NCBI RefSeq assembly: GCF_000015585.1
Contig: NC_008789.1
Span: 1,710,001-1,742,000 of the forward strand
Direction of reading: 5' to 3'
Length of the DNA: 32,000 bases
From: Halorhodospira halophila SL1
GTDB lineage: Bacteria > Pseudomonadota > Gammaproteobacteria > Nitrococcales > Halorhodospiraceae
This document shows positions 1-32,000 of this stretch, one piece after another. A program made the position numbers and the translations under genes. The notes beneath the pieces were generated by a model. The model was not told where the DNA came from. It was given only the letters and a program-made list of their open reading frames with translations, and did not search any database. Numbering within the stretch: the first letter of the stretch is position 1; every line of letters begins with the position of its first letter.

Positions 1-617
1 ACCCCACTTCCCGGAACGTACTCCTGGACCATCCACTCGGTACCCCACGCGCTGTGGGCGTTCAGAAAATCCTGCAGCTCGCTGTGTCGATTAAAATAGC
101 GGATGCGTACCGGACTGGGCCTGCCACGATCTGAGGGTTTAACCACAACCGGGAAATGCAGATTTTCAATCCAGCTCTCTGGCTCTTCATCGGCGCGAAT
201 GTAAAGGGTCCGCGGCATAGGCACCCCGAGACGCTCGGCTACAGCTAGGGTTCCCGACTTATCCAGAACGCTTCGCGCCCGCTCTTTGTCCGGGTACATG
301 CGCAGAATGCGCTCACCGAGTACGTCATCACAAGCCGCTAAAGCGCTAAGAGCACCATCGCCGACTGGCACTACGGTATCGATACCGTAGCGATCAACAG
401 CCCCAAGGAGGCTCTCACAGAAAGCATCAAGCGAGTCATCTGGATGCTCGAGCGTCAGATATCCTTCGAGGGCTTTCGTTTTGATTGACGCTCCCTCGCC
501 GGAAAAACAAGCCCCATAGACTGGGATTCCCTTGCCACTCAGACAACGCGCGACGGGCACCACAATCCGCGGGAAATGCCCCAGCAGCAGGGTGGCAGGC
601 GGTCTGTCAATCTTCAT
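1..617 (-). CDS. ATP-grasp family ligase, N-terminal ~205 codons (3' end runs off the left edge)
   Basis: Absent from the ORF track because it is open at the window edge. Hand translation from ATG 617..615 gives MKIDRPPATLLLGHFPRIVVPVARCLSGKGIPVYGA...LHFPVVVKPSDRG...WMVQEYVPGSG with no stop. It is colinear with, and clearly paralogous to, the N-terminus of the 4117..6204 protein (MKPPVASTLILGACPRIVVPIGHCLRQRGIPVVAG...FPFPVIIKPADK...WLIQEHVSGYG). The ATG abuts the upstream stop (TGAATG). Confidence 0.7.
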   Translation of the reverse strand, partial: MKIDRPPATLLLGHFPRIVVPVARCLSGKGIPVYGACFSGEGASIKTKALEGYLTLEHPDDSLDAFCESLLGAVDRYGIDTVVPVGDGALSALAACDDVLGERILRMYPDKERARSVLDKSGTLAVAERLGVPMPRTLYIRADEEPESWIENLHFPVVVKPSDRGRPSPVRIRYFNRHSELQDFLNAHSAWGTEWMVQEYVPGSG

Positions 618-1532
618 TCAGCACCCATCACGACGGCTCGCTTCAAGCCACTGCAGCGTCCATTCCGCCACCTGATTGCGCCAGACGGCACGAGAGAAGG
701 TGTGATCCGCTCCCTCCAGGCGGCGGGTAGTAACTCGTTCCTGATCAAGCAGCCCAAGCCACGAGTCGTTTCGTGTCGCCGTATCGACAAACTCGGCCGC
801 AGTCAGGTCGTCTCCGCTAAGCACGAGCAGGATCGGCCCGTCGAAGCGGCGCCAGCCGGCTGCCATGCGCACCGGGAGAGGATCCCCAGGGGCCAAACCT
901 GCTGACTGACCCTCCGGCCAATGGCCACGCCGCGCATTCGCCCGCAGGACAACAGCTACCTTTTCCATTAGCCCGCGGGCAGATCTCGTCAGACTGAGTC
1001 GCCCCGTGAGGAGGCGCATCCAGAAGTCCCCACTGAACAGTTGCCGCCAGTAGTAGTGGCGCAGATAAGCACTGGCAATCCCGGCCTCAGTGCGCACCCA
1101 AGGATTGAGGAGCACAAGCCCGCTGATTCGGCGATCCTGCGACGCATAGAGCAATGCCGCGGAGGCCGCATCACACAACCCCCAAACCACAACCTCGCGA
1201 ACCGCTGGAGTAAGCCGCTGAAACTCATCGATCGCGCAGCCGATATCCGTCTCTACAGCGTCGTAGCCGCGCTGCTCGCCACCCGCATCTCCCATGCCTC
1301 GATAGTCAAAACGAAAGACCGGAACCCCGTGCTCCGCTAGGTAGCGGGCGAGCAGGAGAAACTGTCGGTGACTACCGATCCGATACTGCGGACCACCGAC
1401 GACCAACAGAAGACCACGCTCAGCGCTTTGCAACGGGCGGTGGAGGATGCCGGGCAACTCTTCCCCTTCAATGCGGAAGACGGTCGCCTCCTCCAGTGCC
1501 TCAGCACAGGCTAGCCGTGTTGCACTTGCCAT
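618..1532 (-). CDS. alpha/beta hydrolase, exosortase A (PEP-CTERM/EpsH) system-associated hydrolase 1 type
   Basis: 304 aa. The string LLVVGGPQYRIGSHRQFLLLARYLAEHGVPVFRFDYRGMGD...VVVWGLCDAASAALLYA...LLNPWVRTE matches my recollection of the hydr1_PEP family (TIGR03100). Nucleophile elbow is G-L-C-D-A (Cys120, codon 1175..1173), and a GADHTF His motif lies near the C-terminus. GAGGAAA RBS precedes the ATG. The gene overlaps the upstream gene by 22 nt. Confidence 0.8.
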   Translation of the reverse strand: MASATRLACAEALEEATVFRIEGEELPGILHRPLQSAERGLLLVVGGPQYRIGSHRQFLLLARYLAEHGVPVFRFDYRGMGDAGGEQRGYDAVETDIGCAIDEFQRLTPAVREVVVWGLCDAASAALLYASQDRRISGLVLLNPWVRTEAGIASAYLRHYYWRQLFSGDFWMRLLTGRLSLTRSARGLMEKVAVVLRANARRGHWPEGQSAGLAPGDPLPVRMAAGWRRFDGPILLVLSGDDLTAAEFVDTATRNDSWLGLLDQERVTTRRLEGADHTFSRAVWRNQVAEWTLQWLEASRRDGC

Positions 1533-2329
1533 CGCGTGGTTTCCTCAATCAAGGCAGGTGCCGTACCAATCTCCTGGGTTGCCCAAAACGGCTCCCCGGG
1601 GAGGGCTTGTGCCTCCACCCGCACTTCTTGACTGCGCCAGCCCTGAACGATCCGCTGGCTAGCCGGAGAGAGCGAAGCCCCGCTTCCCTCCTCCTCACTA
1701 GAGCCGGACACCTCCAACCACAGAACTGAATCAGCCGGCGGCTGAAGGCGCGCACGATTAAGGGCTGCAGCTAACTGCGGGTGCAGAGTGTAGCCGGCAA
1801 TCTCCAGGGGCTCGCCCTGTTCCAACCGCTCTCGCAACGCTCGCGTAGTCTCGGCCGCCTCGCCGTTGAGCATGCCAGAAGCCATCCTCAGGCGTAAGAA
1901 TTGAGTCAAAAAGTGCTGACCATTGACCACCGGCTGCCAGAGTATGACGCCCCGCAGCGAAAAAGGCAGCCGTTCGGCCAAGTCAACCGCCAGCAGACAT
2001 CCCGCGCGCAAGCCCCATAAGGTTACCGGCCCTGGGTAGCAGTCCATGACCTCAGAAAGGCCGTCGGCCAAGTCGTCGACCCATAGTTCCCAACGACCGT
2101 CGGCGAAGTCACCGCCGCTATCACCGCAGCCGTAACAATCAGGCACAAGCACCGCCCACCCCTCGCGAGCCAGGGCGCGGGCTTGTTGCGCGATCATGCG
2201 CCGCGATTTGTTCAGCTCTTCCGCGAACGGCGGAGTGTGGAGAACAACCCCGCGAGGCTGGCGATCTTGAGGCAGAAACAAAACCTCGAAGAGGGAGCCC
2301 TGGCGACCCGCCCGAAACCTAGGGTGCAT
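1511..2329 (-). CDS. alpha/beta-fold protein, exosortase A system-associated hydrolase 2 type
   Basis: PPFAEELNKSRRMIAQQARALA...DCYGCGDSGGDF...VTLWGLRAGCLLAVDLA...LWQPVVNG..FLTQFLRLR...PFWATQEI matches my recollection of hydr2_PEP (TIGR03101). The track ORF starts at TTG 2365. ATG 2329 (MHPRF...) avoids overlap with the ACP gene; ATG 2359 is an alternative. Confidence 0.78.
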   Translation of the reverse strand: MHPRFRAGRQGSLFEVLFLPQDRQPRGVVLHTPPFAEELNKSRRMIAQQARALAREGWAVLVPDCYGCGDSGGDFADGRWELWVDDLADGLSEVMDCYPGPVTLWGLRAGCLLAVDLAERLPFSLRGVILWQPVVNGQHFLTQFLRLRMASGMLNGEAAETTRALRERLEQGEPLEIAGYTLHPQLAAALNRARLQPPADSVLWLEVSGSSEEEGSGASLSPASQRIVQGWRSQEVRVEAQALPGEPFWATQEIGTAPALIEETTRWQVQHG

Positions 2330-2336
2330 TGCCGCA

Positions 2337-2591
2337 CTAGAGTTCGTTGATCTTCCCATCAACAAAGTCTGCCAAGCTACCTAAAGTGGCGAAGGTCTCA
2401 CCACTGACCTCGTCATCCTCAATGATGAAACCAAAGCGCTCCTCGCAGGCCGTAAGCACTGAGACAACCGCCATGGAATCCAACTCCGGCAACGCTCCCA
2501 ACAGCGCGGTGTCACGATCAAAACGCTTAGCACGCCCACCTAAGCTTAGCGTAGCGTCCAAGATCCCTTTGACTTCCTCAATACTCGACAT
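2337..2591 (-). CDS. acyl carrier protein (dedicated, EPS-cassette associated)
   Basis: 84 aa from ATG 2591, with GGAG 5 nt upstream; the track ORF begins at TTG 2612. Phosphopantetheine attachment context is LGALPELDSMAVVSVL, on an acidic four-helix-sized protein. Confidence 0.8.
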   Translation of the reverse strand: MSSIEEVKGILDATLSLGGRAKRFDRDTALLGALPELDSMAVVSVLTACEERFGFIIEDDEVSGETFATLGSLADFVDGKINEL

Positions 2592-2915
2592 GCGAACTCC
2601 ACTCTCCATCAATTCGTTCCGGCAAACCCCAAGCTGTTCAGGGACACTTTAAGCCAAGCGTAGCATCCTCAAGCACCCTGCTCGGGCTTGAAGGACGTCT
2701 ACCAGACACCAAGCGGGCCAACGCGATCTCGCGGTCGCCTGGAGCGCAGCTCAAGAGTGACTACACTGAGGGCACCAGACGCGAGGATAGGCTCTCGGTC
2801 GCGCCGCAGCCAGCACCTTGAACGCGTTGCGGTCGGATCGACGACTCAAGGAAGGACGTATTGGCGAACATGACCATGTTCTTTTACCGAGATAGGCAGC
2901 TAGCAGCCGCCAGGT

Positions 2916-2930
2916 TGGCACCCCGCTTCC
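2916..2930 (+). promoter_or_regulatory. candidate sigma-54 (-24/-12) promoter for the GT4 / ATP-grasp-PTP operon
   Basis: TGGCAC-CCCGC-TTCC versus consensus TGGCAC-N5-TTGC. Spacing is correct and the -24 element is perfect, but the -12 GC reads CC. It lies 68 nt upstream of ATG 2998. Confidence 0.3.
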
Positions 2931-2997
2931 ATGTAACCAGGTCTCTTCGGCCTTCTTCAGTATCCTGCCTAACCGCACAAGGGACGGTCCCCTCGGC

Positions 2998-4083
2998 ATG
3001 AGGATCCTGTTTGTCTCCACGCTCAGTCACATCCCACAGCGAGCGAGCGGGGCCAATAGCTCAACCGATCAGCTCTGCCGCGGACTCTCATCGAGGGGGC
3101 ACCACGTGGCTGTCCTATCGAGTCTGAGAGGTGGAGACCGACTCGCTTGGTGGAACCGCCTACGGCACCACCTGACACCGGGGCAGAACCTCCCACCGGA
3201 CCGGGCATGCGGCTACCTGACCTACCGCGGTTATGCTCCCCTGAAAGATCTCGATGAGGCCTTGGGTGACTTCCGGCCCGACATTGCCGTTGCTGATGTC
3301 GGAAAGACCAGCCGTATCGCTGAAGCGCTACGGGCGCGCAGAGTCCCCACAGTGGCCTATCTACGCGACCTGGAACCGGAGACGTTCTCGGATCACCCCG
3401 TCACTGATCCACAGGTGAGCTTCATCGCCAATTCTCAGTTCACTGCCTCAGCCTATGCACAGCACCGCGACCTCCAGTGTCAGATTATCCGCCCGCTGGT
3501 TCACCCGGAGTATTACCGCGTGAATTCAACGCGCGAAGTCGCACTCCACATCAACCCCTCCCCGAAGAAAGGCATCGACATCACGCTGAATCTGGCCGAG
3601 GCTCGCCTGGACATCCCGTTCCTGCTGGTCGAAACCTGGAGTCTGGCGCGCGAGCTGCGCGAGCACTACCGCCGCCGTGCCGCCGAATTGCCCAACGTGC
3701 GTGTCGTCCCGACTCAAAGGGATATGCGAGCCTATTACGGGCGCACCCGGGTCGTCCTGGCGCCGAGTATCTGGCCGGAGACTTGGGGTCGCATTGCTAC
3801 AGAGGCTCATATCAGCGGCATCCCGGTCTTGGCCAGCACACGCGGCGGCCTGCCCGAGTCGGTGGGTCCGGGCGGAACGCTGCTGGATCCCGAAGCGCCT
3901 TTGGAGCAGTGGGTCGAGGCCCTCGGCAGGCTTTGGGACGATAGGACGGTCTACGCAAGGCTAAGCCGTGCCGCCCTGGACCACGCCGACCGGCCGGAGA
4001 TTCACCCCAAACGGGTTTTGGATGACTTTTCAGGCGTTCTCGAACAAACCCGCGCGATGGCCACAGCGTCGACTCCCGCCTAA
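2998..4083 (+). CDS. glycosyltransferase family 4 (GT-B, retaining)
   Basis: 361 aa. C-terminal E-x7-E signature ETWGRIATEAHISGIPVLASTRGGLPESVGPGG is typical of GT4/GT1 sugar transferases. Confidence 0.85.
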   Translation: MRILFVSTLSHIPQRASGANSSTDQLCRGLSSRGHHVAVLSSLRGGDRLAWWNRLRHHLTPGQNLPPDRACGYLTYRGYAPLKDLDEALGDFRPDIAVADVGKTSRIAEALRARRVPTVAYLRDLEPETFSDHPVTDPQVSFIANSQFTASAYAQHRDLQCQIIRPLVHPEYYRVNSTREVALHINPSPKKGIDITLNLAEARLDIPFLLVETWSLARELREHYRRRAAELPNVRVVPTQRDMRAYYGRTRVVLAPSIWPETWGRIATEAHISGIPVLASTRGGLPESVGPGGTLLDPEAPLEQWVEALGRLWDDRTVYARLSRAALDHADRPEIHPKRVLDDFSGVLEQTRAMATASTPA

Positions 4084-4116
4084 GCCACGGCCACGGGGCA
4101 AAGGAGCACCCCAAGG

Positions 4117-6204
4117 ATGAAACCGCCCGTCGCTTCCACGCTGATCCTCGGCGCCTGCCCACGCATTGTCGTCCCGATCGGGCACTGCCTGCGCCAGCGC
4201 GGGATTCCCGTCGTGGCCGGCTCACTGTTGCCAGGCAGACCGGCCATCCGCAGCCGCACCCTGCGCGAGTTTCGGCGGCTTACGCCACCCTCGCTGTGCC
4301 AGGACACGTTCCGGGAGGAGTTGAATCGGCTGATCGTCGACCACAACGTCGACACCCTGATCCCCACCGGCGACGAGGTGCTGACCGCGCTGGCCCGCGA
4401 AGAAGCCTTTTGGCGCCAGCGCCTCCACGTCTGCAGCCCCCGCTGGGCGGTCGCCCGGCAGGCCCTGGACAAGGCAGAGATTGCACGGCTGGCCGAGGAA
4501 CGTGGCATGGCGTGTCCGCGCAGCCTGCTCGTCCGTCGGTCCGAGGATATCGAGCACCTGCCCAATGACTTCCCCTTCCCGGTCATCATCAAGCCCGCTG
4601 ACAAAACTCGGAGCAACCAGCTGCGCCTGCGCAGCTTCGACGAACCGAGCGCCCTCAAACGCTTCGTTGCCCGATACGCCCGGGCGGAGGAGCCGTGGCT
4701 GATCCAAGAGCACGTTAGCGGTTACGGCTTGGGGATCGCGGCGTTGATGCACGACGGCGAGCCGCTGACCCTGTTCCAGCACAGCCGGCTTAAGGAGTAC
4801 CCGATCACCGGCGGGGTGGCCACACGCTGTGTTGCCCAACCGGTCGATCCCGGGCTTCGAGAGCAGACGATTGAACTGCTGGGCGCCCTCCGTTGGCAGG
4901 GCATAGCCATGGTCGAGTACCGCTACAATCCGATGACCGACCGCAACGTGCTTATTGAAGTCAACGGCCACTACCAGGAGTCCGTGGCCCTCCCGCTCCA
5001 TTGCGGGGTCAACCTGCCCTGGTACGAGTGGCAGCTCGCTCACGGGCAACACCCGCAGCCTGCGGGTTACCGGCCAGGGCGACGGCTGCGGTGGCTGGCC
5101 GGGGATCTGCAGCGCCTGCCGGAGGCCGCGGGGGCAGTCGTCGCCGGGGAGATTCCGATCCGGCAGGCGGCCCACGATACCCTCACCCTCTTCACCGACT
5201 TCCTGGCGCCCTGCACCCACGATGCCCTATGGCGATTCCGAGATCCGCTCCCCGCGCTGGACGAGCTCAACCGGGCCTTACGCCAGGTCGGCACCAAGGT
5301 GTTGCGGAAATTCGGCAAGCTGACCCTGCCGCAGCGCGGGTACCAGTCCTTGGACCGGATGATTGCCCTCGGGCCGCGCGGAGCGTGGCAATACGGGCGG
5401 CTAAGCCGCAGCAGTCCACCGACCCCGCCGGAGCCACAAGAGCTACGAAAGGTACGCACGATCCTGTTCATCTGCCACGGCAATATCGCCCGGAGTGCCA
5501 TGAGCGCTGCATGGCTGCGCAGCGCGCTGCAGGAGCGGGGCGCGGAGCACGTGACAGTGGAATCAGCCGGGGTCTCAGCATCGGATGGCAAGGGCGCCGA
5601 TCCGGATGCCGCCGGGGCAGCGCCCTGCTTTGGCATCTCGCTTGAGTCCCACCGGGCCCGTCGCGTCACCGCCGCCCATGTGGCTGCGACCGACGCCATC
5701 TTCGTGATGGACTACCTGAACTGGGTGCGCCTCATGCGGCACTTCCCGGAGGCGAACGGGAAGACCTGGCTACTCGGCAGCCTGGACCCGGAGGCAGGTC
5801 GTTTGGCCGAGTACGGAGCGGAAATCCGCGACCCCTATGGGCAAGGTAGGCGCCAGACCGAGGCCTGCTTCTTGCAAATCGTCGCCTGCCTGCAGGAACT
5901 GCTCCGACATCTAACGGGCTCAGAACAGACTAAGCCCTCCCCTCCGTTAAGAGATGTCCCCCCCCACCTCTTACTAGCGCGCCCTCTTAACGCCGCCCCG
6001 ATTCGCGAACCCGGAACCCGTCACCGTCCGGCTCGGCGTACTGCGCAAGCCAATCGCGTAACGCCGGGTCGGCACCTTCGCGGGTCGTCACCGTGGCATC
6101 GAGATGGTAGCTGCCGTCTCGCGAGACCTGCCATTGGCCGTCCAGTGCGACGGGGCCGCCCTGGTCGTGGACCTCTCCGTAGGCACGGTTGTCCGAGCTG
6201 CTGA
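4117..6204 (+). CDS. ATP-grasp ligase fused to a C-terminal low-molecular-weight protein-tyrosine phosphatase (Wzb-like) domain; 3' end uncertain
   Basis: Residues ~1-400 are the ATP-grasp part (FPVIIKPADK, WLIQEHVSGYG, MVEYRY..., LIEVNGHYQES). A Pro-rich linker (SSPPTPPEPQ) follows. The LMW-PTP P-loop is C-H-G-N-I-A-R-S (Cys453, TGC 5473..5475) and the general-acid loop is IRDPYG (Asp572, 5830..5832). AAGGAG RBS at 4100..4105. The last ~80-95 codons are Arg/Pro-rich with atypical A/T-ending codons and overlap the convergent gene by 218 nt. Confidence 0.75.
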   Translation: MKPPVASTLILGACPRIVVPIGHCLRQRGIPVVAGSLLPGRPAIRSRTLREFRRLTPPSLCQDTFREELNRLIVDHNVDTLIPTGDEVLTALAREEAFWRQRLHVCSPRWAVARQALDKAEIARLAEERGMACPRSLLVRRSEDIEHLPNDFPFPVIIKPADKTRSNQLRLRSFDEPSALKRFVARYARAEEPWLIQEHVSGYGLGIAALMHDGEPLTLFQHSRLKEYPITGGVATRCVAQPVDPGLREQTIELLGALRWQGIAMVEYRYNPMTDRNVLIEVNGHYQESVALPLHCGVNLPWYEWQLAHGQHPQPAGYRPGRRLRWLAGDLQRLPEAAGAVVAGEIPIRQAAHDTLTLFTDFLAPCTHDALWRFRDPLPALDELNRALRQVGTKVLRKFGKLTLPQRGYQSLDRMIALGPRGAWQYGRLSRSSPPTPPEPQELRKVRTILFICHGNIARSAMSAAWLRSALQERGAEHVTVESAGVSASDGKGADPDAAGAAPCFGISLESHRARRVTAAHVAATDAIFVMDYLNWVRLMRHFPEANGKTWLLGSLDPEAGRLAEYGAEIRDPYGQGRRQTEACFLQIVACLQELLRHLTGSEQTKPSPPLRDVPPHLLLARPLNAAPIREPGTRHRPARRTAQANRVTPGRHLRGSSPWHRDGSCRLARPAIGRPVRRGRPGRGPLRRHGCPSC

Positions 6205-6775
6205 CCGACGACACCACACTGCCCAGATCCAACCGTTCGCCTTCGTGGGTGACAGTCAAATCACGGCCTGTGACGCGCCCCTCAACCGACCGGAGCTCGC
6301 CGTCGTTGCTCAAGGACAGGCGATCGATCTGGTAGGCGACCGTACCGCTAACCGGCGGCAGTTCGACCCCGCGCTGGCTTGCCATCTGGCGCAGGCGATC
6401 CATAGAGACCTCGCCGCTCCCCTCAGAGACTTGCCAGCCGCCAGCCGAGCGAGTGGCCACCCCCTGGAAACGGGCGTCGTCGAGACTACCGTCCAGGTCC
6501 ACCTTCAGCCGACCAGCGACCAGGGAGCGACCCTGAACCTCCCAGGCGACATCCAGGGTGCCGGGGTCCACCCCCCAGAGCCGGGGGATTTCAAGCCGCT
6601 GCACCCGTCCTGCGCGCAAGCTGCCCTCCACCTCCGCTCTGCCCCAGGCAGCCGGAACCGGGAGGTGGCGTTCGGCGGCGTTCCAGGCTGACCCCGCGGG
6701 GATATGGCCGACGGCGTAGACGGTCCCGGCGACCAGACCCAAGAGAAGCAGCACCGTGATGACAAGCTTTCTCAT
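5987..6775 (-). CDS. GspN-like (type II secretion protein N family) membrane-anchored periplasmic protein, orphan
   Basis: 262 aa with an N-terminal TM anchor (MRKLVITVLLLLGLVAGTVYAV). The overall pattern and the C-terminal LRDWLAQYAEPDGDGFRVRESGRR resemble GspN/EpsN proteins as I remember them (W-L...G...SGR ending). No other gsp genes are nearby. Confidence 0.5.
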   Translation of the reverse strand: MRKLVITVLLLLGLVAGTVYAVGHIPAGSAWNAAERHLPVPAAWGRAEVEGSLRAGRVQRLEIPRLWGVDPGTLDVAWEVQGRSLVAGRLKVDLDGSLDDARFQGVATRSAGGWQVSEGSGEVSMDRLRQMASQRGVELPPVSGTVAYQIDRLSLSNDGELRSVEGRVTGRDLTVTHEGERLDLGSVVSSVSSSDNRAYGEVHDQGGPVALDGQWQVSRDGSYHLDATVTTREGADPALRDWLAQYAEPDGDGFRVRESGRR

Positions 6776-6841
6776 GCGCTCTGACCTGCTGGTTCGTTGA
6801 AGGCGGCGGCGCGCCGATCGATACCCCGCCGCAGGGGTCGA

Positions 6842-7381
6842 TCAAGGCCGGAGCAGTTCCATCAGCCGCTCCTGCCGGGTCGCCACGGCTTCTCGATCGG
6901 CATCGGGCACCGAAGCGAGGAAGTCCGTCACCCGCTCCCGCTGCGCCTTGATGTCGGCAATGATTTCGCCCTTGGCGGCATCGCCGAGATGCGGATTCTC
7001 CTCGATCTGCTCGATGGCCCCCTCCAACTGGGCTTGTAATTCCCGCGGGTCGCCGGCCTCCAAAGCGATCAGCGCGCGGTAGATCCGCGCGCCCTCTTCC
7101 GCCCAGGCCGCAGCCCCTTCATAGCCGTATAGTTCGAGCGCTGACGCCGGATCTTCCAGCGTCTTGGCTGCCTCTCGGAAAGCCGTCTCGCTCTTGCCCA
7201 CACCGCGCAGCTCACTCGCCGGGTGCCAATCTTCCATGCCCTGCTCCGCCGCGTGGTCATGCAGGGCGCCGACGGCCTCCTGCCACTGCTCGACTCGCTC
7301 GGGGGTCAGGGCCAGCGCCATCCCGGGCACGAGCCCCCCGAGCAATGTCAGCGCGGTCACCAAAGCGCAGCGGTTGCCCAT
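6842..7381 (-). CDS. secreted hypothetical protein (predicted all-helical, acidic)
   Basis: 179 aa from ATG 7381, with GGAG 7 nt upstream; the track ORF starts at TTG 7387. Signal peptide ALVTALTLLGGLVPGMALA|L. Strong G/C third-position bias. No family recognised. Confidence 0.6.
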   Translation of the reverse strand: MGNRCALVTALTLLGGLVPGMALALTPERVEQWQEAVGALHDHAAEQGMEDWHPASELRGVGKSETAFREAAKTLEDPASALELYGYEGAAAWAEEGARIYRALIALEAGDPRELQAQLEGAIEQIEENPHLGDAAKGEIIADIKAQRERVTDFLASVPDADREAVATRQERLMELLRP

Positions 7382-7468
7382 AGGCAAACTCCAGTCATTT
7401 GCATGTTTCGGCCGGAGGGTATCAGCCTACGCAGCCTGCCGCTCGGGAGCATGTGTGGGCCAATGGAT

Positions 7469-8668
7469 TTAGCGCATCCCGTGCTTAGCCAGCAGCTCGT
7501 AGATCGTTGGCCGCGTAACTCCCAGTTCCGTCGCTGCGCGCGAGATGTTCCCGTTGCACCGGCCCAAGGCCTCGGCGACGACGCGTCGCTCCGCCTCATC
7601 GCGCACCTCGCGCAACCTGGGCAGATCCCGCTGAACGGTCAGAGAACGCGGCAGCGGCAGCCCGAGGTCTTCGGCACGAATGGCACCTCCCTCCGAGAGG
7701 ATCACCGCTCGCCGGAGCGCGTTTTCCAGTTCACGAACGTTGCCAGGCCAGCGATAGGCGGCGATCACGGCCAAGGCATCACTGCCCAGCTTCCGCGCTC
7801 GGGCCTTGTGCTGCCGGACCATTCCTTTGAGAAGCGCGTGGGCAATCAGTGCGGGATCTCCTGGCCGCTCGCGCAGGGGCGGAAGCCGCAGTTGAACCTC
7901 GGCAACCCGGTAATAGAAGTCGTCACGGAACGCTCCCTCTCCCATCCGCTCGACCAAGTCCCGGTTGGTCGCGCAAACCACCCGGACGTCCACCGGGATC
8001 TCTCGTCGCCCCCCCAAGCGCTGAACCGTCCGCTGTTGCAGGAAGCGCAGCAGCTTCGCCTGAACCTCCAGGGGCAACTCTCCGATCTCGTCGAGGAATA
8101 GGGTTCCCCCATTGGCACGCTCGATCCGCCCCACCCGGGCCCGGTAGGCCCCCGTAAAGGCGCCACGCTCAAACCCGAACAGCTCACTCTCAAGCAGTTC
8201 CGAAGGGATCGCGGCGCAGTTAATCGCCTCCAGCGGAGCAGCGGATCGCACTCGGTTCAGCCCATGCAGAGCCTTCGCAAAGAGCTCCTTCCCGGTGCCA
8301 CTCTCACCGAGAAGCAGGACGGTAGCATCCGAGGGAGCGAGCCGCTCCGTATCCCGACAAAGCTGGATCATGCGCGGGTCACCGGTCACCAAGCCCAGCC
8401 GGCGTGGCCCCGCATCGCCAGATGGGCTCCGCCCCCGGCCCAGCGGTGCGTCAGACTCTTCATACCGGTCCGGATCCGCCCCTTCGGAAAGCGCCCTTTC
8501 CACAGCCCGGATCAGCGGTGCGGCGGCTTCCGGCTCCACGTAGAAACCCGCCTCAAGGGGGATCGAAGTCGCACCAGCCGACCGCGCTCTTCCCACCCGC
8601 AACCCCTGCCCCTCTTCAATGAGGTACCAGACCCTGGAGCTGGCCTCGGTACTTTCCGCTACGGCCAT
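7469..8668 (-). CDS. sigma-54-dependent transcriptional activator (bacterial enhancer-binding protein, Fis-type HTH)
   Basis: Walker A GESGTGKE, Walker B LFLDEIGEL, sigma-54 contact motif GAFTGA, and C-terminal HTH ISRAATELGVTRPTIYELLAKHG. The ~105-aa N-terminal region has no receiver-domain Asp pocket. Start taken at ATG 8668 (GGGAGG upstream); the track ORF starts at TTG 8728. Confidence 0.9.
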   Translation of the reverse strand: MAVAESTEASSRVWYLIEEGQGLRVGRARSAGATSIPLEAGFYVEPEAAAPLIRAVERALSEGADPDRYEESDAPLGRGRSPSGDAGPRRLGLVTGDPRMIQLCRDTERLAPSDATVLLLGESGTGKELFAKALHGLNRVRSAAPLEAINCAAIPSELLESELFGFERGAFTGAYRARVGRIERANGGTLFLDEIGELPLEVQAKLLRFLQQRTVQRLGGRREIPVDVRVVCATNRDLVERMGEGAFRDDFYYRVAEVQLRLPPLRERPGDPALIAHALLKGMVRQHKARARKLGSDALAVIAAYRWPGNVRELENALRRAVILSEGGAIRAEDLGLPLPRSLTVQRDLPRLREVRDEAERRVVAEALGRCNGNISRAATELGVTRPTIYELLAKHGMR

Positions 8669-8782
8669 CGCTTTGAGACCTCCCTGGCGGTCCGCACTCC
8701 GGAATACGTCCCCGGTTAACGGAGCCAAGAACCCGCGCTAGATACTAGGGGAATGGCACTGGGCGGCTCGGCAGCCCGGTAA

Positions 8783-8835
8783 AACCCCAGCGGGACCCGG
8801 AGGCGCGGGACGGAACCCCGTGGACCGCTGGGGTT
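8783..8835 (-). terminator. long GC-rich stem-loop followed by T-tract (putative terminator of the lipoprotein gene, or a structured 5' element of the EBP gene)
   Basis: Arms AACCCCAGCGG (8783..8793) and CCGCTGGGGTT (8825..8835) give 11 perfect bp around a 31-nt GC-rich interior. On the minus strand the stem is followed by TTTTACC. Confidence 0.35.
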
Positions 8836-8985
8836 AAACAGCTATGGTAAAAATAGCACTTGGCAAGGGAGAAGCCAGCGCTCGGTTCACGCTAGCCCCT
8901 TGTGGGGAACAGCAGCGTGGGCACCGGCGATCCGACCCTTAACCTGATTTTTTTCAGGGCACCCCCTTGAGAAGATGCACTGGAC

Positions 8986-9177
8986 TCAATAACCGGCGTC
9001 CTCGCCGGCATCCTCAGCATCCTCGCCAGCCTCTTCGAGGGAGTCACCCGCCTCTTCGACCGCATCATCCACTTCCTCGCCTGCGTCCTCCGCCGGCCCG
9101 CTGTTGCAGCCACTTAGCGCGACGAGGAACAGTCCCATCACCAACGCGATACCGATTGCTTTTAGATATTTCATCAT
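8986..9177 (-). CDS. small polyanionic lipoprotein
   Basis: 63 aa with lipobox L-S-G-C and an excellent RBS (CAGGAGAG). The mature 40-aa part, CNSGPAEDAGEEVDDAVEEAGDSLEEAGEDAEDAGEDAGY, has 17 Asp/Glu, no basic residue, and reiterated (E/D)(E/D)AG units. Confidence 0.65.
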   Translation of the reverse strand: MMKYLKAIGIALVMGLFLVALSGCNSGPAEDAGEEVDDAVEEAGDSLEEAGEDAEDAGEDAGY

Positions 9178-9461
9178 GATTACTCTCCTGGTTTTTCCAC
9201 CTTCAGAATCGGAAACACCCCTTTCGGAGGAACCAGCCTAGGGGGGACTTCGGCTTCTCGTCTGTCTGCTATCGAACAAAACCCGGTTGCAAACAATCCG
9301 GTTTTGGTGGCACCCCCATACTGGCGAAATTCCACAAGGCCTGTGTGGATGCCGCACCCAGCCGTCAATTATTCTGGACAGCTGATAGCAAAATCGTACT
9401 TGCAGTGCACGCGTTTTTGTCTAGGTTGAGTTCAGGGCGCGCAGGCCGCACGAGGTCACCC

Positions 9462-10436
9462 ATGGACCCGGTACAGCAGATGGAACTCGGCGACAGACTC
9501 ATGCTCCACAATCCAGTAAGGATCACCAATACCGCTTGCAGTGGAACTTGCCCGCAGAGAAAGCTGGATATACTCCAGCAAGTCGCCGGCATCGGCTTCT
9601 GGGAGCTTGACCTGAAAACCGGTCATGTCTGGCTCGATGGCCGTTTACAGGAGATCTACGGCCTCTCTCCCGGAGAGAACAACCTGGGGATCGAACTGAG
9701 GACTTGGCGTAAGTATGTCCATCCAGAGGACCAACCACGGGTTCAGCAGGGTTTCTGGCGCGCCGCCGAGTTAGCTTTACCCTGGCGCCTGCAGTTCCGT
9801 GCCATCCGCCCAGACCAACAGGTGCGGCACATCCGCTCCGAGGGTCGACTTGAACCGATCCCGAACGACCAGTCCGTATACTTTGTCGGGTTTGAGGAAG
9901 ACGTCACCGACCGCGTGGCCCTTGAGCAGGAACTGGAGCGGCAAGCCCAGCAGGATGGGCTGACTGGCACCTATAACCGCCGAAAGATGGACAACCTCCT
10001 CCACCAGGAGCGCGAGCGGGCGATTCGGTACCGCCAGCAGCTGACGGCCATGCTCATCGACGCGGACGGTTTTAAGGCTATCAACGACAACTACGGGCAC
10101 GAGGCCGGCGATGAACTTCTTCACGATCTCGTGCACTGTTGTTTCCGCCCGTGCCTGCGCACCATCGATCACCTCGGGCGCTGGGGTGGTGACGAGTTCC
10201 TCGTAATCCTTCCGGAGACCTCGGAAGAGGCCGCTTATCACGTTGCGGAGCGCATCCGTGACCAGGTCGAGACGCTCCAACCGGGCCCGGGGGCAATTAC
10301 CGTGAGCATCGGGATCTCGGCCTACCAACCGGAGGAATCACCCCGGGACTGGTTGCGCAGTGCGGATTTCGCTCTGTACGAGGCCAAGCGCGGGGGACGC
10401 AACCGAATCACCCGCTACCGTTCACCACCCGCGTGA
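9462..10436 (+). CDS. PAS-GGDEF diguanylate cyclase with intact I-site
   Basis: PAS fold (GFWELDLKTGHVWLDGRLQEIYGL...). GGDEF active site RWGGDEFLVIL, with RTID exactly 5 residues upstream (RxxD inhibitory site). Start at ATG 9462 (GAGG 8 nt upstream); the track ORF starts at GTG 9345. Confidence 0.9.
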   Translation: MDPVQQMELGDRLMLHNPVRITNTACSGTCPQRKLDILQQVAGIGFWELDLKTGHVWLDGRLQEIYGLSPGENNLGIELRTWRKYVHPEDQPRVQQGFWRAAELALPWRLQFRAIRPDQQVRHIRSEGRLEPIPNDQSVYFVGFEEDVTDRVALEQELERQAQQDGLTGTYNRRKMDNLLHQERERAIRYRQQLTAMLIDADGFKAINDNYGHEAGDELLHDLVHCCFRPCLRTIDHLGRWGGDEFLVILPETSEEAAYHVAERIRDQVETLQPGPGAITVSIGISAYQPEESPRDWLRSADFALYEAKRGGRNRITRYRSPPA

Positions 10437-10667
10437 ACCGCGCCCTGCACTAACGCCCCCGCTTTCTCCTAAGCCCTCGGGGCAGACAGGCGCAGCTGCG
10501 GCGTCTCATCCGCGACAATACTCACTATTGCCCACCGCTGCCTCTTTCGTGCAGACCTTTCTGGTTTTCTGCTACGGCTTGAACGCGCCGCAGACAGGCT
10601 GCCCGCATCGGCCTCCGTGCGCCCAGGCTGTAGAATGTCGCCCGTTGCAGGTACCAAGGAGCCCCCC

Positions 10668-11519
10668 ATGGCCAACCGCTACGATCGCCCCCCGCACCCG
10701 GAAGGCCCCTTCAACGCCGACCGCGTGGCCGATAGCGATCCCCCCGAGCAGGAAGAGCTGGGGGCGTTCCAGGAGCGCATGCGCTTCCGGGCCCGGGAGC
10801 GTACGCTGCTGTTCCTTGGCGCGCTGGGGGTTGCCGCCGTCCTGGTGCTGGCAACGCGCCACGAGCCCCAGATCGCTGAGTTCATGAACGCCAGTGCAGA
10901 GGCGGTCGGGGTCGCGCTGCTGGGCCTGACGATCGGAGCCATCGTCCTCTGGGGCTACACCCTGCACCAGCTCATGGACCCGATCTTCGGTGATGTCCTG
11001 GGGGCACGCGGCGACCTGGAGGTGATTGACCCCGATGTGCCCGATTATCGCCGCCTGCTGATCGTAGCGGCGCTCATCAACCAGGCAGCGACCGGCTACT
11101 TCCGCGCTCTGCGCGAGACCTGCGACCGCGAGGTCCGGCTCGGTGATCTACGCGCCCTCCGCCAGTATCTGCGCCAGCTAAAGAACCCGAACCTGGCCGG
11201 CGCCGCCGCACCACCACCCACCCCCCAGGACGACTGGGAGCGAGGATACGTGGTGTGGTCGGAGCACAGTTACCGGTTCTACCTGGATGAGCTGGATACG
11301 CTGGACTACATCGAGTTCCTCGACGGGGACCTGGAAGGGGTCTCCCTCTACTTCGGCCGCCCCGGAGAAGGGAGCTTCCCCTACGAGATCGTCACCTGCC
11401 CAGACGTAGTCCGAGAGGCCTTCGGTAGCCAGAGCGGCCTGGAGGAGCGGATCGACGAAGAGCTGGAGGATGTGCTGGAGGTCTTCGGCGGCTGGGGGCA
11501 GGACTTGGTGCTCTATTAG
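10668..11519 (+). CDS. hypothetical membrane protein (two TM helices, acidic C-terminal domain)
   Basis: 283 aa from ATG 10668, preceded by AAGGAG. TM segments are TLLFLGALGVAAVLVLAT and AVGVALLGLTIGAIVLWGYTL. G/C third-position bias is consistent with coding. No family recognised. Confidence 0.7.
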   Translation: MANRYDRPPHPEGPFNADRVADSDPPEQEELGAFQERMRFRARERTLLFLGALGVAAVLVLATRHEPQIAEFMNASAEAVGVALLGLTIGAIVLWGYTLHQLMDPIFGDVLGARGDLEVIDPDVPDYRRLLIVAALINQAATGYFRALRETCDREVRLGDLRALRQYLRQLKNPNLAGAAAPPPTPQDDWERGYVVWSEHSYRFYLDELDTLDYIEFLDGDLEGVSLYFGRPGEGSFPYEIVTCPDVVREAFGSQSGLEERIDEELEDVLEVFGGWGQDLVLY

Positions 11520-11527
11520 CCACCGAG

Positions 11528-11556
11528 TGAGGCCACCGTTTTGGGCGGTGGCCTCA
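11528..11556. terminator. perfect 11-bp hairpin between convergent genes (bidirectional terminator candidate)
   Basis: TGAGGCCACCG-TTTTGGG-CGGTGGCCTCA, located 9 nt after stop 11519 and 14 nt before stop 11570. No flanking U-tract on either strand. Confidence 0.45.
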
Positions 11557-11569
11557 GGGTGACCGATCT

Positions 11570-11770
11570 CTAGCCGAAGACCATCGGGTACCACACGAAG
11601 CCGATGATGGTGCTCAAACCAACCACCAGGAAAGCGTGGAGCAGCACCCGGCGATAGCCCAGGTACATGCCGAGCAGCAACCCCAGGGTGGGCAGCAGCA
11701 CGGCGCTCAGATAGGCAACCACCATCAGCCAGGTGGGCACCGATCCCCGTCTCGCAGCAGATTCCGCCAT
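11570..11770 (-). CDS. small hypothetical membrane protein
   Basis: 66 aa from ATG 11770 (AGGGAG upstream), with two hydrophobic helices (WLMVVAYLSAVLLPTLGLLLGMYLG, LLHAFLVVGLSTIIGFVWY). The track's GTG 11815 start would overlap the tRNA terminator. Confidence 0.5.
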   Translation of the reverse strand: MAESAARRGSVPTWLMVVAYLSAVLLPTLGLLLGMYLGYRRVLLHAFLVVGLSTIIGFVWYPMVFG

Positions 11771-11792
11771 CGGATACGCGCTCCCTAAAACG

Positions 11793-11837
11793 AAAAAACC
11801 CCCGTCGGCGGACACTGACGTGCACGCTGAGCGGGGG
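11793..11837 (-). terminator. stem-loop plus T6 tract downstream of tRNA-fMet
   Basis: On the minus strand: CCCCCG (27-nt loop) CGGGGG followed by TTTTTTCGTTTT. The stem is only 6 GC pairs and the loop is large, so this is tentative. Confidence 0.4.
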
Positions 11838-11850
11838 CTCGGCTCGAATT

Positions 11851-11927
<77 letters not shown>

Positions 11928-12029
11928 ACTGTTGGCGCGCATTTTATGCACCCAGTCGCTTGGCGTCAATTCATCCTGACGCGGAGCGGAACGTTGGTTG
12001 CCGTCGGGCGATCCGACCAGAATGGAGCC

Positions 12030-12059
12030 GCTGGGGCGGGGGGGAACCCCCGCCCCAGC
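12030..12059 (-). terminator. glnA terminator hairpin
   Basis: GCTGGGGCGGGGG-GGAA-CCCCCGCCCCAGC gives 13 perfect bp, located 14 nt after the glnA stop. The U-tract is weak. Confidence 0.6.
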
Positions 12060-12072
12060 CGAGGCACCAAGG

Positions 12073-13488
12073 TCAGACGCTGTAATACAGGTCGAACTCC
12101 ACCGGATGGGTGGTCATGCGAAGGCGGGTGACCTCCTCCATCTTCAGTTCGATGTAGGCGTCGATCAGGTCGTCGGAGAAGACCCCGCCCTGCTTGAGGA
12201 ACTCGCGGTCGTTGTCCAGGGCCTCGAGCGCCTCGTCGAGCTGGAAGGCGACCTTGGGGATCTCCTTCTCCTCCTCCGGCGGCAGGTCGTAGAGGTCCTT
12301 GTCCATCGCCTCGCCGGGGTGGATCTTGTTGCGGATGCCGTCGAGACCGGCCATCAGCATAGCGGCGAAGGTCAGGTACGGGTTGCCGGTGGAGTCCGGG
12401 AAGCGGACCTCGATCCGCCGCGCCTTGGGGTTGGCCACATAGGGCACCCGCACCGAGGCGGAGCGATTGCGCGCCGAGTAGGCGAGCAGCACCGGCGCCT
12501 CGAAGCCGGGCACCAGGCGCTTGTAGCTGTTGGTGGAGGCGTTGGCGAAGGCGTTGATCGCCTTGGCGTGCTTGATGATGCCGCCGATGTAGTAGAGCGC
12601 CTCCTCGGAGAGCCCGCCGTACTGGTCCCCGGTGAAGATATTGTTGCCGCCTTTGGAGACCGACTGGTGCACGTGCATGCCGTTGCCGTTGTCGCCCACT
12701 AGCGGCTTGGGCATAAAGGTGGCGGTCTTGCCGTAGGCGTGGGCGACGTTGTGCACGCAGTACTTGAGCGTCTGCAGCTCGTCGGCCTTCTTGACCAGGG
12801 TACGGGCCGCGGTACCGATCTCCCCCTGACCGGCAGTGGCCACCTCGTGGTGGTGGACCTCCGGCTCTAGGCCCATATCGGCCAGGGCCTGACACATGGC
12901 GCCGCGGATGTTGTGCAGCGAATCCACCGGCGGGACCGGGAAGTAGCCGCCCTTCACGCCGGGGCGGTGACCGATATTACCGTCTGGGTAGACCCGCTCG
13001 GAGTTCCAGCCGGCCTCCTCGGAGTCCACCTTATAGAAGCAGCCGCTCATGTCGGCGCCCCAGCGGACGTCGTCGAAGACGAAGAACTCCGGCTCGGGAC
13101 CGAACAGGGCACTATCTCCAATACCCGTGGAGGCCAGATACGCCTCGGCCCGCTTGGCGGCCGAGCGCGGATCGCGGTCGTAGCCCTGCAGAGTGCTCGG
13201 CTCGAGGATGTCACAGACCAGCTTGAGGGTCGGCTCATCGGTGAAGGGGTCGAGGACGGCGCTCTCGGCATCCGGGAGCATGATCATGTCCGACTCCTGG
13301 ATCCCCTTCCAGCCGTCGATGGAAGAGCCGTCGAACATCTTGCCGTGCTCGAACAGGTCCTCATCGACCTGGGAGACGGGCAGGGTTACGTGCATCTCTT
13401 TCCCGCGCGTGTCGGTGAAGCGCAGGTCGACGAACTTCACGTCCTCATCCTTGATGAGCTTGAGTACGTCCTTACCGGTTGCAGCCAT
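12073..13488 (-). CDS. glnA: glutamine synthetase type I
   Basis: 471 aa, [26 protein letters not shown]..., with GS-I signatures throughout and the adenylylation-site Tyr context [13 protein letters not shown] is GGAGGTGG. Confidence 0.97.
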
Positions 13489-13548
13489 GGGGTTCCACCT
13501 CCGAAACGGCTAATCAATGTTCCCCAGTCGGGGCTCACGGAGGTGGTA

Positions 13549-13563
13549 GCAATCCCTGTGCCA
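13549..13563 (-). promoter_or_regulatory. sigma-54 promoter (glnAp2 type)
   Basis: The minus strand reads TGGCAC-AGGGA-TTGC, a perfect -24/-12 consensus, about 60 nt upstream of the glnA ATG. Confidence 0.8.
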
Positions 13564-13626
13564 GCTTCTGGGATTTCGGCTAGACGGGGTCTTACGATGG
13601 TGCAGCGGCACACATCGGGGGCTGGG

Positions 13627-13643
13627 CGCACCATATTGATGCA
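13627..13643. promoter_or_regulatory. NtrC-like enhancer site 1
   Basis: CGCACCATATTGATGCA versus TGCACCA-N3-TGGTGCA (2 mismatches). The centre lies ~85 nt upstream of the sigma-54 -12 element. Confidence 0.55.
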
Positions 13644-13657
13644 GCCGGGAGCGCGTT

Positions 13658-13674
13658 CGCACTAACACGGTGCG
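13658..13674. promoter_or_regulatory. NtrC-like enhancer site 2 (weaker)
   Basis: CGCACTAACACGGTGCG has 4 mismatches to the NtrC palindrome and sits ~31 nt from site 1, about three helical turns, as in the paired sites of enteric glnAp2. Confidence 0.4.
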
Positions 13675-13675
13675 A

Positions 13676-13700
13676 CCCCGGGAGGATCCGCTTCCCGGGG
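13676..13700 (-). terminator. hairpin after the hup-lipoprotein operon
   Basis: CCCCGGGA-N9-TCCCGGGG (8 bp) lies 7 nt downstream of stop 13707 and abuts the NtrC-like site 2. Confidence 0.4.
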
Positions 13701-13706
13701 CCGGGG

Positions 13707-14039
13707 CTATCGCAGCTCCTGCAGCTCGTCACGCATCTCGCGCAGCGTCTCACCGAGCAGGCCAAGCATGCGGACATCATGCTCGGCGAGGGCGTCCGGA
13801 CACTCGCGCTGGATCGCCACGCGAATGCTGCTCTCCCGGATGCCCTTGCGCTGGTAACGCTCGTCGAGTGCCGTGATAGTCTCCTGCTGCTCCTCGAAGC
13901 TCATGTCGTCGGCGTGACGAATGTAGTCGCAGTAGTCGGCCGCCAGGGTGCCGGCGTCGCCGCCGCCACACCCCGCTATCAGGGCGCCTGTGCCACCCAG
14001 GATCCCGACCCCGACCCAACTACGCAGCCGACGGAACAT
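13707..14039 (-). CDS. hypothetical lipoprotein
   Basis: 110 aa with lipobox L-I-A-G-C and AGGAGG RBS, 12 nt downstream of the HU gene stop. Confidence 0.6.
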   Translation of the reverse strand: MFRRLRSWVGVGILGGTGALIAGCGGGDAGTLAADYCDYIRHADDMSFEEQQETITALDERYQRKGIRESSIRVAIQRECPDALAEHDVRMLGLLGETLREMRDELQELR

Positions 14040-14051
14040 GGCAGCCTCCTG

Positions 14052-14327
14052 CTACTGATCCACGGAGCGCTTGAGCGGCGCGCCCGGCTTGAACCGGACG
14101 TTCATGCCGGCGGGAATGTCGATCAGTTCGCCCGTCTGCGGGTTGCGGCCCTGCCGCTCGGGGCGGGCGACCACGGCAAACTTGCCAAAACCGGGGATCG
14201 AGACATCCTCCCCGCTGGCCAGGCTCTCCTCGATGCCCGTGAAAACAGCACTCACCGCGTCCGTTGCGACACGCTTGGAGACCCCGGTTTCGGCTGCGAC
14301 CTTTTCAGCCAGATCGGCTTTGTTCAT
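14052..14327 (-). CDS. hupB: DNA-binding protein HU
   Basis: 91 aa, MNKADLAEKVAAETGVSKRVATDAV...GFGKFAVVARPERQGRNPQTGELIDIPAGMNVRFKPG, a canonical HU/IHF fold sequence. Confidence 0.95.
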   Translation of the reverse strand: MNKADLAEKVAAETGVSKRVATDAVSAVFTGIEESLASGEDVSIPGFGKFAVVARPERQGRNPQTGELIDIPAGMNVRFKPGAPLKRSVDQ

Positions 14328-14407
14328 GCGCTACTCTCCGATTTGTTTCAGGTTCTAGGTTGGCCGTCCCGATTCTATCCCAGGCCCGCCAGGGACGGGC
14401 AGCGAGC

Positions 14408-14857
14408 CTAGGCAACCAGCTCGTCGATCCCCTGGTTGGCCAGAGCATCGGCACGCTCATTCTCCGCATGACCGGCGTGGCCACGCACCCAGTGCCAGTC
14501 GACCTGGTGGTACGCGGCCAGCTCATCGAGCCGTTGCCACAGGTCCTGGTTGAGCACCGGCTTGCGCGATGCGGTGCGCCAGCCCCGGCGCTTCCAGCCC
14601 TCCAGCCACTCGGTGATCCCGCGACGTACGTACTGGGAGTCGGTGGTCAGCACCACCCGGCAGGGCCGATCCAAGGCCTCCAGGGCGCGGATCGCCGCGG
14701 TTAGTTCCATGCGGTTGTTGGTGGTCTCCGGCTCCCCACCGTAGAGCTCTCGCTCATGCTCGCCGTAGCGTAGCAGCACGCCCCACCCTCCGGGGCCCGG
14801 ATTACCTCGACAGGCCCCATCCGTGAATGCCTCCACCACGCCGCGCTGCTCGGTCAC
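14408..14857 (-). CDS. rnhA: ribonuclease HI
   Basis: [55 protein letters not shown]...[17 protein letters not shown]. The GTG start overlaps the upstream stop (GTGA). Confidence 0.95.
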
Positions 14858-15585
14858 GCACTACCTCCTCGCTTCTGGGCCTGCGCGCAGATCCGGCCCA
14901 CCGGGTGCGCAGCCCCGACGGGGACGCCTCGACCTAAGCGCTCGACCCGGGTTTTCCCTCGCAGTGACCCTGGCTCACGCCGGATCGCTACGGTGATCTG
15001 TACGCCGGCGGCGAAGCGGCCGAGCCGGCGGAGCCTATCCTCCCATGGATCCAGACGCTTTTGCAGGCGCTCTCCCTGGATAGGTGGCCGAAAACAGAGA
15101 TCGTGCCGAGCCACGGTCTCAAAGCCGCAGCGTCGCAGATGCACCCCGACGGTGGAGGCAAGCCACTGGCGGCCGCCCCAGGGTACCGGGGCCGAGCGCC
15201 ACCGCCCCCACAACCGACGTGCCCCCCACAGCCCCAGGGGGTTGAAGGTCAGGACCATCAGTCGGCCTTCCGGAGCCAACACCTGATAGGCCTCGGATAA
15301 CACGGCCCCCGGCTCCGCATTGAACTCAAGGACGTGGCTGAGGATCAGGGCATCGATGCTCTGACCGCGGAAAGGCAGCTGCTGCGGGGCCGCCACAAGG
15401 TCCCGTCCAGCTCCGACCCGCCACTGGCGAACGGTCGGTGCCAAGGGCAGGGGAGCGGCCACCGGGCCCAGACATAGCACGTCCCCAATCCCCAAGTGCG
15501 CCAGGGAATCGGCCACCGCGCTTTGTTCGGCACGGCCGACCCGCTGCCCCAGGGGCGTGCCGTACCAGGCGTGAAGGTGTTGCAT
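14854..15585 (-). CDS. class I SAM-dependent methyltransferase (YafS-like)
   Basis: 243 aa. It occupies the slot between rnhA and divergent gloB, as yafS does in E. coli. [14 protein letters not shown] resembles a methyltransferase post-II motif. Confidence 0.8.
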
Positions 15586-15722
15586 GCGCCCCCCGTTTTA
15601 GACGCTCCCCGCCCAACCTTACCCGAGCGCCGCACCGAACTCACCCACCCACCACCGCAGCCACGTGGGAACACCCCGTCGGGGGTTTGCCGCGCAGGCT
15701 TGACACGGTACGATGCCCGGCG

Positions 15723-16490
15723 ATGACTAGCGCCGATCCCCTCGCGGCACTCGCCGATAACTACATCTGGATGGCTCGGGACGCCTCGGGCACCACCGCG
15801 TTCGCGGTCGACCCCGGCGACGCGGCCGTCGTCGAGGCGTGGCTGCATGACCACCAGCTGCGGCTCGCGGCGGTCCTGGTCACCCACCACCATGGGGACC
15901 ATACCGGAGGTGTAGCGGAACTCGCCGAGCGACACCGGGTACCGGTCTTCGGCCCGGCCACCGAGACGATCCCCACCGTGGATCACCCGATCACCGGCGG
16001 GGAGCACTTCTCCCTGGAGGGCTTCGGCGAATTCCGGGTGCTAGACTGCCCTGGCCATACGGCGGGGCACATCGCGTACCTCTGGGAAGGCCACCTGTTC
16101 AGCGGCGACGCCCTCTTCGCCGGGGGGTGCGGCCGGGTCTTCGAGGGGACCGCCGGGCAGATGCACGCCTCACTGCAGCATCTGGCCGCACTCCCGGCCG
16201 ACACGCGGGTCTGCTGTGGCCACGAGTACACGGTCAAGAACCTGGAATTCGCCCACTGTGCTGACCCGAAGAATGATCGGCTCGCACAACGACTCCAGGC
16301 GGCGCGCGACGCTCGCGCCGCGGGACAGCCAACCGTCCCGTCCACCCTGGCCGAAGAGCTGGCGACCAATCCCTTCCTTCGGACCGATTGCCCCGAGCTT
16401 CGCCGGGCTGCCCAGGACTGGTGCGGCAGGGATCTGGATCAGGCGTACGAGGTCTTCGCCACGCTGCGGCGCTGGAAAGACACGACCTGA
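15723..16490 (+). CDS. gloB: hydroxyacylglutathione hydrolase (glyoxalase II)
   Basis: 255 aa from ATG 15723, ALADNYIWMARD...VLVTHHHGDHTGG (metallo-beta-lactamase HxHxDH). The track ORF's 95-codon N-terminal extension is Pro/Arg junk. Confidence 0.95.
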   Translation: MTSADPLAALADNYIWMARDASGTTAFAVDPGDAAVVEAWLHDHQLRLAAVLVTHHHGDHTGGVAELAERHRVPVFGPATETIPTVDHPITGGEHFSLEGFGEFRVLDCPGHTAGHIAYLWEGHLFSGDALFAGGCGRVFEGTAGQMHASLQHLAALPADTRVCCGHEYTVKNLEFAHCADPKNDRLAQRLQAARDARAAGQPTVPSTLAEELATNPFLRTDCPELRRAAQDWCGRDLDQAYEVFATLRRWKDTT

Positions 16491-16551
16491 AACTCGGCCG
16501 CCACCGGCATCGAGCGACCAAGAACAACAACCCTGACTTGGGGGCATAACC

Positions 16552-18204
16552 GTGGACGTGAAACGGACAGCTGCCGGAGCGTTGACCGCTCTTTCTGTCA
16601 CCGCCTGCACAAGCTTTGATTCACGCACCTTTGTCCACGATCTACACGGCCCGGAGCGGAACGGGCGCGACGTACCGGTGTGGGTCCAGGATCTCGATAC
16701 CGAGACCCTGGAAACCGGGCTGGGGCGGCCGTTCGATCTGGCACCGGATTACGAGTATCAGCCCGGACACTACACACAGACCGTGCCCGACTACCCCCTC
16801 GAAGTATGGGACCGGATGCGGCAATCCTTCCAGCTGGGTACCTACGAGAACGACCGGGTCGAACGGGAGCTCGAACTCTTCTCCGGGCGGGACGCCTATT
16901 TCGACGCCGTTGGCCGTCGTGCCGAGCCGTATCTCTACTACATCCTGGACGAACTGGAAGAGCGCGATCTGCCTGCCGAGCTGATCGCTCTAGCCATCGT
17001 CGAAAGCGGATTCCGCCCCTTCGCGTACTCCCACGGCCGCGCGGCCGGTATCTGGCAGTTCATCCCGAGCACGGGCCGTTTCTTCGGCCTGGACATGAAC
17101 TACTGGTACGACGGACGGCGGGATCTGATCGCCTCCACCGACGCCGCCCTGGACTACCTGGAGCGGCTCAACGAAGCGTTCGACGGTGACTGGCTGCTCG
17201 CCATGGCCGCCTACAACGCTGGCCAGGGCAATGTGCGCGCTGCCATACAACGGGCCCGAGCCGAGGGGAAGGATCCCAACTACTGGAACCTGCAACTCCC
17301 CGCCGAGACCATGCGCTATGTTCCGCGCATCCTGGCGATCCGGGACATCCTCCAGGACCCCGAGGCCCATCAGGTCGCCCTGCCCAACATCCCGAATCAA
17401 CCACGTATCCGCGTGGTCGAGGCCGACCGCCAGATCGACCTCGCCCTGGCCGCAGAACTCGCTGATCTGTCCATCGACCGGCTCTACATCCTCAACCCCG
17501 GGCTCAACCGCTGGGCGACCGCGCCCGAGGGGCCGCACCGGCTCGTGCTGCCCAAGGAGAACGCCGACCGGTTCCAACAGGAGCTCGCCTCCATGGATCC
17601 GGAGGACTTTGTGGAGTGGCGGCGCCACGAGGTCAACTCTGGCGAGACCCTGACCCACGTCGCCAACCAGCACAACGTCACGGTGGATCTACTGCGGGAT
17701 ATCAACGGGCTTCGCGATGACACGGTTCGCGCCGGCGACCACCTCTACGTCCCGGTCTCGAGCCGCCCACCCAGCGAATACTCACTGAGCGCGGCCAACC
17801 GCCTGCAGGCCCTGCAAAACCGCGAGCGCCAGGGTGAGCGGCGTGAGCACACCGTTCAGGCCGGCGAGACCCTGTGGGACATCGCCCGCACCTACAGCGT
17901 CGGCGTCAAGGAGCTGGCACGCTGGAACGGCATGGCACCCGGCGATACCCTGCGCCGCAGCCAGGAGCTCGTGGTCTGGGTGGAAGGAGACGCCATGCAG
18001 GCCTCCGGCGGCCCTAGCGACCGCACCCAGTCGGTCACCTACACCGTCCGCCAGGGCGACTCCCTAGCCCGCATCGCCCAACGCTTCAATGTCGATGTGC
18101 GGGATATCAAGCACTGGAACGGGATTTCGGAAGGCTCTTATCTACATCCCGGGGACCAGCTGAGGCTGGAAGTCGACGTCACGCAGCAAAGCAGCAGCCT
18201 GTAG
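16552..18204 (+). CDS. mltD: membrane-bound lytic murein transglycosylase D
   Basis: Lipobox SVTAC, SLT catalytic region AIVESGFRPFAYSHGRAAGIWQFIPSTG, and three C-terminal LysM repeats (HEVNSGETL..., HTVQAGETL..., YTVRQGDSL...). It is adjacent to gloB as in E. coli. Confidence 0.9.
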   Translation: MDVKRTAAGALTALSVTACTSFDSRTFVHDLHGPERNGRDVPVWVQDLDTETLETGLGRPFDLAPDYEYQPGHYTQTVPDYPLEVWDRMRQSFQLGTYENDRVERELELFSGRDAYFDAVGRRAEPYLYYILDELEERDLPAELIALAIVESGFRPFAYSHGRAAGIWQFIPSTGRFFGLDMNYWYDGRRDLIASTDAALDYLERLNEAFDGDWLLAMAAYNAGQGNVRAAIQRARAEGKDPNYWNLQLPAETMRYVPRILAIRDILQDPEAHQVALPNIPNQPRIRVVEADRQIDLALAAELADLSIDRLYILNPGLNRWATAPEGPHRLVLPKENADRFQQELASMDPEDFVEWRRHEVNSGETLTHVANQHNVTVDLLRDINGLRDDTVRAGDHLYVPVSSRPPSEYSLSAANRLQALQNRERQGERREHTVQAGETLWDIARTYSVGVKELARWNGMAPGDTLRRSQELVVWVEGDAMQASGGPSDRTQSVTYTVRQGDSLARIAQRFNVDVRDIKHWNGISEGSYLHPGDQLRLEVDVTQQSSSL

Positions 18205-18268
18205 CAGCACGACAGGGCAGGTGATTGCCTGCAGGCCAGACGCTAGCTAGAGCTTTGAGGCTTCGGGC

Positions 18269-18299
18269 AAAACGGCGCAGCCGCCGTCAGCGCTGCGCC
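18269..18299 (-). terminator. rho-independent terminator of the min operon
   Basis: On the minus strand GGCGCAGC-N10-GCTGCGCC (8 bp) is followed by GTTTTG. The stem-loop includes the minE stop codon. Confidence 0.55.
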
Positions 18300-18568
18300 C
18301 CTTCCTCCTCACGCTCCGGGAGGGTGATGTTCAGCTCCAGAACCTCGTGTGGTCCATCGCGCTCCACGTCCACCCGAACCGCGTCCGGATCCACCGTCAC
18401 ATAACGGCGCACCACCTCGAGCAGCTCCTGGCGGAGCATGGGCAGGTAATCCGGCCCACCCCGCTCCGCTCGCTCGTGGGAGACGATGATCTGCAGCCGC
18501 TCCTTGGCGACGCTGGCGCTGCCGCGCCGGCTCCGCCGCCGCTCACGAAAGTAGTCGGCGATCCCCAT
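18287..18568 (-). CDS. minE: cell division topological specificity factor MinE
   Basis: SVAKERLQIIVSHERA...YLPMLRQELLEVVRRYV...LELNITLPE is colinear with E. coli MinE. Confidence 0.95.
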   Translation of the reverse strand: MGIADYFRERRRSRRGSASVAKERLQIIVSHERAERGGPDYLPMLRQELLEVVRRYVTVDPDAVRVDVERDGPHEVLELNITLPEREEEGAQR

Positions 18569-18576
18569 AACCTTGA

Positions 18577-19386
18577 TTAACCTCCAAACATCCGGCCGAA
18601 CAGCCCCCGACGCTCGGCCTGCAGGAACCGGTGGGGCCGATCCTCGCCCAAGAAGCGAGCGATGGCGTCGTCGTAGGCCTGCCCGGCGTCTTCTTCCTCT
18701 TCTAGGACCACCGGGATCCCGGCGTTCGAGGCATTGAGCACCGCCTGGGACTCGGGGATCACACCGAGCAGGTTGATGGCGAGGATTTCCTGGACATCCT
18801 CGACGCTGAGCATGTCACCCTTCTTCACCCGATGCGGATCGTACCGGGTCAGCAGCAGGTGTTCCCGGACCGGGTCATCCCCCTGCTCAGCCCGGCGTGT
18901 CCGGCTGGCCAGCAGCCCCAACACGCGATCCGAGTCGCGTACCGAGGAGACCTCCGGGTTGGTCACTACAATCGCGTCGTCCGCGTGGTACGAAGCAAGG
19001 TGCGCCCCGCGTTCGATACCAGCCGGCGAATCACAGATGATGTAATCGAACTCCGAACGCAGCTCTTCCAGCACGCGCTCCACCCCGTCGGCGGTCAGCG
19101 CGTCCTTGTCGCGCGTCTGCGACGCCGGCAGGATCGACAGGTTCGAAAGGCGCTTGTCCTTGATCAGGGCCTGGTTCAGCCGGGCGTCCCCATTGATGAC
19201 GTTGACGAAATCGAACACCACCCGGCGCTCGCACCCCATCACCAGATCCAGATTGCGCAGCCCGACGTCGAAATCGATCACTGCGGTCCGATGACCGGCC
19301 TTGGCGAGCCCGGCCGCCAGCGAGGCCGCTGTGGTCGTCTTGCCGACCCCGCCCTTGCCCGATGTTATGACGACAATCCTCGACAC
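18577..19386 (-). CDS. minD: septum site-determining ATPase MinD
   Basis: (V)SRIVVITSGKGGVGKTT deviant Walker A. 269 aa from GTG 19386 (GGGGGAG RBS). The track ORF's 30-codon extension overlaps minC. Confidence 0.95.
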   Translation of the reverse strand: MSRIVVITSGKGGVGKTTTAASLAAGLAKAGHRTAVIDFDVGLRNLDLVMGCERRVVFDFVNVINGDARLNQALIKDKRLSNLSILPASQTRDKDALTADGVERVLEELRSEFDYIICDSPAGIERGAHLASYHADDAIVVTNPEVSSVRDSDRVLGLLASRTRRAEQGDDPVREHLLLTRYDPHRVKKGDMLSVEDVQEILAINLLGVIPESQAVLNASNAGIPVVLEEEEDAGQAYDDAIARFLGEDRPHRFLQAERRGLFGRMFGG

Positions 19387-19405
19387 GCGTGCTCCCCCGT
19401 CGTGA

Positions 19406-20149
19406 TTACGATTTTCCGAAAGCCTCGATGCAAAGGCCCGAGTGCTCGTCCAGGTAGACGCGAGCCGGGCGCCCATTCAGCTCGGCGGCGAAGCGCTCAC
19501 TGACCTGGTATTCTCCGGCCACGGAGACCAGCTCTGCTTCCAGCCCCAGACAAAAGATACTCGCCCCGCCGTTGCCTTGCACCCCGGCCAGCGCGCGGCC
19601 TCGCAGCGCACCATAGATGTGGACGTCGCCATCGGCCAGAATCTCGGCGCCCGGCCCCACGGAACCGAGCACCACCAGGCTCCCCCCGCGGGCGTAGATC
19701 TGCTGCCCCGAACGCACGGGGTTCTCGATCACTCGCGTGGGTGCAGGCCCGGCCGGCGGTGCGGCGGCAGGGGCCTCGCGCCGTGCAGCGCGGCTGCTGC
19801 CCTGCCCGGCGGCTTCCCGATCCTCGTCGGCCGGCAATACCCCGAGTCCGGCCTCTCCCAGCCGGGTGGAAGCCACGCCGTTGCCGCGCACCGCGACCGG
19901 GGCCGCACCCAGGGCCCGCATCTCGCGGGTCAGACGCTGCAGATCTAGTCCACCGCCGTCAACCCCTTCCAGATCGAGGATCATCGGCGCCCCACGCAGC
20001 AGACGGGGCGCTTCCTCAAGCTTTTCGGTCAGCTGCCCGATCAGGGCATCGACATCGGTGGTCAGGACCCGGACCACGGTCAGCGTCGCCATGCGGCCCT
20101 TGAGTTCAAAGGCCGCCGTCGACGGCTCGTCCGGAGGTCTCGATGCCAT
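19406..20149 (-). CDS. minC: septum formation inhibitor MinC
   Basis: The N-terminal domain, a Pro/Ala-rich linker and a C-terminal beta-helix region (GQQIYARGGSLVVLGSVGPGAEILADGDVHIYGALRGRALAG) are typical of MinC. ATG 20149 lies 12 nt after the htpG stop. Confidence 0.9.
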   Translation of the reverse strand: MASRPPDEPSTAAFELKGRMATLTVVRVLTTDVDALIGQLTEKLEEAPRLLRGAPMILDLEGVDGGGLDLQRLTREMRALGAAPVAVRGNGVASTRLGEAGLGVLPADEDREAAGQGSSRAARREAPAAAPPAGPAPTRVIENPVRSGQQIYARGGSLVVLGSVGPGAEILADGDVHIYGALRGRALAGVQGNGGASIFCLGLEAELVSVAGEYQVSERFAAELNGRPARVYLDEHSGLCIEAFGKS

Positions 20150-20161
20150 CCTCACACTCCC

Positions 20162-22063
20162 CTAGCCAGCCAGGAGGTTATTAACACGTCGGACATACGC
20201 GGCTGGATCCTCCAGCTGCCCTCCCTCGGCGAGCAGCGACTGCTCGTAGAGCGTCAAGGCCCAGTCTTCGAAGCGCTGTCCCGACTCCGTCGCCAATCGC
20301 TCAATCACGGAGTGATCCGGATTAACCTCCAGCGCCGGTTGACCTGCAGGAAGCTGATGCCCGGCAGCCTGCAACAGGCGCTGCATGCCCATGCCGAAAT
20401 CGTACTCGCCGACGACCAGGCAGGCCGGCGAATCGGTCAGGCGGTGGCTGACCCGGACCTCGCTGACCCGCTCACCCAGGGTCTCACCCAGACGCTTACA
20501 GAGGTCTTCGTAGGCCTGCTCCTTCTCCTGCCGCGCCTGCTTGTCGTCCTCTTCGCCGAGGGCCTCCAGATCGAGCTCACCCTTGGCCACCGACGCCAGC
20601 TGCTTGCCATCGTACTCGTGCAGATGGGCCACCAACCACTCGTCGACGGGATCCGGGAGCAGCAGGACCTCGATGCCGTGGCGACGGAAGATCTCCAGAT
20701 GCGGGCTATTCCGCGCGGCGTTGAAGCTCTCCGCCGTTACGTAGTAGATCTTCTCCTGGCCGTCCTTCATCCGGGCGACGTAGTCGTCCAGACTGACGTC
20801 CGGCGTCTCCTTCTCTTCGTGGGTCGAGGAGAAGCGCAGCAGCCGCGCGATGCGCTCCCGGTTGCCCGGATCCTCGGCGATGCCCTCCTTGAAGACCCGC
20901 CCAAAGGCCTGCCAGAAGGTGGCGTAGTCCTCCGGCTCGTTCTTCGCCATGCACTCGAGCCGGTCGAGGATGCGCTTGACCGAGGCCGAACGCAGCGAGC
21001 TGATCATCGGGTTGTGCTGCAACATCTCCCGGGAGATGTTCAGCGGCAGATCGTCCGAGTCGATGACGCCCCGGACGAAACGCAGGTAGCGCGGCAGCAG
21101 GTGCTCCGTATCCTCGGTGATGAAGACGCGCCGCACATAGAGCTTGACCCCGTGGGCCGGCTTCTGCTCGTAGAGATCGAACGGAGGGCGCTTGGGGATG
21201 TAGAGCAACGAGACATAGGACTGGCGCCCCTCGACATGGTTGTGGATCCAGGTCAGGGGATCGTCGAAGTCGTGGGCGACGTGCTTGTACAGCTCTTGAT
21301 AATCTTCCTCGGAGATCTCGCTCTTCGGCCGCATCCACAGCGCCGAGGCGCGGTTGACGATCTCCCACTGCGGGGCCTCGGCCTCACTGTCCGCGTCATC
21401 ACCCTGGTCCGCGTTGCGCACCGGCATCTCGATGGGGACCGAGATATGGTCGGAGTACTTGCGGATGATCTGGCGCAGGCGCATGTCGTCGCAGAACTCC
21501 TGCTGCGCCTCGGGGAGGTGCAGCACCACGGCGGTGCCGCGCTCGGCGCGCTCGACGGTGTCGACGGTGTAGGCCCCCTGGCCATCAGAACTCCAGCGCA
21601 CGCCCTCAGCTGCAGCGGCGCCGGCCTTGCGGGTGTAGACCTCAACCCGGTCGGCGACCACAAAGGCCGAATAAAATCCGACACCGAACTGGCCGATCAG
21701 CTGCGCATCCTTGTGCTGATCACCCGTCAGCTGCTCAAGGAAACGGCGGGTCCCCGAGTGGGCGATGGTCCCGAGGTTTTCGATCACATCCTCGCGACTC
21801 ATGCCGATGCCGTTGTCGATCACGGTGACGGTGCGGGCCTCTGGATCGGCCTCGACGCGGATCTTGAGTTCCGGATCGTCTTCGTAGAGGGATTCCTGCT
21901 GAAGCGCCTCGAAGCGCAGCTTATCGATGGCATCCGAGGCGTTGGAGATGAGCTCGCGGAGGAAGACCTCCCGGTTCGAGTACACCGAGTGAATCATCAG
22001 GCTCAGCAGCTGCTGAACCTCGGCCTGGAATTCGAGGGTCTCGCTCTGCGTATCTGCGCTCAT
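20162..22063 (-). CDS. htpG: molecular chaperone HtpG (Hsp90)
   Basis: 633 aa, ETLEFQAEVQQLLSLMIHSVYSNREVFLRELISNASDAIDKLRF...GQFGVGFYSAF, canonical Hsp90 N-domain motifs. Confidence 0.97.
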   Translation of the reverse strand: MSADTQSETLEFQAEVQQLLSLMIHSVYSNREVFLRELISNASDAIDKLRFEALQQESLYEDDPELKIRVEADPEARTVTVIDNGIGMSREDVIENLGTIAHSGTRRFLEQLTGDQHKDAQLIGQFGVGFYSAFVVADRVEVYTRKAGAAAAEGVRWSSDGQGAYTVDTVERAERGTAVVLHLPEAQQEFCDDMRLRQIIRKYSDHISVPIEMPVRNADQGDDADSEAEAPQWEIVNRASALWMRPKSEISEEDYQELYKHVAHDFDDPLTWIHNHVEGRQSYVSLLYIPKRPPFDLYEQKPAHGVKLYVRRVFITEDTEHLLPRYLRFVRGVIDSDDLPLNISREMLQHNPMISSLRSASVKRILDRLECMAKNEPEDYATFWQAFGRVFKEGIAEDPGNRERIARLLRFSSTHEEKETPDVSLDDYVARMKDGQEKIYYVTAESFNAARNSPHLEIFRRHGIEVLLLPDPVDEWLVAHLHEYDGKQLASVAKGELDLEALGEEDDKQARQEKEQAYEDLCKRLGETLGERVSEVRVSHRLTDSPACLVVGEYDFGMGMQRLLQAAGHQLPAGQPALEVNPDHSVIERLATESGQRFEDWALTLYEQSLLAEGGQLEDPAAYVRRVNNLLAG

Positions 22064-22138
22064 GGATGGGATCCCCTGCTCCTCTCGTTGAACACGTGGG
22101 CTCGCTCGCCGGATCCCGGCGGCGGGTTGTGTCGACCG

Positions 22139-22168
22139 GATGTGGGAACGCCTGACCGGCTTTTCAAG
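22139..22168 (-). promoter_or_regulatory. sigma-32 (heat-shock) type promoter upstream of htpG
   Basis: The minus strand reads CTCCCCTTGAAA-N15-CCCACATC versus consensus CCCTTGAA-N13-17-CCCCATNT, ~75 nt upstream of the htpG ATG. Confidence 0.55.
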
Positions 22169-22190
22169 GGGAGGGTCCGCGGGAGGGCGA

Positions 22191-22670
22191 TCATCGCTGT
22201 TCCTGCGCCAGCAGCCACGCCTTGAACCGGGTCAGACTGCCTCCGGCCGTACCGGCATAGCCGCCGGCGCCCCGGCTCCCGACCACTCGATGGCACGGGA
22301 CCAGCAGGGGCAGCGGATTGGCGCGACACCCGGCGCCGACCGCCCGAGGGGATGTGCCCAGATGCCGAGCCAGCTCCCCATAGGAAACCGTCTGCCCCGG
22401 CTCCAAGGCCAGCAGCGCCTCTCTCAGGCGGGCCTGAAACGGGGAAGCAGCCGGTGCCCGGGGGAGCCGCGCCGGAGCCAACGGATCCCGCTCCCAGGCC
22501 TCCAGACAGCGCACCACGTCGTGCACCTGCCGGTCGGCCGGCCCGGACGCGGCCGTAGGCAGCCGTAACGAGATCCGGATACGGGCGACACACCCCTCGC
22601 CGTCCAGGGACACCCCCAGGAAGACACCGGCCAGCCGCGCTACCCCGTGCGGCGCCGAATCGCCGCCCAC
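22191..22670 (-). CDS. ogt: methylated-DNA--protein-cysteine methyltransferase
   Basis: Active-site PCHRVVG, preceded by SYGELARHLGTSPRAVGAGCRANPLPLLV. Start set at GTG 22670, 22 nt after the upstream stop. The longer track ORF would overlap the AHAS gene by 137 nt. The start is uncertain. Confidence 0.85.
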   Translation of the reverse strand: MGGDSAPHGVARLAGVFLGVSLDGEGCVARIRISLRLPTAASGPADRQVHDVVRCLEAWERDPLAPARLPRAPAASPFQARLREALLALEPGQTVSYGELARHLGTSPRAVGAGCRANPLPLLVPCHRVVGSRGAGGYAGTAGGSLTRFKAWLLAQEQR

Positions 22671-22692
22671 AGACCCGACCCCGGACGGCTGC

Positions 22693-24579
22693 TCAGAACA
22701 GATCCGGCGACTCGCCGTCCTCGAGCTTGGTACGCGGGCGCAGGGCCATATCCCGGCTCGGGATGTGATCGCCGGTGACCATCTCCTTGTAGCTGCTGCC
22801 CGGACCGACCATCGGGAAGACCCCCGCATCCGGATCGATCATAACCTCCAGGAAGGCGGGCCCAGGGAACTCGACAAACGCGCGCAGGGCCTCCTCGAGT
22901 TCCTCCTTGTCCGCGACGCGGCGGGCAAATTCGTAGCCATCGGCCTCGGCCGCCTTGATGAAGTCCTTGCGGTGCAGTGACTTGTCCGACCCGGAGAAGC
23001 GATCCCCGAAGTAGAGCTTCTGCCACTGCCGGACCATGCCGTCGCCGACGTTGTTCAGCGACAGGATCTTGACCGGCAGGTTGTAGGTTGTGGCTGTCTC
23101 TAGCTCACCGAGGTTCATTCGCAGCGAACCGTCGCCATCGACGTCGATGACCACCCGGTCCGGACGCCCCAGGTAGGCGCCGATGGCCGCTGGCAGCCCG
23201 AAGCCCATGGTGCCGAGTCCGCCGGAGGTGAGCCACTGCCGCGGACCGCGGAAGTCGCAGTACTGTGCCGCCCACATCTGGTGCTGCCCGACGCCGGTGG
23301 CAATGATCGCCTCGCCGGCAGTCAGTTCGTTGAGTTTTTCGAGCACGTAGTGGGGCTGGATCAGCGCGCTGTCGCGGTCGTAATCCATGGGGTGGCGCTC
23401 ACGCAGCCCGCGCACGTGCTCAAGCCAGGCATCGAAGCGGGGCTCGAAGCCCATGGATTCGCCGTAGCGCAACAGCTGGCGCAGGCTGCGCCCGGCCTCG
23501 CCGACATGCGCCCAGTCGACGCCCTTGACCTTGCCGATCTCAGCAGCATCGATGTCGATGTGGGCGATCTGCTCGGCCAGCGGCGCGAACTCCTCCACCT
23601 TACCGGCGACCCGGTCATCGAAACGGGCACCGACCGCGATGAGGAAATCACAGTCCTCCACGGCGTAGTTGGCGTAGGCCGTGCCGTGCATACCGAGCAT
23701 GCCCAGGTAAAGGTCATCGGTCGTATCCACCGCCCCCAGGCCCATCAGGGTACTGACCACGGGGATCCCGAAGGTGTGGGCGAAGTCGCGCAACTCCTGG
23801 TGGGCCTCGCCACTGACCACGCCGCCGCCGACGTAGAGCAGAGGCCGGCGGGAGCGCTCGAGCATCTCCATGAACGCCCGGCATTTGCGATCGGAGAGCT
23901 TGGCGGAGCGGAGGGATTCCATGCGCTGGCGATAGCCGCGCACCTCCAGCACCCCCTCGCCGCGGAACTCCCCGATCCAGTTCTGCATGTTCTTGGGCAC
24001 GTCGACCACCACGGGGCCCGGACGCCCGGAACGAGCCACCTCGAAGGCCGTCCGCACGGTCGCCTCAAGCTGCTCCGGATCGGTCACCAGGAAGACGTGC
24101 TTGGCGCAGCTCCCCATGATGTTGACGATGGGCGCCTCTTGGAACGCATCCGTGCCCATGGCGTGCGTCGGCACCTGCCCCGTGATGGCCACCACCGGCA
24201 CCGAATCGGCCATGCAGTCGCGGATGGGGGTGACCGTGTTGGTCGCCCCCGGCCCGGAGGTCACCAGGAAGCAGCCGACCTTGCCGGTGGCCCGGGCGTA
24301 GCCGGCTGCCATGAATCCGGCGCCCTGCTCGTTGGCCGGCACGATCAGCCGGATCGGATCCTCTTCCTCGACGGCCTGCTCTTTCCGGTGACGCTCGTTG
24401 TACTTGAAGATGGCGTCGTAGGTAGGAAGGATGGCACCGCCGCTATAGCCAAAGAGCGTATCGACCCCCTCCTGGGCCAGGACCTCGACAATAATCTCCC
24501 CGCCACTCATGGTCTTGCCGGCAAGCGGGTGGCTGGTTGCTTCAGTCTCTGCCTGGGGGTTAACGATTGCGGTATCCAT
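22693..24579 (-). CDS. acetolactate synthase (AHAS) catalytic-subunit-type ThDP enzyme, no adjacent small subunit
   Basis: 628 aa from ATG 24579 (GAGGAAA RBS). Motifs seen: GQVPTHAMGTDAFQE, GGLGTMGFGLPAAIGA, DGDGSLRMNLGELETA (ThDP/Mg motif). It has an N-terminal 23-aa extension and an acidic insertion (HRKEQAVEEEDPIRL), and reads ANEQ where AHAS usually has RHEQ. Confidence 0.88.
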   Translation of the reverse strand: MDTAIVNPQAETEATSHPLAGKTMSGGEIIVEVLAQEGVDTLFGYSGGAILPTYDAIFKYNERHRKEQAVEEEDPIRLIVPANEQGAGFMAAGYARATGKVGCFLVTSGPGATNTVTPIRDCMADSVPVVAITGQVPTHAMGTDAFQEAPIVNIMGSCAKHVFLVTDPEQLEATVRTAFEVARSGRPGPVVVDVPKNMQNWIGEFRGEGVLEVRGYRQRMESLRSAKLSDRKCRAFMEMLERSRRPLLYVGGGVVSGEAHQELRDFAHTFGIPVVSTLMGLGAVDTTDDLYLGMLGMHGTAYANYAVEDCDFLIAVGARFDDRVAGKVEEFAPLAEQIAHIDIDAAEIGKVKGVDWAHVGEAGRSLRQLLRYGESMGFEPRFDAWLEHVRGLRERHPMDYDRDSALIQPHYVLEKLNELTAGEAIIATGVGQHQMWAAQYCDFRGPRQWLTSGGLGTMGFGLPAAIGAYLGRPDRVVIDVDGDGSLRMNLGELETATTYNLPVKILSLNNVGDGMVRQWQKLYFGDRFSGSDKSLHRKDFIKAAEADGYEFARRVADKEELEEALRAFVEFPGPAFLEVMIDPDAGVFPMVGPGSSYKEMVTGDHIPSRDMALRPRTKLEDGESPDLF

Positions 24580-24762
24580 TTTCCTCACGGCTCTTCGGCC
24601 TCTCGATTGCTCCACGAACACTGCGGGGCGGACGCGCCGCCCGACGCGACCGCCGCGGGGAACGCACACCGGCGGACCTGAAATGGTACGCGCCCATATC
24701 CCTGTTCAGCAAGGACACCTCCGCCCGAGGACCAACCTAGTCGGGCCCCGCCCGGGCAGCGA

Positions 24763-25167
24763 TCACTCCGGGGCGGATTCCTCATCGAGCTGCAGTGCCA
24801 CCGAATTGATGCAGTAGCGCAGCTGAGTCGGCGGCGGACCGTCCGCAAAAACGTGCCCCAGGTGGGCATCACAGGTCGCACAGAGCACCTCCTCGCGCAC
24901 CATGCCCAGGGAGCGGTCCTCGCGGATGACCACCTGGTCGTCGTCGACGGGCGCCCAGAAACTCGGCCAGCCGGTTCCGGACTCGAACTTGGTACGGGAG
25001 GAGAACAGGGCCGAGTTGCAGCAAACGCAGCGGTACACACCGCTGCGATCACAGTGGTAGTAAGCCCCGCTGAACGGCGTCTCGGTGCTGCCCTGCCGCG
25101 TCACCGCGAACTGCTCCGGCGTGAGCACTTCCCGCCACTGCGCCTCACTCTTCTCGATCTTGGCCAC
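24763..25167 (-). CDS. msrB: peptide-methionine (R)-S-oxide reductase
   Basis: Two CxxC zinc motifs (CVCCNSALF, CATCDAHLGHVF) and the catalytic RYCINS. GTG start. Confidence 0.95.
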   Translation of the reverse strand: MAKIEKSEAQWREVLTPEQFAVTRQGSTETPFSGAYYHCDRSGVYRCVCCNSALFSSRTKFESGTGWPSFWAPVDDDQVVIREDRSLGMVREEVLCATCDAHLGHVFADGPPPTQLRYCINSVALQLDEESAPE

Positions 25168-25204
25168 ACACCACCCCTTTTCGAAAGCCAGGCAGACCCC
25201 TGAA

Positions 25205-25252
25205 TGGGGCGACCTCGCCCCACCCTATCCCCTCAACATAACCGTGGATAGG
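25205..25252. promoter_or_regulatory. two adjacent inverted repeats in the msrB / CocE-hydrolase divergent intergenic region
   Basis: TGGGGCGA-CC-TCGCCCCA (25205..25222, perfect 8-2-8) and CCTATCC-N15-GGATAGG (25224..25252). A TATATT -10-like hexamer lies at 25293..25298. Confidence 0.3.
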
Positions 25253-25331
25253 ACGATCAGCCACCCGGATGCCATCCGCGCAGGCATGGGGCTATATTAA
25301 AGGCAGAACATCCGCACAGGAGCAGCGCCCA

Positions 25332-27371
25332 ATGGCAGCCAAAGCGGTTCATGATCTGCCGAATGAAGTCGAGGTCATCGAGCACCAGTGGATCCCCATG
25401 CGCGACGGCACCCGCCTCTCGGCGCGCATCTGGAGACCAGTGGGCGCCGAACAGACCCCCGTTCCGGCCGTGCTCGAGTTCATCCCTTACCGCAAGCGCG
25501 ATATCAAGCGTATGCGCGACACCCAGATCCACCACTACTTCGCCGCCCACGGCCACGCCGGGGTACGGGTTGATCTGCGCGGCAGCGGAGACTCCGAGGG
25601 GGTACTGACCGACGAGTACCTGCTCCAGGAGCAGGAGGACGCTGAGGACATCCTGAGCTGGCTCGACGAGCAGCCTTGGTGCACCGGGGACGTGGGCATG
25701 ATGGGTATCTCCTGGGGCGGCTTCAACGCCCTCCAGGTGGCTGCCCGACGCCCGCCGCAGCTCAAGGCGGTGATCGCTGTAGCCGCGACAGACGACCGCT
25801 ACGCCGACGATGTCCACTACAAGGGCGGGTGCCTGCTCAACGACAACCTGTCGTGGGCATCGGTGATGCTCGCCTTCAACTCCATGCCCCCGGACCCGAA
25901 GATCGTTGGCGAACGCTGGCGGGAGATGTGGATGCAGCGCCTGGAAGACAGCGGCCTGTGGGTGAAACGCTGGATGAGCCACCCGCAGCGGGACGATTAC
26001 TGGCGGCACGGCTCCGTCTGCGAAAACTACAGCGCCATCCAGGTCCCGGTGATGATCGTCTCCGGCTGGGCGGACGGCTATCCCAACCCGGTCTTCCGAT
26101 TGGTGGAAAACCTGCAAGCCCCGTGTAAGGGACTGGTGGGCCCTTGGAGCCACATCTACCCGCACATGGGGCTGCCCGGCCCGCAGATCGGCTTCCTACA
26201 GGAGGCCTTGCGCTGGTGGGATCAATGGCTGCTCGGCGAAGAGCGGGGCATTCTGGAGGAGCCACCCCTGCGGGTCTGGATGCAGGATAGCGTGCGCCCG
26301 CGCACCCAGTACGCCAGTCGCCCCGGCCGCTGGGTGGCCGAACCGGGTTGGCCCTCTCCCAATATCCACTGGACCCGGTTGCAGCTCTCGCCGCGGCACA
26401 TGCAATGGCCCGGTGAGGCCCCGCCGGAGACCGACGCGGACAAGCCGGTCTCCATCCAGTCCCCCCTGTCATTGGGGCTGTTCGGCGGGAAGTGGTGCTC
26501 CTACAACAACGGCCCCGACCTACCCTACGATCAACGCGAGGAGGACGGCGGCGCCCTGATCTTCGATACACAACCGCTGGAACAGGCGGTGGAGATCCTC
26601 GGTGCGCCGATGGTCGAGCTGGAGCTCGAATCCAGCCGGCCAGTGGCCCAGGTCGCCGTGCGGCTCTCCGACGAGGCGCCGGACGGCAAGGCCACCCGCG
26701 TCACCTATGGCGTCCTCAACCTCTGCCACCGCCACGGGCACGACCAACCCGCGTATCTGGAGCCGGGCGTGCGCGAACGGGTACGGGTCCCACTGGACCA
26801 TATTGCGCAATCGTTCCCGCGCGGCCACCGCATCCGCCTGGCCGTTTCGACTTCCTACTGGCCCCTGGCCTGGCCACCGCCGCAAGCGGTGCGCCTCACC
26901 CTCTACCCGGATCGATGCCACCTGGAGCTGCCCGTGCGACCGCCGCGAGAAGAGGATCGCGGACTGCCCGCCTTTGATGAGGCCGAGGCGGCACCGCCTC
27001 CGGCGTCGACGGCCCTGGAACACGGCCACGGCAACTGGATCGTCTCCCGCGACCTGGCCCGGGACGAATCGACGCTGCACGTCATCGAGGACGACGGCCG
27101 GGCGTACCTGGAAGACGTCGACCTGGAGATCGAACGCTCGGCGGACGAGTGGTACCGGGCCCGGGGCGACGACTTCACCTCGCTGAGCGGCGAAGTCATC
27201 CATCGACGCCGGCTGCGCCGCGGCGACTGGTCGATCTACACCGAAACCCGCACCCTGCTCATCTGCGACGAGGGCCACTTCCGCATCCACGCGACCCTCG
27301 ACGCCTACGAGAACGGGCTGCGCGTCTTCGCCAAGACCTGGGATGAACGGGTGCCGCGGGCCTTCCTCTAG
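25332..27371 (+). CDS. CocE/NonD family hydrolase (S15 X-Pro dipeptidyl-peptidase-like)
   Basis: 679 aa from ATG 25332 (AGGAG RBS). Motifs seen: IPMRDGTRLSARIWRP, PAVLEFIPYRKRD, DLRGSGDSEG, nucleophile elbow GISWGG, plus a large C-terminal beta-sandwich region. Confidence 0.85.
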   Translation: MAAKAVHDLPNEVEVIEHQWIPMRDGTRLSARIWRPVGAEQTPVPAVLEFIPYRKRDIKRMRDTQIHHYFAAHGHAGVRVDLRGSGDSEGVLTDEYLLQEQEDAEDILSWLDEQPWCTGDVGMMGISWGGFNALQVAARRPPQLKAVIAVAATDDRYADDVHYKGGCLLNDNLSWASVMLAFNSMPPDPKIVGERWREMWMQRLEDSGLWVKRWMSHPQRDDYWRHGSVCENYSAIQVPVMIVSGWADGYPNPVFRLVENLQAPCKGLVGPWSHIYPHMGLPGPQIGFLQEALRWWDQWLLGEERGILEEPPLRVWMQDSVRPRTQYASRPGRWVAEPGWPSPNIHWTRLQLSPRHMQWPGEAPPETDADKPVSIQSPLSLGLFGGKWCSYNNGPDLPYDQREEDGGALIFDTQPLEQAVEILGAPMVELELESSRPVAQVAVRLSDEAPDGKATRVTYGVLNLCHRHGHDQPAYLEPGVRERVRVPLDHIAQSFPRGHRIRLAVSTSYWPLAWPPPQAVRLTLYPDRCHLELPVRPPREEDRGLPAFDEAEAAPPPASTALEHGHGNWIVSRDLARDESTLHVIEDDGRAYLEDVDLEIERSADEWYRARGDDFTSLSGEVIHRRRLRRGDWSIYTETRTLLICDEGHFRIHATLDAYENGLRVFAKTWDERVPRAFL

Positions 27372-27402
27372 ATCCCCGGATACCCGCGCCCCACCGGGAG
27401 GC

Positions 27403-28137
27403 TCAGACCGCCTCGGTCGCCGCGCCGACCAGCGCCGGCAGGATCTCGCCGGCGCTGCCGCGCAGACTCCAGTCCGCCACCGGGGTCAGCGGCGTCGGCT
27501 CGCGGTTAACCTCCAGCACCGGGATGTCCCGCTCCAGGGCCTCGAGGGGCAGGGATGCGGCCGGCTGAACCAGCGACGAGGTGCCGACGGACAGCACCAG
27601 GTCCGCCTCCCGTACGGCCGCCACCGCGGCCTCCACCGTGCCTTCAGGCAGAGCCTCGCCGAACCAGACCACATCAGGGCGAAGCAACCCGCCGCTACAC
27701 GGGCAACGCGGGAGCTCGGGGGCATCGCTGGCCCCATCCACCGCTCCCTCGAAGACACGATCGCGGTGGATATTGCCGTGCAGCTCGGTAACCTGCTGGC
27801 TACCAGCGCGCTGGTGCAGACCGTCCACGTTTTGTGTGACGACCCGCAGACCGCCAAGCTGGCGCTCCCAGTCGACGAGGGCGCGGTGCCCGGCGTTGGG
27901 CTGGGCCTGCTCAGCCAGGCGCCGACGCTGCGCATACCACGCCCAGACTCGACGGGGATTGCGCCGGAAGGCCTCGGGCGTGGCCAGTTCGCCGGGGTCG
28001 AACTGCTCCCAGTACCCGGTCTGCGCATCTCGAAAGGTGGGGACGCCGCTCTCGGCCGAGATGCCGGCTCCGGTCAGGGCGACAATCCGCTGCGCCCGGT
28101 GAAGCACCTGCCTCAGCCGCTTTTCAATATGCGTCAC
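27403..28137 (-). CDS. cobB: NAD-dependent protein deacylase (class III sirtuin, CobB)
   Basis: GAGISAESGVPTFRD, QNVDGLH, ELHGN, LRPDVVWFGE. Start at the second GTG (28137), 6 nt after GAGGAAA. Confidence 0.9.
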   Translation of the reverse strand: MTHIEKRLRQVLHRAQRIVALTGAGISAESGVPTFRDAQTGYWEQFDPGELATPEAFRRNPRRVWAWYAQRRRLAEQAQPNAGHRALVDWERQLGGLRVVTQNVDGLHQRAGSQQVTELHGNIHRDRVFEGAVDGASDAPELPRCPCSGGLLRPDVVWFGEALPEGTVEAAVAAVREADLVLSVGTSSLVQPAASLPLEALERDIPVLEVNREPTPLTPVADWSLRGSAGEILPALVGAATEAV

Positions 28138-28287
28138 GTGCGATTTCCTCACCAGCCATCAGGGAAAAGGTCGCGCAAGTGGTGTAGTCTGCGACGCTCC
28201 CTCCGATTCGACAAGAGCCGCGGGTGTCCACCACCGTCGGGGCCAGATCCCCTACAATGACGCGCTCACCCCGGAATGGTAGACGCT

Positions 28288-29502
28288 ATGAGCGAGATCA
28301 TCCTGATCAACGTGTCCGGCGAGGATCAGCCCGGACTGACCTCTTCGCTGATGGGCATCCTGGCCGAGTACGACGTCGACATCCTGGACATCGGGCAGGC
28401 CATGATCCACGACACCCTGTCCCTCGGCATCCTGATCGAGGTCCCCGAGCAGAAGGACGTCTCCCCGGTGCTCAAGGATGTGCTCTTCCACCTCCACGAC
28501 GCGGGGATGCAGGTGCGCTTTACCCCGGTGGCGCAGGAGCAGTACGAACATTGGGTGCGCGGCGCCGGCAAACCGCGGCACATCATCACCCTGCTCGGCC
28601 GCAGCGTGAGCGCCGAACAGATTGCCCGCATCTCCAGCGTGGTCACGGCCCAGGGGCTGAACATTGAGGACATCGTGCGCCTCTCCGGGCGCCGCCCGCT
28701 GCACCTCGAGGGGCGCCGGTCACGAGCGTGCGTGGAGCTAACGGTGCGCGGTCAGCCCGTCGACACCGATGTTATGAAGCGGGACTTCATGGAGATCTCC
28801 CAGCACCTCGGGATCGACATCAGCTTCCAGGAAGACAATCTGTACCGGCGCAACCGGCGCATGGTCGCCTTCGATATGGACTCGACGCTCATCCAGCAGG
28901 AGGTCATCGACGAGATGGCCAAGGCGGCCGGCGTTGGCGACGAGTGCGCGCGGGTCACCGAACAGGCCATGCGCGGCGAGATCGATTTCCGCGAGAGCTT
29001 GCGCCAGCGCGTCCAGCTCCTGGAGGGGCTGCCCGAAGACACCCTGGAGCGGGTGGCGCAGAGCCTGACGCTGACCGAGGGCGCCGAGCGGCTCATGCGC
29101 ACCCTGAAGGCGTTCGGCTACGTCACCGCGATCATCTCCGGCGGCTTCACCTACTTCGGGCGCCACCTGCAAAAGCACTTGGGCATCGATTACGTCTACG
29201 CCAACGACCTGGAGATCGTTGACGGGCGGCTAACCGGGCGGGTGCAAGGCGAGATCGTCGATGGGCCGCGCAAGGCCGAGTTGCTGCGCAAGATCGCCGA
29301 AGACGAGGGCCTGGCCTTGGAGCAGGTCATTGCCGTCGGCGACGGCGCCAACGACCTGCCCATGCTGCGCCTGGCCGGGCTTGGGATCGCCTTCCACGCC
29401 AAGCCGGTGGTCCAGGAGAGCGCACGGCAATCGATCTCCACCCTCGGCCTCGACGGCACGCTGTACCTGATGGGTATCAAAGACACCGACACCCCGGCCT
29501 GA
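28288..29502 (+). CDS. serB: phosphoserine phosphatase with N-terminal ACT domains
   Basis: MSEIILINVSGEDQPGLT (ACT) and the HAD motif I, FDMDSTLIQQEVIDE. 404 aa from ATG 28288; ATG 28276 is an alternative start. Confidence 0.9.
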   Translation: MSEIILINVSGEDQPGLTSSLMGILAEYDVDILDIGQAMIHDTLSLGILIEVPEQKDVSPVLKDVLFHLHDAGMQVRFTPVAQEQYEHWVRGAGKPRHIITLLGRSVSAEQIARISSVVTAQGLNIEDIVRLSGRRPLHLEGRRSRACVELTVRGQPVDTDVMKRDFMEISQHLGIDISFQEDNLYRRNRRMVAFDMDSTLIQQEVIDEMAKAAGVGDECARVTEQAMRGEIDFRESLRQRVQLLEGLPEDTLERVAQSLTLTEGAERLMRTLKAFGYVTAIISGGFTYFGRHLQKHLGIDYVYANDLEIVDGRLTGRVQGEIVDGPRKAELLRKIAEDEGLALEQVIAVGDGANDLPMLRLAGLGIAFHAKPVVQESARQSISTLGLDGTLYLMGIKDTDTPA

Positions 29503-29599
29503 GGCCGCCAGCCCGTGACCCCGGTGCGGCCTTCCGGCGGGCGCACCTCGGGGGCTATAGTGGCCGTGGTTGCTGCCATCCATCGCCGACGGAGACCCC

Positions 29600-30703
29600 A
29601 TGGCGCACCGCGCTCGCCGCCTCCTGGCTGCTCTGGTCATCGGTCTGGTCTGCGCGCCCGGCCCCCTGTCCGCCGGCTCGCCGGGGGGCGTGGTCGTGCC
29701 GTTGGTCTTCTACACCCCGGAGACCGGCGTAGCCGGCGGCGCCACGGCGGTTGCCTTCCGCCAGCGCACACTGACTACGGGTGCCGAGGGCAGCGACACG
29801 CTCAGTCTGGTCGGGTTCTATACAGCAGAACGCCAGTATCTGGCCGCCGTCAGCGGCCGCGCCTACTTCGCGGATGGGCGGTGGCTGGTCGCCAACAGCA
29901 CGACCCTCAGCGAGTTTCCCCGGGATTACTACGGGCAGGGCCGCCTCAGCAGCGAGGCTGACGAAGAGTCGTACACCCCGCTTCGGCGCAGCAACAGCCT
30001 GCGCCTGCAGCGGTGGATCGGCGGCCCCTGGTACGCCGGTGTGCGCTGGGACGCCGGTCGTTACGACCTGGAAGACGTGGAGGCAGGCGGCGAGGTGGAG
30101 GCGTATTACGAGGACCGCCGACTCCCGGAGGAGAACCGCCTGCACGGGCTCGGTGCCGTCCTCTCCCAGGATACCCGCAGCGGCCCGTTCTTCCCCACCG
30201 CCGGCAGCCGCACGGAACTCGCCGCAGTGGCCTTCCCCGAAGGCTTCGGGGCCGATCAGTCATTCAGCACCCTGGAGCTCGACCACCGCCACTATCTCGG
30301 CATCGGCGAACGGCACGCGGTAGCGCTGCAGTTCGTCGGCGAATACGCCGGCGATGACGCCCCCCTGCCCTTCCAGCCCCGGCTCGGCGGAACCAGCCTG
30401 CGAGGATTCTACGAGGGCCGATACACCGACAACGTGTTGCTCGCCGGACAGGCCGAGTGGCGATTCCCCATCGCCCGGCGCTGGCAGGGTGCCGCCTTCG
30501 TGGGCGCCGGTGAGGTCTTCCCGAGTCTGTCCGACGCCTCGACCGAGCACCTGAAGTACGGCCTCGGCGGCGGTCTGCGATACGTGCTCGTACCGGACGC
30601 GGGCATCCACCTGCGTCTCGACTTCGCCCGCGGGTACGCCCGGGGGGCGGCCGAGGATGGCGACGGCCTGGCCGTCTATTTCAACCTGGGCGAGGCGTTC
30701 TGA
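29600..30703 (+). CDS. Omp85/surface-antigen (D15) family outer-membrane beta-barrel, short form
   Basis: 367 aa from ATG 29600 (GGAG RBS). Signal peptide LLAALVIGLVCAPGPLSA. C-terminal GLGGGLRYVLVPDAGIHLRLDFA...VYFNLGEAF ends in an aromatic residue, as Omp85 barrels do. Confidence 0.7.
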   Translation: MAHRARRLLAALVIGLVCAPGPLSAGSPGGVVVPLVFYTPETGVAGGATAVAFRQRTLTTGAEGSDTLSLVGFYTAERQYLAAVSGRAYFADGRWLVANSTTLSEFPRDYYGQGRLSSEADEESYTPLRRSNSLRLQRWIGGPWYAGVRWDAGRYDLEDVEAGGEVEAYYEDRRLPEENRLHGLGAVLSQDTRSGPFFPTAGSRTELAAVAFPEGFGADQSFSTLELDHRHYLGIGERHAVALQFVGEYAGDDAPLPFQPRLGGTSLRGFYEGRYTDNVLLAGQAEWRFPIARRWQGAAFVGAGEVFPSLSDASTEHLKYGLGGGLRYVLVPDAGIHLRLDFARGYARGAAEDGDGLAVYFNLGEAF

Positions 30704-30779
30704 CCTGGCGCGGCGAATGGGCGCGGCCGACTGTCACGCCCGCTTGACGCCAGGGATCAGGCCTCCTTACTGTACCGTC

Positions 30780-31697
30780 ATGTCCGGGGCAGCTCATCCT
30801 CAGTCCGCGCGCACGCGGCCGCGTCTCGCCACGGTGTTCGAGATCATGCATCCGATCACCTGGTTCGCGCCGATGTGGGCATTCGCTTGCGGCGTCATCT
30901 CGGCGGGTGTCGCGCCCGAGGGAATCCACTGGCTCATGATCGCCGCTGGCGTCCTGCTAGCCGGTCCGCTGGTCTGTGGTACCAGCCAGATCGTGAACGA
31001 CTGGTACGACCGCCACGTGGACGCCCTCAACGAACCCGACCGCCCGATCCCTTCGGGGCGAATGCCCGGGCAATGGGGCCTCTACCTAGGGATCGCCACG
31101 ACGGGCCTCGCGCTGCTGGTCGCAGCGGCCCTCGGACCGGTGGTCTTCCTGGCCGCCTGCGTCGGCCTCTTTCTGGCCTGGGCCTACAGCGCACCACCGC
31201 TGCGTCTCAAGCGCAACGGCTGGATCAGCAATGCCGCCGTGGGTCTTTCCTACGAGGGGCTGCCCTGGGTCACCGGCGCGGCGATCATGGCCACGGGCCT
31301 GCCCGACTGGCGGATCCTGATCGTGGCCCTGCTCTACAGCATCGGCGCCCACGGCATCATGACCCTCAACGATTTCAAGGCGATCGACGGCGACCGGCAG
31401 ATGGGGCTCAAGACCGTGCCCGTCCACCTCGGGGCGCAGAACGCCGCACGCCTGGCCTGTGTGGTCATGGCCCTGCCGCAAGTGGCAGTGATCAGCCTGC
31501 TGCTTGCCTGGGATCAACCCTGGCACGCCCTGATTGTCGGTGGCCTGCTCGCCGCTCAGTTGCTGCTCATGGTCCGCTTGCTGCGTGATCCCAAGGCGTA
31601 CGCCCCCTGGTACAACGCCACCGGCACCACCCTCTACGTGCTCGGTATGCTGGCTTCGGCGTTCGCGCTGGGCGGCATGCTCGGAGGCAGCGCATGA
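30780..31697 (+). CDS. bchG: bacteriochlorophyll synthase (UbiA-family prenyltransferase)
   Basis: 305 aa from ATG 30780, FEIMHPITWFAPMWAFACGVISAG and NDWYDRHVDALNEPDRPIPSG (Asp-rich motif), followed by a PucC-family gene as in photosynthesis gene clusters. Confidence 0.9.
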   Translation: MSGAAHPQSARTRPRLATVFEIMHPITWFAPMWAFACGVISAGVAPEGIHWLMIAAGVLLAGPLVCGTSQIVNDWYDRHVDALNEPDRPIPSGRMPGQWGLYLGIATTGLALLVAAALGPVVFLAACVGLFLAWAYSAPPLRLKRNGWISNAAVGLSYEGLPWVTGAAIMATGLPDWRILIVALLYSIGAHGIMTLNDFKAIDGDRQMGLKTVPVHLGAQNAARLACVVMALPQVAVISLLLAWDQPWHALIVGGLLAAQLLLMVRLLRDPKAYAPWYNATGTTLYVLGMLASAFALGGMLGGSA

Positions 31698-32000
31698 GCG
31701 CACCCGACATCGGCTGGCTGGGGATCCTCCGGCTCGGCCTCGTCCAGACTGCTCTGGGCGCCGTGGTGGTCCTCACCACCACCACCCTCAATCGCGTCAT
31801 GATCGTTGAGCTGGCCCTGCCGGCGATGCTCCCCGGCATGCTGGTCGGCTTCCACTATGCGGTGCAGATCCTTCGTCCGCGCCTGGGCTACGGGTCCGAT
31901 GTGGGCGGACGGCGAACCCCCTGGATCCTCGGCGGGATTCTGGTCCTCGCCGCCGGCGGTGTCACCGCCTCGTTTGCGACCGCCATGATGGAGACCAACA
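31694..32000 (+). CDS. PucC/BCD-family MFS protein (Bch2/ORF428-like), 5' part only
   Basis: Absent from the ORF track because it is open at the edge. Hand translation gives MSAPDIGWLGILRLGLVQTALGAVVVLTTTTLNRVMIVELALPAMLPGMLVGFHYAVQILRPRLGYGSDVGGRRTPWILGG... The ATG overlaps the bchG stop (ATGA), with GGAGG RBS. Confidence 0.8.
   Translation, partial: MSAPDIGWLGILRLGLVQTALGAVVVLTTTTLNRVMIVELALPAMLPGMLVGFHYAVQILRPRLGYGSDVGGRRTPWILGGILVLAAGGVTASFATAMMETN

Follow-up and report, generated by a model that had tools for sequence, protein, structure and literature searches.

Exosortase-A-associated carrier protein and hydrolase genes beside ATP-grasp paralogues in an exopolysaccharide island of Halorhodospira halophila SL1

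Introduction

D-alanylation of teichoic acids is carried out by the Dlt system, in which DltA is the ligase, DltC the carrier, and DltB and DltD take part in transfer. VinN/L/O is a beta-amino-acid starter system and is listed with FlvN/L/O. For the XrtA/PEP-CTERM module, we know of no member of its families TIGR03098-03101 with biochemistry. Systems combining an ACP, an ATP-grasp, and a PLP decarboxylase have been reconstituted for butirosin (BtrI/J/K) and closthioamide (CtaD/E/F), in which the amino acid is loaded through its side chain, decarboxylated on the carrier, and then off-loaded by a transacylase of the Cys-His-Asp type (BtrH, CtaG) (PMC11350588, PMC7183216).

Here we describe a locus in the window (the whole stretch of DNA analysed, 32,000 nucleotides). 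The locus forms the right-hand end of an exopolysaccharide island of low GC in Halorhodospira halophila SL1. The original prediction for this DNA saw no biochemical precedent for its combination of carrier protein and ATP-grasp ligases, a statement which the butirosin and closthioamide systems contradict. The carrier/hydrolase module is of a known kind and already catalogued, its GenBank/NCBI annotation carrying the exosortase-A-associated name, and the function proposed for it here is testable.

Results

As listed in Table 1, genes, junctions, and motifs were found where they had been predicted, including the 406-nt region between the two divergent arms. The genes for hydrolase 2 (hydr2) and hydrolase 1 (hydr1) overlap by 22 nt (1511-1532), and the hydr1 stop and the start of the following ATP-grasp gene form TGAATG (620-615), indicating translational coupling. 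A 7-nt gap separates the ACP stop from the called hydr2 start, and the hydr2 frame is open up to 2365, beyond the called start at 2329. FemAB-like, DegT, GT2, GT4, and sulfotransferase genes make up the island setting.

Table 1 Features of the locus (window positions unless marked L001).
Feature	Position	Strand	Remark
ATP-grasp, N-terminal 205 aa of 412-aa stand-alone ligase, PF15632-type	1..617	-	window edge cuts gene
Full gene of minus-arm ATP-grasp	L001 10916-12154		continues left of window
hydr1, hydrolase 1, exosortase-A-system-associated (TIGR03100)	618..1532	-	340 bits vs cutoff 168.45
hydr2, hydrolase 2, exosortase-A-system-associated (TIGR03101)	1511..2329	-	288.4 bits vs cutoff 202.75
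ACP, dedicated acyl/peptidyl carrier protein, 84 aa	2337..2591	-	PP-binding match
Divergent intergenic region, 406 nt	2592..2997	.	
Sigma-54-like -24/-12 box TGGCACCCCGCTTCCA	2916..2931	+	3' end 66 nt upstream of GT4 ATG
GT4-family glycosyltransferase	2998..4083	+	Glycos_transf_1 and Glyco_transf_4 matches
ATP-grasp::LMWPc fusion, whole ORF, 695 aa	4117-6204	+	
Fusion ATP-grasp domain, PF15632-type	4117..5316	+	E-x-N metal motif LIEVNGH
Fusion LMW-PTP domain	5461..5904	+	intact C-X5-R-S loop and DPY
Fusion C-terminal extension, 86 aa, Arg/Pro-rich	5944..6204	+	absent from homologues
Sigma-54 enhancer-binding protein, PrsR-related	7469..8728	-	TIGR02915 partial match

Both hydrolases scored over the curated cutoffs (hydr1 340 bits against 168, hydr2 288 against 203) and therefore belong to the exosortase-A-associated families, as had been predicted for the pair with its ACP and as the NCBI name agrees. 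The profile matches of the hydrolases, ATP-grasps, and LMWPc domain lie far over curated cutoffs and are not due to chance. Fold searches gave nothing beyond generic ATP-grasp and esterase matches. In the ACP, D38-S39 of the ELDSM phosphopantetheine site is invariant, with serine in 75/75 homologues. hydr1 has an alpha/beta fold and an invariant Cys120-Asp242-His277 (Cys in 81/81 homologues), and the AF2 model places Cys120 at a strand-helix elbow. This residue aligns with Arg108 of hydr2, which is invariant in all 78 homologues. Because an invariant Arg thus occupies the nucleophile position and no invariant His is present, hydr2 is a probable non-catalytic partner with the look of a pseudo-enzyme. 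The order ACP-hydr2-hydr1 on one strand was identical in 74/74 other loci, and no characterised pathway with this alpha/beta-hydrolase pair was found.

The AMP-forming ligase (TIGR03098, 710 bits, cutoff 592) and PLP decarboxylase (TIGR03099, 591 bits, cutoff 478) genes sit 4-7 kb left of the window. With these, all five genes of the canonical exosortase-A-associated module are present, in two blocks, with ACP-hydr2-hydr1 in the window and the ligase and decarboxylase to its left. This result removes the predicted contrast in which ATP-grasps stood in place of the ligase and decarboxylase. The prediction had also pointed to the left of the window for an exosortase and PEP-CTERM proteins; neither xrtA nor a PEP-CTERM gene turned up in the 41 kb surveyed around the locus. 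The best solved relative of the decarboxylase was BtrK, which decarboxylates L-glutamyl-[BtrI ACP] (290 bits, E 3e-85), with an alignment spanning residues 22-410 of 411, and the PLP lysine is kept in 27/27 homologues. The ligase had NRPS adenylation domains and stand-alone aminoacyl-ACP synthetases as best solved relatives, and the aspartate of its A4-like SFDYG motif is kept in 27/27 homologues. From this motif and these relatives, Glu or Asp is our guess for the substrate.

With 42% identity over 403 aa (E 8e-104), the two ATP-grasps are genuine paralogues of one another. The predicted fusion held for its domains, with LMWPc matching at 86 bits over residues 449-596 and carrying the motifs CHGNIARS and DPY, but not for the C-terminal 86 aa of this 695-aa ORF, which are unshared and run antisense into a T2SS-N gene. 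Among 129 full-length representatives of the ATP-grasp family, 72 were PTP fusions, and all 72 had the CX5R[ST] loop.

Two neighbourhood surveys were performed. In the first, anchored on hydr1 at 80 loci of other species, an ATP-grasp of the PF15632-type family lay within 10 kb in only 4 of the 80, coupled to hydr1 in none of the four. In the second, anchored on the ATP-grasp at seven loci outside Halorhodospira (one by gene calls only), ACP, hydr1, and hydr2 were absent from all seven in the sequence covered, which reached at most 10 kb on each side. These counts do not support the proposal that the ATP-grasps and the trio work together as one unit, and the two ATP-grasps are a lineage-specific add-on rather than a regular partner of the ACP/hydrolase module. 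Six of the seven loci held fusions, five of these six with a FemAB-like GNAT at most one gene away (8/11 for all ATP-grasp loci). Outside Halorhodospira, the ATP-grasp, usually LMW-PTP-fused, comes after a FemAB-like GNAT in XrtA-type polysaccharide loci. Other Halorhodospira species have the same ACP-hydr2-hydr1-ATP-grasp operon, with the hydr1/ATP-grasp coupling kept in a second species group; there, LMW-PTP is encoded by a gene of its own, the first 4 nt of which are shared with the end of an Acetyltransf_6 gene. On our best model, the ATP-grasp paralogues are part of a separately mobile sub-module of FemAB-like PF13480 GNAT, ATP-grasp, and LMW-PTP.

The intergenic region 2592-2997 gave no Rfam match and no sigma-70 consensus. 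With at most one mismatch, the sigma-54 box is matched in the window only by the site upstream of the GT4 gene and by the glnA promoter, which alone is not statistically significant. The protein encoded at 7469..8728 scored 428.9 bits against TIGR02915, under the 502.6 cutoff and over model positions 139-445 only. It is related to the PEP-CTERM-box regulator PrsR, lacks a receiver domain, and is a candidate island regulator.

Discussion

With moderate confidence, we take a thiotemplated five-gene pathway beside a separate ATP-grasp sub-module as the best explanation of the locus, the ACP/hydrolase module probably making a small amino-acyl decoration. In the pathway that we infer, the adenylation-domain-like ligase would attach Glu or Asp to the ACP by way of the side-chain carboxyl, and the BtrK-like decarboxylase would strip the alpha-carboxyl on the carrier to give 4-aminobutyryl- (GABA-) or beta-alanyl-S-ACP. 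Cys120 of hydr1 would accept the acyl group from the ACP and hand it on to a lipid-linked repeat unit or polymer, at an amine or hydroxyl, while its partner hydr2, itself non-catalytic, would bind the ACP or the substrate. The ACP-tethered aminoacyl decoration of the original prediction is thus a reasonable reading, strengthened by the decarboxylase homology to BtrK. The probable product of the GNAT/ATP-grasp/LMW-PTP sub-module is a sugar decorated with an amino acid or amine in amide linkage, possibly with a dephosphorylation step, and one ATP-grasp copy would have been inserted behind hydr1 in the genus Halorhodospira.

It is possible, though rather unlikely, that the LMW-PTP is instead a Wzb-type phosphatase of a polysaccharide co-polymerase tyrosine kinase, in which case the fusion with the ATP-grasp would be regulatory or incidental and no small molecule would be dephosphorylated. 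The intact C-X5-R-S loop and DPY, together with weak matches to Wzb/Etp models, are consistent with this, as are a fusion locus (L006) that begins with a Wzz/GNVR/AAA_31 kinase gene and has no separate PTP, and XrtA-type EPS models that include a kinase/phosphatase pair (bioRxiv 10.64898/2025.12.21.693542). However, no BY-kinase was seen among the genes called across the 41 kb of the H. halophila region, and in distant taxa the PTP either forms a fusion with the ATP-grasp or is encoded in the same block, in L091 coupled to a FemAB-like gene, a pattern found more typically with successive steps of metabolism. Moreover, a characterised analogue, Cj1438C/Cj1435 of C. jejuni, requires a phosphatase after the ATP-grasp amidoligase (PMC11800379).

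The TGAATG coupling to hydr1, conserved in the second Halorhodospira species group, means that the ATP-grasp could act on an ACP-bound intermediate, like BtrJ and CtaD. Extended to both ATP-grasps as dedicated ACP partners, which would load the carrier or lengthen the bound aminoacyl chain (gamma-glutamyl cap, oligo-beta-alanine/GABA chain) before off-loading by hydr1/hydr2, this appears doubtful. The operon shared by other Halorhodospira species and the BtrK-like decarboxylase within the same island point towards it, as do the reconstituted ATP-grasps that act on carrier-bound substrates alongside a BtrK/CtaF decarboxylase (PMC7183216), but both surveys argue against it, and a dedicated adenylating ligase for loading is already there.

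Least probable is the TIGRFAM-style view that the substrate of the decarboxylase is free DAP, ornithine, or lysine, with a diamine linker as product, and that the ligase is of the common acyl-CoA type and serves a fatty-acyl decoration, since the matches in its favour (258 bits to TIGR01048 (lysA); about 300 bits to fatty-acid-CoA ligase models, 305 for one of them) are both under curated cutoffs, BtrK scores nearly twice any DAP decarboxylase (best 155 bits), a dedicated ACP always adjoins the hydrolases, and CtaF refuses the free amino acid (PMC7183216).

Compared with the XrtA/PEP-CTERM module, H. halophila matches all four curated families over cutoff, in the same trio order and likewise in a polysaccharide island. 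Its version, however, is split, with three sugar-modification genes between the ligase/decarboxylase block and the trio; no xrtA or PEP-CTERM gene was seen within the 41 kb, and the hydr1-coupled ATP-grasp was seen only in Halorhodospira.

With the butirosin AHBA side-chain system (BtrI ACP, BtrJ ATP-grasp, BtrK decarboxylase, BtrH transacylase), the locus has in common a small dedicated carrier, a BtrK-like decarboxylase, an ATP-grasp in the same operon (like BtrJ in enzyme class), a Cys/His/Asp triad in the (here proposed) off-loading enzyme, and a sugar as the presumed final acceptor. In butirosin, however, the ATP-grasp loads and papain-like BtrH off-loads, whereas in H. halophila loading is presumably by the AMP-forming adenylating ligase and an alpha/beta-hydrolase pair is present; the hydroxylase (BtrO/V) and BtrG genes have no counterpart. 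The closthioamide (CtaD/CtaE/CtaF/CtaG) and FlvN/L/O systems use a side-chain-tethered acidic amino acid, on-carrier PLP decarboxylation, and a Cys-dependent transacylase, as proposed here (PMC11350588). The Vin/Flv type also has an adenylating loader, as in H. halophila. The products of the closthioamide, Flv, and Vin systems are secondary metabolites, whereas the H. halophila genes stand in a setting of polysaccharide biosynthesis, and their transferase has a different fold.

The C. jejuni HS:2 capsule glucuronamide system (Cj1436 PLP decarboxylase, Cj1438C ATP-grasp amidoligase, Cj1435 phosphatase) shows the same enzyme mix beside glycosyltransferases, without an ACP. An ATP-grasp and a phosphatase in one polysaccharide locus provide a rationale for the ATP-grasp::phosphatase fusion, but the resemblance is analogy and not homology because the types differ (TupA-like ATP-grasp and HAD phosphatase against PF15632-type and LMW-PTP). 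Finally, the Dlt system, although without a decarboxylase, with an MBOAT membrane component, and built from different protein families, shares with H. halophila an adenylating ligase, a small carrier, and a hydrolase-fold transfer component that aminoacylate a cell-surface glycopolymer.

Layout of the cassette and identity of its genes

Every element that the original prediction placed in the two divergent arms was found by ORF listing, translation, and NCBIfam and Pfam scans. The gene for hydrolase 1 (hydr1) shares a 22-nt overlap with that for hydrolase 2 (hydr2), and the ACP gene lies 7 nt upstream of hydr2. The prediction had the length of this overlap, the TGAATG junction and the 406 nt between the two arms exactly right. 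Both hydr1 and the fusion protein are 100% identical to H. halophila SL1 proteins. Both hydrolases also belong to the exosortase-associated families as proposed, hydr1 scoring 340 bits with TIGR03100 (cutoff 168.45; model positions 2-273 of 274) and hydr2 288.4 bits with TIGR03101 (cutoff 202.75; model positions 1-264 of 266). The two ATP-grasp paralogues, one standing alone behind hydr1 and one fused to a low-molecular-weight phosphatase (LMW-PTP) in the plus arm, share 42% identity across 403 residues.

Features of the H. halophila cassette, its flanks and related loci (L-numbers denote loci fetched by homology)
Feature	Sequence	Position	Strand	Basis or score
ATP-grasp, first 205 aa	window	1-617	-	ORF listing, NCBIfam/Pfam scans
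hydr1	window	618-1532	-	TIGR03100
hydr2	window	1511-2329	-	TIGR03101
ACP, 84 aa	window	2337-2591	-	ORF listing, Pfam scan
Sigma-54-like box	window	2916-2931	+	
GT4 glycosyltransferase	window	2998-4083	+	ORF listing, NCBIfam/Pfam scans
ATP-grasp::LMW-PTP fusion, 695 aa	window	4117-6204	+	ORF listing, NCBIfam/Pfam scans
C-terminal extension of fusion ORF, 86 aa	window	5944-6204	+	
T2SS protein-N gene	window	5987-6775	-	
181-aa protein	window	6842-7387	-	
PrsR-related sigma-54 activator	window	7469-8728	-	428.9 bits, cutoff 502.6; model positions 139-445 only
tRNA-Met gene	window	11851-11927	-	
glnA promoter	window	13548-13563	-	
TIGR03099 PLP decarboxylase	L001	15596-16831		590.9 bits, cutoff 478
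TIGR03098 AMP-forming ligase	L001	16828-18417		710.4 bits, cutoff 592
WecB/cyclase-like/Acetyltransf_6/ATP-grasp block	L004	6462-11884		
Same block	L006	6623-11893		
Same block	L088	6324-11887		
Same block	L093	2428-7584		
Stand-alone LMW-PTP gene (222 aa) with overlapping Acetyltransf_6 gene	L091	14331-16090	-	
Split PTP and ATP-grasp homologues	L040	15179-16885	+	

The five-gene module is complete beyond the left edge of the window

The left flank was read from L001, a 20.9-kb locus of another H. halophila assembly that was retrieved with hydr1 and in which window position equals 11533 minus L001 position. Left of window position 1 it carries, in order, the rest of the 412-aa ATP-grasp gene and a convergent block of FemAB-like Acetyltransf_6, DegT aminotransferase and GT2 genes, beyond which lie the PLP decarboxylase, the AMP-forming ligase, a sulfotransferase and an ABC transporter. 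As the TIGR03098 and TIGR03099 genes both score above cutoff near the ACP-hydr2-hydr1 trio, the five-gene module is complete. The ATP-grasps had been taken to stand in for ligase and decarboxylase; these two genes sit 4-7 kb left of the window, so that contrast was a window-edge effect.

GC content was 0.54-0.63 over the polysaccharide genes (window 1-4000, L001 8000-20900), compared with 0.65-0.69 in flanking housekeeping DNA, suggesting a horizontally acquired island; a dip of this sort is usual for polysaccharide islands. The window between 9 and 32 kb is mostly housekeeping (glnA, HU, rnhA, minCD, htpG and others), and a tRNA-Met gene separates the island side from glnA. The stretch from the polysaccharide genes to the sigma-54 regulator holds a lone T2SS protein-N gene, with no other T2SS genes in the window. 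Next to it is a gene for a 181-aa protein that matches no family and whose N-terminus is hydrophobic and signal-like. The H. halophila sequence covered came to 41 kb of the 2.68-Mb genome; a homology search with the 129-aa ABC-transporter fragment at the end of L001 gave no match. No Exosortase_EpsH Pfam match was obtained among the called genes of L001 or of L091, a locus from another Halorhodospira, and a regular-expression search of the window, L001 and L091 returned no PEP-CTERM-like tails.

The trio is conserved and seldom has an ATP-grasp of this family nearby

An alignment of 18 diverse hydr1 homologues was used to fetch 80 loci from different species, which were scored using the H. halophila proteins together with profiles of fusion homologues. 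The results showed that ACP, hydr2 and hydr1 lie on one strand and in the same order in all 74 loci having the three genes. Ligase and decarboxylase were both present within 10 kb in 23/80 loci, and in 16 of the 46 with full flanks. Within the same distance a FemAB-like gene was found in 18/80 loci and a FemAB-like plus DegT pair in 13/80. ATP-grasp was not a regular partner of the trio in this comparison: a fusion-family ATP-grasp occurred within 10 kb in only 4/80 loci (L014, L040, L056, L072) and was coupled to hydr1 in none of the four. L040, which comes from a Nitrosomonadaceae MAG, has its PTP and ATP-grasp homologues split into four short ORFs, through either pseudogene decay or indel errors in a long-read assembly.

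A proposed sub-module of ATP-grasp, LMW-PTP and a FemAB-like GNAT

Outside Halorhodospira, seven loci anchored on the ATP-grasp were inspected, six with fusions (among L004-L006 and L087-L090) and one, L093, with a stand-alone gene. ACP, hydr1 and hydr2 were absent from all seven within at most 10 kb on each side; an 85-aa ORF that precedes the fusion gene in L087 was considered as a possible ACP and ruled out, having no DS motif. In 6/7 of these loci an Acetyltransf_6/FemAB-like gene precedes the ATP-grasp gene, either immediately or at one gene's distance. An eighth, more distant stand-alone relative (31% identity; gene calls only) has a non-polysaccharide setting that lacks a FemAB-like gene. 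With this relative and the two Halorhodospira loci included, a FemAB-like gene is at most one gene away in 8 of 11 ATP-grasp loci, and the closest members of the fusion family mostly adjoin a FemAB-like GNAT in XrtA-type loci. One of the latter, L006, is a bona fide XrtA-type locus, with TIGR03013, TIGR03006 and TIGR03019 all above cutoff.

A block of WecB, terpene-cyclase-like, Acetyltransf_6 and ATP-grasp genes is common to L004, L006, L088 and L093, the ATP-grasp being fused to PTP in the first three and unfused in L093. WecB is an epimerase, and the setting of the block is XrtA-type polysaccharide loci of metagenomic contigs. The terpene-cyclase-like protein (about 400 aa) has weak SQHop_cyclase_C similarity, and neither it nor the second FemAB-like paralogue had an NCBIfam match at E <= 1e-10.

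Other Halorhodospira species keep an ACP-hydr2-hydr1-ATP-grasp operon. In L091 the start of a stand-alone LMW-PTP gene overlaps the end of Acetyltransf_6 by 4 nt, so PTP is found in association with the GNAT and not only with ATP-grasp. We conclude that ATP-grasp, LMW-PTP and the FemAB-like GNAT constitute a sub-module of their own, and that its junction with the trio is genus-specific.

The ATP-grasp::LMW-PTP family

An exhaustive search gave 266 clusters at 50% identity (E <= 1e-30), and the fusion architecture is conserved at about 600-630 aa in more than 30 clusters. A PTP domain was present in 72 of the 129 full-length top matches, with CX5R[S/T] intact in all 72. No curated NCBIfam cutoff was passed by this family of about 266 clusters, which is recognised here as one lacking a curated NCBIfam model. 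The H. halophila ORF extends 86 aa past the end of its 75%-identical Halorhodospira homologue (609 aa) and of all others. This extension is Arg/Pro-rich, overlaps the convergent T2SS-N gene by 218 nt, and is probably read-through after stop-codon loss and not functional sequence.

The AF2 model of the fusion was confident, with a pLDDT of 89 and a pTM of 0.80. Foldseek with this model returned only generic ATP-grasp relatives; target coverage was best for 2pn1, a protein without assigned function, and L-amino-acid ligases and PylC came next. Searching the PDB by sequence and by fold with the ATP-grasp likewise brought up generic relatives only (biotin carboxylase, L-amino-acid ligases, PylC, 2pn1), from which no specific function was transferable. 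These predicted-fold matches are compatible with a carboxylate-amine ligase and nothing finer. In Pfam scans and precomputed matches the domain hit PF15632, PF02786 and PF07478, never a TupA-like model, and by these matches is not of the TupA-like (Cj1438C) type.

The PTP domain has the CHGNIARS P-loop and the IRDPY general-acid loop (PF01451, 86 bits). As a less likely alternative, it may be a Wzb-like phosphatase serving a tyrosine kinase. A kinase gene is present in the related fusion locus L006 but not among the called genes of the 41 kb around the H. halophila locus, where no Wzz/GNVR/AAA_31 (BY-kinase, Wzc) gene was found in the window or L001. The domain also falls below the Wzb/Etp equivalog cutoffs (60 bits vs 243, 53 vs 247).

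Regulatory signals around the 406-nt region

A sigma-54-like box, TGGCACCCCGCTTCCA, lies upstream of GT4 with at most one mismatch to the consensus. The only other site at this level in the window is the glnA promoter, a perfect consensus that served as an internal control. The box has no statistical significance by itself and is not evident as a clear conserved site in L091; we treat it as a lead only. PEP-CTERM systems depend on RpoN and PrsR (PMC9850573), and a PrsR-related sigma-54 activator is encoded 3.4 kb downstream of the fusion gene, with no Response_reg (receiver domain) Pfam match. The tRNA-Met gene was the sole Rfam match in window 1-12000, and the 406-nt region gave neither a riboswitch nor an sRNA. 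The sigma-70 promoter scan gave 0 sites, and the terminator scan was at background level. Repeats in the intergenic region were limited to a single 11-nt pair and a single weak inverted repeat, both of which we attribute to chance.

Predicted chemistry of the module

A4 Asp in adenylation domains binds the amino group of the substrate. In the module ligase, the Asp of an A4-like SFDYG motif is conserved in 27/27 homologues, and its best relatives among solved structures are NRPS adenylation domains and stand-alone aminoacyl-ACP synthetases. The DS site of the ACP is invariant. For the decarboxylase, the sequence search of solved structures placed BtrK first (290 bits, E 3e-85, residues 22-410 of 411 aligned), compared with 155 bits for the best diaminopimelate decarboxylase.

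BtrK is the L-glutamyl-[BtrI acyl-carrier-protein] decarboxylase of butirosin biosynthesis. In such pathways Glu or Asp is tethered to a carrier via its side-chain carboxyl by an ATP-grasp (BtrJ, CtaD) or an adenylating enzyme (FlvN), and a PLP enzyme (BtrK, CtaF, FlvO) decarboxylates it there to GABA- or beta-alanyl-S-carrier. The acyl group is then handed on by a transacylase (BtrH, CtaG) whose triad is Cys-His-Asp (PMC11350588; PMC7183216). The chemistry had been thought to be without precedent, a view that these published examples of carrier loading and on-carrier decarboxylation contradict.

The nucleophile-elbow residue of hydr1 is Cys in 81/81 sequences, with Asp242 and His277 invariant, and the AF2 model (pLDDT 84) places Cys120 between strand 113-119 and helix 121-130. 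At the aligned position hydr2 has Arg in 78/78 sequences and has no invariant His; judging from these residues, it is probably not a hydrolase at all, despite its name. PDB sequence and fold searches with hydr1 gave only generic feruloyl esterases and lipases, with no specific function transferable. We propose that hydr1 would act as a thioester-forming acyltransferase off-loading the ACP, and hydr2 as its non-catalytic partner. Because DegT and FemAB-like genes often neighbour the trio, the acceptor of the acyl group is suggested to be an amino sugar.

Discussion

Our results uphold the layout and family identities of the cassette and support its earlier interpretation in part; its reading as an ATP-grasp replacement and the claim of unprecedented chemistry fail. 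Its seemingly new wiring is a product of the window edge and a genus-specific rearrangement; the cassette is a catalogued, GenBank-named and biochemically orphan module in a genus-specific arrangement. Literature searches turned up no functional work on the hydrolase/ACP module of exosortase systems. At 90% identity the hydr1 family comprises at least 7,948 clusters of proteins (E <= 1e-10), with members in nitrifiers, methanotrophs, floc-forming sludge bacteria and purple sulfur bacteria. The link between decarboxylase and BtrK gives this very widespread module a specific, testable mechanism, in which the Cys-Asp-His triad of hydr1 and the Arg in the nucleophile place of hydr2 predict which residues matter.

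As a long shot, the module could put an omega-amino-acyl (GABA/beta-alanyl) handle on the exopolysaccharide, whose free amine would serve exosortase as the nucleophile for attaching cleaved PEP-CTERM proteins; ATP-grasp and FemAB-like enzymes might extend the handle. If so, its amine would be the long-sought exosortase nucleophile, the handle would correspond in Gram-negatives to the pentaglycine bridge that FemXAB builds and sortase uses, and the hydr1-coupled ATP-grasp of Halorhodospira would be a third example of a thiotemplated ATP-grasp.

In C. jejuni, Cj1438C joins a phosphorylated amine to glucuronate and Cj1435 takes the phosphate off (PMC11800379 and its references 37-39). This characterised system pairs an ATP-grasp with a phosphatase in polysaccharide decoration, but its protein families differ from those of the fusion and the likeness is one of analogy only. 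With the BtrI/J/K, CtaD/E/F and Vin/Flv N/L/O pathways the H. halophila module has in common a dedicated carrier and a predicted ATP-dependent loader with amino-acid-activating enzymes as relatives, and its decarboxylase is nearer to BtrK than to free-substrate decarboxylases.

Follow-up and report, generated by a model that had tools for sequence, protein, structure and literature searches.

The cycling of BY-kinases and their phosphatases controls the polymerization of capsules and exopolysaccharides (EPS). The phosphatases Wzb, AmsI and Etp, which partner the BY-kinases Wzc, AmsA and Etk, are free proteins of about 150 aa, and Wzb is encoded beside wza and wzc. In nitrifiers, haloalkaliphiles and soil Acidobacteria, the formation of flocs and biofilms is based on exosortase-A (XrtA)/PEP-CTERM loci. 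The words "phosphatase" and "tyrosine" are absent from the founding paper on XrtA (Haft et al. 2006, PMC1569441), and we found no phosphatase partner described for these loci. An association of a ligase with a phosphatase is known from the HS:2 capsule of Campylobacter jejuni, in which the ATP-grasp enzyme Cj1438C attaches either serinol-phosphate or ethanolamine-phosphate to glucuronate; the phosphate is afterwards taken off by the phosphatase Cj1435, and a PLP enzyme supplies the amine (PMC11800379).

Here we describe a gene of Halorhodospira halophila SL1 in which an ATP-grasp domain and a phosphatase of the Wzb type share one reading frame. The window, by which we mean the whole stretch of DNA that was analyzed, is 32,000 nt long. 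The ORF within it (4117..6204, + strand) encodes a 695-aa protein composed, in order, of an ATP-grasp domain, a helical hairpin, a linker, an LMW tyrosine phosphatase (LMW-PTP) domain and a read-through tail.

Layout of the fusion ORF and state of its two halves

No stop codon lies between the ATP-grasp and LMW-PTP parts of the ORF, which bears out the original prediction that the in-frame fusion is real, and the same 695-aa protein is found, identical, in two NCBI assemblies and in one independent read-set assembly. It had also been proposed that no ATG or GTG with a ribosome-binding site precedes the phosphatase part. This holds insofar as no internal start has a Shine-Dalgarno-like sequence upstream, but an in-frame ATG does exist at codon 415; the further in-frame starts near the junction (GTG at codon 395, TTG at codons 396 and 412) likewise lack a Shine-Dalgarno-like sequence. 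We reject translation of the phosphatase on its own from ATG415, given this missing sequence and the conserved junction. The ATP-grasp part, first given as some 400 residues, has a core of only about 375 (aa 1-375; 4117..5241, + strand), and the rest is a two-helix hairpin (aa 376-431; 5242..5409, + strand; helices at residues 378-403 and 406-431 in the model) that belongs to the phosphatase module. This hairpin, of about 50-55 aa, is basic and conserved, and it goes with the phosphatase where the genes are split. A variable Pro-rich linker, SSPPTPPEPQELRK, starts at residue 432 (5410..5451, + strand). NCBI names the product of 4117..6204 "protein tyrosine phosphatase".

The LMW-PTP (LMWPc) domain occupies aa 449-596 (5461..5904, + strand). 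It matches Pfam PF01451 over the full length of the profile (residues 449-596 against positions 1-144 of 144) at 86.2 bits, compared with a cut-off of 23.2, and it carries both a C-X5-R-(S/T) P-loop (CHGNIARS, residues 453-460, with the nucleophile Cys453 and Arg459; 5473..5496, + strand) and a D-P-Y general-acid loop (D572-P573-Y574, in DPYG from residue 572; 5830..5838, + strand). Cys453 and Asp572 are where they had been placed, and the phosphatase core is indeed complete, with C453, G455, N456, S460, D572 and P573 invariant in 30 homologues, at least 90% of which also keep R459 and Y574. E. coli Wzb is 36% identical to the domain, with the SAG...GKGADP loop aligned without gaps, and among solved structures the domain matches AmsI best by sequence (110 bits), closely followed by E. 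coli Wzb (109 bits). The NCBIfam Wzb/Etp equivalogs NF007520 and NF008486 are not reached (60.3 vs 243 bits and 52.6 vs 247 bits, respectively). The C-terminal half of the SL1 protein is predicted, from its sequence, to be a catalytically intact Wzb-type LMW phosphotyrosine phosphatase. Two other identities were considered and rejected: matches to arsenate reductases are weak (at most 44 bits) and partial, and the P-loop carries Ile457 rather than the Thr that marks arginine phosphatases of the YwlE type.

The N-terminal half shows only weak sequence matches to ATP-grasp families (CPSase_L_D2 and PRK12767). An AlphaFold2 model of the fusion is confident as one body (pLDDT 90.2, pTM 0.85), and its N-terminal half has an ATP-grasp (carboxylate-amine ligase) fold similar to those of CPS, biotin carboxylase, L-amino-acid ligases and 2pn1 (Foldseek E values of about 1e-16 to 1e-14). 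Residues K159, E267, E281 and N283, which are invariant among the homologues, are present in SL1. Other positions of the ligase half have been lost specifically in SL1 (T122I, R223S, R285H, W287Q and G288E), including three, T122, R285 and W287, that are invariant in 78 of 78 homologues. The affected motif reads EVNGHYQES (4957..4983, + strand), where the homologues displayed have E(V/I)NGR(Y/F/C)WG(S/T), usually EVNGRYWGS. In the CPS-like ATP-grasp structure 2pn1, the residue at the R285 column is the Arg of an E-x-N-P-R motif (EINPR). With His285, SL1 lacks the Arg of the E-x-N-x-R motif of the CPS/biotin-carboxylase type, which we take to have a catalytic role in those two enzymes. The family PF15632 (ATPgrasp_Ter) is on record for homologues P0002-P0037 and has no match in the SL1 protein at E <= 0.01. 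At columns that are at least 90% conserved, SL1 deviates 13 times, always in the ligase half and never in the phosphatase half, and relative to sister sequences the ligase half has diverged faster than the phosphatase half.

The SL1 ligase half therefore looks catalytically degenerate. Having lost invariant catalytic-site residues, it would probably serve as a scaffold only, and ligation in SL1 would be done by the intact standalone paralog next door. The SL1 copy may thus be a natural separation-of-function allele, in that its phosphatase is intact, the ligase that bears it is seemingly dead, and an intact ligase paralog adjoins.

The last 87 aa of the SL1 protein (5944..6204, + strand) lie past the stop position of homologues and form a non-homologous tail that is rich in Arg, Pro and Gly and is not conserved. 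In SL1, the stop homologous to that of a Halorhodospira relative (TAA, 5948-5950) has ended up in the +1 frame; because of an indel in the last codons before it, translation reads through into the antisense of the next gene, a convergent T2SS-N (GspN-like) gene (5987..6775, - strand), which the tail overlaps by 218 nt. Judged on these alignments, the tail is a frameshift read-through product with no predicted conserved function.

Genomic setting and spread of the architecture

The EPS setting suspected for the fusion is borne out by XrtA-system marker genes beside it that score above curated cut-offs: hydr1_PEP (340 vs 168), hydr2_PEP (288 vs 203), ligase_PEP_1 (710 vs 592) and dCO2ase_PEP1 (591 vs 478). 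By these associated markers, the SL1 locus is classified as an exosortase-A (PEP-CTERM) polysaccharide cluster. An exosortase gene and PEP-CTERM proteins do not occur within the H. halophila stretch covered. Upstream of the fusion ORF, a GT4 glycosyltransferase gene (2998..4083, + strand), whose best matches, MshA and BshA, are both far sub-threshold, ends 33 nt before it; given the same strand and the 33-nt gap, the two probably form one operon. On the opposite strand is an exosortase-A-associated cassette (618..2612) of genes for ACP (2337-2612, - strand), hydrolase 2 (1511-2365, - strand) and hydrolase 1 (618-1532, - strand). Directly after the hydrolase 1 stop comes the ATG of the standalone ATP-grasp paralog, of which the N-terminal 205 aa fall in the window (1..617, - strand). 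The idea that this paralog might carry the same fusion fails: at its full length of 412 aa, it is ATP-grasp only, without LMWPc, and it keeps the ligase consensus motif residues. A sigma-54 activator related to the PEP-CTERM-box regulator, without a receiver domain, is encoded at 7469..8728 (- strand). A scan for promoters and terminators around the operon gave nothing above shuffles, and an overall search for the sigma-54 consensus revealed no enrichment (26 matches vs 32.6 expected).

The architecture is not unique to SL1: clustering of proteins at 90% identity gives about 31 clusters with the fusion. An initial word-indexed search with the 170-aa phosphatase domain gave 5 matches and was replaced by an exhaustive search of representatives. 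There are 219 relatives among species-representative genomes, and a single-ORF fusion is present in 46 of the 84 ATP-grasp genes scored (best loci), across at least six phyla; the taxa include Gamma-, Beta- and Alphaproteobacteria, Nitrospirota, Acidobacteriota, Gemmatimonas and Eremiobacteria. The pairing recurs in many bacteria of soil and water. The phosphatase module is encoded separately, by the gene immediately upstream of the ligase gene, in 15 acidobacterial loci, and no LMW-PTP occurs within 10 kb of about 19 ligase orthologues. The module is also fused to a polysaccharide deacetylase (P0135, P0148 and P0182), where the fusion again adjoins a standalone ATP-grasp gene, and to a FemAB-like GNAT (P0091). 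We found no curated family model for the ATP-grasp and LMWPc fusion, including among the XrtA-associated NCBIfam families, and literature searches on ATP-grasp with LMWPc, or ATP-grasp with PEP-CTERM or exosortase, returned nothing on this architecture. Fusion of the phosphatase module to EPS-modifying enzymes besides ATP-grasp had not been foreseen in the original prediction, nor had the degenerate look of the SL1 ligase half or the frameshift tail.

Candidate roles of the phosphatase module

To look for a kinase partner, we used the kinase domain of E. coli Wzc as a phmmer query and then a BY-kinase HMM built from 3 sequences. No BY-kinase was found within 10 kb of the fusion in 80 related genome loci, the only matches being MinD in the window and a weak partial one in locus L012, and none was found in SL1 in the window or in the ~9.4 kb further left that was covered. 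Because no kinase lies within 10 kb of any fusion locus, kinase adjacency is unusable as evidence. An LMW-PTP HMM, to which E. coli Wzb scores 107 bits, reported no second LMW-PTP within 10 kb across the 80 genome loci; one locus, L090, has the fusion and a second extended LMW-PTP.

Walking two XrtA clusters (L093 and L094), related to each other and of Nitrospirota type, supplied all of the kinase-cluster evidence. Both encode a BY-kinase and Wza 10-15 kb upstream of the fusion. The gene order is two Poly_export genes, BY-kinase, sensor, response regulator and Bac_transf, followed by XrtA deacetylase, FemAB, epimerase, FemAB-like and then the fusion. The BY-kinase combines Wzz/GNVR/AAA_31 domains with Walker A, A' and B motifs and a C-terminal YYGRY. 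The stretch from wza to wzc contains no wzb, and across about 32 kb the fused domain is the sole LMW-PTP. Since it is the sole LMW-PTP in two clusters that have both Wza and a BY-kinase, we prefer the reading in which the phosphatase half is a Wzb-equivalent tethered to repeat-unit-modifying enzymes, and we put its chance of being correct at about even.

On this preferred reading, the gene would encode a two-enzyme protein of an exosortase-A (PEP-CTERM) type EPS cluster. The ligase family adjoins FemAB-like aminoacyl-transferases, deacetylases, aminotransferases and glycosyltransferases, and its members would most likely put an amino-acid-type decoration on the sugar repeat unit. The phosphatase half would be the cluster's cognate phosphatase for a Wzc-like BY-kinase, tethered rather than free beside wza/wzc, and the outcome would be a coupling of the tyrosine-phosphorylation cycling of the polymerization and export machinery to repeat-unit modification. 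Counter to this, in the loci examined the module goes with modifying enzymes and never with the kinase, Wza or the polymerase, and such company is the pattern expected of consecutive pathway enzymes.

A second possibility, which we consider realistic though rather unlikely, is that the substrate of the LMW-PTP module is a phosphorylated intermediate, other than a protein, of the ligase/deacetylase/FemAB-like decoration pathway, for example a just-ligated phospho-amine or a sugar-phosphate acceptor from which it would remove the phosphate. The fusion would then help to pass the substrate from one step to the next. In favor of this, the ATP-grasp enzyme, polysaccharide deacetylase and FemAB-like GNAT of one neighborhood each occur fused or adjacent to the module, a BY-kinase or Wza is never adjacent in the 80 loci, and the pTM of 0.85 suggests a fixed two-domain body. 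The SL1 locus has a PLP decarboxylase and the GT4 with its sub-threshold MshA/BshA matches, a gene set that recalls the mycothiol synthesis order of glycosyltransferase, phosphatase, deacetylase and ligase. Ligation by Cj1438C followed by dephosphorylation by Cj1435 in the C. jejuni capsule offers a precedent, although that phosphatase is of the HAD type rather than an LMW-PTP and that ATP-grasp enzyme is of the TupA type (PMC11800379). Further points speak against such a role. Every feature of phosphotyrosine-type LMW-PTPs is kept, among them the Tyr that follows Asp-Pro and a loop like that of Wzb, and the best structural relatives by sequence, AmsI and Wzb, are kinase-partner phosphatases. 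Alkyl phosphates are poor LMW-PTP substrates. The SL1 phosphatase is conserved even though the ligase in cis appears to be decaying, and the two walked clusters would be left with no kinase phosphatase. A more specific version, in which the module is an obligate subunit of a deacetylase/FemAB-like/ATP-grasp decoration complex that acts on a phospho-amine, a sugar-phosphate or a lipid-linked phosphate, is in our estimate a tentative one as well. If the role were metabolic, it would be a new use of the LMW-PTP fold in polysaccharide chemistry, not kinase regulation. Both functions offered in the original prediction, phosphotyrosine control and action on a phosphorylated small molecule, remain live hypotheses.

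The specific form of phosphotyrosine control that was suggested first, in which tyrosine phosphorylation switches the ligation step, appears improbable. Here the ligase or its partners would be the BY-kinase substrate, and the fused phosphatase would mainly reset the ligase's own phosphotyrosine. In its favor, sugar-nucleotide dehydrogenases and glycosyltransferases are among the known substrates of BY-kinases. Of the ligase-domain tyrosines, Y318 is invariant and Y303 nearly so across 16 aligned sequences, and Y286, Y303 and Y318 are each at least 90% conserved in 30 fused homologues; in the model, moreover, the fusion is a single rigid body. Yet the phosphatase also exists apart from the ligase, as a gene of its own or on deacetylase and GNAT scaffolds, and in SL1 it is conserved while the ligase appears inactive.

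Finally, the notion that the fusion is an artefact or pseudogene, in which two neighboring SL1 genes were merged through a recent frameshift or an error of sequencing or assembly, draws on the frameshift-derived 87-aa tail, the odd substitutions in the ligase half and a stop that breaks the gene in a related MAG (L007), but it is extremely improbable given a junction that is in frame and kept in dozens of genomes of several phyla, an identical protein in three independent assemblies and fully intact phosphatase catalytic residues. For the junction it is already refuted, since neither chance nor a local sequencing error could account for a fusion kept in dozens of genomes; a frameshift explains the C-terminal tail only.

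Comparison with described systems

For the ATP-grasp half, the closest described families are PF15632, PRK12767 and 2pn1, the last with a TM score of 0.77 on the target and with the K159, E281 and N283 positions conserved, and the L-amino-acid ligases 3vot and 4wd3 are among the best Foldseek matches. All sequence scores to these families are far below cut-offs, and their members lack the C-terminal hairpin and phosphatase; the motif Arg is missing in the SL1 copy. With XrtA/PEP-CTERM loci, the SL1 neighborhood shares hydrolase 1, hydrolase 2, the acyl-CoA ligase and the PLP decarboxylase, and related clusters carry the XrtA-system polysaccharide deacetylase.

The C. jejuni pair Cj1438C and Cj1435 resembles the SL1 locus in that both combine an ATP-grasp enzyme, a phosphatase and a PLP enzyme, the last a decarboxylase in SL1. 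However, ligase and phosphatase are not joined in C. jejuni, the ligase being TupA-like and fused to a GT2 and the phosphatase being of the HAD type, and they have no sequence relationship to the SL1 proteins, so that the likeness would be one of logic only.

The closest relatives of the phosphatase half are Wzb, AmsI and Etp, with which it shares the LMWPc fold, the C-X5-R-S P-loop and the D-P-Y loop, and its SAG...GKGADP loop is as long as in Wzb. Where clusters were walked, the setting is also shared, namely a polysaccharide cluster with Wza and a BY-kinase. In contrast to these free phosphatases, the domain described here has a helical N-terminal extension and an ATP-grasp enzyme, fused or adjacent, and whereas Wzb is encoded next to wza/wzc, the fused domain lies at least 10 kb from them. 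If the fused domain is the phosphatase partner of XrtA/PEP-CTERM loci, it would provide a link undescribed for Wzb systems, in which tyrosine-phosphorylation control is wired physically to the enzymes that decorate the repeat unit.

The SL1 fusion protein

The in-frame fusion of an ATP-grasp ligase to a Wzb-like phosphatase, put forward in the original prediction, is real. The window is part of the chromosome of Halorhodospira halophila SL1. The 695-aa product of the ORF at 4117-6204 (+) is 100% identical to the SL1 protein named 'protein tyrosine phosphatase' at NCBI; a second assembly and one made independently from a read set also encode it, giving the same protein in three SL1 assemblies. 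The predicted motif positions on the plus strand were exact for the Pro-rich linker (from residue 432), the P-loop CHGNIARS (from residue 453, nt 5473) and the DPYG loop (from residue 572, nt 5830), and the phosphatase core is complete as proposed, with the Pfam LMWPc profile spanning residues 449-596 end to end (86 bits; cut-off 23). Domain profile searches gave only weak ATP-grasp matches for the N-terminal part. An AlphaFold2 model built with 30 sequences was confident (pLDDT 90.2, pTM 0.85); its first ~375 residues resemble carbamoyl-phosphate synthetase (CPS), biotin carboxylase, L-amino-acid ligases and 2pn1, an orphan structure (Foldseek E from 1e-16 to 1e-14), and two long helices (378-403 and 406-431) lie between ligase and phosphatase.

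Among 78 homologues, 91 columns are at least 90% conserved, and SL1 differs at 13 of them, all 13 in the ligase half and none in the phosphatase half. The changes T122I, R285H and W287Q affect positions that are invariant elsewhere, and R223S and G288E positions that are 99% conserved. Within the ligase half (4117-5241), the motif EVNGHYQES at 4957-4983 (+) stands where homologues have EVNGRYWGS. The R285 position aligns with the Arg of the 2pn1 E-I-N-P-R motif, which we take to be the residue that stabilizes the acyl-phosphate in CPS and biotin carboxylase. Records of Pfam ATPgrasp_Ter exist for homologues but not for the SL1 fusion, and relative to sister sequences divergence in SL1 has been faster in the ligase half than in the phosphatase half. 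The left-hand ATP-grasp paralog (1-617, minus strand) keeps the consensus. We lean towards a ligase half that is catalytically impaired and retained as a scaffold. In the phosphatase half, C453, G455, N456, S460, D572 and P573 are invariant among 30 homologues, R459 and Y574 are kept in at least 90% of them, and on these residues this half looks catalytically intact.

Homologues stop ~10-35 residues past the phosphatase. The 87-residue SL1 tail (5944-6204) overlaps the convergent T2SS-N-like gene (5987-6775, minus strand) in antisense by 218 nt, and a TAA at 5948-5950 in the +1 frame is homologous to the stop of a 75%-identical Halorhodospira relative. The tail is read-through caused by an indel in the last codons, with the ancestral stop at 5948 out of frame.

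Spread of the ligase-phosphatase coupling

Co-occurrence of ATP-grasp and LMWPc domains, which the original prediction singled out for checking, extends over several phyla: ~31 protein clusters carry ATPgrasp_Ter and LMWPc in a single chain (588-630 aa, identity down to 33%), and 219 relatives turned up when one genome per species was scanned. Layouts were sorted with our own HMMs over six-frame ORFs from the best 80 of these 219 loci and the contigs of four proteins (P0001, P0011, P0030 and P0016), taking in 84 ATP-grasp genes. Ligase and phosphatase form one ORF, in that order, in 46 of the 84 (Halorhodospira, Thioalkalivibrio, Nitrosomonas/Nitrosospira, several Alphaproteobacteria, Nitrospirota, Gemmatimonas, Acidobacteriota and Eremiobacteria). 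The phosphatase is its own gene immediately 5' of the ligase gene in 15, from Acidobacteria; 19 ligases, mostly acidobacterial, have no LMW-PTP within 10 kb; and the remaining four, the SL1 paralog among them, are second, standalone ligase copies where the locus also holds an LMW-PTP. In a neighbour-joining tree the fused form is distributed across phyla, and the split and 'alone' forms fall mostly into nested acidobacterial clades, a few 'alone' copies being scattered outside them. One orthologous fusion gene, in an Ectothiorhodospiraceae MAG (L007, 8357-9970), is split into two ORFs by a stop near 9056, reflecting either a pseudogene or an assembly error.

Because the separate phosphatases retain a basic helical N-extension of ~50 aa matching fusion residues ~395-445, this segment is part of the phosphatase module. 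Searched exhaustively with the phosphatase domain, 1.84 billion representatives yielded nearest relatives of three kinds: fusions 560-640 aa long, many 200-300 aa proteins carrying the N-extension, and the module joined to other enzymes. The helix-extended module is fused N-terminally to polysaccharide deacetylases in three proteins (P0135, P0148 and P0182) and C-terminally to a FemAB-like GNAT (Acetyltransf_6 domain) in P0091; locus L092 (2374-4053) is listed with these. The P0135 gene is divergent from an adjoining standalone ATPgrasp_Ter gene, so that, with the layouts described, the ATP-grasp link holds in three different gene arrangements. The module is thus promiscuous in its fusion partners and always stays with decorating enzymes. 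A metagenomic locus (L090) has a fusion at 2795-4639 and, 1 kb downstream, a second LMW-PTP (5644-6522; 292 aa) with a long N-extension. The same search returned, outside the window, a 1679-aa protein (P0047) in which five or six LMWPc repeats in tandem (337 bits in total) come after PEP-utilising and PPDK_N domains, a very unusual architecture for the LMW-PTP fold.

Both domains are of known kinds. Some members have already been labelled by automated pipelines (for example, JGI 'protein-tyrosine-phosphatase/predicted ATP-grasp superfamily ATP-dependent carboligase'), the fusion falls short of the cut-off of every NCBIfam model, and we found no paper on the architecture. What is new is the conserved phosphatase module with its helical extension, together with the way it is tethered to enzymes that decorate EPS.

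Polysaccharide gene clusters around the fusion

Leftward, SL1 has a polysaccharide cluster of the exosortase-A (PEP-CTERM) type. Its ACP, hydrolase 2, hydrolase 1, acyl-CoA ligase and PLP decarboxylase each score above curated 'exosortase A system-associated' cut-offs, and the left side also holds GT2, DegT, FemAB-like and sulfotransferase genes. The paralog begins at nt 617 (minus strand), immediately behind the hydrolase 1 stop; it was to be checked for the same fusion and is a 412-aa ATP-grasp protein with no phosphatase domain. Nor did the BY-kinase that was to be sought elsewhere in the locus turn up in the window or in the ~9.4 kb to its left. Right of ~9 kb the window holds housekeeping genes (for example, GGDEF, glnA, minCD and htpG).

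The match of a sigma-54 activator (7469-8728, minus strand) to the PEP-CTERM-box response regulator model is confined to positions 139-445 (429 bits; cut-off 503); the activator has no receiver domain and begins with ~110 unrelated residues. A sigma-54-like element, TGGCACCCCGCTTCC (2916-2930, plus strand), with one mismatch, in the -12 GC, precedes the GT4 ATG by 68 nt, and glnA has a perfect TGGCAC-N5-TTGC (13549-13563, minus strand) upstream of it; overall, the pattern shows no enrichment over shuffles. Neither the 181-aa ORF at 6842-7387 (minus strand), placed between the T2SS-N-like gene and the activator, nor the 300-aa ORF at 10617-11519 (plus strand) has a Pfam or NCBIfam match.

In other genomes too, the genes flanking the fusion serve polysaccharide modification. 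Most often the neighbour is a FemAB-like/Acetyltransf_6 gene (upstream, 18/55 match Acetyltransf_6 and 7/55 FemAB, in lists that may overlap); next come PIG-L deacetylases, GT2, flippases and sulfotransferases. Neither a BY-kinase nor Wza was found within 10 kb at 80 genome loci, and an HMM search found no second LMW-PTP within 10 kb at any of them, a meaningful absence because the HMM gives E. coli Wzb 107 bits. We walked upstream in two Nitrospirota-type clusters (L093 and L094), which share the order Poly_export (two genes), BY-kinase (Wzz/GNVR/P-loop), sensor, response regulator, Bac_transf, XrtA polysaccharide deacetylase, FemAB, epimerase, squalene-cyclase-like gene, FemAB-like gene and fusion; L093 alone has an outer-membrane beta-barrel gene between Poly_export and the BY-kinase, and unrelated housekeeping genes lie 5' of Poly_export in both. 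The BY-kinases have GEGKT as Walker A, IDGDMRNP as Walker A' and ILDAPP as Walker B motif, with YYGRY at the C-terminal end. In neither cluster is there a wzb between wza and wzc, and when the walks are joined with the downstream 10 kb, ~32 kb contain no LMW-PTP other than the fused domain.

Role of the fused phosphatase

In XrtA-type EPS clusters, then, the phosphatase is coupled covalently or genomically to an ATP-grasp ligase. Our best reading, which we hold with about even confidence, is that it would be the cognate phosphatase of the cluster's BY-kinase and that the fusion would tether it to decoration enzymes. This reading is supported by the lack of any other LMW-PTP in the two complete clusters, by the module's phosphotyrosine-type features and by the persistence of the phosphatase in SL1 while the ligase half appears to be decaying. 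The main alternative, a pathway phosphatase working on a phosphorylated intermediate, strikes us as rather less probable. It is favoured by the fusion of the module to three different decorating enzymes and has a precedent in C. jejuni, where the ATP-grasp enzyme Cj1438C joins a phospho-amine to glucuronate and Cj1435 then strips the phosphate (PMC11800379). Phosphotyrosine regulation of the ligase in cis is improbable. An artefact is the least tenable account and highly improbable, a sequencing artefact or chance ORF being excluded by conservation of the fusion across phyla and by catalytic residues that are invariant or at least 90% conserved.

The kinase partnership that we favour has its closest comparison in the stand-alone Wzb and AmsI, which are the top PDB matches of the SL1 phosphatase half. 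This half is 36% identical to E. coli Wzb and its SAG...GKGADP loop aligns ungapped, which by sequence comparison marks it as Wzb-like.
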